Made by a program: the position numbers and the translations under genes | The notes under the pieces: model-generated | The model's database searches: none | What the model saw: only the letters and a program-made list of their open reading frames with translations | What the model was told of the DNA's origin: nothing | Source: Escherichia phage JY01 | DNA length: 64,000 bases | Sequence record: OR995200.1 | Direction: 5' to 3' (one strand) | In this document: positions 1-64,000 of the stretch, piece after piece | Position numbering within the stretch: the first letter of the stretch is position 1 | How the letters are laid out: each line of letters starts with the position of its first letter

Positions 1-1836
<1,836 letters not shown>

Positions 1837-1864
1837 TATTAAAGCATATTAAAGAGGATTAAAA

Positions 1865-3844
1865 ATGACTTTATTATCTCCGGGCATTGAGCTCAAAGAA
1901 ACTACGGTTCAAAGCACCGTGGTTAATAACTCTACTGGTACAGCAGCTTTGGCCGGTAAATTCCAGTGGGGTCCTGCTTTTCAGATTAAACAGGTTACAA
2001 ATGAAGTAGATTTAGTTAATACTTTTGGTCAACCAACCGCTGAAACTGCTGACTATTTTATGTCTGCGATGAATTTCTTGCAGTACGGAAATGACTTACG
2101 AGTAGTTCGTGCTGTTGATAGAGATACCGCTAAAAACTCATCGCCAATTGCTGGTAATATTGAATACACAATTTCTACCCCAGGTAGTAACTATGCAGTT
2201 GGAGATAAAATCACGGTCAAATATGTTTCAGATGATATTGAAACTGAAGGTAAAATTACTGAAGTAGACGCAGATGGAAAAATTAAGAAAATTAATATTC
2301 CTACTGCAAAAATTATCGCTAAAGCTAAAGAAGTTGGCGAATACCCAACATTAGGTTCTAACTGGACTGCAGAAATTTCTTCATCTTCTTCCGGTTTAGC
2401 TGCAGTAATAACTCTTGGAAAAATTATTACTGATTCCGGTATTTTATTAGCTGAAATCGAGAGCGCTGAAACTGCTATGACAGCAGTTGATTTTCAGGCA
2501 AATCTTGAAAAATATGGAATTCCAGGAGTAGTAGCTCTCTATCCAGGCGAATTAGGCGATAAAATTGAAATTGAAATCGTATCTAAAGCTGACTATGCGA
2601 AAGGCGCTTCTGCATTACTGCCAATTTATCCAGGTGGTGGTACTCGTGCATCTACTGCCAAGGCAGTATTTGGATATGGACCGCAGACTGACTCACAGTA
2701 CGCTATTATAGTTCGTCGAAATGATGCTATTGTTCAAAGCGTTGTTCTTTCAACTAAGCGTGGTGAAAAAGATATTTACGATAGTAACATCTATATCGAT
2801 GACTTTTTCGCAAAAGGTGGTTCAGAATATATTTTTGCAACTGCACAAAACTGGCCAGAAGGATTCTCTGGAATTTTAACTCTTTCTGGTGGATTATCAT
2901 CAAATGCTGAAGTAACAGCAGGAGATTTGATGGAAGCTTGGGACTTCTTTGCTGATCGCGAATCTGTAGATGTTCAGCTTTTTATTGCTGGTTCTTGTGC
3001 CGGTGAATCTCTTGAAACAGCATCTACTGTCCAAAAACACGTCGTTTCAATTGGTGATGCTCGCCAGGATTGCTTAGTATTGTGCTCACCACCGCGTGAA
3101 ACTGTAGTTGGAATTCCTGTAACCCGTGCTGTTGACAACTTAGTCAATTGGAGAACTGCCGCAGGTTCATATACTGATAATAACTTTAATATTAGTTCAA
3201 CCTACGCAGCAATTGATGGTAACTACAAATATCAGTATGACAAATATAATGATGTGAATCGTTGGGTTCCATTAGCAGCTGATATTGCTGGTTTATGCGC
3301 AAGAACTGATAACGTATCTCAGACTTGGATGTCACCAGCTGGTTATAATCGTGGCCAGATTCTTAACGTTATTAAACTTGCTATTGAAACTCGCCAGGCA
3401 CAACGTGACCGCTTATATCAAGAAGCTATCAACCCAGTAACTGGTACAGGTGGTGATGGTTACGTATTGTATGGTGATAAAACAGCTACTTCTGTTCCTT
3501 CTCCATTTGATCGTATTAACGTTCGTCGTCTGTTTAATATGTTGAAAACGAATATCGGACGTAGTTCAAAATATCGTTTGTTCGAATTAAACAACGCGTT
3601 TACTCGTTCTTCATTCCGTACAGAAACTGCTCAGTACTTGCAAGGAATTAAAGCTCTTGGCGGAATTTATGAATATCGTGTAGTTTGCGATACAACAAAT
3701 AACACTCCGTCAGTAATTGATAGAAATGAGTTTGTTGCAACATTCTACATCCAACCGGCTAGAAGCATTAACTACATTACCTTAAACTTCGTAGCAACTG
3801 CTACTGGTGCAGATTTCGATGAGTTAACTGGTCTTGCTGGTTAA
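1865..3844 (+). CDS. 18: contractile tail sheath protein gp18
   Basis: 659 aa, same length and N-terminus as T4 gp18 as I recall it; late promoter TATAAATA 30 bp upstream. Confidence 0.95.
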   Translation: MTLLSPGIELKETTVQSTVVNNSTGTAALAGKFQWGPAFQIKQVTNEVDLVNTFGQPTAETADYFMSAMNFLQYGNDLRVVRAVDRDTAKNSSPIAGNIEYTISTPGSNYAVGDKITVKYVSDDIETEGKITEVDADGKIKKINIPTAKIIAKAKEVGEYPTLGSNWTAEISSSSSGLAAVITLGKIITDSGILLAEIESAETAMTAVDFQANLEKYGIPGVVALYPGELGDKIEIEIVSKADYAKGASALLPIYPGGGTRASTAKAVFGYGPQTDSQYAIIVRRNDAIVQSVVLSTKRGEKDIYDSNIYIDDFFAKGGSEYIFATAQNWPEGFSGILTLSGGLSSNAEVTAGDLMEAWDFFADRESVDVQLFIAGSCAGESLETASTVQKHVVSIGDARQDCLVLCSPPRETVVGIPVTRAVDNLVNWRTAAGSYTDNNFNISSTYAAIDGNYKYQYDKYNDVNRWVPLAADIAGLCARTDNVSQTWMSPAGYNRGQILNVIKLAIETRQAQRDRLYQEAINPVTGTGGDGYVLYGDKTATSVPSPFDRINVRRLFNMLKTNIGRSSKYRLFELNNAFTRSSFRTETAQYLQGIKALGGIYEYRVVCDTTNNTPSVIDRNEFVATFYIQPARSINYITLNFVATATGADFDELTGLAG

Positions 3845-3860
3845 TACGGTGCATTCTAAA

Positions 3861-3878
3861 GGCCTGTTTCGACAGGCC
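3861..3878 (+). terminator. stem-loop after gene 18 (tetraloop TTCG)
   Basis: GGCCTGT-TTCG-ACAGGCC, 7-bp GC-rich stem. Confidence 0.5.
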
Positions 3879-3879
3879 A

Positions 3880-3887
3880 TATAAATA
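3880..3887 (+). promoter_or_regulatory. late promoter (TATAAATA) upstream of gene 19
   Basis: exact TATAAATA directly after the post-gene-18 hairpin. Confidence 0.6.
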
Positions 3888-3938
3888 CACTATATCCTTA
3901 ATTCTTTAATTCTATATGCCCTAGGTTAAACATAGGGA

Positions 3939-3946
3939 TATAAATA
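3939..3946 (+). promoter_or_regulatory. late promoter (TATAAATA) for gene 19
   Basis: exact TATAAATA 15 bp upstream of the gene 19 ATG. Confidence 0.65.
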
Positions 3947-3960
3947 CTACAGAGGCTAAT

Positions 3961-4452
3961 ATGTTTGTAGATGATGTAACACGAGCGTTTGAATCTGGTG
4001 ATTTTGCTCGACCTAACTTATTCCAAGTAGAAATTTCTTATCTTGGACAAAATTTTACGTTTCAATGTAAAGCCACTGCTTTACCAGCTGGTATTGTAGA
4101 AAAAATTCCAGTCGGATTCATGAACCGTAAAATTAACGTAGCAGGCGATCGTACATTCGATGACTGGACTGTTACAGTAATGAACGATGAGGCACATGAT
4201 GCTCGTCAGAAGTTTGTTGATTGGCAAAGCATTGCTGCTGGTCAAGGAAACGAAATTACTGGTGGAAAACCTGCAGAGTATAAAAAGAGCGCTATCGTTC
4301 GTCAATATGCTCGTGACGCTAAAACAGTAACAAAAGAAATTGAAATTAAAGGTCTATGGCCTACTAACGTGGGCGAACTTCAATTAGATTGGGATTCAAA
4401 CAATGAAATCCAAACATTTGAAGTAACTCTTGCTCTCGATTATTGGGAATAA
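3961..4452 (+). CDS. 19: tail tube protein gp19
   Basis: 163 aa, T4 gp19 length; follows gene 18. Confidence 0.93.
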   Translation: MFVDDVTRAFESGDFARPNLFQVEISYLGQNFTFQCKATALPAGIVEKIPVGFMNRKINVAGDRTFDDWTVTVMNDEAHDARQKFVDWQSIAAGQGNEITGGKPAEYKKSAIVRQYARDAKTVTKEIEIKGLWPTNVGELQLDWDSNNEIQTFEVTLALDYWE

Positions 4453-4457
4453 AATGA

Positions 4458-4475
4458 ATGGGGAGAAATCCCCAT
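4458..4475 (+). terminator. stem-loop after gene 19 (GNRA-type loop GAAA)
   Basis: ATGGGGA-GAAA-TCCCCAT, 6 nt after the gene 19 stop. Confidence 0.45.
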
Positions 4476-4484
4476 CCTGCTTAA

Positions 4485-6109
<1,625 letters not shown>

Positions 6110-6110
<1 letters not shown>

Positions 6111-6346
6111 TGGAAGGTTTAATTGAAGCTATTAAATCAAACGACCTCGTAGCCGCTCGTAAATTATTTGCTGAAGCCATGGCTGCAAGAACGACTGATT
6201 TAATCAAAGAAGAAAAAATCACTATCGCTCGTAATTTCTTAATCGAGGGTGAAGAACCTGATGACGAGGATGACGACGAAGATAGCGATGATGATAAAGA
6301 CGACAAAAAAGACAAAGACTCTGACGATGACGAGGATGATGAATAA
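6110..6346 (+). CDS. 67: prohead core protein gp67 (acidic C-terminus)
   Basis: 78 aa with poly-D/E tail, overlapping gene 20 stop (ATGA-type junction); T4 order 20-67-68-21. Confidence 0.85.
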
Positions 6347-6771
6347 TGATTCTAATCCCTGAAACTCATGAATTAGTTCTCGAGAATGTCGAAGCACTTA
6401 TTCCTGAAGCACAGGGTCGCTTTGACGAGTTGTCTTCTGCTTTAAATAAAGACGATATAAATAAAATTATCGAGAATATGCTTGATGATGAAACTGATTT
6501 AGCGGTTGCATTAGCTTCTATTAATGAAAATATGCCGTTAAATGAATTTATCGTTAAACATGTTTCTGCCCGTGGTGAAATTACTCGCACTAAAGATCGC
6601 AAAACCCGCGAACGTAATGCATTTCAAACTACCGGGTTGTCTAAAGCAAAACGTAGACAAATTGCTCGTAAAGCTACCAAAACGAAGATTGCCAATCCAG
6701 CAGGTCAATCTCGTGCTCAGCGTAAGCGTAAAAAAGCTCTTAAACGCCGTAAAGCATTAGGATTAAGCTAA
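6346..6771 (+). CDS. 68: prohead core protein gp68
   Basis: 141 aa, basic C-terminus; position between 67 and 21. Confidence 0.85.
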
Positions 6772-7409
6772 TGAATGAACCCCAATTGCTAATTGAAACT
6801 TGGGGTCAACCTGGCGAAATTATTGATGGTGTGCCAATGCTTGAATCCCATGATGGGAAAGACTTAGGTTTAAAACCTGGTTTATACATCGAAGGAATAT
6901 TCATGCAAGCAGAAGTCGTCAATAGAAATAAACGTCTTTATCCAAAACGTATATTAGAAAAAGCGGTAAAAGACTATATTAATGAGCAAGTTTTAACTAA
7001 ACAAGCTCTCGGAGAATTAAATCATCCTCCACGCGCTAATGTTGACCCGATGCAAGCCGCTATCATTATAGAAGATATGTGGTGGAAAGGAAATGACGTA
7101 TACGGACGAGCTCGTGTTATTGAAGGTGACCATGGTCCTGGAGATAAATTAGCAGCTAATATTCGTGCCGGATGGATTCCAGGAGTTTCTTCTCGTGGAT
7201 TAGGTTCATTGACTGACACAAATAAAGGTTATCGTATCGTAAACGAAGGATTCAAATTAACTGTAGGTGTTGATGCAGTATGGGGTCCAAGTGCTCCAGA
7301 TGCATGGGTAACTCCTAAGGAAATTACCGAATCACAGACGGCGGAAGCCGATACAAGTGCCGATGACGCCTATATGGCTCTCGCAGAGGCCATGAAAAAA
7401 GCGTTATAA
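6771..7409 (+). CDS. 21: prohead core protease gp21
   Basis: 212 aa, T4 gp21 length and position. Confidence 0.92.
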   Translation: MNEPQLLIETWGQPGEIIDGVPMLESHDGKDLGLKPGLYIEGIFMQAEVVNRNKRLYPKRILEKAVKDYINEQVLTKQALGELNHPPRANVDPMQAAIIIEDMWWKGNDVYGRARVIEGDHGPGDKLAANIRAGWIPGVSSRGLGSLTDTNKGYRIVNEGFKLTVGVDAVWGPSAPDAWVTPKEITESQTAEADTSADDAYMALAEAMKKAL

Positions 7410-7412
7410 ATA
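7405..7412 (+). promoter_or_regulatory. late promoter (TATAAATA) for gene 22
   Basis: exact TATAAATA ~28 bp upstream of the gene 22 ATG. Confidence 0.65.
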
Positions 7413-7439
7413 TTATTATCTAAACAACAGGACTACAAA

Positions 7440-8249
7440 ATGCTTAAAGAACAACTGATTGCCGAAGCGCAGAAAATTGATGCTTCCGTTGCTCTTGATA
7501 GTATTTTCGAATCAGTTAATATTTCTCCGGAAGCAAAAGAAACTTTCGGCACTGTATTCGAAGCTACCGTCAAGCAGCACGCCGTTAAATTAGCTGAATC
7601 TCATATCGCTAAAATTGCTGAAAAAGCAGAAGAAGAAGTAGAAAAAAATAAAGAAGAAGCAGAAGAAAAAGCTGAGAAGAAAATCGCTGAGCAAGCTTCT
7701 AAATTCCTTGACCATCTTGCAAAAGAATGGCTCACTGAAAATAAATTAGCAGTAGATAAAGGTATCAAAGCCGAACTGTTTGAATCCATGCTTGGTGGAT
7801 TGAAAGAGCTCTTCGTTGAACACAACGTTGTTGTTCCAGAAGAATCAGTTGATGTTGTAGCTGAAATGGAAGAAGAACTGCAAGAACACAAAGAAGAATC
7901 AGCTCGTCTGTTCGAAGAACTCAATAAGCGTGACGCATATATCAATTATGTGCAGCGTGAAGTGGCATTGAGCGAAAGTACTAAAGATCTGACTGAGTCT
8001 CAAAAAGAAAAAGTCTCTGCTCTGGTCGAAGGTATTGATTATTCAGATGCATTCTCAAGCAAATTGAGTGCCATCGTAGAAATGGTGAAGAAATCTAATA
8101 AAGATGAAAGCACTATTACTGAGAGTATAAATACTCCTGATACTGAAGCAGCCGGACTGAATTTCGTCACTGAAGCTGTAGAAGATAAATCTGCGCAAGG
8201 TGCAGAAGATATTGTAAGTGTATATGCGAAAGTCGCATCTCGTTTCTAA
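7440..8249 (+). CDS. 22: prohead core scaffold protein gp22
   Basis: 269 aa, highly charged, predicted coiled coil; late promoter upstream. Confidence 0.92.
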   Translation: MLKEQLIAEAQKIDASVALDSIFESVNISPEAKETFGTVFEATVKQHAVKLAESHIAKIAEKAEEEVEKNKEEAEEKAEKKIAEQASKFLDHLAKEWLTENKLAVDKGIKAELFESMLGGLKELFVEHNVVVPEESVDVVAEMEEELQEHKEESARLFEELNKRDAYINYVQREVALSESTKDLTESQKEKVSALVEGIDYSDAFSSKLSAIVEMVKKSNKDESTITESINTPDTEAAGLNFVTEAVEDKSAQGAEDIVSVYAKVASRF

Positions 8250-8267
8250 TTTTAAAGGTTAACACAA

Positions 8268-9833
8268 ATGACTATCAAAACTAAAGCTGAACTTTTGAAC
8301 AAATGGAAGCCATTACTGGAAGGTGAAGGTTTACCGGAAATTGCTAATAGCAAACAAGCGATTATCGCTAAAATCTTTGAAAACCAGGAAAAAGATTTCC
8401 AGACAGCTCCGGAATATAAAGACGAAAAAATTGCTCAGGCATTCGGTTCTTTCTTAACAGAAGCTGAAATCGGTGGTGACCACGGTTACAATGCTACCAA
8501 CATCGCTGCAGGTCAGACTTCTGGCGCAGTAACTCAGATTGGCCCAGCTGTTATGGGTATGGTACGTCGTGCTATTCCTAACCTGATTGCTTTCGATATT
8601 TGCGGTGTTCAGCCGATGAACAGCCCGACTGGTCAGGTATTCGCACTTCGTGCGGTATATGGTAAAGACCCAATCGCTTCCGGCGCTAAAGAAGCATTCC
8701 ACCCAATGTATGGTCCAGATGCAATGTTCTCTGGTCAGGGTGCTGCTAAGAAATTCGCTGCTTTGAAAGCAAGTGATACTCTTGAAGTTGGAACTATTTA
8801 CACCCACTTCTTCCAGGACACTGGTACTGTGTATCTGCAAGCTACAGAAGCTAAACAAATTGATTCAGGCGCATCTGACGCAGCTAAATTAGATGCTGAA
8901 ATTAAGAAACAAATGGAAGCAGGTGTACTGGTAGAAATCGCTGAAGGTATGGCTACTTCTATCGCTGAACTCCAGGAAGGTTTTAACGGTTCTACCGATA
9001 ACCCATGGAATGAAATGGGCTTCCGTATCGATAAGCAAGTTATCGAAGCTAAATCTCGTCAGCTGAAAGCTGCTTACTCTATTGAATTAGCACAAGACCT
9101 CCGCGCTGTTCATGGTATGGATGCTGATGCTGAACTGTCTGGTATTCTGGCTACCGAAATTATGCTGGAAATCAACCGCGAAGTTGTTGATTGGATTAAC
9201 TACTCCGCTCAGGTTGGTAAATCTGGTATGACCCTGACTCCGGGTTCTAAAGCTGGTGTATTCGACTTCCAGGACCCAATCGATATTCGTGGTGCTCGCT
9301 GGGCGGGTGAATCCTTTAAAGCTCTGTTGTTCCAGATTGACAAAGAAGCAGTTGAAATTGCTCGTCAAACCGGTCGTGGTGAAGGTAACTTCATTATCGC
9401 TTCCCGTAACGTAGTTAACGTTCTGGCTTCAGTTGATACCGGCATTTCTTATGCTGCACAAGGTCTGGCTACCGGCTTTAACACTGATACTACCAAGTCA
9501 GTATTTGCTGGTGTTCTGGGTGGTAAATACCGTGTATATATCGACCAGTATGCTAAACAGGATTATTTCACTGTAGGTTATAAAGGTCCGAACGAAATGG
9601 ATGCTGGTATTTACTACGCTCCATATGTAGCTCTGACTCCACTGCGTGGTTCTGATCCGAAGAACTTCCAACCGGTAATGGGGTTCAAAACTCGTTACGG
9701 TATCGGTATCAACCCATTTGCAGAATCCGCTGCTCAGGCTCCGGCTTCTCGCATTCAGAGTGGTATGCCTTCTATCCTGAACAGCCTTGGTAAGAACGCT
9801 TACTTCCGCCGTGTATATGTTAAAGGTATCTAA
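8268..9833 (+). CDS. 23: major capsid protein gp23
   Basis: 521 aa, T4 gp23 length; high-expression codon usage; terminator hairpin downstream. Confidence 0.96.
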   Translation: MTIKTKAELLNKWKPLLEGEGLPEIANSKQAIIAKIFENQEKDFQTAPEYKDEKIAQAFGSFLTEAEIGGDHGYNATNIAAGQTSGAVTQIGPAVMGMVRRAIPNLIAFDICGVQPMNSPTGQVFALRAVYGKDPIASGAKEAFHPMYGPDAMFSGQGAAKKFAALKASDTLEVGTIYTHFFQDTGTVYLQATEAKQIDSGASDAAKLDAEIKKQMEAGVLVEIAEGMATSIAELQEGFNGSTDNPWNEMGFRIDKQVIEAKSRQLKAAYSIELAQDLRAVHGMDADAELSGILATEIMLEINREVVDWINYSAQVGKSGMTLTPGSKAGVFDFQDPIDIRGARWAGESFKALLFQIDKEAVEIARQTGRGEGNFIIASRNVVNVLASVDTGISYAAQGLATGFNTDTTKSVFAGVLGGKYRVYIDQYAKQDYFTVGYKGPNEMDAGIYYAPYVALTPLRGSDPKNFQPVMGFKTRYGIGINPFAESAAQAPASRIQSGMPSILNSLGKNAYFRRVYVKGI

Positions 9834-9846
9834 TCTTTGACGATTT

Positions 9847-9866
9847 AAGGGACCTTCGGGTCCCTT
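9847..9866 (+). terminator. terminator hairpin after gene 23
   Basis: GGGACC-TTCG-GGTCCC followed by a T-rich run. Confidence 0.65.
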
Positions 9867-9881
9867 TAGTTGTTTTTATGG

Positions 9882-9889
9882 TATAAATA
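9882..9889 (+). promoter_or_regulatory. late promoter (TATAAATA) for gene 24
   Basis: exact TATAAATA ~28 bp upstream of the gene 24 ATG, after the gene 23 terminator. Confidence 0.65.
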
Positions 9890-9916
9890 AATCATATAAA
9901 CTGAAAGGAAAGCGCA

Positions 9917-11200
9917 ATGGCTAAAATCAACGAACTTCTGCGCGAATCAACCACAACGAATAGCAACTCAATCGGTCGCCCAAATCTCGTTGCTTTGACT
10001 CGCGCTACCACTAAATTAATATATTCTGACATTGTAGCAACGCAAAGAACTAATCAACCTGTTGCTGCTTTTTATGGTATCAAATACCTTAACCCAGACA
10101 ATGAATTTACATTTAAAACTGGTGCTACTTATGCTGGCGAAGCTGGATATGTAGACCGAGAAAAAATCACAGAATTAACAGAAGAGTCTAAATTAACTCT
10201 CAATAAAGGCGATTTATTCAAATATAATAATATCGTTTATAAAGTATTAGAAGATACACCATTTGCTGATATTGAAGAAAGTGATTTAGAATTAGCTCTT
10301 CAGATTGCAATTGTTCTTTTAAAGGTTCGTCTATTTTCTGACGCAGCGTCAACAAGCAAATTTGAAAGCTCTGATAGTGAAATTGCGGATGCTAGATTCC
10401 AGATTAATAAATGGCAAACCGCAGTTAAATCTCGTAAACTTAAAACTGGTATCACGGTTGAATTAGCACAAGATTTAGAAGCAAATGGATTCGATGCTCC
10501 TAATTTCTTAGAAGATTTGCTTGCAACTGAAATGGCAGATGAAATCAATAAAGATATTCTGCAGTCTTTGATTACAGTATCAAAACGTTATAAAGTTACA
10601 GGAATTACTGATACTGGATTCATTGATTTGAGTTATGCATCTGCACCTGAAGCTGGTCGTTCATTATACCGAATGGTATGCGAAATGGTTTCGCATATCC
10701 AAAAAGAATCAACTTATACAGCAACGTTCTGTGTTGCTTCTGCTCGTGCCGCTGCGATTCTTGCTGCATCTGGTTGGTTAAAACATAAACCAGAAGATGA
10801 CAAGTATCTTTCACAAAATGCCTATGGGTTCTTAGCTAATGGTTTACCGCTTTATTGCGATACTAACAGCCCATTAGATTATGTAATCGTTGGCGTAGTA
10901 GAAAATATCGGTGAAAAAGAAATTGTTGGATCAATTTTCTATGCTCCGTATACAGAAGGTCTCGACTTAGATGACCCTGAACATGTAGGTGCATTTAAAG
11001 TTGTGGTTGATCCAGAAAGCTTACAACCGTCTATCGGTTTATTAGTTAGATATGCTTTATCTGCAAATCCTTACACCGTAGCAAAAGATGAAAAAGAAGC
11101 AAGAGTAATTGATGGTGGAGACATGGATAAAATGGCGGGTCGTTCAGATTTGTCTGTTTTATTAGGTGTTAAATTACCAAAAATTATTATCGATGAATAA
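9917..11200 (+). CDS. 24: capsid vertex protein gp24
   Basis: 427 aa, gp23 paralogue fold, T4 gp24 length; late promoter upstream. Confidence 0.93.
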   Translation: MAKINELLRESTTTNSNSIGRPNLVALTRATTKLIYSDIVATQRTNQPVAAFYGIKYLNPDNEFTFKTGATYAGEAGYVDREKITELTEESKLTLNKGDLFKYNNIVYKVLEDTPFADIEESDLELALQIAIVLLKVRLFSDAASTSKFESSDSEIADARFQINKWQTAVKSRKLKTGITVELAQDLEANGFDAPNFLEDLLATEMADEINKDILQSLITVSKRYKVTGITDTGFIDLSYASAPEAGRSLYRMVCEMVSHIQKESTYTATFCVASARAAAILAASGWLKHKPEDDKYLSQNAYGFLANGLPLYCDTNSPLDYVIVGVVENIGEKEIVGSIFYAPYTEGLDLDDPEHVGAFKVVVDPESLQPSIGLLVRYALSANPYTVAKDEKEARVIDGGDMDKMAGRSDLSVLLGVKLPKIIIDE

Positions 11201-11206
11201 AACAAA

Positions 11207-11222
11207 GGGACCTTTCGGTCCC
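11207..11222. terminator. bidirectional terminator between convergent genes 24 and rnlB
   Basis: GGGACC-TTTC-GGTCCC followed by TTTTTATTT. Confidence 0.65.
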
Positions 11223-11229
11223 TTTTTAT

Positions 11230-12234
11230 TTAGCTCACCAACTCAATCCAAGCTGGACGAAGTACATCTTGCGCCATTTTAACTAATTCCTTTTTAATCA
11301 AAGAAGGATTATCTGCTTGAGTTAGAGTAATACCTTCACGAGAAGTTTCTTCCAAAATATCTTGGACAGTTAGCCCCATCACCTTTCCAAAATCCTTTGG
11401 ACCAATTTCGCCAATTTTAGAAATAACGTTATTTACTCGGTTCAGTGTAACGTAACAAGCTAAAATTCCCACCAATTTGTTATCAGCTTCTGACAATTCA
11501 ACTTTAGCTTTAATAGGCTTATCAGACTTTTTCTTTTCACTAAATTTAGAATTCTTGCATTTGATGGCTACACGATTGCGATTAGGCAGCCAAGAAGGAT
11601 AACAAGGTTTCAATACATATCCTTCAGCGGTAAATACTTCGCCTTTGGCTTCGGCATTCCAAACGCATTTATTTGCATCAACTAATCCAGCATGGTCTAC
11701 TGTAAAATTATAATCTTGGACGACAGAATCTAAATCATTTGGCAATTTAATAAGCTCTTCAAATTTACCGCGACCTAAAAGTGGAGCCATTTTAAATTTA
11801 AATGTATTGCAGAATGATTCCATCATATAATCATCGACATAAGTCACGTCACCACTTTCTGTAGTGACAATAATGTCAAATACATAGAAATCTTTATCAC
11901 CATAATCAACATTCTTCTGAATGCCAGGTCCAGCGAATTCGCCAAAAACTTGATAAGTCACAACAGCTGAAGTTTCCATAATATCTTGTACTGCTTTAAT
12001 AGAATCAGCGTAATTCTTCAAAATAATTTCATACCCAAAGAAATCTTCAGCAGGAAGAATCGGTCCAGTACGTTTAGCGCAAGTTACTTTATCACGCTCA
12101 ATAATCAATGAGAAATTTGTGCCGTGAATCTTTTCACGAGCTACCCATTCGCCGCCAGTCAATCCCAAGCTATAAAGTTTTTCAATAAATTTAGAGTTGT
12201 AATGATTTTCAAGACTGCTATACTTTTTAAACAT
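11230..12234 (-). CDS. rnlB: RNA ligase 2 (Rnl2)
   Basis: 334 aa; nucleotidyltransferase motif KIHGTN near N-terminus; T4 Rnl2 length and position after gene 24. Confidence 0.9.
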
Positions 12235-12243
12235 AATTAATCC

Positions 12244-12522
12244 TCAAAATGTAATTTCTAACCAATCACCATCACGCTGATCACTATTGACTTTAAAATT
12301 AAATCCTTCTTTTCTCAGCCAATCACCAATTTCTTCAGTAATCAATTTATCACGAGCAGTACAATAATAACTAAAATATGTTTTACCTTGTTCAGCTGCT
12401 TTATTAGCAAGTTCTGAAAAATCTTTAATAAAACACTCTAGTTTAAACTGTTTACTTTTTAATGCTTTTTCACGTAATTGATTAGCAAAAGATTCATTTT
12501 CATAAAGATCATACTGTTCCAT
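12244..12522 (-). CDS. hypothetical protein (24.2-like)
   Basis: 92-aa ORF between rnlB and hoc, tight spacing. Confidence 0.6.
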   Translation of the reverse strand: MEQYDLYENESFANQLREKALKSKQFKLECFIKDFSELANKAAEQGKTYFSYYCTARDKLITEEIGDWLRKEGFNFKVNSDQRDGDWLEITF

Positions 12523-12724
12523 TTTTCACCTTTTTATTAATGTGTCTTTTTCTATAGACAACTTTTTCTCGAGTCTCAAATTTATTCTTTGCAGTCATAG
12601 CTCGAGCCCATAATACAGCCACTTCTTTCGCCTGTAAGTTTAATTCACGAGCAATTTCAATGAATGACTTTCCAGACTCATGAAGTGTAAACACCACAAC
12701 TTCAGTTCTCATAATCAATCTCAT
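12509..12724 (-). CDS. hypothetical protein (24.3-like)
   Basis: 71-aa ORF overlapping the downstream ORF start. Confidence 0.55.
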   Translation of the reverse strand: MRLIMRTEVVVFTLHESGKSFIEIARELNLQAKEVAVLWARAMTAKNKFETREKVVYRKRHINKKVKNGTV

Positions 12725-12793
12725 GTTATCGAGTTGGTGCCATTATATACATCATTTTCTGATTGTGTTTTGTGTGCTTTCAAAATGAAGAAA

Positions 12794-12807
12794 GGGGCCG
12801 AAGCCCC
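12794..12807 (-). terminator. stem-loop after hoc
   Basis: minus strand GGGGC-TTCG-GCCCC then a U-rich run. Confidence 0.5.
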
Positions 12808-12813
12808 TTTCGA

Positions 12814-14232
12814 TTATGGATAAGTATAGATGATACCAGTTTCTAAAGCAGTTTTATGGATGATGTATCCATTACGTGATTCTTGAACATCAACTTCTGG
12901 ATAATCTTTCATCATCTTCTGAAGCGTATAACGATGCAAGTAGTACTTACTATCTGGATCTTCAGTTTTCCAATCTTTACCTTCTTCAGTCATTTTTTGG
13001 ATTTCATCCATAACCCACCAACCGCACCAGATATAAGCTGAAGTACGATGTGGAAGAGGATGAACATAAGGCAATTCACCTTCTGGTTCCGGAGCAACTT
13101 TATCAGTTACCTGAACTTGACCTGTTGTTTTAACTGTTTTGCTATCATAGTCAGTTGCTGTAACGACAGCAGTAACTTCAATAGTTTGACTTCCAACAGA
13201 TGAGGTATCAACAGTATATACGTTAGTTGACCCTTCTACAGGAGAAGAATCTTTCTTCCATGAATAAGTAATTTGCGCTTCTTCTGGAGCATCAGTGACA
13301 TTAGCAGTAAATGTAGCCGAAGCATCTTGCTGAACGTTAATAGAAGGAGGAGTCAATGTAACCTGTGGATTCATTGTCTTTTTATTAACAGTCAGTGATA
13401 CTTCATTCGAAGTAACTTCCTTTTCATTGTAATTTTCTGCTGTTACTTGGGCTACGCATTTAATTCTTTTTACCCCACTTGTAGTTGGAGTATAGCTAAA
13501 TGTAGAGTTAGTTTCTCCACCAACTTGAGAATCATCTACATACCATTTATATGTAGCAGACGCTCCATCAGGTTGAGAAGCTAAGGTAGCAGTAAATTGA
13601 ACTGGGGTTCCAATTACTCCTGCTGGAGGACTATTAGGAGTTACTGCCAATGTAGTTGTCTGTGTCTTTTTATTAACAGTCAGTGATACTTCATTCGAAG
13701 TAACGGTTTTTTCATCATAATTTGTCGCGGTTACTTGAGCTACACACTTGATTTTTTTAACTCCGCTGGCGGCAGGAGTGTAATTAAATGTAGCAGAAGT
13801 CGCTTCGTCTACAGGAGAATCGTCAACGTACCATTGATACGTAGCAGATGCACCTGATGGCTGCGAAGCTAAGGCAGCAGTAAATTTAACAGCTGTTCCG
13901 ATTACTCCAGCAGCGGGACTATTGGGAGTTACTGCCAATGTAGTTGTCTGAGTTTTGTTTTTTACTGTGATAGTTGTAGTAGCTTCTGCTGTTTCAGCTT
14001 CAGATTCTGGAACTGTATTTGTTGCAACAACTTTAATAGTCTTTTGACCAGCAGGACCTTTTAATACATAATCAAAAGTTGCTTCAGACCCATCTTGTGG
14101 AGCATTATCTACACTCCAAGCATAAGTAATAGTTCCACCTCCAGTTTCACCACTGGGTGCAGCAGTAAACTGCTTGGTTTCATCAATAACCCCTGTCGGT
14201 GTTTTAGGAGTTATATCAACTGTAAAAGCCAT
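12814..14232 (-). CDS. hoc: Hoc, highly immunogenic outer capsid protein with an extra Ig-like domain
   Basis: 472 aa; N- and C-terminal parts match T4 Hoc as I recall it (376 aa); contains two tandem 96-aa Ig-like repeats. Confidence 0.9.
   Translation of the reverse strand: MAFTVDITPKTPTGVIDETKQFTAAPSGETGGGTITYAWSVDNAPQDGSEATFDYVLKGPAGQKTIKVVATNTVPESEAETAEATTTITVKNKTQTTTLAVTPNSPAAGVIGTAVKFTAALASQPSGASATYQWYVDDSPVDEATSATFNYTPAASGVKKIKCVAQVTATNYDEKTVTSNEVSLTVNKKTQTTTLAVTPNSPPAGVIGTPVQFTATLASQPDGASATYKWYVDDSQVGGETNSTFSYTPTTSGVKRIKCVAQVTAENYNEKEVTSNEVSLTVNKKTMNPQVTLTPPSINVQQDASATFTANVTDAPEEAQITYSWKKDSSPVEGSTNVYTVDTSSVGSQTIEVTAVVTATDYDSKTVKTTGQVQVTDKVAPEPEGELPYVHPLPHRTSAYIWCGWWVMDEIQKMTEEGKDWKTEDPDSKYYLHRYTLQKMMKDYPEVDVQESRNGYIIHKTALETGIIYTYP
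13381..13668 (-). repeat. Hoc Ig-like domain repeat unit 2 (residues ~189-284)
   Basis: second copy; shares the string gtctttttattaacagtcagtgatacttcattcgaagtaac with unit 1. Confidence 0.8.
13669..13956 (-). repeat. Hoc Ig-like domain repeat unit 1 (residues ~93-188)
   Basis: 288-bp unit tandemly repeated; protein KTQTTTLAVTPNSPAAGVIGT...SLTVNK. Confidence 0.8.
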
Positions 14233-14241
14233 AAGTTATCC

Positions 14242-14922
14242 TTATTTTAATGTTACGAAAGAAGAATTGCGTGTTTCACGAATTAAAACTGATCCGTCAC
14301 GATTAATGTAATAAATTAAGCTAAACAAAGTTTGGTGTGCTGACGCGTGTTCAAAACTAGTTGGATGAGATTTCCAATCAGGAGTTTCAGCGATCCATTG
14401 ATAAATCCACCAAGGAACCGTACAGAATCCTGGATTTTTCCCCAATAATTGAAGATTCGGGCTAAAGTTTTCCGGAAGAGTAAATACAGACGGCTTTTCA
14501 GATTCAATAATCTCAGCTATAGCTTGTTCAAACTTTTCTTCAACAAAAGGAGTGTCTTCAATCAAAACATCAGTATTTTCAGGAATTTTATCCGTTTCTA
14601 CCACTTCAATTTTAATATCAGATTTAACTGGAGAATCAATCAGAAGTGCTGCTTCTGGATTAACTTCTTCATCGTCATATTTTAATCCCTCTGCAGCATC
14701 AGCAGCATCAATTAAGTCTTTAATAGATAACCCATCAGTCTCTGGCATAGGTTCACTAGCGAGCTTCTGGAGGGCTTCTTCAATATCAGCAACGATATTA
14801 TCAAAAGATTTATTCTTTTTGACCTTTATACCAAACTGTTCAGCATATTCAGCTAATTTAGCTTTAGCTTCTTTATTATCATCAAGAGCCTTCAGCTCTG
14901 CAATATAATCTTTATCTATCAT
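14242..14922 (-). CDS. inh: Inh, inhibitor of prohead protease gp21
   Basis: 226 aa, matches T4 Inh in length and position upstream of hoc. Confidence 0.85.
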   Translation of the reverse strand: MIDKDYIAELKALDDNKEAKAKLAEYAEQFGIKVKKNKSFDNIVADIEEALQKLASEPMPETDGLSIKDLIDAADAAEGLKYDDEEVNPEAALLIDSPVKSDIKIEVVETDKIPENTDVLIEDTPFVEEKFEQAIAEIIESEKPSVFTLPENFSPNLQLLGKNPGFCTVPWWIYQWIAETPDWKSHPTSFEHASAHQTLFSLIYYINRDGSVLIRETRNSSFVTLK

Positions 14923-14935
14923 AATATTTCCTCAG

Positions 14936-14943
14936 TATAAATA
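14936..14943 (+). promoter_or_regulatory. late promoter (TATAAATA) for uvsW
   Basis: exact TATAAATA ~30 bp upstream of the uvsW ATG. Confidence 0.6.
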
Positions 14944-14972
14944 TAGATATATTTATTACATGGTATTTAGAC

Positions 14973-16484
14973 ATGACTGACATTAAAGTACATTTTTATG
15001 ATTTTAGTCACGTGAGAATTGATTGTGAAGAAAGTACATTTCATGAACTCCGTGATTTCTTTAGCTTTGAAGCTGATGGGTATCGTTTTAATCCGAAATA
15101 CAAATATGGCCACTGGGATGGACGAATCCGTCTTTTAGATTATAATCGTCTTCTTCCATTCGGCTTAGTCGGGCAAATTAAAAAGTTCTGTGATAACTTT
15201 GGCTATAAAGCCTGGATTGACCCACAAATTAACGAAAAAGAAGAATTATCAAGAAAAGATTTTGATGAATGGCTTTCTAAATTAGAAATCTATTCAGGAA
15301 ATAAAAGAATTGAACCACACTGGTATCAAAAAGATGCAGTGTTCGAAGGATTAGTTAATCGTCGTAGAATTCTTAATCTTCCAACATCCGCAGGTAAATC
15401 TTTAATTCAAGCTTTGCTTGCACGTTATTATTTGGAAAATTATGAAGGTAAAATTCTTATCATTGTTCCAACAACTGCTCTAACAACTCAGATGGCTGAT
15501 GACTTCGTTGACTATCGTTTATTCAGTCATGCAATGATAAAGAAAATTGGTGGCGGAGCATCAAAAGATGATAAATATAAAAATGATGCACCAGTCATTG
15601 TTGGTACATGGCAAACTGTAGTAAAACAGCCAAAAGAATGGTTCTCACAGTTTGGAATGATGATGAATGATGAATGCCATCTTGCTACAGGAAAAAGTAT
15701 TTCATCTATCATATCAGGTTTAAATAACTGCATGTTCAAATTTGGTCTATCTGGTTCATTACGTGATGGCAAAGCCAATATCATGCAGTATGTTGGAATG
15801 TTCGGTGAAATATTTAAGCCAGTAACGACTTCTAAGTTAATGGAAGATGGACAAGTAACTGAGCTAAAAATTAATAGTATTTTTCTTCGCTATCCCGATG
15901 AGTTCACTACTAAATTAAAGGGAAAAACTTATCAAGAAGAAATAAAAATTATTACGGGGCTTAGTAAAAGAAATAAATGGATCGCTAAATTAGCTATTAA
16001 GCTTGCGCAAAAAGATGAAAACGCTTTTGTCATGTTTAAACATGTATCGCATGGTAAAGCTATTTTCGATTTAATTAAAAATGAATACGATAAAGTTTAT
16101 TACGTATCAGGGGAAGTTGATACCGAAACCCGCAATATAATGAAAACCTTAGCTGAAAATGGTAAAGGAATAATTATAGTAGCTAGTTATGGTGTATTTT
16201 CTACTGGTATTTCAGTTAAAAATCTGCATCACGTTGTTTTAGCGCACGGTGTTAAATCAAAAATCATTGTATTACAAACAATCGGTCGTGTATTACGTAA
16301 GCATGGTTCTAAGACAATAGCAACAGTCTGGGACCTCATAGATGATTGTGGTGTTAAGCCAAAATCTGCTAATACGAAAAAGAAATATGTTCATTTGAAC
16401 TATCTTTTAAAACACGGCATTGATCGTATTCAGCGCTACGCAGATGAAAAATTTAATTACGTAATGAAAACAGTTAATTTATAA
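14973..16484 (+). CDS. uvsW: UvsW DNA/RNA helicase (SF2)
   Basis: 503 aa; Walker A TSAGKS, DECH box (MMNDECH); T4 UvsW length; late promoter upstream. Confidence 0.93.
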   Translation: MTDIKVHFYDFSHVRIDCEESTFHELRDFFSFEADGYRFNPKYKYGHWDGRIRLLDYNRLLPFGLVGQIKKFCDNFGYKAWIDPQINEKEELSRKDFDEWLSKLEIYSGNKRIEPHWYQKDAVFEGLVNRRRILNLPTSAGKSLIQALLARYYLENYEGKILIIVPTTALTTQMADDFVDYRLFSHAMIKKIGGGASKDDKYKNDAPVIVGTWQTVVKQPKEWFSQFGMMMNDECHLATGKSISSIISGLNNCMFKFGLSGSLRDGKANIMQYVGMFGEIFKPVTTSKLMEDGQVTELKINSIFLRYPDEFTTKLKGKTYQEEIKIITGLSKRNKWIAKLAIKLAQKDENAFVMFKHVSHGKAIFDLIKNEYDKVYYVSGEVDTETRNIMKTLAENGKGIIIVASYGVFSTGISVKNLHHVVLAHGVKSKIIVLQTIGRVLRKHGSKTIATVWDLIDDCGVKPKSANTKKKYVHLNYLLKHGIDRIQRYADEKFNYVMKTVNL

Positions 16485-16496
16485 GGGCTTCGGCCC
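16485..16496 (+). terminator. small stem-loop at the uvsW stop
   Basis: GGGC-TTCG-GCCC overlapping the uvsW.1 SD; possible RNA stability or coupling element. Confidence 0.4.
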
Positions 16497-16509
16497 TTTG
16501 GAGAAAAAG

Positions 16510-16740
16510 ATGTTACTAGAATTTAAACAATTTCTTTATGAAGCTTCTATTGATGAATTTATGGGTAAAATTGCCTCTTGCCAAACATTAGAAGGTTTAG
16601 AAGAACTTGAAGCTTATTATAAGAAAAGAGTTAAAGAAACTGAATTAAAAGATACTGATGACATCTCAGTCAGAGATGCTTTGGCAGGAAAAAGAGCTGA
16701 ATTAGAAGATTCAGACGATGAAGTAGAAGAAAGCTTTTAA
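16510..16740 (+). CDS. uvsW.1: UvsW.1 small acidic protein
   Basis: 76 aa from the ATG at 16510 (ORF-track start 16498 is a TTG inside a hairpin). Confidence 0.75.
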   Translation: MLLEFKQFLYEASIDEFMGKIASCQTLEGLEELEAYYKKRVKETELKDTDDISVRDALAGKRAELEDSDDEVEESF

Positions 16741-16796
16741 ATTAAAAAAGGCCCAACCAAAAAAGGAAGGGCCAAAACTATAGACTAAAGGTCACA

Positions 16797-16964
16797 CTAT
16801 AGCAAAAGTTGTGTTTCATTTAATTGTTCTTCCGAACTTTCTGAAACTGGTAGTTCTTTAATGTAATTATAGCAAGGCCCAGGATGTACAGGACCTTTGT
16901 CTGTTTCAACAACCAATGCAGAATCGATTGGAGTTTTACAGACAACACAAATCTTATCTGACAT
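16797..16964 (-). CDS. small Cys-containing protein (uvsY.-2-like), 55 aa
   Basis: ORF below the track cutoff, translated by hand: MSDKICVVCKTPIDSALVVETDKGPVHPGPCYNYIKELPVSESSEEQLNETQLLL; GGAG SD upstream. Confidence 0.55.
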   Translation of the reverse strand: MSDKICVVCKTPIDSALVVETDKGPVHPGPCYNYIKELPVSESSEEQLNETQLLL

Positions 16965-17087
16965 GATTGTCTCCTCTGAATTATATATCTATTTATAACC
17001 CCATCTTAAAGCGCATTTCTTGTACACGCTTTAAACATGCTTCCATTTCTGCTAAAAGTCTAAATACTTCTTTATAATTTGTCATAT

Positions 17088-17315
17088 TTACCCCATATCT
17101 CTCATATGCATATCAATGCCCATATCTTTAGAATAAAAATATTCATCAAGATATCCGGCAAATTTTCCTTTAATATAAAGGACATCTTCACCACACGGGT
17201 GGTCGGCCAGGATACGAATATCCTGACGCTTAAGATTATGCTTTTTCATTAAGAATTGAATCTCAGTTTCAAATTCTTCTTCATAATTAAAAGCATCATC
17301 AATGTTATATCTCAT
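17088..17315 (-). CDS. hypothetical protein (uvsY.-1-like)
   Basis: 75-aa ORF immediately downstream of uvsY, overlapping junction. Confidence 0.65.
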   Translation of the reverse strand: MRYNIDDAFNYEEEFETEIQFLMKKHNLKRQDIRILADHPCGEDVLYIKGKFAGYLDEYFYSKDMGIDMHMRDMG

Positions 17316-17728
17316 TATTTTCCAGCCTCAAATGCCCGCATGTCTTGAATATGCTTAATAGCAAATCCTCGTGATTTGATAGCATCAAGAGCTCCGCTAC
17401 AGAAATCTAATAAAATTCCCCAATATTGTAATGAAGTATCAACCTTTAAAACATCCTTATCAGCTGATAGAACTGTTTTCATTTCTGATTTCTCGTAACG
17501 ATCCATACTAAATTCATCACCATCTCCTCGTCCCGAGTAGTAGTCTAATTTAGCTTTAAGAGCAACTTTTTTCTGTGCATCAATTCTAAGCATTTCCTTT
17601 TTAATACTTGAATGCTTATTAAGCCATTTACTATATAACATCACATTATTAGCTGCTTCATACTGTAATTTAGTCGAATCTATAAACACATCTTTCTTCA
17701 ATTCTTCTTGAAGATCTTCTAATCTCAT
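17315..17728 (-). CDS. uvsY: UvsY recombination mediator protein
   Basis: 137 aa, matches T4 UvsY; MotA-box middle promoter upstream. Confidence 0.93.
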   Translation of the reverse strand: MRLEDLQEELKKDVFIDSTKLQYEAANNVMLYSKWLNKHSSIKKEMLRIDAQKKVALKAKLDYYSGRGDGDEFSMDRYEKSEMKTVLSADKDVLKVDTSLQYWGILLDFCSGALDAIKSRGFAIKHIQDMRAFEAGK

Positions 17729-17768
17729 ATTGTTCTCTATTCAATTGTTATTGGATGGACTTAGATTC

Positions 17769-17794
17769 ATTATACCACGTTTATACGTGAAGCA
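17769..17794 (-). promoter_or_regulatory. middle promoter for uvsY (MotA box + -10)
   Basis: minus strand: ATGCTTCA (MotA box) - 13 nt - TATAAT, ~40 bp upstream of the uvsY ATG. Confidence 0.6.
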
Positions 17795-18193
17795 TTATAC
17801 TCTATTACTGGAAGCCAGTTGTAGTTTTATCTGCTCAATATCATCAGGGTTATCGATGACTGAAAAGCGTATTTCTACTATCAAAGTATAATCATCATAA
17901 ACCGGTATTACATTAACTGCTAATTTATCAATACGTGGCTCATAGTTTCTTACTGCGCTTTCGATATTACGCTCAACCGTGTCAGCAGTAAGAGGAGTCA
18001 TATTCTCAAAAAGTTGGTCAGATAAATCGCATCCAAATTCAGGGTCAAACGGTCTTGAACCTTTTCTTGTTGTAATAATTCCTAAAAGACTATTTTTAAT
18101 TGACCTTAATCCAAGTGATCTTGAAACGTCTTTGTTCCAATCCATTTTCATCTCTGGGTCAATATCAGAATAAAGCTTATTAATATTTGCCAT
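17795..18193 (-). CDS. 25: baseplate wedge protein gp25
   Basis: 132 aa, T4 gp25 length and sequence. Confidence 0.92.
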   Translation of the reverse strand: MANINKLYSDIDPEMKMDWNKDVSRSLGLRSIKNSLLGIITTRKGSRPFDPEFGCDLSDQLFENMTPLTADTVERNIESAVRNYEPRIDKLAVNVIPVYDDYTLIVEIRFSVIDNPDDIEQIKLQLASSNRV

Positions 18194-18819
18194 TACAATA
18201 GCTCAAAGAATTCTTTGAGTCCTCTTATTACATGAGCGCGAGTTTTTCCACACTCTGGACATTTAATTGGAACAGCCAAATAAACAGTAGGCTTTAAAAG
18301 CATATCTTTTATAGCTACAATATCTGGCTCTGTGATGATAGAATATAAATCTTCCAATTCTTTTTCATTTAAGTCTTCAACTGGAATGCTTTCCCCGTTA
18401 GCGTGAATCGTTTCTATACATGATACTATCATGTGGGCTATATTTTTATCATCAAAAATTTTAGGGTAATGGAATTTAATTTTAATGTCACCCAGTGTAT
18501 ACCAGAGGTCTTCTGGTGCATCTATTTGTGTATGTAATAGATTTATATGGGTTGGTATTTCAGTTCCGCAGGTGCACTTCCAGGAGTTTTCGTGATTAAC
18601 TTCGCCAAGAGAATGTGCCCATAAATGAATCAACAATAGTTCTGATTCTTGACGATTTAAATCTTTTGCATTTGTGCAGTCTTTGATTAGCTTTTTAACA
18701 ATTACTTCTACGGAACCATTATTTTTGGCAGTAATAAGTTCTAGATATTCTTTAAGCGTGAATGCGCGACAATTGATTATTTTAGAACCAACTCTCACAT
18801 CAAATTTGTATTCATACAT
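18193..18819 (-). CDS. 26: baseplate hub protein gp26
   Basis: 208 aa, position upstream of 25, divergent from 51. Confidence 0.88.
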
Positions 18820-18840
18820 ATTTAGCTCCTTTATTTATCA

Positions 18841-18852
18841 TATTTATAAATA
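18841..18852. promoter_or_regulatory. overlapping divergent late promoters (TATTTATA on minus for 26-25; TATAAATA on plus for 51)
   Basis: sequence TATTTATAAATA in the 50-bp gap between divergent genes 26 and 51. Confidence 0.65.
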
Positions 18853-18869
18853 GAATAAAAGGAGCATCT

Positions 18870-19622
18870 ATGGCAAACATTATTCGTTGTAAATTACCAG
18901 ATGGTGTTCATCGTTTTAAACCATTTACGGTAGAAGATTATCGAGATTTTTTGTTAGTTCGAAACGATATAGAACATCGGTCACCGCAAGAACAAAAAGA
19001 AGTAATTGCTGATTTAATTGCTGATTATTTTGGAGACTATCCAAAGACTTGGCAACCATTTATATTTTTGCAGGTATTTGTAGGTTCAATAGGTAAAACT
19101 AAAGTACCAGTCACATTTGTATGTCCAAAATGTAAAAAAGAAAAGACAGTTCCATTTGAAATATATCAAAAAGAATTAAAGGAACCTATTTTTGATGTAG
19201 CTAATGTTAAAATTAAATTAAATTTTCCTTCTGAGTTTTATGAAAATAAAGCAAAGATGATTACTGAAAATATTCATTCTGTTCAAGTAGATGAAATGTG
19301 GTATGATTGGAAGGAAATTAGTGAATCAAGTCAAATAGAACTTGTTGACGCCATCGAGATAGAAACATTAGAAAAAATTCTCGATGCAATGAATCCTATT
19401 AATTTAACATTGCACATGTCGTGTTGTGATAAGTACATTAAAAAATACACTGATATAGTAGATGTGTTTAAGCTATTAGTTAATCCAGATGAGATATTTA
19501 CTTTTTATCAAATTAATCACACGCTTGTAAAAAGTAATTATAGCTTAAATTCAATAATGAAAATGATTCCTGCCGAGCGCGGATTCGTATTAAAACTGAT
19601 TGAGAAGGATAAACATCAATGA
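18870..19622 (+). CDS. 51: baseplate hub assembly protein gp51
   Basis: 250 aa; late promoter upstream; precedes 27. Confidence 0.88.
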
Positions 19623-20791
19623 GTATGTTACAACGTCCTGGATATCCAAATCTCAGCGTTAAATTATTTGAGAGTTATGACGCTTGGAGTAATAATAGAT
19701 TTGTTGAATTAGCTGCTACTATTACCACATTAACTATGCGTGACTCTCTTTATGGTCGAAATGAAGGAATGCTGCAGTTTTATGATTCTAAAAACATCCA
19801 TACAAAAATGGATGGAAATGAAATAATTCAGATTTCTGTAGCTAATGCAAACGATATTAATAATGTTAAAACACGAATTTATGGATGCAAGCATTTTTCC
19901 GTGTCAGTAGATTCAAAAGGCGATAACATCATTGCTATTGAATTGGGAACTATTCATTCTATAGAAAATCTTAAATTTGGTAGACCATTTTTCCCTGATG
20001 CCGGTGAATCTATAAAGGAAATGCTTGGCGTAATTTATCAAGATCGTACATTATTAACTCCAGCGATAAATGCTATTAATGCTTATGTTCCTGATATTCC
20101 ATGGACTAGCACATTTGAAAACTATTTGTCATATGTAAGAGAAGTTGCTCTAGCGGTAGGAAGCGATAAGTTCGTATTTGTATGGCAAGACATCATGGGA
20201 GTTAACATGATGGACTATGATATGATGATAAATCAAGAACCATATCCAATGATTGTAGGTGAGCCAACTTTAATAGGTCAATTCGTCCAAGAATTGAAAT
20301 ATCCATTAGCATATGATTTTGTTTGGTTGACTAAATCAAACCCGCATAAACGCGATCCAATGAAAAATGCTACTATCTATGCTCATTCATTTTTAGATTC
20401 TTCATTACCAATGATTACTACAGGAAAGGGTGAAAACTCTATTGTAGTGTCAAGGTCAGGTGCTTATTCTGAAATGACTTATAGAAATGGATATGAAGAA
20501 GCTATTCGTCTTCAGACTATGGCGCAGTATGATGGTTACGCTAAATGTTCTACTGTCGGTAATTTTAACTTGACTCCCGGCGTTAAAATTATTTTTAATG
20601 ATAGTAAAAACCAATTTAAAACAGAATTTTACGTTGATGAAGTTATTCACGAATTATCAAATAATAATTCCGTAACTCATCTTTATATGTTCACTAATGC
20701 AACGAAACTGGAAACAATCGACCCAGTTAAGGTTAAAAATGAATTTAAAACTGATACTACCACTGAAGAAAGTAGTTCTTCCGATAAGTAA
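19619..20791 (+). CDS. 27: baseplate hub subunit gp27
   Basis: 390 aa, T4 gp27 length and position. Confidence 0.92.
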
Positions 20792-21272
20792 TAAAGAAGT
20801 TTCTATTCCTAAGATGGGTCTTAAACATTATAACATTTTAAAAGATGTTAAAGGTCCTGATGAAAATTTAAAGCTTCTTATTGATTCTATTTGTCCAAAT
20901 TTATCACCGGCAGAAGTTGATTTCGTTTCTATTCATTTGCTAGAATTTAATGGAAAGATTAAATCTCGTAAAGAAATAGATGGTTATACTTATGATATTA
21001 ATGACGTTTATGTATGCCAAAGATTGGAATTTCAATACCAAGGAAATACATTTTATTTTAGACCTCCTGGAAAATTTGAACAATTTTTAACTGTAAGCGA
21101 TATGTTATCCAAATGCTTGCTTAAGGTCAATGATGAAGTTAAAGAAATTAATTTTCTTGAGATGCCAGCATTTGTTTTAAAATGGGCAAATGATATTTCT
21201 ACAACTTTAGCAATTCCTGGCCCTAATGGTCCAATAACCGGAATTGGCAATATTATTGGATTATTTGAATGA
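20739..21272 (+). CDS. 28: baseplate hub distal subunit gp28
   Basis: start chosen at the internal ATG (MNLKLILPL...) to give the 177 aa I recall for T4 gp28; overlaps end of gene 27. Confidence 0.8.
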
Positions 21273-23041
21273 AAAAGCCACAAGAAATGCAAACGATGCG
21301 TAGAAAAGTTATTTCAGATAATAAACCAACACAGGAAGCGGCTAAATCCGCTTCTAACACTTTATCTGGACTTAATGACATATCTACGAAATTGGATGAT
21401 GCTCAAGCTGCCTCTGAATTAATAGCTCAAACTGTCGAAGAAAAATCGAATGAAATAGTTGGAGCAATTGATAACGTTGAAAGCGCAGTAAGTGATACTA
21501 CTGCCGGTTCTGAGTTAATTGCTGAAACTGTTGAAATTGGCAACAATATTAATAAAGAAATCGGTGAATCGCTCGGAAGCAAATTAGATAAATTAACAAG
21601 TTTACTGGAACAAAAAATTCAGACAGCTGGAATTCAGCAAACTGGAACGAGTTTAGCAGTAGTCGAAAATGCTATTCCTGTTAAAGTCGTCGAGGATGAT
21701 ACAGCTGAATCTGTGGGTCCTTTATTACCGGCTCCTGAAGCAGTTAATAATGATCCTGATGCTGATTTTTTCCCTACTCCTCAGCCAATTGAACCAAAAC
21801 AAGAGTCTCCAGAAGAGAAGCAAAAAAGAGACGCATTTAACTTAAAAATATCTAATGCATTAGATAAATTAACAAAGACAGTTGATTTCGGATTTAAGAA
21901 ATCTATTTCAATTACTGATAAAATATCTAGTATGCTATTTAAGTATACCGTCAGTGCTGCTATTGAAGCTGCTAAAATGGTTGCATTGATAATGGCTGTT
22001 GTTATTGGAATAGACCTGCTGATGGTTCATTTTAAATACTGGTCAGATAAATTTTCAAAAGCCTGGGATTTATTTGGTACTGATTTTACTAAATTCTCTA
22101 GCGAAACCGGAACATGGGGTCCTTTATTACAGAGCATCTTTGATTCTATTGATAAAATTAAACAACTTTGGGAAGCTGGAGATTGGGGCGGATTAACAGC
22201 AGCTATTGTTGAAGGGCTTGGAAGTGTTCTTTATAATTTAGGAGAGCTTATTCAATTAGGTATGGCTAAATTATCTGCAGCAATTCTTCGAGTTATTCCT
22301 GGCATGAAGGATACTGCTGATGAAGTAGAAGGAAGAGCATTAGAAAATTTTCAAAATTCTACTGGAGCATCTCTTAATAAAGAAGACCAAGAAAAAGTAG
22401 CAAATTATCAAGATAAACGAATGAATGATGATCTTGGCCCAATAGCAAAAGGATTAGACAAAATTGCGAATTGGAAAACTCGTGCATCTAACTGGATTCG
22501 TGGTGTAGATAATAAAGAAGCATTGACTACTGACGAAGAACGTGCAGCAGAAGAAGAAAAATTAAAACAACTTTCACCGGAAGAAAGAAAAAATGCTTTA
22601 ATGAAAGCTAATGAAGCTCGTGCTGCGATGATTCGTTTTGAAAAATACGCTGATTCAGCTGATATGAGCAAAGACTCGACAGTTAAATCAATTGAAGCCG
22701 CTCATGAAGACCTTAAAAAACGAATGAATGATCCGGATTTAAATAATTCACCAGCGGTTAAAAAAGAACTTGCTTCTAGATTTGCTAAAATTGATGCCAC
22801 TTATCAAGAGCTCAAGAAAAATCAACCTGAAGCAAAACCTGAAACTTCTGCTAAATCACCAGAAGCAAAACAGGTCCAGGTGATTGAAAAGAACAAAGCG
22901 CAACAAGCTCCTGTTCAACAAGCATCTCCTTCAATCAATAATACTAATAATGTTATTAAGAAAAATACTGTCGTTCATAATATGACACCTGTCACAAGCA
23001 CAACTGCTCCTGGTGTATTTGGTGCGACGGGAGTTAATTAA
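21269..23041 (+). CDS. 29: baseplate hub / tail length tape-measure protein gp29
   Basis: 590 aa, T4 gp29 length. Confidence 0.92.
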   Translation: MKKPQEMQTMRRKVISDNKPTQEAAKSASNTLSGLNDISTKLDDAQAASELIAQTVEEKSNEIVGAIDNVESAVSDTTAGSELIAETVEIGNNINKEIGESLGSKLDKLTSLLEQKIQTAGIQQTGTSLAVVENAIPVKVVEDDTAESVGPLLPAPEAVNNDPDADFFPTPQPIEPKQESPEEKQKRDAFNLKISNALDKLTKTVDFGFKKSISITDKISSMLFKYTVSAAIEAAKMVALIMAVVIGIDLLMVHFKYWSDKFSKAWDLFGTDFTKFSSETGTWGPLLQSIFDSIDKIKQLWEAGDWGGLTAAIVEGLGSVLYNLGELIQLGMAKLSAAILRVIPGMKDTADEVEGRALENFQNSTGASLNKEDQEKVANYQDKRMNDDLGPIAKGLDKIANWKTRASNWIRGVDNKEALTTDEERAAEEEKLKQLSPEERKNALMKANEARAAMIRFEKYADSADMSKDSTVKSIEAAHEDLKKRMNDPDLNNSPAVKKELASRFAKIDATYQELKKNQPEAKPETSAKSPEAKQVQVIEKNKAQQAPVQQASPSINNTNNVIKKNTVVHNMTPVTSTTAPGVFGATGVN

Positions 23042-23049
23042 GGAATAAT

Positions 23050-24144
23050 ATGGCAATTGTTAAAGAAATAACTGCTGATTTAATTAAAAAGTCCGGTGAA
23101 ACAATTTCAGCCGGACAGAGTACTAAATCAGAAGTAGGAACTAAAACATACACAGCCCAGTTTCCAACTGGGCGTGCTAGTGGTAATGACACTACAGGGG
23201 ACTTCCAGGTAACAGATCTATATAAGAATGGATTATTATTTACTGCATACAATATGTCATCTAGGGATTCTGGAAGTCTTAGAACGATGAGATCTAACTA
23301 CTCTTCTTCATCTTCGAGTATTTTACGTACAGCCAGAAACACTATCAGTAATACAGTATCAAAACTATCAAATGGACTAATATCAGATAATAATTCAGGA
23401 ACAATAAGTAAAGTTCCTGTTGCAAATATTCTTTTACCTAGATCTAAATCTGACGTCGATACGTCATCACATAGATTTAATGATGTTCAAGATAGTCTTA
23501 TTACAAAAGGCGGAGGTACTGCTACTGGTGTTCTAAGCAATATGGCTTCAACCGCAGTATTTGGAGCGTTGGAAAGTATAACACAAGGTATAATGGCTGA
23601 TAATAATGAACAGATCTATACAACAGCCAGAAGCATGTACGGCGGTGCTGAAAATAGAACTAAAGTGTTCACTTGGGATTTGACTCCACGCTCAACAGAA
23701 GATTTAATGGCTATTATTAATATCTATCAGTATTTTAACTATTTTTCTTACGGTGAAACTGGTAAATCTCAATATGCTGCTGAAATAAAAGGATATTTAG
23801 ATGAGTGGTATCGTTCTACATTTATTGAACCATTAACGCCAGAAGACGCGATTAAAAACAAGACGTTATTTGAAAAAATGACATCGAGTTTAACGAACGT
23901 TCTTGTAGTTTCAAACCCGACAATTTGGATGGTGAAAAACTTTGGTGCAACTTCTAAATTTGATGGAAAGACTGAAGTATTCGGTCCATGCCAAATACAG
24001 AGTATTAGATTTGATAAAACACCAAATGGCAACTTTAATGGATTAGCTATTGCTCCTAACCTTCCAAGTTCTTTTACACTCGAGATTACTATGAGAGAGA
24101 TTATTACGTTAAACCGTGCTTCTTTATATACGGGGACTTTCTAA
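23050..24144 (+). CDS. 48: baseplate tail tube cap gp48
   Basis: 364 aa, T4 gp48 length and position. Confidence 0.92.
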   Translation: MAIVKEITADLIKKSGETISAGQSTKSEVGTKTYTAQFPTGRASGNDTTGDFQVTDLYKNGLLFTAYNMSSRDSGSLRTMRSNYSSSSSSILRTARNTISNTVSKLSNGLISDNNSGTISKVPVANILLPRSKSDVDTSSHRFNDVQDSLITKGGGTATGVLSNMASTAVFGALESITQGIMADNNEQIYTTARSMYGGAENRTKVFTWDLTPRSTEDLMAIINIYQYFNYFSYGETGKSQYAAEIKGYLDEWYRSTFIEPLTPEDAIKNKTLFEKMTSSLTNVLVVSNPTIWMVKNFGATSKFDGKTEVFGPCQIQSIRFDKTPNGNFNGLAIAPNLPSSFTLEITMREIITLNRASLYTGTF

Positions 24145-25109
24145 TGTATTCTTTAGAGGAATTTAATAATCAAGCAATAAACGCAGACTTCCAACGTAAT
24201 AATATGTTCAGCTGTGTTTTTGCTACAACTCCATCAACTAAAAGCTCATCGTTAATAAGCTCAATTAGTAACTTTGCTTATAATAACTTGGGTCTAAATT
24301 CAGATTGGTTGGGATTAACTCAAGGTGATATTAATCAGGGAATTACCACGCTAATTACCGCTGGAACACAAAAACTAATAAGAAAATCGGGAGTCAGTAA
24401 ATATCTTATTGGCGCTATGAGTCAGCGTACTGTCCAGAGTTTATTAGGCTCATTTACAGTTGGTACATATTTAATTGACTTCTTTAACATGGCATATAAC
24501 TCATCTGGATTGATGATATATTCTGTAAAAATGCCAGAAAATAGATTATCTTATGAAACTGACTGGAACTATAACTCTCCTAATATTCGTATAACTGGAA
24601 GAGAATTAGACCCTTTGGTTATTTCATTCAGAATGGATTCAGAAGCTTGTAACTATCGTGCAATGCAAGACTGGGTTAACGCTGTTCAAGACCCAGTAAC
24701 TGGATTGCGTGCTTTACCGCAAGATGTTGAGGCAGATATTCAGGTTAATCTTCATTCTCGCAATGGATTGCCTCATACTGCGGTGATGTTCACCGGATGC
24801 ATTCCAGTGTCAGTGAGCGCTCCTGAGTTATCATATGATGGAGATAACCAAATAACTACATTTGATGTTACTTTCGCTTATAGAGTCATGCAGGCTGGAG
24901 CAGTTGATAGACAAGCTGCCCTTGAATGGCTTGAATCTGCTACTATAAATGGTATTCAAAGCGTTCTCGGAAATAGTGGAGGTGTTACTGGACTATCTAA
25001 TTCGCTTTCACGACTTAGTAGATTAGGGGGAACTGCAGGAAGCATTTCAAATATTAATACTATGACAGGAATTGTCAATTCGCAAAGTAAAATATTAGGA
25101 GCAATATAA
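24144..25109 (+). CDS. 54: baseplate tail tube initiator gp54
   Basis: 321 aa; gp19-like C-terminal region; terminator hairpin downstream. Confidence 0.92.
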   Translation: MYSLEEFNNQAINADFQRNNMFSCVFATTPSTKSSSLISSISNFAYNNLGLNSDWLGLTQGDINQGITTLITAGTQKLIRKSGVSKYLIGAMSQRTVQSLLGSFTVGTYLIDFFNMAYNSSGLMIYSVKMPENRLSYETDWNYNSPNIRITGRELDPLVISFRMDSEACNYRAMQDWVNAVQDPVTGLRALPQDVEADIQVNLHSRNGLPHTAVMFTGCIPVSVSAPELSYDGDNQITTFDVTFAYRVMQAGAVDRQAALEWLESATINGIQSVLGNSGGVTGLSNSLSRLSRLGGTAGSISNINTMTGIVNSQSKILGAI

Positions 25110-25113
25110 CAAT

Positions 25114-25131
25114 GGGGACCGAAAGGTCCCC
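25114..25131. terminator. bidirectional terminator between convergent gene 54 and the alt.-3-like ORF
   Basis: GGGGACC-GAAA-GGTCCCC followed by ATATTTTTATTT. Confidence 0.65.
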
Positions 25132-25137
25132 ATATTT

Positions 25138-25428
25138 TTATTTACGGAATGAAATAAAAGCAGCAACTGAAGCAACAGAGGTTTCTTCAATATAAACCTC
25201 AATTTTTACCGGAGCTTCTGACTCAAATTTACCTGTTACTACACCCTGAAAAATACTTTCAGTCTGTTCTGGCTTTGAAAAATTTTCAGAAGGAAAAATT
25301 CCGAACTTTTTATCTGTTCCAAAAATTTTGATAAATTCATCATAAACTGCTTCATTGAAAGCGTTATCAGCGGGAATAACGCCTTCAACGACGAGTTCTT
25401 GACCTAAAAAGCGCAAAGAAGATTTCAT
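25138..25428 (-). CDS. hypothetical protein (alt.-3-like)
   Basis: 96-aa ORF with GAGGA SD, preceded by an early-type promoter. Confidence 0.6.
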   Translation of the reverse strand: MKSSLRFLGQELVVEGVIPADNAFNEAVYDEFIKIFGTDKKFGIFPSENFSKPEQTESIFQGVVTGKFESEAPVKIEVYIEETSVASVAAFISFRK

Positions 25429-25432
25429 TTTG

Positions 25433-25486
25433 TGTTCCTCATGTTATGTCAGTAAGACTACTATAACACAACATGAGGGACTTGTA
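25433..25486 (-). repeat. 54-bp promoter-leader cassette, copy 1
   Basis: tcctcatgttatgtcagtaaGactactataacacaacaTgagGgacttgtaaac; 51/54 identical to copy 2. Confidence 0.8.
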
Positions 25487-25489
25487 AAC
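25460..25489 (-). promoter_or_regulatory. early (sigma70-type) promoter for the alt.-3-like ORF
   Basis: minus strand: GTTTAC - 18 nt - TATAGT; part of the 54-bp repeat. Confidence 0.55.
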
Positions 25490-27546
25490 TACATTTTGAA
25501 CTTTTTAGACATTCCGTTGATGTTAACCAAAGAAGCTAAGATTTGAGAAACTTCGTTTTCCTCTTCTTTTGATTCTTCTACAAGGAATTGATTAAATCCA
25601 GCCATTGGACGAACTTCACCAGTTTCCATTAGATGGTCGCCATCATATACTGATTCTTCTAATTGTTCAGAAGGAGGAACGATTGTACCTTCGATTAGAT
25701 ACTTGTTATAAGCAGTTTCTTTCATAAAGTAAGTACTTACTTTATTAATCTTCAGTAAAATTCCACGTGGTAGAATAACTTCAGCTTCTGATGGAAATCC
25801 TGACAAATGACCTGGAACGATAACTTTAACTCGTTCAGCTCCTTTAATTACCATACCCACGCTAGTTTCAGCATCTTCATTAGCATATGTAGAATGACTA
25901 CCCATATGCATCAAATCTTCTGCATCAACGGAACCTTCTCCTTCACCAGAAAATACTGCTCCGGAATTATCTAAGGCCATATAATTTTTACCATACTCAC
26001 CAAAGATATTTGGTTTAAGTGATGTCGATACGAAGTTCTTGAAATAGAACATTTTATTTTCAATGTTATGACGCAAAGTTTTAAAAGTAACTTCTTGTCC
26101 ACGGTAAAGTGTAGTTCCTGGAGGAAGAACTGAACCTTTAGCAAACGCAGAATCTAACGTCTCAATATGTTTAATAGCTCGTTCCATATATTCTTCACGG
26201 GTAGAATCTGGTTTACCTAAAAGGAATGAGTTCATTTCAACATATGAATCTGCACAATAATCTTCAATTACATCAGATTCAGCCTGAGTCAATCCTTTTG
26301 GAGTTACTTCAGTGCTTGCATATTCATACGCCTGAGCAGCGGATTCATCAATTAATTTATAAATGCCATTCATGACAAATTGAATAATAGCTGTCTTTTC
26401 ATCTGGCGTAGCTTTAGAACCTTTAACTAAATCATTGACAATTTTCTTAATAACATCAAAGCTATTAGAAATATTAATGTCAGCAAGATCGCTTAAAATT
26501 TTATCAGTTTTATAATCAAAAAATTCTTTATTCTTTAAATATTCTTGAGAACTTTGATATGTTATATCGCTCTGCAACTTGATAGATGGATCACGTAAAC
26601 GTGCATGGGCTAATGCAATATGATTTCGGAAGCTTTCTAGTTCATAATCACTAGATTTAAAACGAGAAGCACTCCTCATACCACCGATAGCTCCTTTGCT
26701 GAAGTTTGAACCAACCTGAATAACGCCAGAGTTCATTGGTCCTTCTGCTTTATATACCGGAACTTTAGATTCAAACTCTTGATATTTCTTAGCAGCAAAG
26801 CTATCACCCTGAAGTGAAGCATCAACAGTAGAATATTGAGCTTGTGCTGCTAATCGACGACTAATTTTAGTTTTCTGAATAACAGCTTGATCCGTACGCT
26901 TATCATTTTCTAAAGCAATAGAAGCAGCAACTGCGACAGCTTTAGGAACAGCATTACCTGTTTTAACGTCTACATAAACATCACCAACCTTTGATTCAAC
27001 TTTTGTGAATAACTCAGTTGAAATAGGAGGTACACCTGGAATGTCTTCTAAATTGGCATTTTTACGGTAAACCATAATATATGCATATTTCTTATCATAG
27101 TCCCAGATTTCCTTTAAAAGAACATATCGACCTGCTCCTTTAGTACGTACTAAACGGTCAGCAATAACTTGCATTTGACGAGCAGCGCCGTTTGTTTTAC
27201 TTTTTAGTACGCGGAATAGGCATGCATCAATTTTATACTGTTTCATTGTTTGAAGAGCAGTATCAAAAACCGCATTAATGACGCCAATTGGATTTCCACC
27301 CAAGTTTTTAAGCTTAACTAACGATAATTTCTCGTTGACGCCTATCATTACGATATGCATCATTTTGTCGCCTGGCTTAACGTTTTTATTCGTATCACCG
27401 CCAGAGGTGTATGTACAAAATCTAAATCCAGGAAGCACGCTTTCTTCACCGGCTTGAATAGCAAAAATTTGTGGTATTTTATGCTTAGGATTTAAGTTAA
27501 CAACCGGCGCCGAAGCGCCGTCAAATAATTCTGTAATAAGTTCCAT
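25489..27546 (-). CDS. Alt-family ADP-ribosyltransferase paralogue (685 aa)
   Basis: N-terminal MELITELFD targeting sequence; C-terminal R / STS / E-x-E triad (YRGQ, FVSTSL, EAEVILPRG); paralogue of the adjacent gene. Confidence 0.8.
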   Translation of the reverse strand: MELITELFDGASAPVVNLNPKHKIPQIFAIQAGEESVLPGFRFCTYTSGGDTNKNVKPGDKMMHIVMIGVNEKLSLVKLKNLGGNPIGVINAVFDTALQTMKQYKIDACLFRVLKSKTNGAARQMQVIADRLVRTKGAGRYVLLKEIWDYDKKYAYIMVYRKNANLEDIPGVPPISTELFTKVESKVGDVYVDVKTGNAVPKAVAVAASIALENDKRTDQAVIQKTKISRRLAAQAQYSTVDASLQGDSFAAKKYQEFESKVPVYKAEGPMNSGVIQVGSNFSKGAIGGMRSASRFKSSDYELESFRNHIALAHARLRDPSIKLQSDITYQSSQEYLKNKEFFDYKTDKILSDLADINISNSFDVIKKIVNDLVKGSKATPDEKTAIIQFVMNGIYKLIDESAAQAYEYASTEVTPKGLTQAESDVIEDYCADSYVEMNSFLLGKPDSTREEYMERAIKHIETLDSAFAKGSVLPPGTTLYRGQEVTFKTLRHNIENKMFYFKNFVSTSLKPNIFGEYGKNYMALDNSGAVFSGEGEGSVDAEDLMHMGSHSTYANEDAETSVGMVIKGAERVKVIVPGHLSGFPSEAEVILPRGILLKINKVSTYFMKETAYNKYLIEGTIVPPSEQLEESVYDGDHLMETGEVRPMAGFNQFLVEESKEEENEVSQILASLVNINGMSKKFKM

Positions 27547-27549
27547 GAT

Positions 27550-29643
27550 TTATCCTTGAACGAACTTGTAAGGCATGTTTGTAATATCTATGCAAGACGC
27601 AATAATTCCAAGAGATGATTCTACTTTCTGTTTAACGTTTGATGAAACAAATGATGCAAAGTCAACTCTGTCTTCTATTTCAATATCACCTGTCATTGCA
27701 ACTACTTCACCGGTTTCCATTAAATGGTCTCCGTCATAGATTACCGATTCGGTGAGCTCTTCCGTGGTCATAACTTCAGCTTGAATGAGTTTTGTATTAT
27801 TAAATGTTGTTCCGTCATTATTAGAAGCATCAGTTATTTTATTAACTTTGACCATCAATCCACGCGGTAGAATAACTTCAGCTTCTGTTGCTATTCCGAG
27901 ACTTCCTGGATATACAACATTAACTTTATGAGCTCCATCAATTGCCCATCCTATTTGAACTTTAACGTATTCAGGATTTTCTTTATACGCTCTTATTTCG
28001 TTTGGATTAATAGTTATTCCTTCTTCATTTTTATCAACTGTTAATTCATTGCGAGCTTCTGGTTCTAAAAGACCAATACCAGCATGTGTGATTCCAAAAC
28101 GTCCAAAAATGATAGGAGTTAAAGAAGTAGATACAAAATTTCTGAAATAGAACACTTTATTTTTAACTAACGCTTCATATATAGGAGCAGTCATACTTTG
28201 AGCACGATAAACTGTAATGCCTTCTGGTATACGGTCACCATTTTCAAAAGCTGAATCTAAGTTATTTATAGCAGATTCAATTTCTTTTTCACTCATTACA
28301 TCATATCGTTCTGGATTGTAACGACCTAAAAGAAGATTATTGATGTCAGTATATCCTGAACCGCAATATTCTCTAATGCCACGCTTTTGTGATGGAGTAT
28401 ATTTAGAACCATCGCGGGCAATAGTAATATCAATCATTGGACCAGCACCAATTCCAGAAAAACTGTAAATCATTCGTTTGAGGAATTTAGTTTTTGCTGC
28501 GTTCCAGGAATTTTTAGTTATTTCTTCCCAGACTTCATCTGGTTGTCCTTTACGATTTTTATTATGATTAGCAAGCCATTTATCTTTATAATCTTCAAAG
28601 AATTGATTTACAGCTGCTGCGTATTTCTCTAAACATTTTATTGAAGTAGTTGGTTCATTTTTAATTGCATTAAAAATTACTTCTTTAATTTTTTCTGAAA
28701 CTTCACCGACTTGACTCATTGGAAAGAATTTATAATCATAGTGAAGTTCATCTGCCGTTCCTTCAGCAATAATTTTTGCTGCCTTTGTTTTAGAAGCTAA
28801 TGAATTAATTCCAATTTTCATTTCTTCTGCTTCGGGAATTAAAGGTGCAGTAGCTGGTTTATTAAAATTAGCTGCTGTAGATTCATACTTCTGGAATAAT
28901 TCACTTTCAAATCTAGAAGATTCCAATGACTGACTTTGTGCAATTGCTCTACGGGAAATTTTAACTTTAACGATTACGGCTTGGTCAGAACGTTTATCAT
29001 TTTCTTGTGCAATAGATGCAGCAATTGCCTCATTTTTGGTTACTTGAGCTCCAGTATCTTTATTGATATAAACATCACCGACCTTCGATTCAACTTTAGT
29101 AAAGAGTTCAGTGCTAATTTCTGGAACTCCTGGAATGTCTTCTAATGATACATTTTTGCGATGTATAAGAATATATGCATACTTTTTATCGTAATCCCAG
29201 AGTTCCTTAAGAAGGACGTATCTGCCACCTGAACGACTGCGGATGAGTCTATCAGCAATAAGTTGAATTTGTCGAGCTTGACCGGCGGTTTTAGACTTAA
29301 GAATACGAAGCATGCAGGCATCAATTTTATATTGACGCATTGTTTGCATTGCAACAGTAAAAACTGAATTGATATAATTAATCGGGCTTGGACCAAGACC
29401 TTTTAATTTAGCAATTGAACCTTTAGCAGTTAATGTAAAAGGAACAATGTGCATCATTTTATCGCCCATCTTTAAATCACGATTAGTATCACCTTCAGAT
29501 GTATAGGTACATAAACGAAAGCCTGGTTGTTCAATTGCATCATCAACATGAACTGAAAAAATTTGTGGTATTTTCTTCTTTGGATTTAAGTTTGTAATCG
29601 GAAGAGTAGTATCTTCGTCAAATAATTCTGTAATAAGTTCCAT
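27550..29643 (-). CDS. alt: Alt ADP-ribosyltransferase (capsid-packaged, injected)
   Basis: 697 aa; MELITELFD N-terminus; YRAQ, FVSTSL, EAEVILPRG motifs; late promoter TATAAATA (minus) upstream; adjacent to DNA ligase as in T4. Confidence 0.85.
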   Translation of the reverse strand: MELITELFDEDTTLPITNLNPKKKIPQIFSVHVDDAIEQPGFRLCTYTSEGDTNRDLKMGDKMMHIVPFTLTAKGSIAKLKGLGPSPINYINSVFTVAMQTMRQYKIDACMLRILKSKTAGQARQIQLIADRLIRSRSGGRYVLLKELWDYDKKYAYILIHRKNVSLEDIPGVPEISTELFTKVESKVGDVYINKDTGAQVTKNEAIAASIAQENDKRSDQAVIVKVKISRRAIAQSQSLESSRFESELFQKYESTAANFNKPATAPLIPEAEEMKIGINSLASKTKAAKIIAEGTADELHYDYKFFPMSQVGEVSEKIKEVIFNAIKNEPTTSIKCLEKYAAAVNQFFEDYKDKWLANHNKNRKGQPDEVWEEITKNSWNAAKTKFLKRMIYSFSGIGAGPMIDITIARDGSKYTPSQKRGIREYCGSGYTDINNLLLGRYNPERYDVMSEKEIESAINNLDSAFENGDRIPEGITVYRAQSMTAPIYEALVKNKVFYFRNFVSTSLTPIIFGRFGITHAGIGLLEPEARNELTVDKNEEGITINPNEIRAYKENPEYVKVQIGWAIDGAHKVNVVYPGSLGIATEAEVILPRGLMVKVNKITDASNNDGTTFNNTKLIQAEVMTTEELTESVIYDGDHLMETGEVVAMTGDIEIEDRVDFASFVSSNVKQKVESSLGIIASCIDITNMPYKFVQG

Positions 29644-29666
29644 GTTATCCTCTCTAGTGTTTATTC

Positions 29667-29674
29667 TATTTATA
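29667..29674 (-). promoter_or_regulatory. late promoter (TATAAATA on minus) for alt
   Basis: plus-strand TATTTATA ~24 bp upstream of the alt start. Confidence 0.6.
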
Positions 29675-29680
29675 AAATTA

Positions 29681-29697
29681 AAGGCCCGAAGGCCTTT
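29681..29697 (-). terminator. stem-loop upstream of the alt late promoter
   Basis: minus strand AAAGGCC-TTCG-GGCCTTT. Confidence 0.5.
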
Positions 29698-29699
29698 AA

Positions 29700-29885
29700 T
29701 TAATAGAGAGCTAAAAGAGTACGATATACTTCAAACTTTGGACCTTTTTCATATGGATCAAATCTTTCCGTGAATTCATCATATGCTAGTTTATCTGGGA
29801 ATTCAAGAATAACCTGCGATACCGCAGTGGAAACATCTCCACCTTCTTTTTGAGCCACGACAATTGTTTCTAAGTAAGCTTTCAT
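29700..29885 (-). CDS. hypothetical protein
   Basis: 61-aa ORF between ligase and alt, overlapping the ligase stop. Confidence 0.5.
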   Translation of the reverse strand: MKAYLETIVVAQKEGGDVSTAVSQVILEFPDKLAYDEFTERFDPYEKGPKFEVYRTLLALY

Positions 29886-31345
29886 AAACCAGTTACCTCA
29901 TGAAAATCGCCAAATACATCTTCGAACGTATTAGCTTTAGTTTTATCTTCACGTAAACGAATTGCAATTGGAAGAAATAGCTTAACGTAATCAGTACGTC
30001 CATCTAATTTTACCCAGCCGTTGCATTCGCACTCTAGAATTTTTCCAATATAATAATTTTGGTTTTCCATAATGCGAGTACGATCAAGTTCATGCGATTT
30101 TATACCGGCTTTATCTTTTAAGCCTGAACCAGCATTTACTTTAATTTTTCCACACTCTGATTCAAGAATGAAACCACCTGCTTTAGTAGGGTCTTTACGG
30201 TGAGGATAAATTCCTACAATTTTTAAATCAACATCAATTACTTCTTTAAATTTATAAAGATTTTTTGAACGAGCATTTTCCCATAATCCATCGATATTTT
30301 TGAGAATAATACCTTCAAGACCTTGGTCAATATACTTTTTATAAATTACCTTAGCTTCATCTAGGTTATTTACTATCTGGTTTTCAATTAAAATTACTTT
30401 ATCATAGCCTGATGTCATTTGTTCTAGTTTAGAAAAACGTACATCATATTTTAAACGAAATGCTGGAAGACCATATATTTCTACTAATGGAACATAGTCC
30501 CAGACCTGAAACTTCATGCAGTGTGCTTCTTTTTCAGAAATGGTTCCCTTTAAAGATTTATTAGCGATTCCATTAGAAGTAGTACGTGATTCAGCTACTT
30601 CGGCGAATTCTTTAGCTTTACTAATTTCAGGATAAGCATCAAAAAGAAAATCTAGGCCTTCTGGTTCCTTTTCAACTTGCTCATGGTATACCAATTCGCC
30701 ATCAATTAACACACCTTCTGGATGAATCTGGCGAGCTTCTGCAGTCATTTTGATTAACTCTTCCTTGAGAAGATCTAATCCTAGATATTCATTACCAGCT
30801 CGTGATAAAAGACGAACATCATCTAATTCATCACCTCTGACTTCAGCAAAGCACCGAGCTCCATCAGCTTTTAACTGGGCAAAAGCTGGAAATTTGATAT
30901 TCTTATTAATGCCTTTTTCATCATAAGAACTTGCCAGCATTTGAGGTTGTTCAGGAATTAAACCTGGCCAAACTTTGTTTGCAATAGATACTGATGCACC
31001 ACATTCAAGGTCTCGCATCATCACCCGACGCAAAACTTCAACATCATCTTTTTTACCGTCAGCAATATATCCAGTTAATTCCTCAATTGCCGCATTTCCG
31101 GTCAATTTCCGAGTAGCTAACGTGAATTCAATGAAGTCAAGCATATCGGTAAGAGTCAACATTCCAAAACTCTGGGTAGTAATACCCGGTTTAGGCCATT
31201 TCTTGATATAATACTGTAACCCACGAGAATAAGTCAGACGATATACTCGTTTAAGCAATTCATTATCTTTATTCTTTTCAAGAATTGCTTGCTTCTGCTT
31301 AGTTGAACCAATAGATGCTATTTCGTTCAGAATTTTAAGAATCAT
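29882..31345 (-). CDS. 30: ATP-dependent DNA ligase gp30
   Basis: 487 aa; adenylation motif KADGAR; T4 ligase length. Confidence 0.95.
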   Translation of the reverse strand: MILKILNEIASIGSTKQKQAILEKNKDNELLKRVYRLTYSRGLQYYIKKWPKPGITTQSFGMLTLTDMLDFIEFTLATRKLTGNAAIEELTGYIADGKKDDVEVLRRVMMRDLECGASVSIANKVWPGLIPEQPQMLASSYDEKGINKNIKFPAFAQLKADGARCFAEVRGDELDDVRLLSRAGNEYLGLDLLKEELIKMTAEARQIHPEGVLIDGELVYHEQVEKEPEGLDFLFDAYPEISKAKEFAEVAESRTTSNGIANKSLKGTISEKEAHCMKFQVWDYVPLVEIYGLPAFRLKYDVRFSKLEQMTSGYDKVILIENQIVNNLDEAKVIYKKYIDQGLEGIILKNIDGLWENARSKNLYKFKEVIDVDLKIVGIYPHRKDPTKAGGFILESECGKIKVNAGSGLKDKAGIKSHELDRTRIMENQNYYIGKILECECNGWVKLDGRTDYVKLFLPIAIRLREDKTKANTFEDVFGDFHEVTGL

Positions 31346-31611
31346 TGTTCATCCTTTAGAGTTTGGTTTACAGCTCTATTATAAATCAATTCATCATTAA
31401 GCTCAGGCAAAGACTTATGATATGTAGTTCTAACTTTATTTCCTTGCATCCAGTGCTTAACGTAAATGAAACCTTGCTCTACACATTTTTTAAAAATTCG
31501 TTCGTCTTTTTGAGCTCGGAATTCTGGATTACATCTAAAAAATTGATTTACGTGACCGTAATCACGTGTAGTATTACCTTCATTTTCATAAATAGTGTGA
31601 ACAACAAACAT
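31342..31611 (-). CDS. hypothetical protein (30.1-like)
   Basis: 89-aa ORF, overlapping junctions. Confidence 0.6.
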   Translation of the reverse strand: MFVVHTIYENEGNTTRDYGHVNQFFRCNPEFRAQKDERIFKKCVEQGFIYVKHWMQGNKVRTTYHKSLPELNDELIYNRAVNQTLKDEQ

Positions 31612-32447
31612 TAGAATGCTCCTTGGAAAATATTATCACCACAAGTAGGTCTATTATACAAATACTCTATGCCACCGGGTTTAATATAGTTCCATGTCTG
31701 AAAAGGATGCGTCTGATATGGATGATATAGATTATAAGGATTAAATCCAGGAGTTCTCCAGGTAGTGTTCCAAGGAAAAGAATCGTTTTTAATCATCTTC
31801 TCAATTACATCTTTTATAACTTTTTCACTATCAAAACTTTCTTTATTTTCCTTCGATGGAAAAAGCTTATTCTCTACATCATTCCATGTATAAACTCGCT
31901 GTGCAGTTTTTGGAATACTGTCACGTTCCCCTCGAGCCATCCAATAAACAGGAACATTTAATATTTCACTCGCGTGGTCGCAGTGGTGAGCAAGATCGTC
32001 AATATAACAAATTACGTTATATTTTTCTTTTGCCTTTTTGAACAACTCTTCTTTTGAAGAATCATGACCACACATTAATATTTCTGAGAAGGCACCAGGA
32101 AAAAGAGCATTCAAATTAAATTGACGATTCAGCAGAGCGTCAATAGAATCACCCAGTGCTGTAACAGCTACAAAATTATAATCTTCTTTTAATTTGTTAA
32201 TTACACACAGGGCATCTTTATACGGAGACAAGTAACGAATAAAATCTGAACGATTGTATTTTTCAATTAACTTGACACCAAGTTCTTCATCGCAATTAAA
32301 GAGCTTACCAGGAGAAATAAATTTTTCGTCCTGAATCATTTTTAAAATATGTTCTAATGGAAGATTATATTTTTGGGCAAAATAAGGAAGACCTGATTGC
32401 CAGCTTAAACATACACCATCAATATCAGTCAAAATAGTAGGCTTCAT
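31611..32447 (-). CDS. HAD-superfamily hydrolase-like protein (30.2-like)
   Basis: 278 aa; N-terminal ILTDIDGV (HAD motif I, DxDG) and later YIDD (motif IV-like). Confidence 0.6.
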   Translation of the reverse strand: MKPTILTDIDGVCLSWQSGLPYFAQKYNLPLEHILKMIQDEKFISPGKLFNCDEELGVKLIEKYNRSDFIRYLSPYKDALCVINKLKEDYNFVAVTALGDSIDALLNRQFNLNALFPGAFSEILMCGHDSSKEELFKKAKEKYNVICYIDDLAHHCDHASEILNVPVYWMARGERDSIPKTAQRVYTWNDVENKLFPSKENKESFDSEKVIKDVIEKMIKNDSFPWNTTWRTPGFNPYNLYHPYQTHPFQTWNYIKPGGIEYLYNRPTCGDNIFQGAF

Positions 32448-32908
32448 AGAGAGTCTCTTAATAGGTTTAACACATCAATAAATTCAGCTTCGGTTAGTAT
32501 TGTATCATCTTTTGTTAGACCACTAGCCATGCTGTGCTTCAAAACTTTTCCTTTCGAGGCTTGTAATGCATCACGAAAGCCCTTGTTTTGGATCGCTGCT
32601 TCAAAATATGCATTTGTGTATAATTCTTTCCACGCTGAGGAGTATCTTGAAAACGGAACTCCAAGCCAAAAGAGGGTCCCACGGTCCTGAGCTCTTGCAT
32701 AAGACCTTCCAGCTTGTTGGGCGGCAAGCCCGGATAACCCAAATATACGACGTTGTTGTTCAACATTTTTCACCTTGCATCCTTGGAGGAATCCTTCAAG
32801 ACCTCCAAATTGGATACCATCCATAACAAAAGGCCATTGGGCGAAATTACTTAATGCACATGATGGCCACCTAAAATTGCTTCTAATCTCTAACTCAGAC
32901 ATTTTCAA
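32444..32908 (-). CDS. NADAR/YbiA-like domain protein (30.3-like)
   Basis: 154 aa; LSNFAQWPFVMDG...EGFLQGCK and C-terminal VLNLLRDSL resemble the YbiA/NADAR (DUF1768) signature as I recall it. Confidence 0.55.
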   Translation of the reverse strand: MKMSELEIRSNFRWPSCALSNFAQWPFVMDGIQFGGLEGFLQGCKVKNVEQQRRIFGLSGLAAQQAGRSYARAQDRGTLFWLGVPFSRYSSAWKELYTNAYFEAAIQNKGFRDALQASKGKVLKHSMASGLTKDDTILTEAEFIDVLNLLRDSL

Positions 32909-33101
32909 TGCTTATAATTTCAACATCAGCCCAATGACCATAGCAAGGAAGACGAAATTCAACTGGCCAGTTAGGGTCCTTTTCTAATATAATAGACTCA
33001 ACTCGTGGTTCTTCATGTTCATCAGTATATGGATTTTTATCTGTTACTTTATATGTGACTTTAATGTATTGAATTCCAAAAATCTTATTAATTATATTCA
33101 T
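32895..33101 (-). CDS. hypothetical protein
   Basis: 68-aa ORF in the tightly packed 30.x early block. Confidence 0.5.
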   Translation of the reverse strand: MNIINKIFGIQYIKVTYKVTDKNPYTDEHEEPRVESIILEKDPNWPVEFRLPCYGHWADVEIISIENV

Positions 33102-33295
33102 ACTAATTCCTTTAATCCGTAAATAGGAGATAATTCATCACCCATACGAAGGTCTTCATTTCCATCTACCCAGGAAACAATATAAGCTTCTTTTATTTGA
33201 ATACCACTCCATTTAAATGGAGGTAGAACCTTAGAAATTAATCCAGGTATACCAACTCCCTTTAATTCAACAGTTTGACCTAAAAAGAATTTCAT
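33098..33295 (-). CDS. hypothetical protein
   Basis: 65-aa ORF, overlapping junctions. Confidence 0.5.
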   Translation of the reverse strand: MKFFLGQTVELKGVGIPGLISKVLPPFKWSGIQIKEAYIVSWVDGNEDLRMGDELSPIYGLKELV

Positions 33296-33582
33296 TAGAA
33301 CCTCATCTGAAAACCGTGCGATTTAACATTACCGCCGCCAATATCAGAAATATTAATTTCACGCGCAATTGAAGGGTCAATGTCAATTTCACGATTGAGT
33401 TTAGTGATAGCTAAAGTATCGCACCCATTTACAATACGGAACTCCAAAGGGCAGACTATATTAACGTAGTTTTTAATTGATTCACTGGTAGGTTGCAAAT
33501 GAGCAGGAAGGTCTTTAGGCGCCTTAGAGAAAACCACTTCACAGAAATTTTTGCGGGTGTCAAAATAAGTAGTCATAAACAT
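33295..33582 (-). CDS. hypothetical protein
   Basis: 95-aa ORF with GGAAAA SD after a hairpin. Confidence 0.55.
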   Translation of the reverse strand: MFMTTYFDTRKNFCEVVFSKAPKDLPAHLQPTSESIKNYVNIVCPLEFRIVNGCDTLAITKLNREIDIDPSIAREINISDIGGGNVKSHGFQMRF

Positions 33583-33599
33583 AGTATTTTCCTTAGTAA

Positions 33600-33613
33600 G
33601 GGGCCGAAGCCCC
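33600..33613 (-). terminator. stem-loop between two 30.x ORFs
   Basis: minus strand GGGGC-TTCG-GCCCC directly upstream of the next SD. Confidence 0.45.
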
Positions 33614-33623
33614 TCATTTTATT

Positions 33624-33989
33624 TTAAATATCAAATTCGTTAAGAACTACATCAAAGATTGCTTCAAGATGCTCAGGTTTAGCTCTGTTACTCAGAATAT
33701 GACGAATCCAAGTTTTAACCAGAAGCTTGCGATTAACACCATTCCAGCAAGGATGAGTCCCTAAATCGCGTTGACGAAAATCATCATCCAAAGCGATTTT
33801 GAAGTTGGAACCTTCCATTGTGATTGAAACCGTGATGCCATTTTCAAATCGCATATAAACGTAGTTAGGAGTCATATACTGTTCAATTTCGCATACTGAT
33901 CCATTTTGATGTTTCCAAAGGCAGATAGTATCAATAGAACCTGCAATACCGTTAGAAACATATTTACGTTCAAAGTTGATGTAGTTCAT
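33624..33989 (-). CDS. hypothetical protein
   Basis: 121-aa ORF downstream of an early promoter. Confidence 0.55.
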   Translation of the reverse strand: MNYINFERKYVSNGIAGSIDTICLWKHQNGSVCEIEQYMTPNYVYMRFENGITVSITMEGSNFKIALDDDFRQRDLGTHPCWNGVNRKLLVKTWIRHILSNRAKPEHLEAIFDVVLNEFDI

Positions 33990-34026
33990 TTTTATTCTCC
34001 AAGATGTTTAATTGCGGTACAGGTAT

Positions 34027-34055
34027 ATAATATCATATCCTGTACCAAAGTAAAC
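34027..34055 (-). promoter_or_regulatory. early promoter inside an inverted repeat
   Basis: minus strand: GTTTAC - 17 nt - TATTAT; 8-bp inverted repeat GGTACAGG/CCTGTACC (34016-34046) brackets the -10. Confidence 0.5.
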
Positions 34056-34057
34056 AA

Positions 34058-34390
34058 TTATTTTACTACTTTCCAATGCTGCATGTCAAGTTTACCAACT
34101 TTTTTCATCTTCTCAATCAAACGTTCGGCACGTTGGCGAGCTGTAACATAATACCATTCACCTAATTCATTTTGTTCAATTTTTCCAACGATTACTGTAT
34201 TCAATTCATAAATCCAACCAGTAAAGAAATTATGAACTTGAATTGTAAAGGTGAAATCTGTTCCCATACCTTCTGTTGTTTCTACTTCAATAATATCACC
34301 TTCAACTGCCATTAAGAACCACATAGTTTCATCATATTTACCATTGAAGCATTTAGTTTTAACTGCAGCGTTCAGATTAATCGTTTTCAT
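34058..34390 (-). CDS. hypothetical protein
   Basis: 110-aa ORF with AAGGAGAA SD; early promoter upstream. Confidence 0.55.
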   Translation of the reverse strand: MKTINLNAAVKTKCFNGKYDETMWFLMAVEGDIIEVETTEGMGTDFTFTIQVHNFFTGWIYELNTVIVGKIEQNELGEWYYVTARQRAERLIEKMKKVGKLDMQHWKVVK

Positions 34391-34418
34391 TTTATTCTCC
34401 TTTGTTTGTGTAAGATAA

Positions 34419-34448
34419 TACTATCACAAAGGAACCATACTGTAAACA
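34419..34448 (-). promoter_or_regulatory. early promoter candidate
   Basis: minus strand: GTTTAC - 18 nt - TAGTAT, upstream of the 110-aa ORF. Confidence 0.4.
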
Positions 34449-34477
34449 ACTTTATGCAATCTTTGGAAAATAAAAAA

Positions 34478-34495
34478 GGACTCCCGAAGGAGTCC
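34478..34495 (-). terminator. rho-independent terminator after the 58-aa basic ORF
   Basis: minus strand GGACTCC-TTCG-GGAGTCC followed by TTTTTTATTTTCC. Confidence 0.65.
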
Positions 34496-34500
34496 TCAAC

Positions 34501-34677
34501 TTATGCTTTCTGCTTACCAAAACGAGAAGCATCATCTCGAAGAACCGCACGTGCTCGGCGCATGATCTTCTCAACAGTTTGATTGATACGAGAGTTCGAC
34601 CCACGCTTGTAGCCAGCGCGTTTAGAATCACCAACTTTCTTTTCAACTGCTTTCTTTGCTTTAGCTTGTTTTGCCAT
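34501..34677 (-). CDS. small highly basic protein (58 aa)
   Basis: MAKQAKAKKAVEKK...; start at the internal ATG with an AAGAG SD; followed by a strong terminator. Confidence 0.5.
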   Translation of the reverse strand: MAKQAKAKKAVEKKVGDSKRAGYKRGSNSRINQTVEKIMRRARAVLRDDASRFGKQKA

Positions 34678-34921
34678 TATAAATTCTCTTTTAAATGAAA
34701 ATGCAGGACTTATTGGCATTGCCTGCGCAAGCCCTCAAGGGGAACGTAGGTTTTTGGATATTTAACGACCAGGATAACCATAAACCCGTCATCATTCACA
34801 TTCAAGAGGTACACCGTAAAACTGCCGGGGTCTTAAAACTATAATGATTCGCAAATCATTAATCAGACAGTTCGACGGCTCCTCGATTTAGCTCACACTA
34901 AGGCAGTGAATCTCCAATAAA

Positions 34922-35170
34922 TTACTTCAATGTTACCACAAAGTGACGAACTGCTTTTCGCGCAGCAGAAGCCAAAGGCTTAGCATATTTAAGTTCATCT
35001 TTTTCCTGAAGCTCAGCAGCTAATGCAGTTTGAGTAGGATTCAGATGTTTGAAATAACGCAGGATTTCAAGAGCTTCGGCTTCAACATCAATAGATGCGC
35101 CATAGTTTTCGTGACCATTATTCCATGCGTTTCGTTGCAGTTCAAGAGCGTGTTGTAATTGTTTAATCAT
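34922..35170 (-). CDS. rIII: rIII lysis-inhibition accessory protein
   Basis: 82 aa, position between gene 31 and the 30.x block as in T4. Confidence 0.8.
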   Translation of the reverse strand: MIKQLQHALELQRNAWNNGHENYGASIDVEAEALEILRYFKHLNPTQTALAAELQEKDELKYAKPLASAARKAVRHFVVTLK

Positions 35171-35309
35171 TTAAAAATTCTCGTTAGAGATTAAAACTCG
35201 GTAGTCACGTTCTTCTGAATTTCATCTTCTTTCGACAGATCTCTCAGTTGTAGACTACCACATAGAATTGTTCGGTTAACTTATTATTCCGACACCCAAT
35301 TCATATTAT

Positions 35310-35317
35310 TATTTATA
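35310..35317 (-). promoter_or_regulatory. late promoter (TATAAATA on minus) downstream of gene 31, upstream of rIII
   Basis: plus-strand TATTTATA immediately after the gene 31 stop. Confidence 0.5.
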
Positions 35318-35653
35318 TCACTTATAAAGACACGGAATAGCTTTATAGTGACAAGTAACGAATTTTTGTTTAATTTCTTTTGGCTGCTTAAGACCCAGAG
35401 CTACAAAAGGATGCGGAACATTTCGAATTTGACCAACTGGAAGAGAAGTCAAATCACCAACTTCGCAGAAACCTTCAGGAACATCAGGACCGACAGAGTG
35501 AACTACACACAGTTCAGGAACTTCACCTTGAACACGTTTACCGATAATAAGTCCTGATTCTGTAACTTCTTCATCACCGGCTTGTGCAGGTTCAGAAACT
35601 AAAATAACATATTCACCGACAGCACGAATTGGTAGCTGTTGTACTTCAGACAT
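35318..35653 (-). CDS. 31: co-chaperonin gp31 (GroES analogue for gp23 folding)
   Basis: 111 aa; matches T4 gp31 sequence as I recall it ([22 protein letters not shown]...). Confidence 0.93.
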
Positions 35654-35682
35654 CGTTTTTCCTTTTTGTTAACAGATGAATT

Positions 35683-35707
35683 AATAATAACAAATAATTC
35701 TTAAAGC
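35683..35707 (-). promoter_or_regulatory. candidate middle promoter for gene 31
   Basis: minus strand: TGCTTTA - 12 nt - TATTAT. Confidence 0.4.
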
Positions 35708-35709
35708 AT

Positions 35710-36018
35710 TTATTTACCAATAAATTGGAGCAAATGCTCAACTTTCATACCATTAACGGAAATCAATTTGTCAATAGAAAAACCTCGCCATGCACCAAGC
35801 TCAACATCAAATACCGGAATCATGTCAGTAGATTCTTTCCGAGTAGATTCAGTCAATTTGCCAGTTTGCATGGTTGGCATAAAGTCCGCGTCGCGAGTAC
35901 CTTTCATAACACGAATAGTACCGTCAGACTTTTCAAAAACTACGTTTGAAACACCCATGGACAATTTAGTTTTCAAAATTTCACGAATTGCTACTTTCTG
36001 CTCAGTTGTCAGTTTCAT
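35710..36018 (-). CDS. hypothetical protein (31.1-like)
   Basis: 102-aa ORF upstream of gene 31. Confidence 0.6.
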   Translation of the reverse strand: MKLTTEQKVAIREILKTKLSMGVSNVVFEKSDGTIRVMKGTRDADFMPTMQTGKLTESTRKESTDMIPVFDVELGAWRGFSIDKLISVNGMKVEHLLQFIGK

Positions 36019-36255
36019 TTATTTACCTATTACAGTTTTAATATGAGTTGTTCCACGTTCTTTAAGGGTGGAAAGTAATTTTTGGCATTTTTCTAAATCA
36101 GATTTCCAACTATATGGTCTATCAATACAAACCCATTCTGACTTATAATACTGCTTCCATTTAGAGAAAAAATATTTCTTATACTCTACAGCAAATGAAA
36201 TGTTCTCGTTGGAATAAGAACTAATTGCTGTGAGTTGTACCAAACGAAATTTCAT
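36019..36255 (-). CDS. hypothetical protein (31.2-like)
   Basis: 78-aa ORF. Confidence 0.55.
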   Translation of the reverse strand: MKFRLVQLTAISSYSNENISFAVEYKKYFFSKWKQYYKSEWVCIDRPYSWKSDLEKCQKLLSTLKERGTTHIKTVIGK

Positions 36256-36836
36256 TATTCACCACAGAATTCGTTGATATTTTCCCAGTTTAACTTATTC
36301 AAGTTTTTCTTAGGAACATTAAACACTTCAATACCTGCATTTCGCAGAATATCATCCCAGCCAGGTTTATTTTTATCATATGTTTCGCAATAAACCAGCT
36401 TTTTAATACCAGATTGAGCTATCGCTTTTGCACAATCTGGACAAGGAGAAAGTGTTACATACATAGTAGCACCTTCAATAGAAGAGCCATTTCGTGCAGC
36501 AAACAAAATCGCATTTAGTTCAGCATGAATTTCATTTTTAGACGACCATTCCGAGTGAGCGCTACGATGTTCTTTCGCCAAAACAAAACGATCAGTTGAA
36601 CCAAATGATACGCATTCAGGCTTATGGCCTTGAATGATAGTATGTTTAGGTTTATTCAGCAACCAACCTTGCTCAGCGGCATAATCACAACAGTTCACAC
36701 CACCAGCAGGGGAACCATTATATCCGGTAGAAATAATACGTCCATTCTTTTCAATTACTGCTCCTACCTTCCAGGAGCAACATTTTGATTCCTGCGATAC
36801 TAAATATGCAATTTGAAGTACTGTACTCGCTTTCAT
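36255..36836 (-). CDS. cd: dCMP deaminase
   Basis: 193 aa; zinc-binding HAE...PCxxC motifs (HAELNAI, SPCPDCAKAI). Confidence 0.93.
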   Translation of the reverse strand: MKASTVLQIAYLVSQESKCCSWKVGAVIEKNGRIISTGYNGSPAGGVNCCDYAAEQGWLLNKPKHTIIQGHKPECVSFGSTDRFVLAKEHRSAHSEWSSKNEIHAELNAILFAARNGSSIEGATMYVTLSPCPDCAKAIAQSGIKKLVYCETYDKNKPGWDDILRNAGIEVFNVPKKNLNKLNWENINEFCGE

Positions 36837-37171
36837 TTCATAATCACCAGATAAGCAGATTTAACAGTTTCAACACGATAAATTTCGTGACGAAGTTTAG
36901 TTATACTTTTAATAACAGAACTAATTATATTCTGCCCATCTTTAAAGCGGTTTTTCTTATCAATGAAAATTGCACCAGCCATCTTTTTGTGAAGCTCAAC
37001 TGGATACTTCGTCACAATAATAGCATCATACACAGAAGGATGAATACTATTCACTAGAGTATCGTTCATTAAAGTTATTCTAATGAACTGTGCTGTTTCA
37101 GAGTCAAGCGCTCTATGATCGCCAGTATCATTTTCAAGACAATTATCAATTATATCAGTTAAATTCATCAT
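36833..37171 (-). CDS. hypothetical protein (cd.1-like)
   Basis: 112-aa ORF. Confidence 0.55.
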   Translation of the reverse strand: MMNLTDIIDNCLENDTGDHRALDSETAQFIRITLMNDTLVNSIHPSVYDAIIVTKYPVELHKKMAGAIFIDKKNRFKDGQNIISSVIKSITKLRHEIYRVETVKSAYLVIMK

Positions 37172-37404
37172 AGTACGCCATACACCCTTTGTGCTTCAAC
37201 TAATCCATCAAAATCCAATTTGAGATGTGTTATTTGGTCACCATCACCTGGATTCACAATTACTAATACCGAACGAGGAGTTTCGGTAATAACACGAACC
37301 GACGTTTCAGGAAATCGTTCAGAAACCTTATTTACCAATTCTTGAGCAAATAGTTTAACTTTTTCTTGGAATTCTTTAACAGTAATTGGTTTTTCGCTTA
37401 GCAT
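37168..37404 (-). CDS. hypothetical protein (cd.2-like)
   Basis: 78-aa ORF. Confidence 0.55.
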   Translation of the reverse strand: MLSEKPITVKEFQEKVKLFAQELVNKVSERFPETSVRVITETPRSVLVIVNPGDGDQITHLKLDFDGLVEAQRVYGVL

Positions 37405-37925
37405 GTTGATCCTAGCTCCTTACTTTCAACATTTTTAACTAATTTGACAGAAACTAATTCAGCATCTTGGGTAATCATTACCGGACCTTCTTCATGCTCT
37501 TCAAGATATTCTAGAGCTTTCTTTTTAGCTTCTTCCTTCGTATCAGTTTGAGCATAGATATAGAACATACAACCAGTAATACCTACTACTTTCCACTTAA
37601 TTTCTTTACCAGTTTTAATTTCAAATTTACTTACAGAATCATCTTTTTGAACTTCTTCGAAAAAAGAATATTCTAACATATAAGCAATTGAAAATAACGG
37701 GCTAACTTTATAGGATTCACCCATTACATCAACAGCTTTATACCAACAATCATCAATTTCACGTTTAATGCTAATAACATTTTTCGCAGGATCTATTTTT
37801 ACTTTAAATGAATTTTCCCCAATAAACTGGGCAATTCGTTTATTAGCCCCGCAAGTTTCATTAAAAATATCTTTATATCCAGCTTTAAAGCGATAAACCT
37901 TATCTTCTTCAAACCATTCGCTCAT
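37398..37925 (-). CDS. hypothetical protein (cd.3-like)
   Basis: 175-aa ORF; early promoter upstream. Confidence 0.6.
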   Translation of the reverse strand: MSEWFEEDKVYRFKAGYKDIFNETCGANKRIAQFIGENSFKVKIDPAKNVISIKREIDDCWYKAVDVMGESYKVSPLFSIAYMLEYSFFEEVQKDDSVSKFEIKTGKEIKWKVVGITGCMFYIYAQTDTKEEAKKKALEYLEEHEEGPVMITQDAELVSVKLVKNVESKELGSTC

Positions 37926-37955
37926 TTCAATTTCCTCATTTGTTTTGGTAGAGCT

Positions 37956-37985
37956 ATAATATCACAACTCTACCGTAAAGTAAAC
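37956..37985 (-). promoter_or_regulatory. early promoter inside an inverted repeat
   Basis: minus strand: GTTTAC - 18 nt - TATTAT; 7-bp inverted repeat GGTAGAG/CTCTACC (37947-37974) brackets the -10. Confidence 0.5.
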
Positions 37986-37987
37986 TA

Positions 37988-38263
37988 TTAAATTGCTTTG
38001 AATTCTGATGTCTGTGATTCAAAGCGAATGTCGCCTTTGATAACTAGCTCAGCATCAAGACCAAATACAACAATGATATGCGCGGAACCTGGATACAACG
38101 TAATGGCAATAGAATCCACCTGGTCTGGAAGCAAAGCGTTCAATACATGAGTCACTTGAGCGTGGATTCGAAGTTCAGCTGCATTATCAAGCTTTTCAAA
38201 CATGTTATTAGCGATAATTTGGCTAAACACTACTTCTACGATTTTAGAGTAAGTCGGAAACAT
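37988..38263 (-). CDS. hypothetical protein (cd.4-like)
   Basis: 91-aa ORF. Confidence 0.55.
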   Translation of the reverse strand: MFPTYSKIVEVVFSQIIANNMFEKLDNAAELRIHAQVTHVLNALLPDQVDSIAITLYPGSAHIIVVFGLDAELVIKGDIRFESQTSEFKAI

Positions 38264-38265
38264 AT

Positions 38266-38458
38266 TTACCTCACATAATTTTCTTCAAGCCAATCAATAA
38301 CATCTAAAGCGTTATCAAAAGTTGAACCATCTACTCTGTCTTCTGTTTCATAATCAAGAACATCTAAGCCTACTCTTCCATCAACAATAGGCCATAAACA
38401 AAATAGATATTTCTTTTCTTTTTCAATTTTATCACAAAGATGATAAATCTTTTCTAGG

Positions 38459-38466
<8 letters not shown>
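38266..38466 (-). CDS. hypothetical protein
   Basis: 66-aa ORF. Confidence 0.5.
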
Positions 38467-39874
<1,408 letters not shown>

Positions 39875-39878
<4 letters not shown>

Positions 39879-40111
39879 TTATTTTTCTCAACTAATGATT
39901 GAATATAATCATGCAGATCTTTAGACGCCTTAGCCCAATTATTTTGATATTCATTTTTAAGATTAGCACGAGATTGAGCTAATAAAACATCATTAGTTGG
40001 AGGTAAAGATTCTAACCGCTGAATCTGGCGTCCGTAAATCATTGCAGCCATCTCGGATTCATAAATCAATCCTTTGAGATGTTCAAATTGATGCCATGAA
40101 ATCATTTGCAT
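39875..40111 (-). CDS. hypothetical protein
   Basis: 78-aa ORF. Confidence 0.5.
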
Positions 40112-40401
40112 TTATCCTCTTTTAACTCTTGACGATAATAACATATCATAGTTTTCTGATCATGTACATATCGTTTTACATCATTAAGCCAAATGCGAAA
40201 TTCCTGGGAATCTTCAAATGGCATACCGACCCAAGCTTTACCATCAATAACTTTAACTTGCCAAGATAGTTTAGCTTCGTCATATGACTTTATTTGTACA
40301 GGCCAATTAGGATGAACTGTTTCTTTCTTTACTTCTAGAGGCTTTGTAGAACAACCAACTAGAAGACCAATAGATAATATTACTGCTGATAGTTTAATCA
40401 T
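40102..40401 (-). CDS. outer-membrane spanin (lipoprotein; PseT.2-type o-spanin)
   Basis: 99 aa; signal peptide with lipobox LVGC (MIKLSAVILSIGLLVGCS); immediately downstream of the i-spanin. Confidence 0.75.
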   Translation of the reverse strand: MIKLSAVILSIGLLVGCSTKPLEVKKETVHPNWPVQIKSYDEAKLSWQVKVIDGKAWVGMPFEDSQEFRIWLNDVKRYVHDQKTMICYYRQELKEDKCK

Positions 40402-40751
40402 TTAGAAAGGTCCTGGATGTCTTCTGCGAACTTATTGAAGGAGTTGTTGATTTGTTTTTCAACCAATCCTGGCTTACGAGCCACCACATCCGCCTTCTTT
40501 GCGTCTTTGCGCAGCTTTTCATTTTCACGCTCAATAGCAGCAATTGCCTCACGATTTTTATTATTCATTGCATCAATATAATTATATTGATTTTTTAAAT
40601 CATTTAATGCTAAAGCGTTTTCATTGGCCGTTTTTGTAATTTCAGTAACTGATGTTTCTAATCTTTCTACCTTATTTTTTAAAATAATAGATGTTCCGCC
40701 AAATGCTATTACAAGTAATAGCAATCCAGCTGTAAAATTACTTACATGCAT
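40398..40751 (-). CDS. inner-membrane spanin (PseT.3-type i-spanin)
   Basis: 117 aa; N-terminal transmembrane segment (GLLLLVIAFGGTSIIL) then coiled coil; paired with the lipoprotein gene. Confidence 0.75.
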   Translation of the reverse strand: MHVSNFTAGLLLLVIAFGGTSIILKNKVERLETSVTEITKTANENALALNDLKNQYNYIDAMNNKNREAIAAIERENEKLRKDAKKADVVARKPGLVEKQINNSFNKFAEDIQDLSK

Positions 40752-41248
40752 AAAGTTTTAATAACCTCTATAATATCGTCTTGAGAAAGACCATTAATTA
40801 AAATATGATGTTCAGCTGGAGATTTAGAAATTTTAAAGCATGCCTCAACATCTTCTGCCATATCCGATGCACTACGATTTGGATTACTAATTCCAAGACG
40901 ATGTTTTCCCGTCAAAGGATTAACGATGATATAGCATTTGCAGCTATTGATATGAACATTAGGCTGAGTCTGATTAATGAATACTTCGCACTCATACTTA
41001 GCGAGTTGATTTTCTAAAAAGACTTTCATCTCCTCAACCGCATCAGGAAGCATATCACGGGCTTGCTCAAGACGACGATTTCGATATTCTTTAATGGTCG
41101 TTTTCCGTTTGACTTGCTTAGCTAAATCTTTCTTAAGATCGGTGATATATCCAACTCGACGATTTCCTTTAAATACAGAAATCCCATCCGTAGTATCACC
41201 GTATGCTTCAACAACCATTTCAGTAGTAATAAGCTGCAAATCCATCAT
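40742..41248 (-). CDS. alc: Alc, inhibitor of host transcription on cytosine-containing DNA
   Basis: 168-aa ORF (Alc is 167 aa in T4 as I recall, so the second Met may be the start); early promoter upstream. Confidence 0.85.
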   Translation of the reverse strand: MMDLQLITTEMVVEAYGDTTDGISVFKGNRRVGYITDLKKDLAKQVKRKTTIKEYRNRRLEQARDMLPDAVEEMKVFLENQLAKYECEVFINQTQPNVHINSCKCYIIVNPLTGKHRLGISNPNRSASDMAEDVEACFKISKSPAEHHILINGLSQDDIIEVIKTLCM

Positions 41249-41252
41249 AAAG

Positions 41253-41306
41253 TCCTCATGTTATGTCAGTAAAACTACTATAACACAACACGAGAGACTT
41301 GTAAAC
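41253..41306 (-). repeat. 54-bp promoter-leader cassette, copy 2
   Basis: tcctcatgttatgtcagtaaAactactataacacaacaCgagAgacttgtaaac upstream of alc. Confidence 0.8.
41277..41306 (-). promoter_or_regulatory. early (sigma70-type) promoter for alc
   Basis: minus strand: GTTTAC - 18 nt - TATAGT; second copy of the 54-bp repeat. Confidence 0.55.
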
Positions 41307-41309
41307 AGC

Positions 41310-42897
<1,588 letters not shown>

Positions 42898-42905
42898 AAT
42901 AAAAT

Positions 42906-42919
42906 GGGCCTTGCGGCCC
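42906..42919 (-). terminator. stem-loop between nrdB and denA
   Basis: minus strand GGGCC-GCAA-GGCCC. Confidence 0.4.
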
Positions 42920-42924
42920 ACTCC

Positions 42925-44103
42925 TTAAAAGTATTTTTTAAAACTCATCATAACTTTATCATCAACATCATTATCAATCTGTGCAACAAGATAAGATGAC
43001 AGTTCTACTTCTTGTGGCGCGGATTGAACATTATCAGAATTAAGGTATTCACGAATCCAAGGATATGGATGTTTAACCGGAGCATCGGTAATTGGGCATG
43101 GAAGACCACACTGTTTCATACGAGATACAGTTAAATAATCAATAAAGCTCCACATGCTATTTGTATTTAATCCAGGAACATCGCCATCTTTAAATAAATG
43201 AACTGCCCAATCTTTTTCTTGGCGGTTAACTTCCATGAAAATATCAACTGCTTCTTGTTCACACTCTTGAGCAATTTTAACCCATTCATCACCATCAGTG
43301 CCAAGTTGGAGCTGACGAATAATATACTGGGTGCCTTTAAGGTGGAGTTGTTCGTCTCGAGCAATGAATTTCATAATCTTCGCATTACCTTCCATGATTT
43401 CCATATTTTTATGGAAGTTGAAAGTACATGCAAAGGATACATAAAAACGAATAGCTTCCAGGGCATTGATAACATGAAGGCAGAGATAAAGCGACTTCAT
43501 CAATGCATATTTACATTCTTCCACATGCATAAGACTATTTGAATATGCATCTAAATCATATTCATTTTCGGAAAAACATTTAAAAATTTCTTTTGCATTT
43601 TCCCATTCGCGCGTCTTAACCAGAACATCATCATAATAATGACCAATAGATTCAGCACGTTTCATGATAGCTTTATCTAATACAATCTCATCAAATACCT
43701 TTGACGGATCAGTATAAAGATTTCGCATAATATGAGTGTATGAACGACTGTGAATAGTTTCACTAAAAGTCCATGTAGCAACCCATGTATCAAGACTTGG
43801 GTCTGAAATTAACGACATAAGTACAGCAGACGGTGCACGACCCTGAATGCTATCTAGAAGTGATTGATACTTCAGGTTATTAGTAAAAATATCTTGCTGA
43901 TATTGAGGAAGCTTGTTAAATTGCGCAGCATCCATCATTAAGTTTACTTCTTCAGGACGCCAGAAAAATGATAATTGCTTTTCGGTTAAATCTTCAAAAA
44001 CTTTATGGCGTTGAATATCATAACGCGCAATACCAAGACCTGAACCAAAAAACATAGGTTCTTTTAAAACATCAACTGGATTTGTATTAAAAACTGTGCT
44101 CAT
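42925..44103 (-). CDS. nrdB: ribonucleotide reductase small subunit NrdB
   Basis: 392-aa uninterrupted ORF; di-iron/tyrosyl-radical family; no intron. Confidence 0.93.
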   Translation of the reverse strand: MSTVFNTNPVDVLKEPMFFGSGLGIARYDIQRHKVFEDLTEKQLSFFWRPEEVNLMMDAAQFNKLPQYQQDIFTNNLKYQSLLDSIQGRAPSAVLMSLISDPSLDTWVATWTFSETIHSRSYTHIMRNLYTDPSKVFDEIVLDKAIMKRAESIGHYYDDVLVKTREWENAKEIFKCFSENEYDLDAYSNSLMHVEECKYALMKSLYLCLHVINALEAIRFYVSFACTFNFHKNMEIMEGNAKIMKFIARDEQLHLKGTQYIIRQLQLGTDGDEWVKIAQECEQEAVDIFMEVNRQEKDWAVHLFKDGDVPGLNTNSMWSFIDYLTVSRMKQCGLPCPITDAPVKHPYPWIREYLNSDNVQSAPQEVELSSYLVAQIDNDVDDKVMMSFKKYF

Positions 44104-44154
44104 AAATTTTCCACTTAGTTAATAGACAGTGACTCGTCCATGAGTCAAATTATA

Positions 44155-46419
44155 TCATAATTTACAGGATGAACAATCTTCAGCTTTTGGAGTTTCTATT
44201 TCATAATCATCAGTACCAGAACCATCACGGGTATTATGATAATAGAAATTTTTTCCGCCAAAATACCAAAAATACAAAAGGTCATCAATCATTATTGACA
44301 TTGGAACCTTTCCTTTTGGAAAAATCTGTGGGTCATAGTATGTATTCGCCGAAGCTGATTGACAAACCCATTTCAGCATAATAGCTACCTGCGTGAGATA
44401 AGGTTTATTACCTTTCTTAGCTAATTTCCATGTATAATCATAGAGGTCTATGTTATGCTCAATATTGGGCACGACTTGATTAAAGGAGCCCTCTTTTGAT
44501 TCTTTAACAGAGACTGGTCCACGTGGAGGCTCGATACCGTTTGTACTGTTAGAAACTTGGGAAGATGACTCACATGGCATAAGTGCTGATAATGTGCTAT
44601 TACGGATGCCAAAGAGCTTAAGGTCTTCCCGCAGCGACGACCAGTCACAAACGTATTTTGGAGCTGCGATTTGGTCAATCTTTTTATTGTACCAGTCGAT
44701 AGGTAATTCGCCTCGAGACCAACGAGTGTCTGAATAATATTCGCAAGGTCCTTTTTCTTTGGCGAGCTTAATGGATGCTTTAATGAGTCCATACTGTAAT
44801 CTCTCAAATAGTTCATGTGTTAAATCGTTAGCATCTTCATAAGAAGCAAAGTTACTTGCCAGCCAAGCTGCATAGTTGGTAACACCTACACCGAGGTTAC
44901 GACGCTTTTTAGCTTTTTCTGCTTCAGGAACTGGATATCCTTGGTAATCCAAAAGATTATCAAGAGCACGAACTTGGACTTCTGCCAATTCATTAATTTT
45001 ATCTTGGTCTTGCCAGTCAAAATTATCCAGTACGAATGCAGAGAGAGTACACAATCCAATTTCAGCATCGGGGCTATTCACATCATTTGTTGGAATAGCA
45101 ATTTCACAGCACAAGTTACTCTGACGAATAGGTGCTTTTTCACGAATAAACGGAGTATAGTTATTCGTATTATCAATGAACTGTACATAAATCCTTGCTG
45201 TTCCTGAACGTTCAGTCATGAGCAATTCAAATAGTTCACGGGCTTTAATACGTTTTTTACGAATATTAGGGTCTTTTTCTGCTGCTTCGTATAATTCACG
45301 GAAACGGTCTTGGTCTTTAAAATAAGAATAATAAAGCTCGCCACCCATTTCATGCGGACTGAACAAAGTAATGTAATCGTTCTTTCCGAATCGTTCCATC
45401 ATCAAATCATTCAGCTGAACACCATAATCCATATGACGAATACGGTTTTCTTCAACACCTTTGTTATTTTTTAGAACGAGAAGATTTTCAACTTCCAAAT
45501 GCCAAATAGGATAATAAGCAGTAGCAGCGCCGCCACGAATTCCACCCTGTGAGCATGATTTAACAGCAGTCTGAAAATGTTTCCAAAAAGGAATAACACC
45601 AGTATGGCGGACTTCACCCATGCCAATCTTAGAACCTTCGGCACGAATCATACCAACGTTAATACCAATTCCAGCGCGTTTAGAGATATATTCAACAATT
45701 GAAGCTGAAGCCTTATTAATAGACTTCAGCGAATCACCTGCCTCAATAACAACACATGAACTAAACTGTCGAGTCGGAGTACGACAACCAGCCATAATAG
45801 GAGTTGGTAATGAAATCTGTCGAGTAGATACTGCTTCATAAAAACGAATAACATGTTTTAATCTATCAACAGGTTCATCTTGATGCAGTGCCATTCCAAT
45901 AGTCATAAATGCAAACTGCGGAGTTTCATAAATTTGACCAGTGGTTTTATCTTTAACTAGATATTTTTCTTTTAATTGCATCGCACCGGAATAAGTAAAT
46001 TCCATATCCCGCTCGTGCTTAATTTTTGATTCTAAAAATGTAATTTCTTCTGCTGAATATTTTGACAATAATTCAGGGTCATATTTACCTTCATTTACAC
46101 AGTAAGAAATATGGTCAATAAATGAACGTGGTTCATACTGCCCATAAACATGCTTACGAAGAGCAAACATTAAACAGCGTGCAGCTACATATTGATAATC
46201 AGGTTCTTCAACCGAAATAGAATTCGCAGCGGCCTTAATGACAATAGTCTGAATATCATCAGTTGTCATTCCATCACGGAGATAAGATTTAATATTTTCA
46301 TATAATTCATAAGGATCTACTGATGTTCCTTCAGCTGCCCAAGATAAAACTTTAATAATTTTTTGTGGGTCAAAGCTCTGAGAAACACCACTACTTTTGA
46401 TAACATTAATTAATTGCAT
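44155..46419 (-). CDS. nrdA: ribonucleotide reductase large subunit NrdA
   Basis: 754 aa; class Ia RNR; T4 NrdA length. Confidence 0.95.
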   Translation of the reverse strand: MQLINVIKSSGVSQSFDPQKIIKVLSWAAEGTSVDPYELYENIKSYLRDGMTTDDIQTIVIKAAANSISVEEPDYQYVAARCLMFALRKHVYGQYEPRSFIDHISYCVNEGKYDPELLSKYSAEEITFLESKIKHERDMEFTYSGAMQLKEKYLVKDKTTGQIYETPQFAFMTIGMALHQDEPVDRLKHVIRFYEAVSTRQISLPTPIMAGCRTPTRQFSSCVVIEAGDSLKSINKASASIVEYISKRAGIGINVGMIRAEGSKIGMGEVRHTGVIPFWKHFQTAVKSCSQGGIRGGAATAYYPIWHLEVENLLVLKNNKGVEENRIRHMDYGVQLNDLMMERFGKNDYITLFSPHEMGGELYYSYFKDQDRFRELYEAAEKDPNIRKKRIKARELFELLMTERSGTARIYVQFIDNTNNYTPFIREKAPIRQSNLCCEIAIPTNDVNSPDAEIGLCTLSAFVLDNFDWQDQDKINELAEVQVRALDNLLDYQGYPVPEAEKAKKRRNLGVGVTNYAAWLASNFASYEDANDLTHELFERLQYGLIKASIKLAKEKGPCEYYSDTRWSRGELPIDWYNKKIDQIAAPKYVCDWSSLREDLKLFGIRNSTLSALMPCESSSQVSNSTNGIEPPRGPVSVKESKEGSFNQVVPNIEHNIDLYDYTWKLAKKGNKPYLTQVAIMLKWVCQSASANTYYDPQIFPKGKVPMSIMIDDLLYFWYFGGKNFYYHNTRDGSGTDDYEIETPKAEDCSSCKL

Positions 46420-46736
46420 AAGTCCTCAACTTGAAAATCGTCTTTAAACAATCGGTTAACTATATGAGCTATTATATCACCATGACACGGCTTTGGTTTA
46501 CATGTGCATCCTAGCCTCATTCCACGTAAAGGCTCTAAATGTGCTTTAGTTATTTCTCCGGATTTAATTCGACGTATAAAATCTTTTTTGAATAATTCAA
46601 TGGCAGCCTCCCGGCTGCCAGCATCTTTACCGACGTAATTTCCCCAAAATGTACCACGGTGAATATTAACATCAAAGTCGGATTTATATTTATTCACTAC
46701 TCGGCATATACGGCCTGCGCGGTTGTAAGTGTTCAT
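46410..46736 (-). CDS. hypothetical protein (nrdA.1-like; Cys/His motif [11 protein letters not shown])
   Basis: 108-aa ORF overlapping the nrdA start. Confidence 0.55.
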
Positions 46737-46965
46737 ATTGTTCTTCCGTTAAAACAGTAATATCGTAGTAACAGTCAGAAGAAGTTTTAACTGTAGAAAT
46801 TTTATTATCAAAATACTCACGAGTCATTTTATGAGTATAATATTTTTTGCCATAAATGATAATAGGCTGATTTGGTCCTGGAACTTCTAACTCGCTTGGA
46901 TTAGGAAGTGTAAAAAGAACTACACCAGAAGTATCTTTAAATCGTAAAATCATATATCCTCGCAA
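46690..46965 (-). CDS. hypothetical protein (nrdA.2-like)
   Basis: 91-aa ORF; 47-nt overlap with the downstream ORF. Confidence 0.5.
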
Positions 46966-46973
46966 TAATAAAA

Positions 46974-47834
46974 TTACACCGCCATCTTTCCTTTAATAGG
47001 AGGATGTGATTCATAGTTGTTAAGAACAAAATTATGAGGCTTTGCAAATTGACTCAACCAAAATACCTGCGATTCTGTGTCCCATTCATCAAATTCATCT
47101 GGAAATTTTAATTGTAATTCGCATAAATCCATAGGTTCACGACATAAAATTTCTTTACATTGTTCTACGTGATTCATATAGATATGAGTATTACCACCAG
47201 AAAATATCAAATCTCCCGGAATAAGATTACACATCTTAGCTACAATATGAACTAACGTAGCATATGATGCAATATTAAATGGAAGACCGAGGAAAACATC
47301 TACCGAACGTTGATACCATTGAAGGTCAAGGTATCCATTACGCACATTAAACTGATAGAACATATGACAAGGCGGTAATGCCATATATTTAAGTTCAGCT
47401 GGATTCCACGCAGAAACAATTTGACGCCTATCATTTGGCAGTTTTTTAATACGATCAATAACTTCTATAATTTGATCTACACCGCCAAAATCACGCCACT
47501 GTTTTCCATAAATTGGACCAAGTTCACCGCTATGGTATCCTAAATCTTTTGCTTGATTTTCGTAATTTTCATCCCAGACTGTTTTGCCTTGAATTAATGA
47601 ATCATGTTGAATTAATCGCAAATCATTGACATTTGTGCTTCCTGATAAAAACCATATTAGCTCAGCAATGCATGCATTCCAGGCGAGCTTTTTAGTTGTT
47701 ACTGCAGGAAAACCTTTGGTTAAATCCCAACGCAATTTAGTACCGAACAAAGCAATTGTTCCTGTGCCCGTTCGGTCATCGGTTTCATAGCCATTTTCAA
47801 AAATGTCTTTAATTAAATCTTGGTATTGTTTCAT
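46974..47834 (-). CDS. td: thymidylate synthase
   Basis: 286-aa uninterrupted ORF; active-site region PPCH; no intron. Confidence 0.95.
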
Positions 47835-47879
47835 TTAGTACCTTATATAAATTATAATACATTTTATGAAGCTAAATAA

Positions 47880-48239
47880 TCAATACGGTTTAGCATCAAA
47901 TTTTCTCTCAATTTCAGGCGTGAAATATAATTCTTTACCGCGTTTGGAAAAGCGACCAATAATATGATAATTATTCTCATCAAACGTGATATTACCAATA
48001 TCCATAGCTTTCAACCAAATATCGATATTTCTATCCAGCTTTATGTCAAAATTCCAATACGGAGAACTATTACCGAAAATACTACAAGCGGATTCAGTGA
48101 AACAACTGCTATAAATCTTGTCTTTAGGAACTACTAATTGATAAACACCTTTAATAAACTGAGGACCTTGCCATTTTGGCTGTTTCGCGTCTTCTTCTAA
48201 TAGAATAGGGTAATAATTAAAATTCATATTTTCCGCCAC
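47880..48239 (-). CDS. hypothetical protein, 119 aa, between frd and td
   Basis: ORF fills a ~0.4 kb gap where, from memory, T4 frd and td overlap directly. Confidence 0.55.
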   Translation of the reverse strand: MAENMNFNYYPILLEEDAKQPKWQGPQFIKGVYQLVVPKDKIYSSCFTESACSIFGNSSPYWNFDIKLDRNIDIWLKAMDIGNITFDENNYHIIGRFSKRGKELYFTPEIERKFDAKPY

Positions 48240-48247
48240 GCGTTATT

Positions 48248-49070
<823 letters not shown>

Positions 49071-49086
<16 letters not shown>

Positions 49087-49430
49087 TGAAAGGGGCCAGA
49101 AGCAAATCCGCTATCTTTAATCATTTTAACTAAAGTTACCATTCCTCTGTTAACTGCTTGCGAGATTTCATCAAAAACTTCATCACTATCACCATAAAGA
49201 TCGCTAAAAAGTTCTAACACGTTCTTCTGAACTTTTAATTTACAGCCAACAAATTCGCCTACAGTAAATTCGTTTCCGCCAACTCCAGCGTAAAACGTAA
49301 TTACACCAGTTAATGGTCTTTCACTAGAACATAGGTCGTGTGATAAATTAATATAAGCCGTCCCGGGTGCAGTTTTAAGTTGGCAACGAATACTTACTCG
49401 AGCAATTCCAGCTACACGAATGTCAGACAT
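49071..49430 (-). CDS. hypothetical protein (frd.2-like)
   Basis: 119-aa ORF. Confidence 0.55.
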
Positions 49431-49440
49431 AATATTTTCC

Positions 49441-49683
49441 TCAAATAGACTTTTTCACAATTTTCCAATCAGCTTTAAACTGATCAACGTCAGAATGATA
49501 AATCCAGAATCCTGCGCTTTCTCCATCCTCATAAAGAGGGCATCTATCACATTCATCTTCCCATCCCATATCACGTAAAAGATGTTCAGCTTTTTCAACA
49601 AGTTCAGAATCTTTACCGATGATATTAAAATACCATTTACCTCTAACTTCCGAATCTTTGATGCTCTGACGTTGTAATCTCAT
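49441..49683 (-). CDS. hypothetical protein (frd.3-like)
   Basis: 80-aa ORF with GGAGAA SD. Confidence 0.55.
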   Translation of the reverse strand: MRLQRQSIKDSEVRGKWYFNIIGKDSELVEKAEHLLRDMGWEDECDRCPLYEDGESAGFWIYHSDVDQFKADWKIVKKSI

Positions 49684-49792
49684 TTTATTCTCCTTAGCAA
49701 GCTTTAATCAAAAGATATAAACAAACTAACATAACTGCTGCCATAATATAAGGTGCGAACATTTTCTTTTCTCCATTAGTTTTGATAGGGTA

Positions 49793-49822
49793 ATAGTATC
49801 ACACTACTACCCTGCTGTAAAC
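49793..49822 (-). promoter_or_regulatory. early promoter candidate with bulged inverted repeat
   Basis: minus strand: GTTTAC - 18 nt - TACTAT; inverted repeat AGGGTA...TACCCT at 49787-49813. Confidence 0.45.
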
Positions 49823-50199
49823 TACTTTTTGAAAGTTTTTCGCAAAAGTTCAATGATTCGATCTACATTGTTTTCGTCAACGATGCAGTGAATTTTTGTT
49901 ACGCCAGAAATCGTGTCTTCGCCTTCATCTTCAGAAATCGGTTCTTTATACTCGCGAAAGCAATAAAATTCGTCTTCGCAAATTTCTGAAAGTCTATCAC
50001 AAAAGTAAAAATGTTTTCCATTGGCGCATTCAATATGTTTTACTGCTTTAAATCCATTATTAAAGAAAACTTCTTTAACTTCAAACCATCCACCATTTTC
50101 TTTGATAATTTTAACTATCGATCCATTAGAACGTGGGCTATGACTAATAAATGCGTCAATGAGACTTGGAACAAGTTCATACTTTTTACCGATATACAT
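49822..50199 (-). CDS. hypothetical Cys-rich protein
   Basis: ORF-track 144 aa; start placed at the internal ATG with GAGGAAAAG SD (125 aa); several Cys (HIECANGKHFYFCD...EFYCF). Confidence 0.5.
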   Translation of the reverse strand: MYIGKKYELVPSLIDAFISHSPRSNGSIVKIIKENGGWFEVKEVFFNNGFKAVKHIECANGKHFYFCDRLSEICEDEFYCFREYKEPISEDEGEDTISGVTKIHCIVDENNVDRIIELLRKTFKK

Positions 50200-50245
50200 T
50201 TTCTTTTCCTCATTTTTAACGGGGTTATTGATAGCCCCTTGATAA

Positions 50246-50473
50246 TTATTGTTCAATCAGTCCCATGTAAAACTCTGCGTCTTCGGCATCCATACCATCA
50301 CAGTATTCATTAGCCATAAAGCGTTCAAGAACTTCTAAAGGACCTTCAACAACAATTTGAATACTCCAAAATTTAGAATCTTGCACACTTGCGATGCTAA
50401 GTTCAGGATAACGATTACGAATAATCTCTTCAATATATTCAAAATCAACGATGTCAATATCAACTTTAGCCAT
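50246..50473 (-). CDS. hypothetical acidic protein (75 aa)
   Basis: start placed at the internal ATG with GAGGAAAA SD; the upstream in-frame extension contains the gene 32 terminator hairpin. Confidence 0.5.
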
Positions 50474-50516
50474 ATTATTTTCCTCTTTGATCATCAGCAG
50501 TATTGCCGATAGTTGT

Positions 50517-50546
50517 ATAGTACCATGGAAGGACAAGGATGTAAAC
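50517..50546 (-). promoter_or_regulatory. early promoter candidate downstream of the gene 32 terminator
   Basis: minus strand: GTTTAC - 18 nt - TACTAT. Confidence 0.45.
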
Positions 50547-50578
50547 CGTTTTGTGAAAAAATTTTTTGAAATAAAAAA

Positions 50579-50597
50579 GGGGACCTCTAGGGTCCCC
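50579..50597 (-). terminator. rho-independent terminator after gene 32
   Basis: minus strand GGGGACC-CTAGA-GGTCCCC followed by TTTTTTATTTC. Confidence 0.7.
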
Positions 50598-50619
50598 AAT
50601 TAATTAGTAATATAATCTA

Positions 50620-51528
50620 TTAAAGGTCATTCAAAAGGTCATCCAGGTCCGTGTCATCAGCACTAGATGAACTGCCAGAGCTTGAGCTCATAAAATCATC
50701 TTCAGTTTTTGTATTGAAGTCATCAACATTGAATGCATCCAAATCATCAGCAACTTTATCAGCTTTCTTAGCAGCAGTTGCAGCGGCACCGCCCATCACA
50801 GCAGTTCCCATAACTTGACCGAATTTAGTGCTCAGTTCTTCAAACGATTTGAATTTATCTTTAGAAGTCATTTCAGAAAGGTCAACCATTTGTTCGAACA
50901 GTTCTTTCTGGAAAGATTCATCGTCAATGTTTGGAATCGCAGATTGATTCAGGAATTTAGATTCATCGTAGTTACTAAATCCAGAAACCTGTTTAACTTT
51001 CAGTACAAAGTTAGCACCTTCCCACGGACAAGTTACATCAACTGGAGTTTCACCCATTTCAACATCAACTGCAATCATTGCATTGATTTTATCCCAGATT
51101 TTCTTACCGAAACGATATTTAAATACTTTACCTTCGTTTTCTGGAGCAGCTGGGTCTTTTACAACAAGAATGTTAGCCCAGTAAGAAGTTTTGCGTTTAA
51201 CAAGACTGTACTCTTTATTATCAGTGTTGTACAAATCATTTTTACTGATGTACTGACATACTGGACAAGAATCGTAATCACCGTGGGTAGATGAACACGT
51301 TTCAATATACCATTTGCCATTTTTCTTGAAACCATGATTTACAAGAATTGCGAATGGTGCTTGTTCATCATTTTTAGACGGAAGAAAACGAATTACTGCT
51401 TGACCGTTACCCGCATTGTCGAGTTTCAGTTTCCACTCGCCTTTATCTTCAGAAGAAAAACCACCTTTATTTCCAGCCAGTTTAGCCATTTGCGCGGCGA
51501 GTTCAGCAGTAGATTTACGTTTAAACAT
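50620..51528 (-). CDS. 32: single-stranded DNA-binding protein gp32
   Basis: 302 aa; matches T4 gp32 including the acidic Ser/Asp-rich C-terminus. Confidence 0.96.
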
Positions 51529-51600
51529 TTTTATTTCCTTTTTAATTTAATTAACAGTTGGTGCTATGACGATGTATGACCTCATAGCTGGTCAGTGAGA
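51529..51600 (-). promoter_or_regulatory. gene 32 translational operator (autoregulatory A/U-rich leader with upstream pseudoknot)
   Basis: minus strand reads ...GCTATGAGGTCATACATCGTCATAGCACC...TTAATTAAATTAAAAAGGAAATAAAAATG, matching the T4 gene 32 leader as I recall it. Confidence 0.65.
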
Positions 51601-51611
51601 TAATTATAATC

Positions 51612-51619
51612 TATTTATA
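51612..51619 (-). promoter_or_regulatory. late promoter (TATAAATA on minus) for gene 32
   Basis: plus-strand TATTTATA in the 59-32 intergenic region. Confidence 0.6.
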
Positions 51620-51627
51620 ATAAGCAA

Positions 51628-52281
51628 TTAATACTTGCAAGATTTCACAGTTTCAATAAAAACTTTTTTAGCTTCCTGTGAATCGATATTTAAAATTTTT
51701 CTATAAGCTTTTAACTTTATAGAATAATTATTCCAGACTAAATTATCAGTCTGTTCATCATGTTTATCAATTATATTTAAAAACGAATCAAGCAAGATAA
51801 ACGTCTCAAACGAAATTATGTTCGATTGCAGAAGTTTAAAAATATAACTTGATTGAACTTTTGGATTATATTCAAAAATTTCTTTAAAAGCAGAAACTTC
51901 AACTTTTTTACTAAAATAATAAATGTTGCGAATATCTTCTTCAAACTTAAATTTAATTTGCTTTAAGCGTCCGATATATTCACGATAAAACACAAGTGCA
52001 TCAGCGTCAGAGATGTCACCAATCCAAGCATCTTGGTTAGCAACCAAATTACTTATAAAGATTAAAGCAAGTTCCTTTAATTTATATTTTTCTGATAACT
52101 TCTGAAAAAAATACTTATCCCTTCGCTTTTGATAAGCGGCATCAGACACCCGCATGCACCAATTATACTTAATAACATCATACTTTCCATTCATATGTTG
52201 TTTTATCATTAAGTATAATTTATAAACTGATTTACCATCAATGTATCTTTCACCACCAGCAGGCATGCGGAGTTTAATCAT
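51628..52281 (-). CDS. 59: gp59 helicase loader
   Basis: 217 aa, T4 gp59 length and position. Confidence 0.92.
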   Translation of the reverse strand: MIKLRMPAGGERYIDGKSVYKLYLMIKQHMNGKYDVIKYNWCMRVSDAAYQKRRDKYFFQKLSEKYKLKELALIFISNLVANQDAWIGDISDADALVFYREYIGRLKQIKFKFEEDIRNIYYFSKKVEVSAFKEIFEYNPKVQSSYIFKLLQSNIISFETFILLDSFLNIIDKHDEQTDNLVWNNYSIKLKAYRKILNIDSQEAKKVFIETVKSCKY

Positions 52282-52616
52282 AGCAGAAAATCTAATGTAT
52301 TAGTTTTTTCACAACGAACAACAGAAGGACGTAAAAGATTTTCGTCAATAGCTTCTGACTGAATTTTTTCAATTATACCCGAAGGAATAAATTTAGCAAA
52401 TTGAGTTTCAGGAATAGAATTTTCTTCTAAGAATGCTGTTGTAGCTTCAAGATAACTCATTCCAAACTCTTCTACCATTTTTTCAATAATAAATCCATTT
52501 TCTTGGCGGTCAAGAAGCTTTGCAATTTCATCCTTTTCTTTCTTAATTGAAAGTTCTTTTTCTGAAAGCCCGGCCTCATCGACCGGGCGAATATCATTTA
52601 GAGAAAACTGTGTCAT
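52278..52616 (-). CDS. 33: gp33 late transcription accessory protein
   Basis: 112 aa from MTQFSLNDI. Confidence 0.88.
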   Translation of the reverse strand: MTQFSLNDIRPVDEAGLSEKELSIKKEKDEIAKLLDRQENGFIIEKMVEEFGMSYLEATTAFLEENSIPETQFAKFIPSGIIEKIQSEAIDENLLRPSVVRCEKTNTLDFLL

Positions 52617-52863
52617 AAAGTTCAACTACCTCTTCAGTTTCAGCTTCAAACACATCACGATTATCTTTATGATACAAAGCTAATAGACGATTAAACATCT
52701 TGCCATCAACACCAAGTTCATCTTTGGCACGAATTCGAATATCTTTAATCAATTCATTATAACCGGAAATTTTCAGTTTATGATCAGATGCTTCTTTAAT
52801 AAATTTAGCCAAGTCTTCGCCATGGATAGCTTCATCAAATTCAACCATTTCTTTTTTAGCCAT
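52594..52863 (-). CDS. dsbA: DsbA double-stranded DNA-binding protein
   Basis: 89 aa, position between rnh and 33. Confidence 0.85.
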   Translation of the reverse strand: MAKKEMVEFDEAIHGEDLAKFIKEASDHKLKISGYNELIKDIRIRAKDELGVDGKMFNRLLALYHKDNRDVFEAETEEVVELYDTVFSK

Positions 52864-52871
52864 TATTCACC

Positions 52872-53789
52872 TCAAAATTCATTAATGCTATTAGTTAATT
52901 TAGAAAGACCCGCTTTTACAAAATATGAATAAATTTTGCCACGCGGTGGTAATTTATATGAATTATAGTAATTCACAATGTTTGAAGCAATATTATCAGG
53001 AATATAATCAAAATCAATTAGAACTAAATTTTCTTTATAACGATTATATTCAGATTCTGTGAGAAGCACCTTAGCTTGCTCACGGTCATTAGCAATAGCT
53101 TCAATGATTGAAGTTTTCATTGAAGGAGTTCGTTCACCTTCAACTTTGGTAAACCAAAAGTCAGATCGTACTTTAACTGAAGCAACGTTATCCTTTTTGT
53201 CGCCTTTAAGGATTTTAGTCATACAGTCAATTTCAGCAGAACCGCTTTTAATTTTAACCCATTTCTTGTGCATCGGTGACCATTGCTTAACATTTGGATA
53301 TTTGTGAAGTTGAGTAAAGTCACCATCAGATGAAATGATTAAAATCTTGTGTCCTTCTAAAGAGAACTTTTTAACAAGAACAGCAATGTGGTCATCTGCT
53401 TCATACTTATCGATATCCATAACAATGTATGGCATATAAGCTTTCAATTCATCTATAACTTTATGACTGGATTCAAAATAACCTTCCCAGTCCCAAGTAG
53501 ATTCTTCTCGTGCTTTTCCACGGTTTTTCTTATAATAATACGCGAAATCACGACGCCAATATCCAGATTTCGCATTATCAATACACAGTACAATTTTAGT
53601 GTATCCAAGAGTTTTTGCTTTTTTGACATTAAACTTAATTGAGTTCAATATCAAATGACGAACCATTGATAAATTAATTTTTTCTTTATCTGGAAAGTTT
53701 ACCAAAGCAGTTGAAAGCGCAATTTGACTAAAGTCAATAAAGCAAATTCCTTCTTTGTAATCTTCATCCAGCATCATTTCTAAATCCAT
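52872..53789 (-). CDS. rnh: RNase H (5'-3' exonuclease, FEN family)
   Basis: 305 aa from MDLEMML; sigma70-type promoter upstream. Confidence 0.92.
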   Translation of the reverse strand: MDLEMMLDEDYKEGICFIDFSQIALSTALVNFPDKEKINLSMVRHLILNSIKFNVKKAKTLGYTKIVLCIDNAKSGYWRRDFAYYYKKNRGKAREESTWDWEGYFESSHKVIDELKAYMPYIVMDIDKYEADDHIAVLVKKFSLEGHKILIISSDGDFTQLHKYPNVKQWSPMHKKWVKIKSGSAEIDCMTKILKGDKKDNVASVKVRSDFWFTKVEGERTPSMKTSIIEAIANDREQAKVLLTESEYNRYKENLVLIDFDYIPDNIASNIVNYYNSYKLPPRGKIYSYFVKAGLSKLTNSINEF

Positions 53790-53818
53790 ATGAACCTCGT
53801 TCAATTAGTGAGATTTCT

Positions 53819-53848
53819 ATTATATACCATCCAAATCTTAAAGTAAAC
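53819..53848 (-). promoter_or_regulatory. early sigma70-type promoter for rnh
   Basis: minus strand: GTTTAC - 18 nt - TATAAT (TATATAAT), ~25 bp upstream of the rnh ATG. Confidence 0.6.
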
Positions 53849-53851
53849 AAG

Positions 53852-53859
53852 TATAAATA
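53852..53859 (+). promoter_or_regulatory. late promoter (TATAAATA) for gene 34
   Basis: exact TATAAATA ~35 bp upstream of the gene 34 ATG. Confidence 0.65.
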
Positions 53860-53893
53860 CTTATTATTGAAAACACAATAGGAGCCCGGGAGA

Positions 53894-56800
53894 ATGGCCG
53901 AGATTAAAAGAAAGTTCAGAGCAGAAGACGGTCTGGACGCAGGTGGTGATAAAATAATCAACGTAGCTTTAGCTGATCGTACCGTAGGAACTGACGGTGT
54001 AAACGTTGATTACTTAATTCAAGAAAACACAGTTCAACAATATGATCCAACTCGTGGATATTTAAAAGATTTTGTAATCATTTATGATAACCGCTTTTGG
54101 GCTGCTATAAATGATATTCCAAAACCAGCAGGAGCTTTTAATAGCGTACGATGGAGAGCGTTACGCACTGATGCAAACTGGACAACTGTTTCGTCAGGAC
54201 CTTATCAATTAAAATCAGGCGAATCGATTTCAGTTAACACCGCAGCGGGTAATGACATTACATTTACTTTGCCATCTTCTCCAATTGATGGTGATACTAT
54301 CGTTCTCCAAGATATTGGAGGAAAACCTGGAGTTAACCAGGTTTTAATTACAGCTCCGGTACAAAGCATTGTAAACTTTAGAGGTCAACAAGTACGCTCA
54401 GTACTAATGACTCATCCAAAATCACAGATAGTTTTAATTTTTAGTAATCGTCTGTGGCAAATGTATGTTGCTGATTATAGCAGAGAAGCGGCAGTTGTAA
54501 CACCGGCAAGTCTTTATCAAGCGCAATCAAACGATTTTATCGTGCGTAGATTTACTTCTGCTTCAGCAATTAATATTAAACTTCCAAGATTTGCTAATCA
54601 TGGCGATATTATTAATTTCGTTGATTTGGATAAATTAAATCCACTTTATCACACAATTGTTACCACATACGACGAAACGACTTCAGTACAAGAAGTTGGA
54701 ACTCATTCCATTGAAGGTCGTACATCTATTGATGGTTTCTTGATGTTTGATGATAATGAGAAATTGTGGAGATTGTTTGACGGGGATAGTAAAGCACGTT
54801 TACGCATTATAACGACTAATTCTAATATTCGTCCAAATGAAGAAGTCATGGTATTTGGCGCAAATAATGGAACAACCCAAACAATTGAACTTCAGCTTCC
54901 AACTGATATTTCTATCGGTGATACTGTTAAGATTTCCATGAATTATATGAGAAAAGGACAAACAGTTAAAATCAAAGCTGCCGGTGAAGATAAAATTGCT
55001 TCTTCAGTTCAATTGCTGCAATTTCCAAAACGTTCAGAATACCCACCTGAAACTAAATGGGTGACTGTTCAAGAATTAGTTTTTAATGGCGAAACCAATT
55101 ATGTTCCAGTTTTACAGCTTGCTTATATCGAAGATTCCGATGGAAAATATTGGGTTGTACAGCAAAACGTTCCAACTGTAGAAAGAGTAGACTCTTTAAA
55201 TAATTCTACTAGAGCAAGATTAGGCGTAATTGCTTTAGCTACACAGGCTCAAGCTAATGCTGATCTAGAAAATTCTCCACAAAAAGAATTGGCAATTACT
55301 CCAGAAACGTTAGCTAATCGTACTGCTACAGAAACTCGTAGAGGTATTGCAAGAATAGCAACAACTGCGCAAGTAAACCAGGATACCACATTCTCTTTTG
55401 CTGATGATATTATCATCACTCCTAAAAAGCTGAATGAAAGAACAGCTACTGAAACTCGCAGAGGTGTTGCTGAAATTGCTACGCAGCAAGAAACTAATGC
55501 AGGAACCGATGATACTACAATCATCACTCCTAAAAAGCTTCAAGCCCGCCAGGGTTCTGAGTCATTATCTGGTATTGTAACTTTTGTATCTACTGCAGGT
55601 GCTACTCCAGCTTCTAGCCGTGAATTAAATGGTACGAATGTTTATAATAAAAACACTAATAATTTAGTTGTTTCGCCAAAAGCTTTGGACCAGTATAAAG
55701 CTACGCCTACTCAACAGGGTGCAGTAATTTTAGCAGTTGAAAGTGAAGTAATTGCTGGTCAAAGTCAAGAAGGATGGGCAAATGCTGTTGTAACGCCAGA
55801 AACGTTACACAAAAAGACATCAACTGATGGAAGAATTGGATTAATTGAAATTGCTACGCAAAGTGAAGTTAATACAGGAACTGATTATACTCGTGCAGTC
55901 ACTCCTAAAACTTTAAATGACCGTAGAGCAACTGAAAGTTTAAGTGGTATAGCTGAAATTGCTACACAAGTTGAATTCGACGCAGGCGTCGACGATACTC
56001 GTATCTCTACACCATTAAAAATTAAAACTAGATTTAATAGTACTGATCGTACTTCTGTTGTTGCTCTATCTGGATTAGTTGAATCAGGAACTCTCTGGGA
56101 CCATTATACCCTTAATATTCTTGAAGCAAATGAGACACAACGTGGTACACTTCGTGTAGCTACACAAGTTGAAGCTGCTGCAGGAACATTAGATAATGTT
56201 TTAATAACTCCTAAAAAGCTTTTAGGTACTAAATCTACTGAAGCGCAAGAAGGTGTTATTAAAGTTGCAACACAAACCGAAACTGTTGCTGGAACATCGG
56301 CAAATACTGCTGTATCTCCAAAAAATTTAAAATGGATTGTGCAGAGTGAACCTACTTGGGCAGCTACTACTGCAGTAAGAGGCTTTGTTAAAACTTCATC
56401 TGGTTCAATTACATTCGTTGGTAATGATACAGCCGGTTCTACTCAGGACTTAGAGCTATACGAGAAAAATAGCTATGCAGTATCACCATACGAATTAAAC
56501 CGTGTATTAGCAAATTATTTGCCATTAAAAGCAAAAGCTGCAGATAGTAATTTATTGGATGGTCTAGATTCATCTCAGTTCATTCGTAGGGATATTGCGC
56601 AGACGGTTAATGGTTCACTAACCTTAACTCAACAAACGAATCTGAGTGCCCCTCTTGTATCATCTAGTACTGCTACGTTCGGTGGATCAGTTTCAGCAAA
56701 TAGTACATTAACTATTTCTAATACTGGAACAGCAACTCGATTGATTTTTGAGAAAGGACCTCAAACTGGAACAAACCCAGCCCAAACGATGACTGTTAGA

Positions 56801-57763
56801 GTGTGGGGAAATCAATTTAGTGGGGAATTAGATACAACACGTTCTACCGTATTTGAAGTTAGTGATGAAACATCTAGTCATTTTTATTCTCAGCGCAATA
56901 AAGCCGGAAATATAACATTTAATATCAACGGTACAGTAACACCGATAAATGTTAATGCTTCAGGAACATTGAATGCAAATGGCGTAGCAACATTTGGTAA
57001 TTCAGTCACTGCAACTGGTGAAATTATTTCTCGAAGCGCAAATGCTTTCCGTGCTATTAACGGAAATTACGGTTTCATTGTTCGCAATGATGGATCAGTA
57101 ACGAATTTTATGCTTACTGCATCGGGTGATCAGACTGGTGGATTTAATGGATTACGCCCATTAGCTATTAATAATGCATCTGGCCAAGTAACGATTGGTG
57201 AAAGCTTAATCATTGCCAAAGGTGCTACTATAAATTCAGGTGGTTTGACTGTTAACTCGAGAATTCGTTCTCAAGGTACTAAAACATCTGACTTATATAC
57301 ACGTGCGCCAACATCTGATACTGTAGGATTCTGGTCAATTGATATTAACGATTCAGCTACTTATAACCAGTTCCCAGGTTATTTTAAAATGGTTGAAAAA
57401 ACTAATGAAGTGACTGGTCTTCCATATTTAGAACGTGGCGAAGAAGTTAAATCTCCTGGTACACTGACTCAGTTTGGTAACACACTTGATTCGCTTTACC
57501 AAGATTGGATTACTTATCCAACAACGCCAGAAGCGCGTACCACTCGCTGGACACGTACATGGCAGAAAACCAAAAATTCTTGGTCAAGTTTTGTTCAGGT
57601 ATTTGATGGAGGTAACCCTCCTCAACCGTCTGATATCGGTGCTTTACCATCTGATAATGCTACAATGGGTAATCTTACTATTCGTGATTTCTTACGAATT
57701 GGTAATGTTCGCATTATTCCTGACCCAGTGAATAAAACTGTTAAATTTGAATGGGTTGAATAA
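53894..57763 (+). CDS. 34: long tail fibre proximal subunit gp34
   Basis: 1289 aa; internal repeats (ITPKKL...ATETRRG...IAT); late promoter upstream. Confidence 0.95.
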   Translation: MAEIKRKFRAEDGLDAGGDKIINVALADRTVGTDGVNVDYLIQENTVQQYDPTRGYLKDFVIIYDNRFWAAINDIPKPAGAFNSVRWRALRTDANWTTVSSGPYQLKSGESISVNTAAGNDITFTLPSSPIDGDTIVLQDIGGKPGVNQVLITAPVQSIVNFRGQQVRSVLMTHPKSQIVLIFSNRLWQMYVADYSREAAVVTPASLYQAQSNDFIVRRFTSASAINIKLPRFANHGDIINFVDLDKLNPLYHTIVTTYDETTSVQEVGTHSIEGRTSIDGFLMFDDNEKLWRLFDGDSKARLRIITTNSNIRPNEEVMVFGANNGTTQTIELQLPTDISIGDTVKISMNYMRKGQTVKIKAAGEDKIASSVQLLQFPKRSEYPPETKWVTVQELVFNGETNYVPVLQLAYIEDSDGKYWVVQQNVPTVERVDSLNNSTRARLGVIALATQAQANADLENSPQKELAITPETLANRTATETRRGIARIATTAQVNQDTTFSFADDIIITPKKLNERTATETRRGVAEIATQQETNAGTDDTTIITPKKLQARQGSESLSGIVTFVSTAGATPASSRELNGTNVYNKNTNNLVVSPKALDQYKATPTQQGAVILAVESEVIAGQSQEGWANAVVTPETLHKKTSTDGRIGLIEIATQSEVNTGTDYTRAVTPKTLNDRRATESLSGIAEIATQVEFDAGVDDTRISTPLKIKTRFNSTDRTSVVALSGLVESGTLWDHYTLNILEANETQRGTLRVATQVEAAAGTLDNVLITPKKLLGTKSTEAQEGVIKVATQTETVAGTSANTAVSPKNLKWIVQSEPTWAATTAVRGFVKTSSGSITFVGNDTAGSTQDLELYEKNSYAVSPYELNRVLANYLPLKAKAADSNLLDGLDSSQFIRRDIAQTVNGSLTLTQQTNLSAPLVSSSTATFGGSVSANSTLTISNTGTATRLIFEKGPQTGTNPAQTMTVRVWGNQFSGELDTTRSTVFEVSDETSSHFYSQRNKAGNITFNINGTVTPINVNASGTLNANGVATFGNSVTATGEIISRSANAFRAINGNYGFIVRNDGSVTNFMLTASGDQTGGFNGLRPLAINNASGQVTIGESLIIAKGATINSGGLTVNSRIRSQGTKTSDLYTRAPTSDTVGFWSIDINDSATYNQFPGYFKMVEKTNEVTGLPYLERGEEVKSPGTLTQFGNTLDSLYQDWITYPTTPEARTTRWTRTWQKTKNSWSSFVQVFDGGNPPQPSDIGALPSDNATMGNLTIRDFLRIGNVRIIPDPVNKTVKFEWVE

Positions 57764-57771
57764 GAGGTATT

Positions 57772-58887
57772 ATGGAAAAATTTATGGCAGAGTTTGGACA
57801 AGGATATGTCCAAACGCCATTTTTATCGGAAAGCAATTCAGTAAGATATAAAATAAGTATAGCGGGTTCTTGCCCGCTTTCTACCGCAGGACCATACGTT
57901 AAATTTCAAGATAATCCTGTAGGAAGTCAAACATTTAGTGCAGGTCTTCATTTAAGAGTTTTTGACCCTTCTACAGGAGCATTGGTTGATAGTAAGTCAT
58001 ATGTTTTTTCTACTTCAAATGATACAACATCTGCTGCCTTTGTTAGTTTCATGAATTCTTTTTCAAGCAATAGACTTGTTGCCATATTAACTAGCGGAAA
58101 GGTTAATTTTCCTCCTGAAGTAGTATCTTGGTTAAGAACGGCAGGAACATCTGCTTTTCCATCTGATTCTTTATTGTCAAGATTTGACGTATCATATGCT
58201 GCCTTTTACACTTCTTCTAAAAGAGCTATCGCACTAGAGCATGTTAAACTGAGTAACAGAAAAAGCACAGATGACTATCAAACTATATTAGATGTAGTAT
58301 TTGATAGTTTAGAAGATGTTGGAGCGACAGGATTTCCTAAAAGAACATATGAAAGCGTTGAGCAATTTATGTCAGCTGTTGGTGGAACTAATAACGAAAT
58401 TGCCCGTCTACCTACAGCATCTGCAATAAGTAAACTTTCTGACTATAATTTAATTCCTGGAGATGTTCTTTATCTTAAAGCACAACTATATGCTGACGCT
58501 GATTTATTAGCGTTGGGAACTACTAATATTTCAATTCGTTTTTATAATGCGTCGAATGGATATATTTCCTCGACACAAGCTGAGTTTACTGGACAGGCTG
58601 GGTCTTGGGAATTAAAGGAAGACTATGTAGTTGTTCCAGAAAATGCAGTTGGATTTACGATATATGCACAGAGAACTGCACAAGCGGGTCAAGGCGGTAT
58701 GAGAAATTTAAGCTTTTCTGAAGTGTCAAGAAATGGTGGCATTTCAAAACCTGCTGAGTTTGGCGTCAATGGTATTCGAGTTAATTATATCTGTGAATCT
58801 GCTTCACCTCCGGATATAATGGTACTTCCTACGCAAGCATCGTCTAAAACTGGTAAAGTGTTTGGACAGGAATTTAGAGAAGTTTAA
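57772..58887 (+). CDS. 35: long tail fibre hinge connector gp35
   Basis: 371 aa, position. Confidence 0.9.
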   Translation: MEKFMAEFGQGYVQTPFLSESNSVRYKISIAGSCPLSTAGPYVKFQDNPVGSQTFSAGLHLRVFDPSTGALVDSKSYVFSTSNDTTSAAFVSFMNSFSSNRLVAILTSGKVNFPPEVVSWLRTAGTSAFPSDSLLSRFDVSYAAFYTSSKRAIALEHVKLSNRKSTDDYQTILDVVFDSLEDVGATGFPKRTYESVEQFMSAVGGTNNEIARLPTASAISKLSDYNLIPGDVLYLKAQLYADADLLALGTTNISIRFYNASNGYISSTQAEFTGQAGSWELKEDYVVVPENAVGFTIYAQRTAQAGQGGMRNLSFSEVSRNGGISKPAEFGVNGIRVNYICESASPPDIMVLPTQASSKTGKVFGQEFREV

Positions 58888-58892
58888 ATTGA

Positions 58893-58910
58893 GGGAGCCT
58901 TCGGGTTCCC
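58893..58910 (+). terminator. terminator hairpin after gene 35
   Basis: GGGAGCC-TTCG-GGTTCCC followed by TTTTTCTTT. Confidence 0.6.
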
Positions 58911-58918
58911 TTTTTCTT

Positions 58919-58926
58919 TATAAATA
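58919..58926 (+). promoter_or_regulatory. late promoter (TATAAATA) for gene 36
   Basis: exact TATAAATA ~25 bp upstream of the gene 36 ATG, after the gene 35 terminator. Confidence 0.65.
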
Positions 58927-58949
58927 CTATTAAAATAAAGGGGCATACA

Positions 58950-59606
58950 ATGGCTGATTTAAAAGTAGGTTCAACAACTGGAGGCTCTGTCATTTGGCAT
59001 CAAGGAAATTTTCCATTGAATCCAGCCGGTGACGATGTACTCTATAAATCATTTAAAATATATTCAGAATACAATAAACCGCAAGCGGCTGATAACGATT
59101 TCGTTTCTAAAGCTAATGGTGGTACTTATTTAAATAAAGTAATTTTTAATAAAGGAATGACTGTTCCTGGTGCTGGGTCAGGTGACAACGGTATTTTTGC
59201 CGGTCCTGGTGATAATGCCACATATGATACTACAAATATGGATATTGTTTCATGGTATGGTATCGGCTTTAAATCATCACAAGGGGCAGCAGGTAGAACT
59301 GTAGTAATTAACACACGAAACGGAGATATTAGCTCAAAGGGTGTAATTGAAGCATCACAAATACGCGCAACTTCGTTATCACCAGTAAATAATTATGACC
59401 TTACGAGAAAAGATTATGTTGATGGGGCAATAAATATTGTTACAACAAATGCAAACTCTAGAGTATTACGCTCTGGAGACACTATGACAGGAAATTTAAC
59501 TGCGCCAAACCTTTTTTCACAGAATCCTGCATCTCAACCCTCGCATGTTCCGCGATTTGACCAAATCGTAATTAAGGATTCTGTTCAAGATTTCGGCTAT
59601 TATTAA
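58950..59606 (+). CDS. 36: long tail fibre distal subunit connector gp36
   Basis: 218 aa; late promoter upstream. Confidence 0.9.
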   Translation: MADLKVGSTTGGSVIWHQGNFPLNPAGDDVLYKSFKIYSEYNKPQAADNDFVSKANGGTYLNKVIFNKGMTVPGAGSGDNGIFAGPGDNATYDTTNMDIVSWYGIGFKSSQGAAGRTVVINTRNGDISSKGVIEASQIRATSLSPVNNYDLTRKDYVDGAINIVTTNANSRVLRSGDTMTGNLTAPNLFSQNPASQPSHVPRFDQIVIKDSVQDFGYY

Positions 59607-59614
59607 GAGGACTT

Positions 59615-63737
<4,123 letters not shown>

Positions 63738-63767
63738 TTTGAATAAATATCCTTAAAAGGAGGGTCT

Positions 63768-64000
63768 ATGTCAGCACCTAGAATATCATTTTCGCCCTCT
63801 GATATTCTATTTGGTGTTCTAGATCGCTTGTTCAAAGATAACGCTACCGGGAAAGTTCTTGCTTCCCGGATAGCTGTCGTAATTCTTTTGTTTATGATGG
63901 CGATTGTTTGGTATAGGGGAGATAGTTTCTTTGAGTACTATAAGCAATCAAAGTATGAAACATACAGTGAAATTATTGAAAAGGAAAGAAATGCACGCTT
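63768..64000 (+). CDS. t: holin t (5' partial, runs off the window)
   Basis: ATG at 63768 with GGAGGG SD; translation MSAPRISFSPSDILFGVLDRLFKDNATGKVLASRIAVVILLFMMAIVWY... matches T4 holin; truncated by the window end. Confidence 0.85.
   Translation, partial: MSAPRISFSPSDILFGVLDRLFKDNATGKVLASRIAVVILLFMMAIVWYRGDSFFEYYKQSKYETYSEIIEKERNAR

Follow-up and report, generated by a model that had tools for sequence, protein, structure and literature searches.

The hoc locus of phage JY01 and its two tandem modules

The 64,000-nt stretch of Escherichia phage JY01 DNA analyzed here (record OR995200.1; hereafter the window) carries on its minus strand an ORF of 472 codons plus a stop, which we assign to hoc (Table 1). 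The encoded protein is identical to Hoc of the Shigella phage Sf23 (ATE86437.1), the two genes differing by a single synonymous nucleotide, and a search of solved structures matches it to T4 Hoc (PDB 5vf3_Z, 376 aa) with an E value of 1.7e-222. It has the features expected of a Hoc protein: a T4-like C-terminal domain, an N-terminal string of Ig-like domains, and a position between a 226-aa Inh homologue on one side and 24.3, 24.2, and rnlB on the other. In the Sf23 annotation, the counterparts of the surrounding ORFs are Inh, gp24.3, gp24.2, and RnlB, and the order inh-hoc-24.3 is the T4-type arrangement. According to the ORF list of the window, no ORF of at least 60 aa runs on the opposite strand across 13381-13956.

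Alignment to T4 Hoc falls into two pieces. Residues 1-113 of the JY01 protein correspond to T4 residues 1-113, and residues 189-472 align end to end with T4 residues 93-376 (565 bits). Hence, JY01 Hoc contains exactly one additional 96-aa module and is otherwise collinear with its T4 counterpart, up to and including the last 96 residues, whose near-identity was counted directly in the alignment. The first-pass annotation, made from the sequence alone, had described a 472-aa Hoc against 376 aa in T4, with one extra Ig-like module and a collinear remainder that includes the C-terminus; the lengths are confirmed by the ORF and by 5vf3_Z, and the layout by the T4 alignment.

Table 1. Positions of hoc, its domains, and associated features in the window.
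Feature	Position	Strand	Basis
hoc coding sequence	12814..14232	-	ORF; match to PDB 5vf3_Z; identical translation in Sf23; inh-24.3 context
Ig-like domain 1 (aa 1-92)	13957..14232	-	aligns with T4 Hoc 1-92; predicted beta-sandwich, block-mean pLDDT 80-92
Module a (aa 93-188), PKD/Ig-like, alpha lineage P48/E51/A52 (module numbering)	13669..13956	-	DNA and motif comparison
Module b (aa 189-284), PKD/Ig-like, beta lineage Q48/G51/E52, counterpart of T4 domain 2	13381..13668	-	alignment; best Pfam PKD stretch 195-267
Ig-like domain 3 (aa 285-376)	13105..13380	-	Pfam Ig_3/I-set 289-355, below gathering cut-off; aligns with T4 189-280; strand block-mean pLDDT 81-94
Linker and C-terminal capsid-binding domain (aa 377-472)	12817..13104	-	94/96 identical to T4 Hoc 281-376; AlphaFold2 pLDDT 36-65
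42-nt perfect direct repeat, copy 1 (last 36 nt of module a + 6 nt)	13663..13704	-	sequence comparison
42-nt perfect direct repeat, copy 2 (last 36 nt of module b + 6 nt of domain 3)	13375..13416	-	sequence comparison
Likely intrinsic terminator: GC-rich hairpin, then T-run	12790..12811	-	begins 3 nt past the hoc stop; putative terminator annotated at the same place in phage G28

At the DNA level, the additional module and its neighbor form a tandem pair. Tandem Repeats Finder reports a period of 288 nt in 2.0 copies at 13375-13950 (79% matches, score 733), and a second repeat search recovers the same pair of units at 78%. In the register of the protein, the pair spans 13381-13956, with unit a (aa 93-188) preceding unit b (aa 189-284). 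The two tandem 96-aa/288-nt repeats already proposed for this position are therefore borne out by both repeat finders and by the protein register.

Profile and structure predictions are consistent with a string of Ig-like domains. The Pfam PKD model (PF00801) scores 41 bits for the whole protein, against a cut-off of 23.5, with matching stretches in both modules and the best of them in module b; the Ig_3 and I-set models match domain 3 at scores below their cut-offs. AlphaFold2, supplied with an alignment of 35 homologues, predicts four beta-sandwich domains (approximately residues 1-91, 93-187, 189-283, and 285-376; block means mostly 86-96; overall mean pLDDT 84), and modules a and b share one predicted strand pattern. 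Prediction is poor for the C-terminal domain. Of the architecture anticipated in the first-pass annotation, four Ig-like domains followed by a capsid-binding domain, structure prediction thus recovers the four sandwiches and leaves the last domain at low confidence (pLDDT 36-65). A Foldseek search of the PDB returned multi-Ig chains at E values near 1e-12, among them Sidekick-2 and Dscam1 fragments of four Ig domains, with no Hoc structure among the 50 matches listed. Given these generic matches and the poor C-terminal model, the fold search adds only the Ig-string architecture.

Two further features of the locus were observed upstream of hoc. The gap between inh and uvsW is only 50 nt (14923-14972), so that the segE homing-endonuclease gene is absent here; in T4 strain 147, segE lies about 740 nt upstream of hoc. 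The same gap contains a T4 late-promoter consensus, TATAAATA, on the plus strand at 14936-14943, 30 nt upstream of the uvsW start. The window contains 19 occurrences of this consensus where 8.3 are expected, and no exact copy is present on the minus strand upstream of inh-hoc.

Divergence of the two units and their relatives in other phages

Units a and b match at 224 of 288 nucleotides (77.8%) and at 77 of 96 residues (80%), with 30 synonymous and 19 non-synonymous codon differences. The Nei-Gojobori estimates are 1.01 for dS and 0.12 for dN, and synonymous divergence between the units is saturated. The differences are concentrated away from the ends: the central 219 nt are 72% identical (pS 0.70), and the most diverged segment reaches a pN of 0.20 and a pS of 0.78. 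Only two long runs are identical, one of 26 nt close to the 5' end and one of 36 nt at the 3' end, the latter continuing 6 nt past the module boundary to give a perfect direct repeat of 42 nt at a spacing of 288 nt (Table 1). The description of the units as near-identical DNA consequently does not hold, given the overall identity and a dS of about 1.0.

We also asked whether the copies have been under diversifying selection; with a crude Nei-Gojobori dN/dS as low as 0.12, there is no signal of it. Differences between the units fall somewhat more often in predicted loops (12 of 43 loop residues, compared with 7 of 53 strand residues), a distribution that is not significant (p = 0.12).

To place the two units among their relatives, we compared the DNA of every module in the hoc genes of eleven further genomes. 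The first module of Sf23 and the sole module of a 376-aa allele, that of genome L001, match unit a at 100% identity; the first modules of ECO4 and G28 match it at 94%, and those of PP01, HP3, and UGKSEcP1 at 85-88%. For unit b, the identity is 95% with the only module of the RB51 allele, 94% and 92% with the b modules of ECO4 and PP01, respectively, and 88% with domain 2 of T4. Adjacent modules within each multi-module gene compared are only 74-78% identical, whereas like-positioned units in different phages, or the single unit of 376-aa alleles, are 85-100% identical.

The same grouping by lineage, and not by phage, is found for 163 modules drawn from 120 database proteins, the window, and T4. 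It is reflected in the residues at module positions 48, 51, and 52: of 38 first modules, 37 have PEA, second modules have QGE for the most part, and six of eight third modules have LGE. Among alleles with a single module (n = 79), QGE is the most frequent combination (53), followed by PEA (17), QEA (6), and LGE (3). Because each unit is closer to modules of other phages than to its own neighbor, the copies are best regarded as old paralogues. On the evidence of these sequence comparisons, modules a and b are paralogous lineages older than the divergence among the alleles sampled.

All modules nevertheless share their ends: the first 11 and last 12 residues are conserved in every module. Between neighboring modules, the first 33 nt are approximately 79-91% identical and the last 36 nt approximately 86-100%. 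Across all alleles, the last 36 nt match at 31-36 positions, compared with 72-75% identity in the module interior. Only the JY01/Sf23 allele has the repeat in its perfect 42-nt form, the other alleles matching at 31-35 of 36 positions at their module ends, and local homogenization appears at module ends only and in this allele only. At a background of 0.20 synonymous differences per codon, 12 identical codons are mildly unexpected (p of approximately 0.07, an estimate). Constraint at the nucleotide level was considered and rejected for the module ends, as six of the last 12 codons vary synonymously among 18 distinct modules; this variation likewise marks the perfect repeat as allele-specific and not universal.

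Copy-number variation and proposed exchange of whole modules

Tequatrovirus hoc alleles encode one, two, or three modules, giving proteins of 376, 472, or 568 aa. Among the best 120 protein-cluster representatives, 78 are 376 aa long, 29 are 472 aa, and seven are 568 aa, with one each of 570, 567, 468, 377, 378, and 365 aa. We estimated the frequency of multi-module alleles with a 23-aa peptide spanning the module-to-module junction, searched in 636 phage records. The peptide matches at 90% identity or more in 229 records and at 80-90% in a further 18, so that approximately 36-39% of the roughly 636 records (229-247) encode at least two modules. The remaining 389 records match at 60-80% only, the rows listed ranging from 60.9 to 73.9%; 69.6 and 73.9% are the scores that the junction between domains 2 and 3 produces with this peptide. 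A peptide for the domain 2-to-domain 3 junction itself has matches in 612 records. Three modules are encoded in approximately 23 records.

Several alleles differ from one another by precisely one module. The 376-aa protein of L001 (P0089) equals JY01 Hoc without unit b, plus one substitution; its gene equals JY01 hoc without 288 nt, with four other differences in 1131 nt, and the regions flanking it are 97-98.6% identical to the window. The alignment allows the deletion junction at any of gene positions 528-570, inside the 42-nt repeat. Three further pairs of near-identical alleles differ by the removal of module a or module c, and the two modules of the HP3 allele are the counterparts of the first and the third in UGKSEcP1. 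Alleles that differ by whole units, four pairs that are one module apart, and a junction that lies within a repeat together identify the locus as a copy-number-polymorphic array, and the earlier suggestion that it is prone to expansion and contraction is well supported by the 376-, 472-, and 568-aa alleles and the near-identical pairs.

ECO4 and G28 carry the a and b lineages together, which makes loss of unit b in L001 the simplest account of the L001 allele. The loss would have occurred by recombination between the direct repeats, its direction being suggested by parsimony. In principle, L001 could instead represent the ancestral state and the JY01 allele a gain.

The gene and its surroundings differ in how closely they match other phages. 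Positions 8814-18233 of the window contain 119 mismatches to Sf23 in 9.4 kb (1.3%), only one of which lies in the 1419 nt of hoc. L001 shows a parallel pattern, with four differences in 1131 nt of hoc inside the more diverged flanks described above. Judging from these identities, the hoc allele seems to have been shared more recently than its neighborhood, as expected under mosaic exchange.

We consider it highly probable that the window holds a two-module, alpha-beta allele of hoc, drawn from an array of one to three old paralogous modules that recombine as whole units. In this model, one to three PKD/Ig-like modules of 96 aa are arrayed in the central part of Hoc in Tequatrovirus; they fall into at least three old paralogous lineages, set apart mainly by the module interior. 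The conserved module ends, together with the flanking domains 1 and 3, would provide the substrate for homologous recombination, through which whole modules could be lost, gained, or swapped between co-infecting phages. In the JY01 allele, the substrate would be the 42-nt repeat at its 288-nt spacing, where a natural derivative appears to have lost module b. Recombination at the module ends is here suggested by the position of that junction.

An alternative is that the alpha-beta allele was assembled recently, in that a phage with a single alpha module gained, by recombination with a co-infecting phage, a beta module or a whole alpha-beta segment, with L001 retaining the ancestral state. Single-module alleles of both the alpha (17 of 79) and the beta type (53 of 79) do exist, unit a equals the sole module of L001, unit b comes within 5% of the sole module of RB51, and the near-identity of hoc to its Sf23 counterpart within more divergent surroundings is a pattern of mosaic exchange. 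However, there is almost no homology through which a module end could be fused to the end of domain 1 from another genome, and loss of a module between the two 42-nt direct repeats requires a simpler mechanism. In addition, the joint presence of both lineages in ECO4 and G28, at 94% identity each, makes the alpha-beta arrangement most simply ancestral to this group. We therefore regard a recent assembly as improbable.

Even less probable, to the point of being very unlikely, is a recent tandem duplication of the T4-type domain 2 in this lineage, with gene conversion maintaining the similarity of the copies, as the first-pass annotation had proposed. The units are indeed exactly tandem and in frame with 80% amino acid identity, the module ends are spanned by the perfect repeat, and there is not a single synonymous difference in the last 36 nt. 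A recent duplication would, however, leave near-identical units of low synonymous divergence, in contrast to the dS of about 1.0 and the central pS of 0.70 obtained here. Under concerted evolution, the modules of one genome would likewise resemble each other more closely than modules of different genomes, and the reverse is seen: 74-78% within every phage examined, compared with 85-94% between unit a and the first modules of ECO4, G28, PP01, HP3, and UGKSEcP1, and 92-95% between unit b and its counterparts in RB51, ECO4, and PP01. The positional motif (37 of 38 first modules) and the two-module layout, found in over 200 records with the RB-series phage RB27 among them, also speak against the proposal.

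Expansion of the repeat during read mapping or assembly, for which the general risk posed by repeats is the only argument, can be dismissed: the units differ at 64 of 288 positions and share no exact run longer than 42 nt, the reading frame is intact and both units are predicted to fold as complete domains, Sf23 (GenBank and RefSeq records), BECP11, and SfPhi01 carry this gene at 99.8-99.9% identity, and the layout recurs in hundreds of records. An assembly artefact, named at the outset as one of the things that would overturn the duplication, is excluded by these unit differences and independent records.

LR597660.1 (Escherichia phage T4_ev151) is named as a T4 derivative and encodes a three-module, 568-aa Hoc, while T4 itself has one module; if this phage stems from an evolution or mixing experiment, its hoc may have been replaced by recombination. 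The 567-aa protein P0040 is a five-Ig Hoc with an alpha-type first module, in which the next two modules and domain 3 are strongly diverged. It is 54% identical to JY01 Hoc overall, and its C-terminal anchor is nearly identical, which suggests block exchange of modules with more distant Hoc lineages.

Relation to known Hoc proteins, possible function, and apparently disrupted genes

Hoc, the highly immunogenic outer capsid protein, is the capsid fiber of T4; a role in mucus adherence has been ascribed to it, and it is in wide use as a scaffold for display. JY01 hoc is the same gene as that of T4 (PDB 5vf3 and 8t1x; PMC10385173), at the same inh-hoc-24.3 position, and module b corresponds to T4 domain 2 (88% nucleotide identity). 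It differs from T4 in having the additional alpha module a between domain 1 and the T4-like domain 2, resulting in four Ig-like domains as opposed to three. Compared with Sf23, nothing of substance is different. BECP11 and the other 472-aa alleles, including those of ECO4, G28, PP01, and RB27, have the same alpha-beta layout; the alleles other than Sf23 and BECP11 are 92-97% identical to JY01 over the hoc DNA and do not have the perfect 42-nt end repeat. The 568-aa alleles (UGKSEcP1, YUEEL01, EC101, and T4_ev151) share domain 1, domain 3, the anchor, and 96-aa modules with conserved ends, and differ from JY01 by a third module of a distinct lineage, L48/G51/E52.

Variation in the number of Hoc domains among T4-like phages has been described before (PMC13435897, PMC10385173); in the homologues, the conserved C-terminal anchor bears between 1 and 10 Ig-like domains (PMC10385173). 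Hoc of phage PNJ-9 has two Ig-like domains and lacks D3, again with a variable Ig count on a conserved anchor (PMC11853027); that of Klebsiella phage PMBT63 has an extra Ig-like domain (PMC13435897), and that of Serratia phage Muldoon has 10 (PMC10385173), both on the conserved anchor. These three are distant homologues or losses of other domains, whereas the JY01 case concerns closely related paralogous modules within one genus. A literature search for a one-, two-, or three-module polymorphism or for module lineages within Tequatrovirus returned only general statements that the number of Hoc domains varies.

The four-Ig-domain allele as such is ordinary and already known, given that an identical protein has been deposited and domain-number variation published. 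The additions made here are modest and incremental: the old paralogous module lineages, the gain and loss of whole modules, and the natural deletion at the 42-nt repeat. About one third of sequenced Tequatrovirus phages have a Hoc with four or five Ig domains in place of the three of the textbook form. Such variation in domain number is useful to consider in annotation, in mucosal retention of phages used for therapy, and in display engineering.

The unchanged C-terminal domain predicts that JY01 Hoc binds gp23 hexamers at their center, as T4 Hoc does. From the near-identity of the anchor to that of T4, one monomer per gp23 hexamer and dispensability of the protein would carry over as well. 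T4 Hoc is a 180 Å fiber of four domains (PMC10385173); with one more Ig domain, the JY01 fiber would extend approximately 4-5 nm beyond the approximately 18 nm of T4.

In phage PNJ-9, binding of Hoc to MUC2/fucose has been mapped to S183, L184, and T185 in domain 2 (PMC11853027). The S-L-T motif occurs twice in JY01 Hoc, at residues 183-185 and 279-281, as part of the conserved module end. Two D2-type domains thus provide two copies of the motif, and by this reasoning the module duplication may raise binding avidity. A broader proposal, possible though doubtful, is that D2-type modules constitute a population-level set of cassettes, in which recombination shuffles three lineages and sets their number, thereby tuning fiber length, as well as how many glycan- or mucin-binding sites there are and with what specificity, to differing gut or host settings. 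If this were true, the cassette set would represent a modular, recombination-driven adhesin system of the capsid, as opposed to neutral variation in length.

Several records contain an apparently disrupted hoc. In SfPhi01 (99.8% identical to JY01 hoc) and FriedrichMiescher/Bas39 (88.9%), which belong to different lineages, one extra G in the same G-run splits hoc into two annotated ORFs. The site corresponds to GGGG at 13473-13476, in module b (gene nt 757-760); within the compared set this run is present in JY01 and Sf23 only, and the other modules read GGA. It could be a recurrent frameshift hotspot that inactivates a dispensable hoc, or a homopolymer sequencing error. If not sequencing errors, such split or disrupted records fit dispensability of hoc. 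In UFV05, a 1-nt deletion at hoc nt 79, in domain 1, breaks the gene into fragments, apparently another disrupted gene or else a sequencing error, and hoc is annotated in similarly fragmented form in UFV06 and UFV09-UFV11.

Follow-up and report, generated by a model that had tools for sequence, protein, structure and literature searches.

Near-identical early-promoter cassettes upstream of alc and alt.-3 in a T4-like phage: a predicted hairpin over the ribosome-binding site and a probable transplant between genes

The two loci

The DNA analyzed here (the window) is a stretch of 64,000 nucleotides from Escherichia phage JY01 (OR995200.1), a Tequatrovirus, that is, a member of the T4 group. Two gaps between genes on the minus strand, roughly 16 kb apart, are occupied by copies of the same 54-nucleotide cassette, as follows:

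25138 to 25428, minus strand: alt.-3, 96 amino acids, DUF5498 (Pfam PF17602, E=3e-62), served by copy A
25436 to 25489, minus strand: copy A, 54-nt cassette, in the gap that separates alt.-3 from the proximal alt paralog
25489 to 27546, minus strand: proximal alt paralog, ADP-ribosyltransferase of 685 amino acids (Pfam PF03496), upstream of copy A
40742 to 41248, minus strand: alc, inhibitor of host transcription, 168 amino acids (Pfam PF17527, E=7.5e-92), served by copy B
41253 to 41306, minus strand: copy B, 54-nt cassette, in the gap between rnlA and alc
41310 to 42470, minus strand: rnlA (gene 63), RNA ligase 1 (Pfam PF09511 and PF20819), upstream of copy B

Each cassette makes up the entire intergenic region at its locus: the first base of copy A is the final base of the TAG stop codon of the alt paralog, so that the stop overlaps the -35 element, and copy B starts 3 nt beyond the TAA of rnlA. 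On the downstream side, the start codon of alt.-3 lies 7 nt past copy A and that of alc 4 nt past copy B. The 40 nt upstream of the cassettes, which are the 3' ends of coding genes, are A+T-rich (70% for copy A and 75% for copy B, vs 63.8% for the window). The alt array next to copy A is variable, with two full copies in the window, remnants in T4 and three copies in a Dhakavirus. The possibility that alt.-3 is a paralog of the N-terminal part of Alc was ruled out given that BLASTP yields no alignment between the two.

The repeat and its distribution

Copy A, read on the minus strand, is GTTTACAAGTCCCTCATGTTGTGTTATAGTAGTCTTACTGACATAACATGAGGA; it is identical to copy B, in register, at 51 of the 54 positions, and the differences from A to B are three transitions, at index 12 (C>T), 16 (A>G) and 34 (C>T). 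Alignment of the two loci thus confirms the claim of the earlier note on this DNA that a 54-bp cassette is duplicated with three differences, together with the anatomy that it described (GTTTAC, an 18-nt spacer, TATAGT and a GAGGA Shine-Dalgarno sequence, SD) and its coordinates for copy B (41253-41306); its coordinates for copy A (25433-25486) are 3 nt off. The identity extends from the G of GTTTAC, the -35 hexamer, to the final A of the GAGGA SD, and the flanks are unrelated.

A search of the window that allowed up to three mismatches recovered copies A and B only, with no matches in 100 shuffled sequences; the best other ungapped match on either strand reaches 30 of 54 positions, and six other early-type promoters in the window match the cassette at 29 of 54 positions at most. 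The T4 reference genome (168,903 bp) contains two copies and no more, one at 136283-136336 (alc) and the other at 123040-123093 (alt.-3), which are 13,243 bp apart and differ from each other at a single position (53/54). Among the 903 pairs formed by 43 T4 sites that match GTTTAC and a -10 box, this is the most similar pair (54/60, vs a median of 26/60). Other T4 promoters also form families, for example, those at 166807 and 53943, with 51/60 identities.

The similarity could be taken for an extended consensus of T4 early promoters, or for chance, considering that the consensus of these promoters is unusually long and that they group into families by sequence. This reading is refuted: the cassettes are identical at 51 to 54 of 54 positions, against at most 32/54 for the next best site in T4 and the 30/54 of the window, and the shuffled sequences gave nothing. 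Because T4 has just two copies, the sharing is more than promoter consensus, as the earlier note had maintained; the condition that it named against this claim, many equally similar sites in the genome, does not hold.

In a blastn survey, the cassette was found at 1164 places in 664 records, 499 of these records with at least 90% identity; every Tequatrovirus row among the matches listed has two places, and the totals agree with two places in each Tequatrovirus record and a single one in any other. For both loci, approximately 500 phage records match at 90-99.8% identity. A scan of the whole window against Rfam at the gathering thresholds identified no family. The metagenome scan contributed only 5 loci, so that the population sample consists mainly of GenBank phages. 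The loose pattern TATAGTAGTNNTACTRA had at least 120 matches in IMG/VR, nearly all of them by chance, and only T4-like contigs survived filtering.

Promoter anatomy and expression class

The promoter elements of both copies, along with the transcription starts predicted by position, are these:

25484 to 25489, minus strand: copy A -35 element GTTTAC, of the T4 early type, with TTTACA at 25483-25488
25460 to 25465, minus strand: copy A -10 element TATAGT in the tip of the predicted hairpin, with TGn before it (TG at 25467-25468)
25453, minus strand: copy A predicted transcription start (A), 7 nt past the -10 element by the sigma-70 position rule, equivalent to T4 position 123057
41301 to 41306, minus strand: copy B -35 element GTTTAC, from the promoter scan and the sequence
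41277 to 41282, minus strand: copy B -10 element TATAGT in the tip of the predicted hairpin, extended by TGn
41270, minus strand: copy B predicted transcription start (A), by the same rule, equivalent to T4 position 136300

At both sites, the consensus scan reports TTTACA-17-TATAGT, which agrees with the sigma-70 consensus at 10 of 12 positions and includes the TG extension. The T4 early promoters (Pe) are known as 'uber' promoters that combine UP, -35, TGn and -10 elements (Hinton 2010, PMC2988021), and are also described by Liebig and Ruger (1989), as quoted in a citing paper. The two cassettes share with this class the GTTTAC -35 element, the TGn-extended -10 element, the A/T-rich upstream DNA and the early downstream genes; they differ from it in the extent of the similarity given that the class consensus amounts to about 26-36 identities in 60, whereas the A/B pair also has the spacer and the whole leader in common. 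A T4 dRNA-seq study (GSE255091) reports 150 phage transcription starts.

In T4 omics data resolved over time (Wolfram-Schauerte et al. 2022, PMC9697503 supplement), the RNA and the protein of both alc and alt.-3 fall into the early class; alt.-1 and alt.-2, which lie upstream of alt.-3, are middle in RNA, and rnlA is early in RNA but late in protein. The early class of alc and alt.-3 is compatible with a dedicated early promoter at each cassette. It also agrees with the co-regulation of the two genes that had been suggested previously, but the same is true of most genes behind early promoters.

A predicted hairpin that encloses the promoter and covers the SD

When a transcript that enters from the upstream gene is folded in silico, nearly the whole cassette forms a single hairpin of about 18 bp. 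The earlier note recognized that promoter, leader and SD are shared as one cassette but missed this SD-burying structure, which fills almost the entire element. The arms of the main stem are:

25465 to 25478, minus strand: copy A 5' arm, CCTCATGTTGTGTT, which is the promoter spacer (RNA fold)
25437 to 25450, minus strand: copy A 3' arm, GACATAACATGAGG, which holds most of the SD GAGGA (25436-25440)
41282 to 41295, minus strand: copy B 5' arm, TCTCGTGTTGTGTT (RNA fold)
41254 to 41267, minus strand: copy B 3' arm, GACATAACATGAGG, which holds most of the SD GAGGA (41253-41257)

In the predicted main stem, index 12-25 (CCUC[A/G]UGUUGUGUU, the spacer) pairs with index 40-53 (GACAUAACAUGAGG, with the SD inside); four further pairs, between index 28-31 and index 36-39, close a GUCU loop, with the -10 box at the tip. 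The minimum free energy (MFE) of the hairpin is -24.0 kcal/mol for copy A (z -3.2) and -30.9 kcal/mol for copy B (z -4.6). The predicted transcription start, index 37, falls after the 5' arm and before the 3' arm, and the RNA that starts at this position is unstructured in the fold prediction. Different costs are predicted for opening the region from the SD to the AUG, 10.7-13.8 kcal/mol in the read-through RNA vs 0.9-2.5 kcal/mol in the self-initiated RNA (for either copy, in T4 as in the window). The structure is predicted to be more stable in the sense RNA (-22.0 kcal/mol) than in the antisense RNA (-17.2 kcal/mol) or in the two DNA strands (-9.6 and -6.1 kcal/mol) because the stem uses three G.U pairs. 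A terminator scan flagged neither hairpin, and neither is trailed by a U-tract.

Complementarity between the spacer and the leader extends beyond this pair of cassettes. For 14 of the 29 predicted early promoters of T4, the leader to which the spacer is most complementary is its own, ahead of the 28 others (Mann-Whitney P=5.5e-4), and in approximately 8 of these 14 the 3' arm covers the SD.

Conservation of the alc hairpin across genera

The regions upstream of alc were compared using one phage from each of nine further genera. The long-hairpin design is present in seven genera (Tequatro-, Dhaka-, Gelderland-, Karam-, Jiaoda-, Marfa- and Kanagawavirus); in each of them, the 5' arm follows GTTTACA immediately, the loop contains the -10 box and the 3' arm includes the SD. 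The arms themselves differ between genera, as in the pairs UCUCCGUUUUG/CAAACGGAGA, UCUCCAUUUGGUU/AACCAAAUGGAGA, UCCUCAUCAG/CUGAUGAGGA and CCUCGUUUGUU/AACAAACGAGG, with MFE values from -17 to -31 kcal/mol, and the sequence after the stem is A-rich, with no U-tract in any of the seven. The alc hairpins of one Mosigvirus and one Acinetobacter Lazarusvirus leave the SD unburied, so the gate is not universal; in a Gaprivervirus, alc has another upstream gene and no promoter.

Co-variation of the arms was assessed in two ways. In an alignment-free test on the seven genera, in which partners were swapped, the duplex between the spacer and its own leader has a mean energy of -20.0 kcal/mol, vs -11.7 kcal/mol for swapped partners, and the true assignment is alone among the 5040 permutations in doing that well. 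In a structural alignment that was registered by hand, with N-padded loops, 82.3% of the cells pair, compared to 38.6-50.2% for slid partners; 10 of the 18 pairs change on both sides, compared to 4-5 when slid; and none of 500 shuffles reaches the observed covariation. RNAalifold returned no consensus structure for the unedited MAFFT alignment of the seven-genus alc leaders because loops of different length shift the helices against each other. Thus, at the sequence level, the alc hairpin design is kept across seven genera with co-varying arms.

Origin of the alt.-3 cassette

A different cassette precedes alt.-3 in Dhaka-, Gapriver-, Mosig-, Marfa-, Kanagawa- and Karamvirus. It contains a short hairpin confined to the spacer (of the CCAC-AAGGA-GTGG type), which leaves the SD free, and its leader ends in ...CA(C/A)ATGAGGAAAACAAAATG, resembling the tail of copy A. 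The alc and alt.-3 cassettes of the Dhakavirus have nothing in common beyond generic promoter features. Because the alc-type cassette is kept at alc and is absent at alt.-3 in these six genera, it appears to be ancestral at alc and derived at alt.-3. Hence the most likely scenario, as judged from one phage per outgroup genus for the direction of copying, is that a copy of the alc cassette replaced an older alt.-3 cassette in the ancestor of Tequatrovirus. The promoter capture that had been proposed for this pair holds in this specific form, which emerged from the six-genus comparison.

The replacement could have occurred by exchange between two blocks common to both cassettes, GTTTACA at the -35 element and ATGAGGA at the SD, after which copies A and B would have drifted independently; these blocks are the exact limits of the 54-nt identity. 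Rearrangement junctions in T4 are known to fall in microhomologies of 6-10 bp (Srikant, Guegler and Laub 2022, PMC9391042, and works cited there), and the 7-8 nt blocks that would bound the alt.-3 replacement are of this kind. The published junctions, however, belong to tandem amplifications and deletions in the laboratory, whereas the event that we infer here is an ancient replacement of a patch with two junctions.

A chimeric relative of the cassette is found in the Mosigvirus ST0, beside ndd and before an unrelated 66-aa ORF. Its half from the -10 element to the ATG matches copy A, including the A-specific AACACAAAATG, and its spacer differs; about 110 records give a partial match of the ST0 type.

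Variation and recombination between the copies

As collinear direct repeats, the two copies are separated by 15.3-15.8 kb in the window and in seven relatives, and by 13.2 kb in T4; no inversion or deletion variants between them were found in T4, the window or the seven other genomes. The interval includes gene 30 (DNA ligase) and gene 31, both essential in T4, so that a phage that lost the DNA between the copies should not survive. Within a genome, A and B differ at 0-3 of the 54 positions (mean 2.0, from 10 pairs of the same genome or sample), with one contig in which the copies are identical at all 54; between genomes, the mean A-B difference is 1.82, and alleles of the same locus differ on average by 2.24 (A-A) and 1.40 (B-B). 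Given that within-genome mismatches are no fewer than between-genome mismatches, the three differences in the window are typical, and the ten pairs reveal no excess within-genome similarity of the kind that ongoing homogenization (concerted evolution) would leave. The idea that the repeats serve as a substrate for recombination between distant loci, although plausible in principle for T4, therefore finds no support in these collinear, non-homogenized copies.

In the ten pairs, both loci have one common consensus, with G at index 16, and two polymorphisms, A/G at index 16 and C/T at index 34, are found in copy A as well as in copy B, a pattern that recurrent mutation or rare exchange could explain. 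Among the changes in the stem within Tequatrovirus, 5 of 6 keep the pairing, vs a neutral expectation of 61% (P ~0.25), and G18A in copy A of ECP52 and 121/2022-2B breaks a pair; preservation of pairing within the genus was accordingly dropped as evidence for the hairpin.

These observations bear on the possibility that the near-identity is actively kept, whether through gene conversion that still goes on between the loci or through one trans-acting factor that recognizes the leader of both, which would amount to true co-regulation, more than the two genes just being early. The shared polymorphisms, the A-B distance that is no larger than the A-A distance (although it exceeds that of B-B) and the readiness with which T4 recombines at short homologies would all agree with such upkeep. 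We nevertheless consider it improbable: the mismatches within genomes are not below those between genomes, the strain variation of the element (3.5-4.3%) is at least that of the flanks (0.7-2.4%), and the shared sites are transitions at a wobble-tolerant position of the stem and at a position of the loop, where recurrence is likely. The leader, furthermore, lacks a GGAG site for RegB, and we know of no candidate for a factor that reads it.

Relationship to described elements

Cassettes that combine an early promoter with a stem-loop (PeSL, promoter-early stem-loop) have been described in T4-type phages (Arbiol et al. 2010, PMC2839356; Comeau et al. 2014, PMC4122927). The first of these studies demonstrated promoter activity and the attenuating effect of one stem-loop on a reporter, and showed that cassettes recombine with each other at crossover points that lie between the -10 box and the SD or ATG; the second extended the PeSLs to the T4/PST pair, with the pattern TTTACW-N17-TAYWAT. 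[quoted passage not shown] The -10 element TATAGT agrees with TAYWAT at 5 of 6 positions, with G at position 5. The repeat is thus real and goes beyond promoter consensus, yet it is no new class of element; the earlier note correctly saw a whole cassette being shared but missed that such cassettes are already known as PeSLs. There are also differences. The published role of the stem is that of a terminator or attenuator, whereas the stem here is long (~18 bp), encloses the -10 element, reaches the SD and lacks a U-tract; and the published shuffling involves neighboring cassettes in hyperplastic regions, which flank small dispensable ORFs, whereas the A/B pair is 13-16 kb apart and brackets essential genes, with no rearrangement found.

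The closest functional analogs are the T4 genes e, soc, 49 and I-TevI, in which a hairpin with an internal late promoter buries the ribosome-binding site (Uzan and Miller 2010, PMC3014915), with a 100-fold effect in the case of gene e (PMC3014915). In these genes, the SD and/or AUG is held in a helix only in long transcripts that come from upstream, and a promoter inside the structure produces transcripts that lack the 5' strand; for alc and alt.-3, the helix is predicted and so is the start site. The promoters in the known cases are late (gp55, TATAAATA), whereas those described here are of the sigma-70 early type, so the timing would be inverted: the e/soc/49/I-TevI gate delays translation until late infection, whereas a gate at alc and alt.-3 would confine it to the earliest period. 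The element would therefore work like this family but stands outside the described set because its internal promoter is early. The review by Uzan and Miller (PMC3014915) names neither alc nor alt.-3 among such hairpins, and literature searches for an earlier account of SD sequestration in T4 by a hairpin with an early promoter inside yielded late-promoter cases only.

Proposed mechanism and alternatives

Taken together, these results lead us to propose, with a probability of roughly 0.6, that copies A and B are paralogous early cassettes of the PeSL class, in which RNA from the cassette's own promoter would have a free SD and read-through RNA a buried one, and that the cassette was transplanted from alc to alt.-3. 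In this scheme, the cassette DNA would act as a strong sigma-70 early promoter (GTTTAC, 18 nt, TGnTATAGT), with a start about 17 nt upstream of the SD. Polymerases arriving from alt or rnlA would produce read-through RNA that folds into the ~18-bp hairpin, and because the 3' arm contains the SD, the ribosome-binding site of this RNA would be buried. Transcripts from the cassette's own promoter would lack the 5' arm, and their SD would remain free. Translation only from self-initiated RNA, as suggested by the analogy with T4 e, soc, 49 and I-TevI and by the thermodynamic predictions, would tie the synthesis of Alc and of the alt.-3 product to the short immediate-early burst of their own promoters.

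The principal alternative is the proposal of the PeSL authors, applied to these loci: the hairpin would be mainly an attenuator or terminator that insulates the downstream gene, and its overlap with the SD would be incidental. The PeSL211/210 stem-loop of RB49, inserted downstream of a strong promoter and ahead of lacZ, indeed cut expression to about the same extent as rrnB T1 (PMC2839356), but this drop was obtained in a transcriptional-fusion vector and could stem from other effects of a strong hairpin. The shifts in temporal class at both cassettes in the T4 omics are compatible with attenuation but are not specific to it. The negative terminator scan and the A-rich sequence that takes the place of a U-tract after the stem in seven genera speak against it, and termination alone leaves unexplained why all 7 long-hairpin genera have the SD covered by the 3' arm even though the arms differ; we regard this alternative as unlikely. 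Less probable still is translational coupling, whereby the SD of the read-through RNA would be exposed only once the ribosome that finishes the upstream gene melts the stem at its base. The upstream stop of copy A overlaps the -35 element, and so a terminating ribosome could open the stem base and free the SD, which pairs with element positions 11-15, near the region that such a ribosome should cover, judging from established footprint sizes. In copy B, with its stop 3 nt before the -35 element, and in most other genera, the stop is 2-4 nt further upstream, so that the footprint reaches the first one or two pairs at most and the 14-bp main stem would stay closed.

A role of the inverted repeat as DNA, in the form of a cruciform or a protein site involved in recombination or promoter opening, would make the RNA fold irrelevant. 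The PeSL authors speculated that a DNA-binding protein targets the stems, and crossovers were mapped inside PeSLs (PMC2839356). This reading nevertheless appears very improbable: owing to the three G.U pairs, the structure is far weaker in either DNA strand than in the sense RNA, and the free variation of the arms across genera argues that there is no conserved protein site beyond the promoter boxes.

Implications

To what is known of PeSL cassettes, this analysis adds a predicted SD-burying hairpin with the promoter inside, the conservation of this design at alc in seven genera, and the identification of the alt.-3 element as a probable transplanted alc cassette. More tentatively, and with somewhat less than even confidence, we suggest that a large subset of the early cassettes of T4-like phages are transcript-origin gates, in which the spacer has been selected to pair with the SD of the gene that the promoter serves. 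If so, only RNA born at the gene's own promoter would be translated, and 'immediate-early' would be a translational as well as a transcriptional property. The alc gate would then be the best-conserved example, with its co-varying arms in seven genera, and the alt.-3 copy would imply that gates can be transplanted whole between genes, by patch replacement bounded by microhomology.

For Alc, which shuts off host transcription, the hairpin has a testable rationale: it would restrict synthesis of the protein to the first minutes of infection despite read-through from rnlA. The alt.-3 locus offers a natural example of a complete regulatory cassette that was apparently moved to a position before an unrelated gene and whose two junctions can both be seen, and it supports the modular shuffling of PeSLs outside hyperplastic regions. 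Finally, because many early-promoter spacers would be one half of an RNA structure, edits to a spacer may alter translation of the downstream gene, a point that is relevant to the engineering of T4-like phages and to the annotation of their promoters.

Families of early promoters and their hairpins

Early promoters of T4 (NC_000866) group into sequence families whose members have spacers and/or leaders in common (51/60, 50/60 and 49/60 identities):

166807 and 53943, minus strand, promoter family
20612 (dmd) and 57990 (mobD.2 region), minus strand, promoter family
27080, 70696, 163673 and 167086, minus strand, promoter family

The stem differences between the dmd and mobD.2-region promoters are compensatory C-G to T-A changes, and the leader ACAACTATCAACTACTGATAC is common to several T4 early promoters. 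In the window, four of the six early-type promoters other than copies A and B, the two near-identical promoter cassettes upstream of alt.-3 and alc, are enclosed in strong hairpins spanning the -10 box, with z-scores from -2.4 to -3.7:

-35 elements at 49822, 37985, 34447 and 34055, minus strand, hairpin-enclosed early-type promoters

At the 34447 promoter, the 3' arm of the hairpin covers the SD (AAGGAG). No such hairpin straddling the -10 box was found at the remaining two early-type promoters of the window, 53848 and 50546.

A chimeric cassette and the alc start in Mosigvirus

The genome of Mosigvirus ST0 contains a cassette that resembles copy A in part:

about 20004-20064 of NC_041990, minus strand, chimeric cassette adjoining ndd

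Its half from the -10 box to the ATG is near-identical to copy A (TATAGTAGTCCTACTGAAACATGAGGAACACAAAATG), the spacer differs, and the ORF downstream, of 66 aa, is unrelated. The same partial match (query 47-92, 87% identity) occurs in about 110 phage records, among which ST0 alone was inspected. The alc CDS of Mosigvirus mogra (MN850579), at locus positions 201-764, is annotated with a start 60 nt upstream of the beginning of the tblastn match to Alc. In this annotation it adjoins the end of rnlA and covers the early promoter, so the start codon was probably mis-called.

Repeats, a terminator candidate and the alt array

Direct repeats are present in these regions of the window:

12814-14232, minus strand, ORF of 472 aa with PKD/Ig-like domain matches
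13375-13950, within this ORF, tandem direct repeat of 288 nt with 78% identity
55402-56305, several imperfect direct repeats of families D2 and D12, spaced 108 nt apart

The 472-aa ORF occupies the position of T4 hoc (CDS of 1,131 nt, about 376 aa), next to an inh-sized ORF of 226 aa, and looks like Hoc with one additional 96-aa Ig-like domain. The repeats at 55402-56305, judging by their position relative to T4, are probably within the proximal tail-fibre gene 34.

The surroundings of copy A include the following features:

25112-25133, GC-rich hairpin with a perfect 9-bp stem, between genes 54 (plus) and alt.-3 (minus), which converge here
25489-27546, minus strand, proximal alt paralog, full-length, 685 aa, ADP-ribosyltransferase (Pfam)
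27550-29643, minus strand, second alt paralog, full-length, 697 aa, ADP-ribosyltransferase (Pfam)

The hairpin is followed by a T-run on the plus strand (ATTTTTATTT), was flagged by the scan on the minus strand as well (TGTTATATTG), and is likely to be a terminator of one or both transcription units. The alt paralogs are arranged in tandem, with about 70-78% DNA identity and a spacing of 2094-2103 nt. In T4, according to an annotation note in its record, the proximal alt is reduced to the remnants alt.-1/alt.-2, and a Dhakavirus carries three alt copies; the alt array adjoining copy A is evolutionarily plastic.

Follow-up and report, generated by a model that had tools for sequence, protein, structure and literature searches.

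The alt locus of Escherichia phage JY01 (OR995200.1), studied here in a 64,000-nt stretch of DNA referred to as the window, is best explained as holding two paralogous and functional genes of the Alt family of ADP-ribosyltransferases (ARTs), namely alt, encoding a protein of 697 residues, and an intact second gene, Alt2, encoding one of 685 residues. The two genes probably belong to one late transcription unit, the products of which would both be packaged in the phage head, processed by the gp21 protease, injected and active, with different host substrates. The proposal that Alt2 is a second packaged, processed and injected ART with a different specificity stems from the purifying selection acting on the gene, from the presence of both gp21 motifs in its product and from its start 3 nt after alt, downstream of a late promoter. 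The pair itself is already known, being annotated in hundreds of genomes, and it is not a new kind of system; its novelty was overrated in a preliminary description of this DNA, given that the second gene is annotated as alt.-2 in RB32/RB51 and as ‘Alt2’ in Bas37.

The window derives from a Tequatrovirus with 99.1% identity to phage CAM-21, and the synteny of the locus (from gene 54 to gene 30, beside the baseplate genes) matches that of T4, T2, CAM-21 and Bas37. The coordinates, strand and lengths previously given for the two ORFs were exact (table 1), and both proteins do start with MELITELFD.

Table 1. Features of the alt locus and of its two products, and the gp21 gene. Nucleotide positions are those of the window.
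Feature	Residues	Position (nt)	Strand	Remarks
gp21 prohead core serine protease		6771..7409	+	PF03420 Peptidase_S77, E 1.5e-111
Bidirectional terminator hairpin, gene 54/alt.-3		25112..25133	both	terminator scan; annotated in G4507 and KAW1E185
alt.-3 ortholog (DUF5498), downstream neighbour	96 aa	25138..25428	-	PF17602, E 3e-62
Sigma-70/T4-early-like promoter at alt.-3		25488-25460	-	TTTACA-17-TATAGT with TG
Alt2 (alt.-2 of RB32/RB51)	685 aa	25489..27546	-	ORF
Alt2 propeptide	1-6	27546-27529	-
Alt2 N-domain	7-238	27528-26833	-
Alt2 helical centre	239-415	26832-26302	-
Alt2 ART domain	416-625	26301-25672	-
Alt2 R482	482	26103-26101	-
Alt2 S507-T508-S509	507-509	26028-26020	-
Alt2 E587-x-E589	587-589	25788-25780	-
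Alt2 predicted C-terminal propeptide	632-685	25653-25492	-	after LEE-631
alt/Alt2 junction		27547..27557	-	Shine-Dalgarno AAGGA 27557-27553 inside the end of alt; alt stop TAA 27552-27550; 3-nt spacer; Alt2 ATG 27546-27544
alt ortholog	697 aa	27550..29643	-	ORF; PF03496, E 5.6e-37; PHROG 802, residues 1-696
Alt propeptide	1-6			ITE-6
Alt N-domain	7-238
Alt variable helical centre	~239-415
Alt ART domain, catalytic residues				R480, S505-T506-S507, E587-x-E589
Alt predicted C-terminal propeptide				after LTE-632
alt Shine-Dalgarno		29654-29648	-	GAGAGGA; after the late promoter motif
T4-type late promoter motif		29667..29674	-	TATAAATA, 24 nt upstream of the alt ATG; motif search
Terminator-like hairpin between alt.1 and alt		29680..29697	-	AAAGGCC-TTCG-GGCCTTT with T-rich tail; read from sequence
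alt.1 ortholog (Pfam ‘Phage_blade’), upstream neighbour	61 aa	29700..29885	-	PF24647, E 6.8e-28

The motif upstream of alt, TATAAATA, is the T4 late promoter consensus (Nolan 2006, PMC1524935), and both genes would be transcribed late from it. Above it, the hairpin between alt.1 and alt, which a simple terminator scan missed and whose counterpart in G4507 and KAW1E185 bears the annotation ‘putative transcriptional terminator’, would shield alt from upstream early transcription; the hairpin between alt.-3 and gene 54 is the end of the leftward alt transcription unit. Neither the sequence nor a scan of the junction revealed a promoter or terminator between alt and Alt2, so that the late expression of Alt2, in the absence of a late promoter of its own, is deduced from its position after the 3-nt gap, with translation expected from its own Shine-Dalgarno sequence. 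A further TATAAATA inside alt (28270-28263, ~720 nt upstream of Alt2) was considered as a separate late promoter for Alt2 and given no weight, because ~0.5 chance matches per strand are expected in the 5-kb region, a rough estimate from base composition rather than from a shuffle test.

Comparison of the two proteins by BLASTP gave 41% identity with E = 6e-160, well past chance. The two genes match completely (100%) over their opening 28 nt, and the DNA of the remaining N-terminal domain is 70-76% identical. At the protein level, identity is 67% over approximately the first 238 residues, ~22% in the centre (239-420), ~36% in the ART domain and ~44% in the C-terminal tail. Thus, of the picture drawn previously, the shared N-terminus and the divergent central regions stand, but the N-termini are not near-identical over ~230 residues, only the first nine being the same. 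A four-part layout is common to both. A propeptide of 6 residues leads into an alpha/beta domain, N-terminal and conserved; next comes the helical centre, which is variable, and the last part is the R-S-E ART domain with an acidic tail behind it. This full-length Alt-family architecture (~600-710 aa) is reflected in the match to PHROG 802 (‘Alt-like RNA polymerase ADP-ribosyltransferase’), which covers Alt2 from residue 1 to 685, as it does nearly all of Alt, over profile positions 2-674 of 674. For homologs, precomputed annotation lists PF26846 and PF03496; the former, an N-terminal family, was not reported by the Pfam search of Alt and Alt2, no NCBIfam model applied to either protein, and Rfam yielded no match within the window. 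The idea that the N-domain serves as a packaging module for a wide range of fused effectors found largely negative evidence: among just 69 representatives the domain is always N-terminal and almost only associated with ART domains, and its ten distant members comprise eight with PF03496, one with a degenerate ART and one (P0184) with an unrelated C-terminus.

Both copies are R-S-E ARTs, as had been proposed, with PF03496 also found in Alt2 (E 7e-20). The triad is intact in each, with the motifs VYR480AQ, FVS505TS and E587AE589VILPRG in Alt and LYR482GQ, FVS507TS and E587AE589VILPRG in Alt2, and R482, S507/T508/S509 and E587/E589 of Alt2 are invariant in a 24-sequence family alignment. A PDB search with the Alt2 sequence alone returned no match, and C3cer, BECa and Certhrax came within reach only with a family profile. 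In the profile alignment, ‘YR’ falls on the catalytic Arg and ‘ExE..LPRG’ on the Q/E-x-E motif in both C3cer (4xsg) and BECa (5h03), and Alt itself gives the same catalytic alignment with CdtA. The AF2 model of Alt2 contains a confident ART fold matching Vis, C3, Certhrax and VIP2. The best match being Vis, an arginine ART, the model and the E-x-E signature point to arginine ADP-ribosylation, although they are only suggestive of it. Once injected, Alt and Alt2 would mono-ADP-ribosylate arginines on host proteins, using NAD+.

The window Alt is the ortholog of T4 Alt (NP_049811, NAD+--arginine ADP-ribosyltransferase). Their genes have the same location, flanked by alt.1/gene 30 and by gene 54, and the two proteins agree in architecture, in their ITE-6 and LTE processing motifs and in the R-S-E triad. 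Identity is 99% over residues 1-238 and 95% in the tail, but 35% over 239-420 and 66% over 421-630, so that the window Alt carries another central cassette, next to an ART domain of 66% identity; to Bas37 Alt it is 97.4% identical. Alt2 also shares architecture and motifs with T4 Alt, with ~42% identity overall and ~14% in the centre. Its orthologs, alt.-2 of RB32/RB51, Alt2 of KarlGJung/Bas37 (bas37_0032) and the second ‘Alt-like RNA polymerase ADP-ribosyltransferase’ of T2, are 98-99% identical; those of RB32/RB51, Bas37 and T2 occupy the same position, with the same 3-nt gap after alt and essentially no difference.

Alt and Alt2 differ most in the helical centre and in the PN/ARTT region, which separates S-T-S from E-x-E, and from this divergence it is most likely that the two enzymes recognize different host substrates, which would widen host takeover or counter-defence. 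The main competing explanation is that Alt2 is packaged and active as a redundant back-up that modifies the same targets as Alt (RNA polymerase alpha Arg265 among others), raising the injected dose. The common architecture, catalytic and processing motifs would fit such a role, as would the fact that T4 and KAW1E185 do well on a single copy. However, identities as low as 22% in the centre and 36% in the ART domain are held by strong purifying selection in each lineage, and the B-like character of JS10-type proteins shows that the lineage of the B-type centre and ART is an old one. Furthermore, Alt alleles with a diverged centre are not interchangeable, in that Alt(T4) counters Mokosh type I and Alt(Bas37) does not (10.1101/2025.11.20.689424). 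The two genes also behave differently in a Bas37 transposon library, where Alt2 was classed as ‘Intermediate’ (116/164 TA sites, mean control count 44.5) and Alt as ‘Non-essential’ (164/179 TA sites, mean control count 203.6), the former class being one that could have a technical cause or stem from truncated products that do harm, and not from the missing function. Redundancy is, on these grounds, unlikely.

Packaging and injection of Alt2 are suggested by its processing signals. Within the family, packaging and injection are known for T4 Alt only, which is present in about 40 copies per head, enters the cell with the DNA and is cleaved at ITE-6 and LTE-619 (PMC5694885). The specificity of gp21 is for (L/I)-x-E sites (PMC5694885, PMC9026906). 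The localization of Alt in the core has been called ‘mysterious’ (PMC9958956). The likeness of the N-termini to leaders cleaved by the prohead protease was correctly recognized, the ITE-6 motif being found in both copies (MELITE|LFD), and the C-terminal motif is also kept, as LTE-632 in Alt and LEE-631 in Alt2. The cleavage glutamates E6 and E631 (Alt2 numbering) are invariant in the family alignment. In the AF2 model the only long low-confidence segments of Alt2 are 1-10 and 630-685, that is, the predicted propeptides, and the tail past LEE-631 is predicted to be disordered. Both proteins would thus be built into the prohead core and trimmed by gp21 after ITE-6 and after LTE-632 (Alt) or LEE-631 (Alt2), leaving mature enzymes of ~625 residues that would remain in the head and enter the host with the DNA. 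Still less likely than redundancy is that Alt2, made late, acts in the producing cell or as a prohead-core component rather than as an injected effector. The ‘Intermediate’ class in a laboratory host without special defences would fit an assembly or late role, and a literature search covering alt.-2, Alt2 and the virion proteomes of phages with both copies brought up neither a functional study nor proteomic or biochemical data on Alt2; on the other hand, both gp21 motifs and the Alt N-domain, the traits of the packaged and injected T4 Alt, are kept.

Alt2 is the majority state in Tequatrovirus and has decayed in T4. The gene is intact in about 80% of genus-level phage records, T2 included, and about 20% lack the Alt2-specific segment. 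Whether T4 carries the second copy, a question left open in the preliminary description, can now be answered: only a frameshifted remnant, alt.-1/alt.-2, is present there, which has lost ~1.69 kb internally (the counterpart of window 27198-25509; the junction shows a 9-nt overlap) and therefore retains no ART domain. These two T4 genes (61 and 67 aa) share ~95% DNA identity with the first ~357 nt of the window Alt2 gene, their PHROGs (23015 and 15247) are matched more strongly by Alt2 than by Alt, and the T4 GenBank record describes them as ‘an old duplication of the first part of gene alt’. The second copy is, therefore, not common to every T-even phage. In phage KAW1E185 one hybrid gene takes the place of alt and Alt2, and since this phage copes with it, Alt2 is dispensable in some settings. 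The loss of Alt2 from T4 without obvious laboratory cost also counts against the explanation preferred here.

Where present, Alt2 is under strong purifying selection: in a comparison of six phages dN/dS was 0.02-0.07, equal to or below the values for alt, with dS reaching 0.25. All its motifs are identical in six orthologs. A decaying or catalytically dead duplicate heading to the T4 state, for which the T4 remnant and the records lacking the Alt2-specific segment might be invoked, is highly improbable given the intact ORF in 401 records, these dN/dS values (on which a pseudogene is rejected), the invariant triad and cleavage glutamates and the confidently modelled ART fold.

Among the known relatives of the two enzymes, T4 ModA and ModB are early-expressed ARTs placed in the R-S-E clade alongside Alt by Iyer et al. 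(PMC5512222, PMC9503650). By their literature description they are small, made after infection and unpackaged, without the Alt N-domain or gp21 propeptides; they are absent from the window. A MuF (SPP1 gp7-like) domain fused to the ART, as in the MuF-fused class of head-packaged ARTs (Iyer et al.), was not found here. Two groups of bacterial enzymes are also related, the R-S-E toxins specific for arginine (Vis, iota Ia/CDTa/BECa, VIP2) and the C3 exoenzymes, which are Asn-specific. Compared with these, Alt and Alt2 have no binding or translocation component, in place of which the phage head would deliver them, and they differ further in an extra, highly variable segment between S-T-S and E-x-E, in the phage-specific N-domain and in the helical centre. 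Like Alt, the T4 internal proteins IPI-III, the genes of which are absent from the window, are packaged in the head, trimmed by gp21 after (L/I)-x-E and injected. Their CTS is a propeptide of 10-20 residues that targets foreign proteins into the head, to be compared, by description, with the 6 residues of Alt, which, unlike IPI-III, also loses a C-terminal propeptide.

A broader scheme, possible but on the whole doubtful, is that the alt locus of T-even phages is a two-slot, recombining effector-cassette system, in which a constant N-terminal head-docking domain and gp21-cleaved termini carry swappable ‘centre + ART’ modules, each with its own host targets and selected by different defence systems. 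On this scheme Alt2 would counter defences as an injected enzyme, and its loss from T4 may contribute to the way T4 and T2-like phages differ in host range. The T4-type Alt, the window-type Alt, Alt2 and the KAW hybrid are the known modules of this kind; the window-type Alt allele (window, Bas37 and T2) occurs in ~314 records and the T4-type in ~212.

Alt is the textbook example of a phage enzyme that is carried in the head, injected and able to reprogramme the host, and nearly all work on it has been done in T4. T4 is, however, atypical, as about 80% of its genus has a second intact Alt-type enzyme that T4 has lost, encoded by a gene so far known from annotation. The Mokosh allele difference and the under-represented Alt2 transposon insertions together suggest an arms-race hotspot at the alt locus. 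If Alt2 is indeed injected and has its own substrates, the T4-based picture of early host takeover would lack a part for most T-even phages, T2 and many therapeutic isolates among them.

The two adjacent minus-strand ORFs of the preliminary description, both of which start with MELITELFD, lie in the window exactly at the coordinates, strand and lengths (697 and 685 aa) proposed there, and are here called Alt and Alt2. The gene order, 29-48-54 on the plus strand followed on the minus strand by alt.-3, Alt2, Alt, alt.1 and DNA ligase (gene 30), is that of the T4 alt locus. The surrounding 5-kb region is 99.1% identical to that of Escherichia virus CAM-21, and at least 80% of it is covered by 368 phage records, nearly all from Tequatrovirus. 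The window also carries the genes for the portal (gp20), the prohead protease gp21 (Peptidase_S77, E 1.5e-111), the scaffold protein gp22 and the major capsid protein gp23. Of the flanking genes, the small alt.-3 ortholog (DUF5498) has its own early-type promoter; its protein is extended at the C-terminus in T4 CmdTAC-escape mutants (PMC11618068), and its ortholog in the related phage Bas37 (KarlGJung) is depleted in the transposon comparison with the experimental file '37_CFT' (log2FC −2.70, adjusted p 0.02). The alt.1 ortholog (61 aa) matches Pfam PF24647 'Phage_blade' (E 6.8e-28), and is labelled single-stranded DNA binding protein in one related record.

Coordinates of the features of the alt locus in the window
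Feature	Position	Strand	Remark
Alt, 697 aa	27550..29643	-	ORF
Alt2, 685 aa	25489..27546	-	ORF
alt.1 ortholog, 61 aa	29700-29885	-	
alt.-3 ortholog	25138-25428	-	
Hairpin 3' of alt.1	29697-29680		labelled terminator in related records
T4 late-promoter motif TATAAATA	29674-29667		after the hairpin, followed by the Shine-Dalgarno sequence and the Alt ATG
Second TATAAATA	28263-28270	-	within the alt coding region, ~720 nt 5' of the Alt2 start
Early-type promoter before alt.-3	25488-25460	-	
Bidirectional terminator	25112-25133		ends the unit

That Alt and Alt2 are Alt-family ADP-ribosyltransferases (ARTs) is virtually certain. Each aligns over its full length with PHROG 802 ('Alt-like RNA polymerase ADP-ribosyltransferase') and also matches the Pfam ADPrib_exo_Tox family (E 5.6e-37 and 7e-20 for the two proteins), and the Arg, S-T-S and E-x-E motifs quoted in the preliminary description were located in both, namely VYR480AQ, FVS505TS and E587AE589VILPRG in Alt and LYR482GQ, FVS507TS and E587AE589VILPRG in Alt2. 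In a family alignment of 24 sequences R482, S507, S509, E587 and E589 (Alt2 numbering) are invariant and T508 is kept in at least 90%. Sequence search turned up no solved structure for an Alt protein; when the profile of the same alignment was used, 'YR' and 'E-x-E..LPRG' fell on the catalytic Arg and on the Q/E-x-E ARTT motif of C3cer (4xsg) and BECa (5h03), and Alt by itself gave the same alignment to CdtA. Alt2 is very probably catalytically competent. Among distant relatives, P0184 (541 aa) and P0183 (485 aa) carry the Alt N-terminal domain without a Pfam ART match; P0183 retains a degenerate '..SEIVLPRG' motif, and the C-terminal region of P0184 is unrelated, so that this protein may consist of an Alt N-domain joined to another effector.

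Overall, Alt and Alt2 are 41% identical (BLASTP, E = 6e-160), with values (Alt numbering) of 67% over residues 1-238, 22% over 239-420, 36% over 421-630 and 44% in the tail. The divergence of the central regions is thereby borne out, while the N-termini, previously taken as near-identical, are strongly similar but identical without interruption only over the first nine residues. This overstatement aside, the earlier observation and its interpretation hold. The first 28 nt of the two genes (window 29616-29643 and 27519-27546) are 100% identical, synonymous sites included, as opposed to 70-76% for the remaining N-domain DNA, which could reflect a nucleotide-level constraint on translation initiation or on the propeptide, or local gene conversion.

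By sequence, Alt is the alt ortholog, with 99% identity to T4 Alt over residues 1-238, 35% over 239-420, 66% in the ART domain and 95% in the tail. Across Tequatrovirus records alt is dimorphic, approximately 314 being at least 90% identical to the window protein and approximately 212 being 60-80% identical with a T4-type centre; the N-domain and tail remain 95-99% identical, and the two types differ in the centre and ART domain, a pattern that looks like cassette exchange via recombination. In phage G4507 a T4-type alt is paired with Alt2. The latter is the gene named alt.-2 in RB32 and RB51 and 'ADP-ribosyltransferase Alt2' (bas37_0032) in Bas37, and it is also found in phage T2. In T4 its counterpart consists only of alt.-1 (61 aa) and alt.-2 (67 aa), which the T4 GenBank record explains by an ancient duplication of the initial part of alt; they match the N-terminus of Alt2 rather than that of Alt. 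T4 DNA still has the counterpart of window 27555-27199 and of the part from 25508 on, the intervening ~1.69 kb (25509-27198) being deleted, and the retained part (T4 locus L002, 6066-6451) is frameshifted; the blocks aligned on either side of the junction have 9 nt in common, a sign that the deletion in T4 may have been mediated by microhomology. The Alt2-specific 1690-nt segment occurs in 401 records and the adjoining gene 54 in 499, so that approximately 80% of genus-level records have an intact Alt2, which makes T4 exceptional. Nolan et al. 2006 (PMC1524935) already mentioned Alt paralogs; the gene pair is known, with annotations in hundreds of genomes, and the T4 remnant was recognised long ago.

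The possibility that Alt2 is itself a pseudogene was rejected because its pairwise dN/dS values are only 0.02-0.07 (dS up to 0.25) among the window phage, CAM-21, T2, Sfk20, G4507 and Killian, and its catalytic and processing motifs are identical in six orthologs (window phage, T2, Sfk20, G4507, Killian and Bas37). Alt gave values of 0.05-0.14 in the former set of phages; constraint on Alt2 at least equals that on Alt.

Signs of possible recombination between the two genes were also encountered. The single alt gene of the related phage KAW1E185 (MK373781, locus L007 2601-4658; 685 aa) is a hybrid, 95-100% Alt-like to approximately residue 600 and then 97% Alt2-like through the end, which looks like an unequal crossover near E-x-E fusing the tandem copies, but could be an assembly artefact. 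The metagenomic proteins P0005 and P0007 combine an Alt-like N-domain with an Alt2-like remainder, and could likewise be assembly chimeras.

T4 Alt is present in approximately 40 copies in the prohead core, trimmed by gp21, kept in the head and injected (PMC9958956, PMC9026906, PMC5512222); mass spectrometry located its cleavage at ITE-6 and, later, also at LTE-619, with removal of 63 C-terminal residues (PMC5694885). The predicted cleavage motifs are ITE-6 and LTE-632 in Alt and, in places corresponding to those of T4 Alt, ITE-6 and LEE-631 in Alt2, where LEE also obeys the (L/I)-x-E rule. The E6 and E631 columns are invariant in the 24-sequence alignment, and the only long stretches of low confidence in the Alt2 structure model, residues 1-10 and 630-685, coincide with the two predicted propeptides. 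Mature Alt2 would comprise residues 7-631, beginning at L7 (LFDGASAPVVNLNPK) and ending with ...PPSEQLEE631. We infer that docking into the core is mediated by the N-terminal domain, not by the 6-residue propeptide, and consider packaging and injection likely. No study of Alt2 packaging, activity or targets was found in the literature searched.

Alt and Alt2 are probably co-transcribed late in infection: the Alt2 ATG lies 3 nt beyond the Alt stop codon, its Shine-Dalgarno sequence (AAGGA) is within the 3' end of alt, and neither a promoter nor a terminator was found at the junction by sequence inspection and scan. The second TATAAATA could be an internal late promoter; approximately 0.5 chance matches per strand are expected in this AT-rich 5 kb, according to a rough estimate from base composition.

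As to specificity, divergence between Alt and Alt2 is greatest in the helical centre and in the stretch from S-T-S to E-x-E (PN/ARTT region), which in C3-like and iota-like toxins determines the choice of substrate. In domain trees the JS10-type 'Alt' proteins (P0011/P0012) resemble Alt2 more than Alt both in the centre (42-45% versus 13-15% identity) and in the ART domain (56-57% versus 34-36%), a grouping that implies that the Alt2 lineage is old and not a recent copy; 'Alt' labels in other genera may, on these similarities, correspond to the Alt2 lineage. Bas37 Alt and Alt2 are 97.4% and 98.2% identical to their window counterparts, respectively. Alt variants are reported not to be functionally equivalent: evasion of Mokosh type I was found to be aided by Alt of T4, not by that of Bas37 (bioRxiv 10.1101/2025.11.20.689424). 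In the supplementary transposon tables of the same study (10.1101/2025.11.20.689424), the only source in which functional hints on Alt2 were found, Bas37 Alt2 was hit at 116 of 164 TA sites ('Intermediate', mean control count 44.5) and Alt at 164 of 179 ('Non-essential', 203.6). The depletion of Alt2 insertions may stem from a genuine contribution to fitness, from toxic truncated products or from technical causes. With some reserve, we incline to the view that the targets of Alt2 are distinct from those of Alt. In the best-supported mechanism, Alt2 would act beside Alt as a second head-packaged, gp21-processed and injected arginine ART, with a substrate range that would differ from that of Alt.

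What the first reader, a model, noticed from the sequence alone, without database searches (positions are those of the whole stretch)
31611..32908. NADAR/YbiA-like ORF beside a HAD-like hydrolase, about 2 kb from the Alt genes
The 154-aa ORF (32444-32908) has LSNFAQWPFVMDG...EGFLQGCK and a C-terminal VLNLLRDSL segment that align by eye with the YbiA/DUF1768 (NADAR) signature. NADAR domains have been linked to ADP-ribose and NAD-derived metabolism, and I recall reports that they can reverse DarT-type DNA ADP-ribosylation. The neighbouring 278-aa ORF starts with the HAD motif ILTDIDGV. Together with DNA ligase and the Alt ADP-ribosyltransferases nearby, this forms a cluster of ADP-ribose and nucleotide chemistry that may act as an anti-defence or repair module.
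Basis: partly seen in the sequence, partly recalled or inferred. Interest (0 to 1): 0.6.

Follow-up and report, generated by a model that had tools for sequence, protein, structure and literature searches.

The report
T4 AdfN NADAR gene beside HAD phosphatase
The small ORF is the T4-type phage gene 30.3 (adfN), an enzyme already shown by experiment to strip ADP-ribose off phage DNA and defeat the bacterial DarTG1 defence; its neighbour is an uncharacterised HAD-type phosphatase that published data say is not needed for that job, so the finding is correct but already known.

Summary
The window comes from a T4-like phage (Tequatrovirus). The two ORFs are T4 genes 30.3 and 30.2, both on the minus strand.

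**gp30.3**
- It is 150/152 identical to T4 gp30.3, which was published as AdfN in 2025. AdfN is a NADAR-fold DNA ADP-ribosylglycohydrolase that reverses DarT1 guanine ADP-ribosylation.
- E36 and H123 are invariant in the family and K43 is nearly so. The C-terminal helix that RB69 lacks is intact here.

**gp30.2**
- It is a genuine HAD phosphatase with all four motifs invariant or nearly so. Its closest characterised relatives are 5'(3')-deoxyribonucleotidases. Its substrate is unknown.

**The proposed ADP-ribose module (Alt, ligase, 30.2, 30.3)**
- This is not supported. In published T4 transposon sequencing on a DarTG1 host, 30.3 insertions are lost (log2FC -7.25), while 30.2 (-0.12), 30.1 and alt are unaffected.
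- Across viral contigs the HAD stays next to the ligase, whereas the NADAR is often absent or about 55-60 kb away.

Interest is low.

The parts
32444..32902 (-). Gene 30.3 / adfN: 152-aa NADAR-fold DNA ADP-ribosylglycohydrolase (anti-DarT factor NADAR).
32795..32797 (-). Codon GAA for E36, the catalytic glutamate (equivalent to E43 of the Phytophthora NADAR, which contacts the distal ribose).
   Evidence: Invariant in 49 homologues. Aligns to the Glu of YbiA 'SEHYFQ'. The E36A mutant loses activity in the T4 protein. Role of E43 from PMC11543638.
32774..32776 (-). Codon AAG for K43, a conserved catalytic-site lysine.
   Evidence: At least 90% conserved. Aligns to the Lys of YbiA 'AQKF'. K43A is only partly active in the T4 protein.
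32534..32536 (-). Codon CAC for H123. This last-strand histidine defines the phage gp30.3 branch of NADARs; the YbiA family has Glu and DarT1-linked NADARs have Asp at this position.
   Evidence: Invariant in 49 homologues. Described in PMC11125620 and PMC11543638.
32444..32491 (-). The last 15 codons plus the stop: the end of the C-terminal helix that the RB69 frameshift allele lacks. It is intact here.
   Evidence: The sequence reads through to ...EFIDVLNLLRDSL*, as in T4. Helix 138-151 in the model. The truncated form has reduced activity.
31611..32447 (-). Gene 30.2: 278-aa HAD-superfamily phosphatase. Residues 1-195 form a C1-capped core and the C-terminal ~80 residues are disordered. Its start overlaps the adfN stop (ATGA).
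32412..32426 (-). HAD motif I, D8-I-D10-G-V: the nucleophile Asp and the general acid/base Asp.
   Evidence: GATATTGATGGTGTA read. D8 and D10 invariant in 44 homologues.
31995..32000 (-). HAD motif IV, D150-D151 (Mg2+ ligands).
   Evidence: GAC GAT read. Invariant in 44 homologues. T96 (motif II) is at least 90% conserved and K132 (motif III) is invariant.
32895..33101 (-). Gene 30.4 (68 aa, unknown function), immediately upstream. Its stop overlaps the adfN start by 8 nt, so adfN translation is probably coupled to it.
   Evidence: T4 30.4 insertions are mildly depleted on DarTG1.
32539..32766 (-). ORF 30.3' (75 aa), in the +1 frame inside adfN. T4 annotates it as an internal translation product.

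Best explanation
The 152-aa gene (32444-32902, minus strand) is the orthologue of T4 30.3/adfN. It encodes a stand-alone NADAR-fold enzyme made early in infection. The enzyme hydrolyses the N-glycosidic bond between ADP-ribose and guanine in phage DNA that the host DarT1 toxin has modified. This releases ADP-ribose and restores a replicable template, so the phage escapes the DarTG1 abortive-infection defence. The active site uses E36, K43 and the clade-specific H123, and the C-terminal helix is needed for full activity. All of these are intact here, so this phage is predicted to resist DarTG1.

The 278-aa gene downstream (30.2) is a separate, non-essential Mg2+-dependent HAD phosphomonoesterase with a helical C1 cap. 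It most resembles 5'(3')-deoxyribonucleotidases, so it probably dephosphorylates a small nucleotide-like substrate.

The two genes are co-transcribed and translationally coupled, but they are neighbours by inherited T4 gene order, not parts of one ADP-ribose machine.

Shown by published experiment for the 99%-identical T4 protein: AdfN activity and the DarTG1 phenotype. Shown here: orthology, fold and conserved residues. Inferred: the phosphatase chemistry of 30.2, and more weakly its nucleotide substrate.
For: **Orthology and synteny**
- 150/152 and 270/278 identity to T4 gp30.3 and gp30.2, with the same gene order as T4.

**NADAR assignment**
- PF08010 at 9e-70.
- 15/49 family members also hit PF08719 NADAR, best E 1.5e-7.
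- The family profile hits YbiA 2b3w at E 0.004, with E36 and K43 aligned to YbiA's Glu and Lys.
- E36 and H123 invariant, K43 at least 90% conserved.

**Published function of T4 AdfN**
- Deleting adfN makes T4 and T2 sensitive to DarTG1. Ectopic expression rescues RB69. Purified protein removes ADP-ribose from DNA, and the E36A mutant does not (PMC11825919).
- The protein is specific for guanine-ADPr and does not act on thymine-ADPr (PMC11125620).
- Tn-seq: 30.3 log2FC -7.25, q = 0 on a DarTG1 host.

**gp30.2**
- Motif residues D8, D10, K132, D150 and D151 invariant and T96 at least 90% conserved.
- Closest to NT5C-type enzymes by three routes: the family profile's best PDB hit is 2jao at E 0.006, 8/44 members hit PF06941, and the Foldseek top hit is 2jao at E 9e-8.

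**Independence of the two genes**
- 30.2 log2FC -0.12, q = 1 on DarTG1.
- Only 19/80 NADAR loci have the HAD within 5 kb, and 36/79 HAD loci have the NADAR within 5 kb.
- The HAD keeps ligase downstream in 66/79 loci.
Against: - No assay was done on this phage's own proteins. Two substitutions relative to T4 AdfN (P89S, I125M) are untested, although both residues occur in homologues.
- The window protein does not itself reach any threshold for PF08719.
- T4 AdfN does not rescue uninfected cells or non-T-even phages from DarT1, so an unidentified T-even factor contributes. The mechanism is therefore incomplete.
- NADAR-HAD adjacency on the same strand persists in 36/79 divergent T4-like contigs. 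This is compatible with, though not evidence for, some functional tie.
Confidence: 0.88

Rival explanations
1. 30.3, 30.2, DNA ligase and the Alt ADP-ribosyltransferases form one functional ADP-ribose/nucleotide anti-defence or repair module. In this view the HAD processes a product or intermediate of NADAR action, or acts as the unknown T-even factor that potentiates AdfN.
For: - Overlapping start and stop codons link 30.4-30.3-30.2-30.1-30 into one tightly packed run.
- The NADAR lies upstream of the HAD on the same strand in 36/79 HAD-anchored viral contigs, some with only about 40% identity.
- Published work says AdfN-T4 needs an unidentified T-even-encoded factor for full activity. RB69, in which ectopic AdfN works, is a T-even-type phage, whereas T5 and Bas25 are not.
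Against: - T4 Tn-seq on a DarTG1 host: 30.2 log2FC -0.12 (q = 1), 30.1 -0.01, alt -0.01, against 30.3 at -7.25.
- 61/80 NADAR loci lack the HAD within 5 kb. In at least 9 complete T4-like genomes the two genes are about 55-60 kb apart.
- None of the 61 NADAR loci without the HAD has Alt nearby, and only 2 have ligase.
- AdfN alone de-ADP-ribosylates DNA in vitro.
- Alt is a virion-packaged enzyme that acts on host RNA polymerase (T4 annotation). That is unrelated chemistry apart from the use of NAD.
Confidence: 0.05
2. gp30.3 is a housekeeping YbiA-type N-glycosidase that destroys reactive riboflavin-pathway intermediates or other NAD-derived small molecules, rather than a DNA de-ADP-ribosylase.
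Against: - The last-strand residue is His, not the Glu that defines the YbiA family.
- The T4 protein acts on guanine-ADP-ribosylated DNA and is conditionally essential only on DarTG1 hosts.
- Published phylogeny places the clade nearest DarT1-associated NADARs.
Confidence: 0.03
3. gp30.2 is a nucleic-acid end-healing 3'-phosphatase (PNKP-like HAD) that prepares nicks for the adjacent DNA ligase, rather than a small-molecule nucleotidase.
For: - The HAD keeps ligase downstream in 66/79 contigs, whether or not the NADAR is present.
- There are weak hits to the PNKP phosphatase domain (PF25109, E 0.18) and to the PHROG polynucleotide kinase family (E 0.0023).
Against: - The model has a helical C1 cap of about 60 residues inserted after motif I (helices 16-72). 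From established knowledge of HAD enzymes, this type of cap closes over small substrates, and PNKP-type phosphatases that act on polymers lack it.
- The best sequence and Foldseek matches are deoxyribonucleotidases.
- T4-type phages already encode PseT, which has a 3'-phosphatase domain.
- 30.2 is fully dispensable in T4 (72/72 TA sites hit).
Confidence: 0.08

Closest known systems
T4 gp30.3 = AdfN (anti-DarT factor NADAR), Johannesman et al., Nat Commun 2025 (PMC11825919)
   Same: 99% identical (150/152), the same length, the same genomic position between 30.4 and 30.2, the same catalytic residues E36, K43 and H123, and an intact C-terminal helix.
   Different: Two conservative substitutions (P89S, I125M). 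No experiment has been done on this allele.
DarG1, the DarT1-associated NADAR antitoxin (e.g. Geobacter lovleyi NADAR, PDB 8bat; E. coli C7 NADAR)
   Different: gp30.3 has no N-terminal extension. Its last-strand catalytic residue is His rather than Asp. It is not encoded next to a DarT. The T4 protein does not neutralise DarT1 in uninfected cells.
E. coli YbiA (PDB 2b3w) and Phytophthora NADAR (PDB 8bau), YbiA family / Pfam PF08719
   Different: About 20% identity. The window protein falls in Pfam PF08010, not PF08719. It has His instead of Glu in the last strand. YbiA has a housekeeping role in riboflavin metabolism.
Cytosolic and mitochondrial 5'(3')-deoxyribonucleotidases (NT5C/NT5M; PDB 2jao, 2i7d, 1q92; Pfam PF06941), the closest characterised relatives of gp30.2
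   Same: A HAD core with DxDGV motif I and IDD motif IV, a four-helix C1 cap, and an aromatic residue at D+8 (W16 aligned with Phe). It is the top Foldseek hit and the best profile hit.
   Different: 15-18% identity. The window protein has no Pfam hit at E <= 0.1. It carries an extra disordered aromatic/Pro-rich C-terminal tail of about 80 residues that is variable or absent in homologues. Its substrate is untested.

Membership tests
NADAR superfamily | [quoted passage not shown] | tested here: met
NADAR superfamily | Significant profile match to the NADAR domain model (PF08719) | tested here: inconclusive
   The window protein has no PF08719 hit at E <= 1; it matches PF08010 at 9e-70. However, 15/49 family members hit PF08719 (best 1.5e-7), and the family profile hits YbiA at E 0.004.
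NADAR superfamily | Conserved catalytic Glu and Lys in the E-x-F-x-Q-x(2)-K helix | tested here: met
   E36 invariant and K43 at least 90% conserved in 49 homologues. Both align to the Glu and Lys of YbiA. Mutational data exist for T4.
Phage gp30.3 / AdfN-T4 clade of NADARs | Histidine replacing the last-strand Glu/Asp | tested here: met
   H123 invariant. The feature is defined in PMC11125620 and PMC11543638.
Phage gp30.3 / AdfN-T4 clade of NADARs | Full-length C-terminal helix (no RB69-type frameshift) | tested here: met
   152 aa ending ...VLNLLRDSL, identical to T4 over the last 27 residues. Helix 138-151 in the model.
Phage gp30.3 / AdfN-T4 clade of NADARs | Guanine-ADP-ribose DNA glycohydrolase activity and DarTG1 counter-defence | not testable with these tools
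   Shown for the 99%-identical T4 protein in vitro and in vivo, not for this allele.
HAD superfamily (gp30.2) | Four catalytic motifs: I DxDx[TV], II S/T, III K, IV DD | tested here: met
   D8, D10, K132, D150 and D151 are invariant and T96 is at least 90% conserved in 44 homologues.
HAD superfamily (gp30.2) | Rossmannoid HAD core fold with cap | tested here: met
NT5C-type 5'(3')-deoxyribonucleotidases (Pfam PF06941) | Match to the family model above its threshold | tested here: not met
   The window protein has no hit at E <= 0.1. Only 8/44 homologues give weak hits (best 1.2e-4). The resemblance is nearest-neighbour only.
NT5C-type 5'(3')-deoxyribonucleotidases (Pfam PF06941) | dNMP phosphatase activity | not testable with these tools
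   No biochemical data on gp30.2 were found in the searched literature.
Single functional 'ADP-ribose module' (Alt + ligase + 30.2 + 30.3) | Shared requirement under the relevant selection (DarTG1) | tested here: not met
   Published T4 Tn-seq, Data S6: 30.3 -7.25 (q = 0); 30.2 -0.12, 30.1 -0.01, alt -0.01 (q = 1).
Single functional 'ADP-ribose module' (Alt + ligase + 30.2 + 30.3) | Conserved gene linkage beyond close relatives | tested here: not met
   19/80 NADAR-anchored loci have the HAD within 5 kb, and 36/79 HAD-anchored loci have the NADAR. NADAR loci without the HAD have ligase in 2/61 and Alt in 0/61.

The most novel reading that the evidence does not exclude
The HAD phosphatase gp30.2 has a specific, so far unrecognised role, for example as a phage nucleotidase tied to the adjacent DNA ligase, or as a redundant contributor to the unidentified T-even factor that AdfN needs for full activity. 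It is translationally coupled to adfN, it stays next to DNA ligase in most T4-like phages, and it has no known function. The Tn-seq data exclude a non-redundant role against DarTG1, but not a redundant or condition-specific one.
Probability: 0.08. Interest if true: 0.5.

Novelty: already known. Interest (0 to 1): 0.15.

Why it matters
The finding re-derives, from sequence alone, a counter-defence gene that was characterised experimentally in 2024-2025. AdfN lets T-even phages erase DarT1's ADP-ribose marks from their DNA. For this window, the practical conclusion is that the phage carries an intact adfN allele and should plate on DarTG1 hosts, unlike RB69.

Two questions in this area remain open, and this locus does not settle either. 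One is the identity of the T-even factor that potentiates AdfN. The other is the substrate of the widely conserved, dispensable HAD phosphatase gp30.2.

Tried and rejected
- Direct sequence searches of both proteins against PDB chains gave nothing significant. Family profiles were needed.
- NCBIfam has no model for either protein or for the two Alt paralogues. PHROGs lists both families as of unknown function.
- I tested whether the gene next to a distant gp30.3-type NADAR in a 308-kb phage-like contig is a gp30.2 homologue. It is not (hhalign probability 0.1).
- I considered gp30.2 as the missing AdfN-potentiating factor and rejected it as the main reading because of the Tn-seq data and the broken linkage.
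- I considered gp30.4 for the same role. It accompanies the NADAR only in the group with at least 84% identity, and its mild Tn-seq depletion is most simply a polar effect.
- Literature searches for gp30.2 found no functional study.
- I tried to read the HIDEN-SEQ LB-versus-M9 values for 30.2, but the part I fetched did not contain that row, and I did not pursue it.
- The AFDB Foldseek library was unavailable.
- The promoter and terminator scan was no richer than shuffled sequence and was not used.

Full report
**What the window is.** The 1.9 kb around the finding matches 678 phage records, mostly Escherichia and Shigella T4-like phages. The best matches are about 97-98% identical. Gene order is that of T4: alt, alt.1, 30 (DNA ligase), 30.1, 30.2, 30.3, 30.4 through 30.9, rIII, 31, and so on, all on the minus strand. 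The two ORFs of the finding are therefore T4 genes 30.3 and 30.2.

**Check of the observation.** The 154-aa length comes from an upstream TTG. T4's annotation and the published residue numbering use the ATG at 32902, which gives 152 aa. Start and stop codons overlap throughout the run, so the genes are tightly packed and probably translationally coupled:
- 30.4/30.3 by 8 nt
- 30.3/30.2 by 4 nt (ATGA)
- 30.2/30.1 by 1 nt
- 30.1/30 by 4 nt

**gp30.3 is AdfN, a NADAR.** The protein is 150/152 identical to T4 gp30.3 and matches Pfam PF08010 (Phage_30_3) at 9e-70. It does not itself hit PF08719 (NADAR) even at E <= 1, so I tested the superfamily link in other ways.
- In an alignment of 49 homologues reaching down to about 35% identity, E36, H123 and the SNF motif are invariant and K43 is nearly so.
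- 15 of the 49 members also hit PF08719, best E 1.5e-7.
- The family profile finds E. coli YbiA (2b3w) as the only meaningful PDB hit (E 0.004).

**This is already published.**
- Johannesman et al. (Nat Commun 2025, PMC11825919) mapped DarTG1 resistance of T-even phages to 30.3 and renamed it adfN. Deleting it makes T4 and T2 sensitive to DarTG1. Ectopic expression rescues RB69, whose own allele has a frameshift that removes the last 15 residues. The purified protein removes ADP-ribose from DNA, and the E36A mutant does not.
- Earlier work had already classed gp30.3 proteins as the phage branch of NADARs, marked by a histidine in the last strand. It also showed that the T4 enzyme hydrolyses guanine-linked but not thymine-linked ADP-ribose (PMC11125620 and PMC11543638).
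- A transposon-sequencing preprint confirms that 30.3 is dispensable on plain K-12 but lost on a DarTG1 host.

The window's allele is full length and carries all three key residues. It differs from T4 only at P89S and I125M, both at variable positions. The phage is therefore predicted to resist DarTG1.

**gp30.2 is a real HAD phosphatase of unknown substrate.** It is 270/278 identical to T4 gp30.2.
- In 44 homologues from diverse T4-like phages, the four HAD motifs are invariant or nearly so: D8-x-D10 (motif I), T96 (II), K132 (III) and D150-D151 (IV).
- The model is confident for residues 1-195 and shows a helical cap inserted after motif I. The last ~80 residues are aromatic/Pro-rich, modelled with low confidence, and variable or missing in homologues.
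- Three weaker lines agree on the nearest characterised subfamily, the 5'(3')-deoxyribonucleotidases. The family profile's best PDB hit is 2jao (E 0.006). 8/44 members hit Pfam NT5C. Foldseek's top hit is 2jao (E 9e-8), with the lowest rmsd values among the listed hits going to the cytosolic and mitochondrial deoxyribonucleotidases (cdN/mdN).
- The invariant W16 aligns with the Phe at D+8 of cdN. From memory, that Phe stacks on the base of the bound nucleotide.
- The presence of the second Asp of motif I argues for phosphoryl transfer rather than dehalogenase chemistry. This rests on established HAD knowledge.
- No Pfam or NCBIfam model reaches its threshold, and no functional paper was found.
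- In T4 the gene is fully dispensable: 72/72 TA sites were disrupted.

**Is there a module?** The evidence says no.
- In the DarTG1 Tn-seq sheet, 30.3 has log2FC -7.25 (q = 0). 30.2 is at -0.12, and 30.1 and alt are at -0.01 (all q = 1). Only 30.4, whose stop overlaps the adfN start, is mildly depleted (-1.79, q = 0.014), which is most simply a polar effect.
- I fetched 80 viral contigs anchored on gp30.3-type NADARs and 79 anchored on gp30.2 homologues, then scanned them with both family HMMs. Only 19/80 NADAR loci have the HAD within 5 kb. 36/79 HAD loci have the NADAR upstream. In at least nine complete T4-like genomes the two genes lie about 55-60 kb apart.
- The HAD keeps DNA ligase downstream in 66/79 loci regardless of the NADAR. 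NADAR loci that lack the HAD have ligase in 2/61 cases and Alt in 0/61.
- A distant NADAR in a 308-kb contig has an unrelated neighbour.

The pattern is that of an accessory NADAR gene that sits in the 30.x early region in T-even phages and elsewhere in others. It lies beside a more stably placed HAD-ligase pair.

**What remains open.** Published work notes that AdfN-T4 fails to neutralise DarT1 in uninfected cells and only weakly helps T5 or Bas25. This implies an unidentified T-even factor. gp30.2 is an obvious positional candidate, but the Tn-seq result argues against a non-redundant role. gp30.4 is found next to the NADAR only in close relatives.

**Verdict.** The NADAR and HAD readings are correct. 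The anti-DarT function is correct but already demonstrated for this gene. The wider ADP-ribose cluster idea is not supported. Novelty: already known. Interest is low.

Noticed in passing
window 25489-27546 and 27550-29643 (both minus strand): There are two tandem full-length Alt-type ADP-ribosyltransferase paralogues (685 and 697 aa, 41% identical). Both keep the FVSTS and EAEVILPRG motifs. T4 itself has one alt gene plus the short remnants alt.-1 and alt.-2 of an old duplication.
   Followed up: partly
window 32539-32766 (minus strand), inside adfN: The T4-annotated overlapping ORF 30.3' (75 aa, +1 frame) is intact here. A +1-frame stretch of 76 codons is open in 13 of the 14 close relatives checked (T4 included; 61 codons in L016). 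However, its amino-acid sequence drifts and the start Met moves, and in distant homologues the longest open stretch is only 22-66 codons. This looks more like a by-product of the adfN frame than a conserved protein.
   Followed up: partly
window 32895-33101 (gene 30.4, minus strand); T4 data: In the published T4 Tn-seq on DarTG1, insertions in 30.4 are mildly but significantly depleted (log2FC -1.79, q = 0.014). 30.6 to 30.9 are unaffected, and the apparent drop at 30.5 (-3.00) is not significant (p = 0.64). The 30.4 stop overlaps the adfN start by 8 nt, so polarity or translational coupling is the simplest reading, but a helper role is not excluded. gp30.4 homologues flank the NADAR only in the group with at least 84% identity.
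   Followed up: partly
window 31611-31850 (C-terminal ~80 codons of 30.2): gp30.2 carries a C-terminal tail rich in aromatic residues and Pro (FPWNTTWRTPGFNPYNLYHPYQTHPFQTWNY...). It is modelled as disordered (pLDDT < 55). In homologues it is highly variable in length and sequence or absent, which suggests an add-on interaction segment rather than part of the enzyme core.
   Followed up: no
loci L086-L164 (viral contigs with gp30.2 homologues): The HAD gene has a DNA ligase gene downstream on the same strand in 66 of 79 contigs, whether or not a NADAR is present. This linkage is tighter than the one with the NADAR.
   Followed up: partly
window 31342-31611 (gene 30.1, minus strand): gp30.1 is an 89-aa DUF3045 protein (PF11243, E 6e-63) of unknown function, wedged between the HAD and ligase genes with overlapping stop and start codons. 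It is neutral in the DarTG1 Tn-seq.
   Followed up: no

Follow-up and report, generated by a model that had tools for sequence, protein, structure and literature searches.

Organization of the rIII–30.9–30.8 region

The window, i.e., the whole 64,000-nt stretch of the Escherichia phage JY01 record OR995200.1 analyzed here, contains on its minus strand the genes rIII (34922–35170), 30.9 (34501–34677) and 30.8 (34390–34058), with a spacer of 244 nt (34678–34921) between the first two. According to the T4 annotation, rIII, the cistron upstream of 30.9, codes for a lysis-inhibition accessory protein; gene 30.8 lies downstream of 30.9. The 30.9 open reading frame (ORF) extends from the ATG at 34677–34675 to the TAA stop codon at 34503–34501 and specifies a basic product of 58 amino acids and 6.5 kDa, with a pI of 11.36 and a net charge of +14 (11 Lys, 8 Arg, 3 Asp and 2 Glu). 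The translation quoted for this ORF in an earlier sequence-only reading is reproduced exactly, and the strand, which had gone unstated, is the minus strand. The same reading called the spacer GC-rich; it is enriched, but only mildly, with a G+C content of 40.6% against 36.2% for the 64-kb window, and that of the ORF is 44.6%.

Tequatrovirus genomes share 99.8% identity with the 30.9 region, and the T4 annotation lists the same 58-residue coding sequence, placed between rIII and 30.8, as the “conserved hypothetical” gene 30.9. T4 gp30.9 (NP_049823; UniProt P17310) has an identical translation, the same neighbors and the same terminator, with no difference of substance. In addition, a cluster of 100% identical 58-residue proteins was found, and the profile of PHROG 1427 matches the product over its full length (residues 1–58, E 2.3e-31). 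Taken together with the alignments, dN/dS values and AlphaFold2 model presented below, these data assign the ORF as the ortholog of T4 gene 30.9 and a genuine protein-coding gene, with a probability of about 95%. The gene is already known and long annotated. A match to a T4 30.9-type protein carrying another role had been anticipated; the match is there, but the T4 annotation assigns no role, and 30.9 is among the ~130 T4 genes that remain without an assigned function. The sole dedicated paper on 30.9 that we found cited, Driukas & Nivinskas 2003 (Biologija), is referred to in PMC9409239 for the in vivo expression of rIII and 30.9, and no discussion of 30.9 function or of RNA elements in the rIII–30.9 spacer was found in the literature searched. 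What the present work adds for 30.9 is firm evidence of a selected protein-coding gene, the definition of a conserved motif, and a guess at nucleic-acid binding.

Expression of 30.9

The spacer (34921–34678) holds neither a terminator nor a promoter of the sigma-70-like, late or MotA type. Gene 30.9 would accordingly belong to the rIII transcript as its distal cistron, and is not the self-contained unit previously proposed. Early, middle and late promoters have been described for rIII (PMC9409239), and a late-promoter sequence, TATAAATA, is present at 35317. Transcription of 30.9 would thus proceed by read-through from the rIII promoters, and translation would start from a weak Shine-Dalgarno-like GAGAA (34684–34688, minus strand), a tentative assignment read from the sequence 6 nt before the ATG. 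The GAGAA can pair with UUUUC at 34700–34696; in other genera the corresponding site contains a clearer hairpin, UCUCC...GGAAGA or CCUC...GAGG.

Beyond the stop codon lies an intrinsic terminator (34466–34497, minus strand; hairpin 34497–34476) with a 9-bp stem, a UUCG tetraloop and a U-run (GAGGACUCC-UUCG-GGAGUCCUU, then UUUUUAUUUU), which bears out the terminator noted before. It follows 30.9 in 13/13 loci compared, with compensatory changes in the stem (GGACUCC, GGGACUC or GGGAGAC). A match of the surrounding segment to the Rfam family Atu_C8 mainly reflects this terminator. An early-type promoter-like site serving 30.8, TTTACA-17-TAGTAT (34418–34446, minus strand), comes next, and GTTTAC...TAtAaT is also seen in relatives. 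The 30.9 transcript would end at the conserved UUCG terminator, after which the new early promoter would start 30.8.

The 30.9 transcript belongs to the early class (PMC9697503 Table S2), and gp30.9 was not detected by proteomics (PMC9697503). The protein yields one tryptic peptide only of at least 7 residues, which makes this non-detection uninformative. Knock-down of 30.9 by CRISPRi-ART was scored “Not Fit” (score 0.04, p 0.26; PMC11879866 supplement), i.e., it had no fitness effect.

Conservation of gene 30.9

The frame, start and length (53–60 residues) of 30.9 are kept in ~1000 phage records and across nine Tevenvirinae genera. Non-conservation of the frame in related phages, named earlier as grounds for rejecting the ORF, is contradicted by the alignments and by dN/dS values of 0.08–0.69. 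Codon positions 1, 2 and 3 contain 22, 19 and 40 variable columns, respectively; the proteins keep the MAKQ start and share 14 invariant residues, and all indels are multiples of three. The motif SKRAGYKRxSNxRI (residues 18–31) is invariant and kept across the nine genera; conservation is lowest in the Lys/Ala tail of gp30.9, and the conserved core consists of this Arg/Tyr/Asn-rich motif and a helix. The order 31–rIII–spacer–30.9–terminator–30.8 is conserved, the arrangement 31–rIII–spacer–30.9–30.8 being found in Jiaoda-, Dhaka-, Gelderland-, Karam-, Winkler-, Mosig- and Gaprivervirus, and homologs with ~35–45% protein identity, in which the DNA is unrelated, are still located in the interval from gene 31 to DNA ligase.

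These observations bear on the possibility that the ORF is incidental and that the conserved entity is an RNA, either a 3′ UTR or an sRNA. Such a reading would agree with the failure to detect gp30.9 by mass spectrometry and with the Atu_C8 match (34462–34545), which at 31.4 bits is below the gathering score of 50. It is countered by purifying selection at the amino-acid level with variation mostly at third positions, by the conserved start codon and the frame-preserving nature of every indel, and by the protein homologs at 35–45% identity with unrelated DNA; we consider an RNA-only explanation highly improbable and close to refuted. Longer versions of the 30.9 protein, i.e., one of 72 residues starting at an upstream ATG (34719) and database versions of 97–102 residues, were rejected since the extension is not conserved.

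Structured RNA modules between rIII and 30.9

The promoter and terminator scan and the comparison with related phages define the rIII–30.9 spacer as a modular array of structured RNA. In relatives, modules have been gained, lost and re-ordered, so that spacer length ranges from 114 to 398 nt; the fold of the whole spacer has a z-score of −1.99. What had been taken for a long leader of 30.9 is a mosaic of independently shuffling RNA modules and not a dedicated 5′ UTR. The shuffling of small units between related phages resembles the promoter-early stem-loop (PeSL) cassettes of T4-type phages, reportedly described by Arbiol et al. in 2010, and a further likeness is the terminator hairpin followed by an early promoter that bounds the small early gene downstream of 30.9. 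Unlike PeSL cassettes, the units that shuffle between rIII and 30.9 are non-coding RNA modules without promoters rather than ORF cassettes.

All spacer modules are on the minus strand. Module B (34798–34885), defined by its predicted fold and by comparison, is a branched stem GAGGAGCCGUCG...CGGUGUACCUC enclosing the hairpin AAUGAUU-UGCG-AAUCAUU; short versions without inner hairpins occur in relatives. Two smaller hairpins are read from the sequences. One, CCCC-UUGA-GGG(CUUG) at 34732–34742, is found directly after the rIII stop codon in other genera. The second, GCAGG-(14 nt)-CCUGC at 34703–34726, lies just upstream of the ribosome-binding site, where other genera have unrelated hairpins (GAGAGGU..ACCUCUC or GGGAGC..GCUCCC). 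A 140-nt module D present in G29, Kpn6N and EnC07 gave chance matches only when compared with plasmids. An Rfam search of the spacer from the window and from six relatives returned no family at E up to 1 and only sub-threshold terminator matches, and the spacer modules appear to be undescribed so far. A 34-residue ORF annotated in some records (34795–34691) was discarded; it overlaps the pseudoknot described below, and in the sequences of other genera its frame ends after 2–23 codons or is absent.

A conserved H-type pseudoknot upstream of 30.9

Module E (34746–34790, minus strand) consists of two crossing helices that are kept by compensatory substitutions and form an H-type pseudoknot. Stem 1 pairs GAC(G)GG with CCU(G)GUC, the loop sequence GGUU pairs with a downstream AACC, and an A-rich linker, CGUUAAAUAUCCAAAA, is conserved. 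The module is found upstream of 30.9 in 50/50 Tevenvirinae loci with enough upstream sequence. Covariation was evaluated in a MAFFT alignment of 35 distinct variants against 500 shuffles and slid controls. Paired cells amount to 80%, compared with 68% in the shuffles, and the covariation score is 0.333 versus 0.142 (0/500 shuffles reach it; slid controls ≤0.143). No unpaired cell occurs at pairs 15–37 (UA 20, AU 14, GC 1), 16–36 (CG 22, GC 9, UA 4) and 26–56 (GC 25, AU 6, GU 4). A covariance model of the module (CM R1) matches 34738–34801 with 68 bits, and this is the sole match below E = 1 in the window.

The distance from Module E to the 30.9 start codon varies from ~45 to ~290 nt, and module order differs between phages. 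The T4 gene 32 mRNA leader likewise contains an H-type pseudoknot, which serves autogenous translational control. Both are located in a 5′ untranslated region of a T-even mRNA for a nucleic-acid-binding protein, putatively so for gp30.9; in contrast to the gene 32 leader, Module E is placed at a variable distance from the start codon and in changing order, and its sequence is unrelated.

The loops of Module E are more conserved than its stems, as is characteristic of an RNA that has a specific ligand or partner. The pseudoknot was not found in Rfam 15 or in the literature searched, and the idea of a preQ1-I-type riboswitch was dropped because the Rfam search of the window and six relatives (E up to 1) gave no match. 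Mimicry of a known bacterial antitoxin was likewise rejected after negative searches of plasmids, genomes and the toxIN locus, all of low sensitivity. At this low sensitivity, two Module E variants compared by blastn with 72,556 plasmids produced no match or chance matches only; scanning 185,579 genomes for the exact pattern yielded 41 matches, all single and scattered (an estimated ~17 expected by chance), none in tandem and none in enterics; and the module is absent from the toxIN plasmid locus.

A ToxI-like unit next to rIII

Module A (34886–34915, minus strand; GGAGAUUCACUGCCUUAGUGUGAGCUAAAU) is assigned as a degenerate pseudoknot unit of the ToxI family from its helices and its synteny with a unit in VR20. 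It shares 22/36 identical positions with the syntenic VR20 unit, and the local score of 23 exceeds all scores from 2000 shuffles (≤20; 0/2000). The VR20 unit itself is identical to plasmid toxI at 32/36 positions, and the Kpn6N unit at 30/36. Direct comparison of Module A with toxI gives 20/37 identities, with a score reached by 4.75% of shuffles. With a covariance model built without T4-type units (CM R2), Module A ranks sixth in the window, with 11.5 bits and E 3.6, which is not significant alone. The link to ToxI is accordingly based on syntenic homology with better-preserved units and not on the module's own match. The two crossing helices of the ToxI core are preserved by compensatory changes: in nine sequences, 94% of cells in them are paired and 3/6 pairs are changed on both sides, with the helices chosen from the same sequences; one helix of Module A has CAC/GUG where toxI has UGC/GCA.

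Loci of the ToxI family comprise a tandem array of 1.9–5.6 repeats, a terminator and a ToxN/AbiQ toxin gene, as in the plasmid comparator with 5.6 toxI copies upstream of ToxN. At Module A, there is a single unit with neither a tandem array nor an adjacent toxin gene, which leaves a mimic or a remnant, and not a toxin–antitoxin locus, as the only readings. Phages of Gaprivervirus and Jiaodavirus carry near-perfect single copies of ToxI in this spacer, T4-type phages carry what is probably a decayed copy, and ToxI-like units also occur in unrelated viral contigs. Judged from these comparisons, Module A is probably a decayed copy of the bacterial RNA antitoxin ToxI.

A precedent is the pseudo-ToxI of the Pectobacterium phage PhiTE (Blower et al. 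2012, PMC3475682), also a phage-borne non-coding copy of toxI repeats, to which the single units of the relatives, with 30–32/36 identities, compare well; in the window, by contrast, the unit is single and degenerate. PhiTE pseudo-ToxI is expressed during infection, and escape requires expansion of the pseudo-ToxI region (PMC3475682). No mention of the rIII–30.9 spacer as a location of pseudo-ToxI was found in literature using that term. In the literature searched, RNA mimicry of type III antitoxins is documented so far for PhiTE only, and the units in this spacer suggest that it may be widespread.

Predicted structure of gp30.9

The gp30.9 sequence is laid out as a Lys/Ala-rich disordered tail (residues 1–17), the invariant motif (18–31) and a basic amphipathic helix (33–53). 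In the AlphaFold2 model, residues 1–32 are without regular structure and residues 33–53 are helical, with block-mean pLDDT values of 79–92. Homology searches gave no credible relative. Pfam returned 0 families at E up to 10 for gp30.9 alone and scattered chance matches for 49 family members (best, Arc_C, E 0.0045), and a phmmer search of the PDB gave 0 matches. The only profile match in the PDB, to SlmA (E 0.008–0.2), covers 26 residues in one helix (RINQLFERIEAQLRQVLRE) and, as a single basic helix, was taken as chance. Foldseek found 0 matches in the PDB for the AlphaFold model, as might be expected for one helix plus disorder. An exhaustive HMMER search of 1.84 billion representatives retrieved 18 clusters only, i.e., small proteins of phage-like contigs and one spurious repeat protein, from which we infer that gp30.9 has no cellular relative.

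Possible roles of gp30.9 and the spacer RNA

The resemblance to ribosome- or nucleic-acid-associated proteins proposed from sequence stands in part: composition and the predicted tail-plus-helix shape fit nucleic-acid association, but no ribosomal or other family is matched in Pfam, the PDB or Foldseek. We propose that gp30.9 would fold on and bind nucleic acid, RNA more probably than DNA, through its basic tail and helix, with the invariant tyrosine stacking on a base. Acting early in infection, it would be a dispensable accessory factor in host take-over or counter-defense. Nucleic-acid binding as the mode of action is suggested by composition and predicted shape, with no homology to a nucleic-acid-binding domain, ribosomal protein or solved structure in Pfam, the PDB or Foldseek, and we judge the chances to be even. 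A role in counter-defense or host take-over is possible but distinctly less probable; the neighboring gene 30.3/adfN codes for an anti-DarTG factor.

If the target were rRNA, gp30.9 might bind host ribosomes early and bias translation toward phage mRNAs. Its size, charge and tail-plus-helix shape are like those of small ribosomal proteins, expression is early, and the neighboring product RIII binds ribosomal protein S1 (PMC9409239). On the other hand, no ribosomal Pfam family is matched at E up to 10, the many ribosome structures in the PDB contain no matching chain, Foldseek gave 0 matches, and knock-down of 30.9 carries no fitness cost. Ribosome association is pure conjecture, and we regard it as quite unlikely. 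Were the target DNA, gp30.9 could act like histone H1, coating or compacting host or phage DNA in nucleoid remodeling or in protection of injected DNA, for which the AKxAKAKKA-type repeats, extreme positive charge and early expression speak. Nevertheless, it is the Lys/Ala tail that is least conserved, the core being the Arg/Tyr/Asn-rich motif and helix; Pfam gives no homology to HU, H-NS, H1 or Ndd-type proteins, and the knock-down is without phenotype, which leaves an H1-like function improbable.

A third candidate target for the proposed binding is the RNA of its own transcript. As partner of the spacer modules, gp30.9 could act in autoregulation, as gp32 does, or could stabilize these RNAs and present them as decoys against the toxins of RNA-antitoxin (type III) abortive-infection systems, in the manner of TifA. 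The pseudoknot found upstream of 30.9 in all 50 loci and the ToxI-like units on the same transcript agree with this, and TifA is a precedent of a small, basic, RNA-dependent ToxN inhibitor in which a C-terminal basic helix is needed for RNA binding and ToxN neutralization (PMC10853763). T4 TifA (gp61.4) and gp30.9 are both small early T-even proteins with a C-terminal basic helix, predicted in the case of gp30.9, which adjoins ToxI-like RNA. However, the N-terminal part of TifA is folded and its helix bears a conserved Pro-Thr cap; gp30.9 instead combines a disordered tail with the SKRAGYKR motif, and the two share no sequence similarity (BLASTP E 15). Further arguments against a partnership are the variable E-to-start distance and module order, and the more distant homologs, which have short spacers (29–141 nt) without the E pseudoknot, so that gp30.9 does not depend on the RNA modules. 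Moreover, T4 needs TifA against ToxIN (PMC10853763, PMC9391042), which would suggest that T4's own 30.9 locus is not sufficient. We consider such a partnership improbable.

The spacer modules, taken by themselves, suggest a role of RNA in counter-defense. Extended to the whole rIII–30.9 interval, this would give an RNA counter-defense island, in which an early transcript carries pseudoknot decoys, i.e., the ToxI-family unit and Module E as a mimic of an RNA antitoxin or another host RNA ligand, together with gp30.9; jointly, these would neutralize type III toxin–antitoxin systems or similar abortive-infection nucleases, and the shuffling and decay of modules would record an arms race with host toxin repertoires. 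As a whole, this scheme is speculative and rather unlikely. The surroundings of 30.9, with their pseudoknot and ToxI-like units, matter more than the ordinary ORF itself. T4 gets past E. coli ToxIN only when TifA is amplified, and relatives with intact ToxI-like units are directly comparable with it on ToxIN hosts.

Identity and conservation of gene 30.9

The window is a segment of a Tequatrovirus (T4-like) genome, and over the 901 bases around the flagged ORF it shares 99.8% identity with many T-even phages of E. coli, Shigella and Yersinia. The 58-aa ORF at 34501–34677 is real and lies on the minus strand (ATG 34677–34675, TAA 34503–34501), and its translation is exactly that given in the sequence-only reading. 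The gene is already known, the same coding sequence in the T4 reference being gene 30.9 (NP_049823). That reading had allowed for a match to T4 30.9 with another assigned role; the match is there, but the T4 protein is annotated as "conserved hypothetical protein", with no other role. On the minus strand the genes run cd, 31.2, 31.1, 31, rIII, 30.9, 30.8, 30.7. The terminator noted behind the ORF was confirmed at 34497–34476 (minus strand; 9-bp stem, UUCG loop, then a U-run) and is conserved with compensatory changes; an early-type promoter-like site that serves 30.8 follows directly (34446–34418, minus strand).

The 30.9 ORF is a real protein-coding gene under selection. Conservation across T-even phages, put forward as a check, was borne out: the frame is present in 1006 phage records (tblastn) and is kept across nine genera. 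Among these, pairwise dN/dS is 0.08–0.69 and every length change is in frame; of the variable alignment columns, 22 fall at codon position 1, 19 at position 2 and 40 at position 3. The first alignment has 14 invariant residues, with the core SKRAGYKRxSNxRI...RARAVLR...FGKP, and the MAKQ start is conserved; an upstream ATG giving a 72-aa version is not. Synteny (31-rIII-spacer-30.9-terminator-30.8) is kept in Jiaoda-, Dhaka-, Gelderland-, Karam-, Winkler-, Mosig- and Gaprivervirus, and in more distant T4-like phages the interval bounded by gene 31 and the DNA ligase gene still holds homologs of ~35–45% identity. For the 30.9 protein, 68 clusters came from a word-indexed search among 5.8 billion proteins, and only 18 when HMMER was run exhaustively against 1.84 billion representatives, all of these 18 being small proteins of phage-like contigs save one spurious repeat protein.

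In many deposited related genomes the 58-aa ORF is labelled "1,4-alpha-glucan (glycogen) branching enzyme, GH-13-type", and it is also deposited in extended 72-, 97- or 102-aa versions; the label and the extensions are annotation artefacts. The most distant 30.9-like proteins occur in unfamiliar contexts (contigs L004, 204–3779, and L003, 87–5207): one adjoins two proteins that carry prepilin-type N-terminal methylation motifs, and another follows a gene of >1600 aa without Pfam or PHROG match.

The rIII–30.9 spacer is built of discrete RNA modules

The spacer upstream of 30.9, earlier described as GC-rich, does have raised G+C, but only mildly so (40.6% vs 36.2% for the window). Spacer lengths across phages are 114, 120, 153, 194, 204, 244, 262, 263, 288, 297, 369 and 398 nt, with 244 nt in the window and in T4, and cross-phage comparison (including loci L006–L018) traces the differences to which discrete blocks are present and in what order. 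On the minus strand of the window these are the module A block (34921–34884), which contains a ToxI-like unit (34915–34886); module B, a branched stem (34885–34798); and module E, an H-type pseudoknot (34790–34746; covariance model (CM) match 34801–34738). They are followed by a CCCC-UUGA-GGG hairpin (34742–34732), a GCAGG...CCUGC hairpin (34726–34703) and the GAGAA ribosome-binding site (34688–34684). Some relatives carry an extra module, the 50-nt C or the 140-nt D. Module E lies before D in Klebsiella phage Kpn6N and after D in phages EnC07 and G29. Each module thus behaves as a unit of its own, in the manner of a shuffling cassette. Module D (CGGCAAGUGCAUGCUACCCCGAGG...GCAACAGAUAAGAG) is common to a Tequatrovirus, a Jiaodavirus and a Karamvirus (loci L017, ~825–965; L006, ~1205–1345; L009, ~1215–1345), and has no Rfam match and no plasmid counterpart.

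Module E is a conserved pseudoknot

All 50 Tevenvirinae loci whose upstream sequence is long enough have module E upstream of 30.9. It occurs there in 40 distinct variants and is an H-type pseudoknot conserved with compensatory changes. The two proposed crossing helices, examined in a plain MAFFT alignment that comprises 35 variants, are 80.2% paired, compared with 67.7 ± 1.3% in column shuffles. None of 500 shuffles reaches the covariation score of 0.333 (0.142 in shuffles), which falls to at most 0.143 when the 3' partners are slid by 1–3 columns. Three pairs vary on both sides without pairing ever being lost among the 35 variants, i.e., 15–37 (UA 20, AU 14, GC 1), 16–36 (CG 22, GC 9, UA 4) and 26–56 (GC 25, AU 6, GU 4). 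Loop-to-tail pairings read from the sequences include GUUGGUU:AACCAAC, CAAGGUU:AACCUUG, UUGUGAG:CUCACAA and GGUAGUU:AACUACU; in the T4 type this second helix is short (GGUU:AACC). The A-rich linker CGUUAAAUAUCCAAAA shows stronger conservation than the stems, a pattern typical of RNAs with a specific tertiary fold or partner.

The module E CM has one strong match in the 64-kb window (68 bits, the sole match below E = 1; next best 13 bits); the loci around distant 30.9 homologs and a toxIN plasmid gave no match. No Rfam family was matched, and tests of low sensitivity found no counterpart in plasmids or bacteria. A 34-aa ORF (MMTGLWLSW...; 34795–34691, minus strand) annotated in some records overlaps module E; the motif GUAUGAUG at its start is kept in many phages and the reading frame is not, and the motif more likely belongs to the RNA element than to this ORF.

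ToxI-like units in the spacer

The module A block of Kpn6N matches 66 small enterobacterial plasmids, at 3–10 places per record among the matches listed. In the E. coli plasmid pNMEC-O75B these places form a 5.6-copy array of a 36-nt unit, AGGTGATTTGCTACCTTTAAGTGCAGCTAGAAATTC, immediately upstream of an annotated ToxN/AbiQ-family toxin. ToxI-like units exist in the rIII–30.9 spacer of relatives, that of phage VR20 (L014, ~700–735) being identical to plasmid toxI at 32 of 36 positions and that of Kpn6N (L006, ~1165–1205) at 30 of 36. The window unit (34915–34886, minus strand) is identical at 20 of 37, and a CM built from ToxI-like units, T4-type ones excluded, gives it 11.5 bits (E 3.6, rank 6 in the window), which is not significant alone. 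Its link to ToxI is transitive: like the VR20 unit, it lies between the rIII stop and module B, and it matches that unit significantly (22/36; local score 23 vs at most 20 in 2000 shuffles). Compensatory changes (CAC/GUG vs UGC/GCA in toxI) preserve both crossing helices of the window unit as well; in the ToxI-unit alignment 94% of cells are paired and at most 67% in slid controls, for nine sequences only, from which the helices were themselves chosen. Window module A appears to be a degenerate member of the ToxI (type III antitoxin) family.

In the literature searched, "pseudo-ToxI" is tied to phage PhiTE only, and papers on T4 and ToxIN do not mention such an element. The module E pseudoknot and the ToxI-family units, absent from Rfam 15 and from that literature, offer a concrete way into experiments on counter-defence by RNA in T-even phages.

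The strict ToxI-like pattern also occurs as single near-perfect units in nine non-T4-like viral contigs, among them L103 (1864–1935), the jumbo-phage-sized L104 (341 kb), L105, L107, L111, L112, L114 and L115, with no 30.9 homolog near these units. In one such contig, two adjacent units lie directly behind a promoter-like TTGACA...TATAAT.

Properties of gp30.9

The protein (6.5 kDa) is strongly basic, as had been noted, with a pI of 11.36 and a net charge of +14. In an AlphaFold2 model built with a 49-sequence alignment, residues 1–32 lack regular structure and residues 33–53 form one helix (block-mean pLDDT 79–92 over residues 31–58; overall mean 71). Pfam gave no family at E up to 10 for gp30.9 and scattered chance matches across its family, neither a PDB sequence search nor Foldseek of the model against the PDB gave a match, and the family is PHROG 1427, listed there as of unknown function. 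The suggested profile search likewise yielded no known family: the sole PDB match of the family profile is one helix of the nucleoid-occlusion factor SlmA (26 residues, E 0.008–0.2), which pairs gp30.9 residues 30–55 with RINQLFERIEAQLRQVLRE (SlmA residues 122–147) and is probably due to chance.

The sequence-only reading was correct in its observation and is partly supported in its interpretation. With no Pfam, PDB or Foldseek relative, the proposed ribosome association is without homology support, whereas association with nucleic acid is plausible and would be the most economical reading of the composition and modeled shape. An attractive extension is that gp30.9 is functionally coupled to the spacer modules, since TifA, the ToxN inhibitor of T4, requires a basic C-terminal helix and RNA binding (PMC10853763), and the neighboring gene 30.3/adfN is an anti-DarTG factor. 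However, the distance from module E to the start codon varies, as does module order, more distant 30.9 homologs have short spacers without module E, and gp30.9 has no similarity to TifA; we therefore consider such coupling improbable and retain it as a rival to the main explanation, in which gp30.9 would bind nucleic acid. The spacer RNAs may act as decoys or ligands.

Expression of 30.9

Scanning the rIII–30.9 spacer revealed no sigma-70-like, late (TATAAATA) or MotA-box promoter and no terminator. The simplest reading is therefore that gene 30.9 forms the distal cistron of rIII transcripts; it is not the self-contained unit proposed earlier. For rIII, early, middle and late promoters have been reported (PMC9409239), from which 30.9 would be transcribed by read-through. 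The sole dedicated study traced (Driukas & Nivinskas 2003, Biologija), cited in PMC9409239, deals with the expression of rIII and 30.9 in vivo. In time-resolved T4 omics, Table S2 of PMC9697503 classes the 30.9 transcript as early and the protein as not detected, which is expected because trypsin leaves a single gp30.9 peptide of seven or more residues. The CRISPRi-ART supplement (PMC11879866) lists the 30.9 knock-down as "Not Fit" (score 0.04, p 0.26), unlike that of gene 31, which lies two genes upstream.

In most non-Tequatrovirus genera, the ribosome-binding site GGAAGA can be read as forming a small hairpin with a UCUCC upstream of it, within the last ~30 nt before the 30.9 ATG (L006, L009, L010, L016, L034, L058), which may mask translation. 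The hairpin of L058 is CCUC...GAGG instead, an apparent compensatory change, and that of the T4 type is weak (UUUUC...GAGAA; 34700–34684, minus strand).
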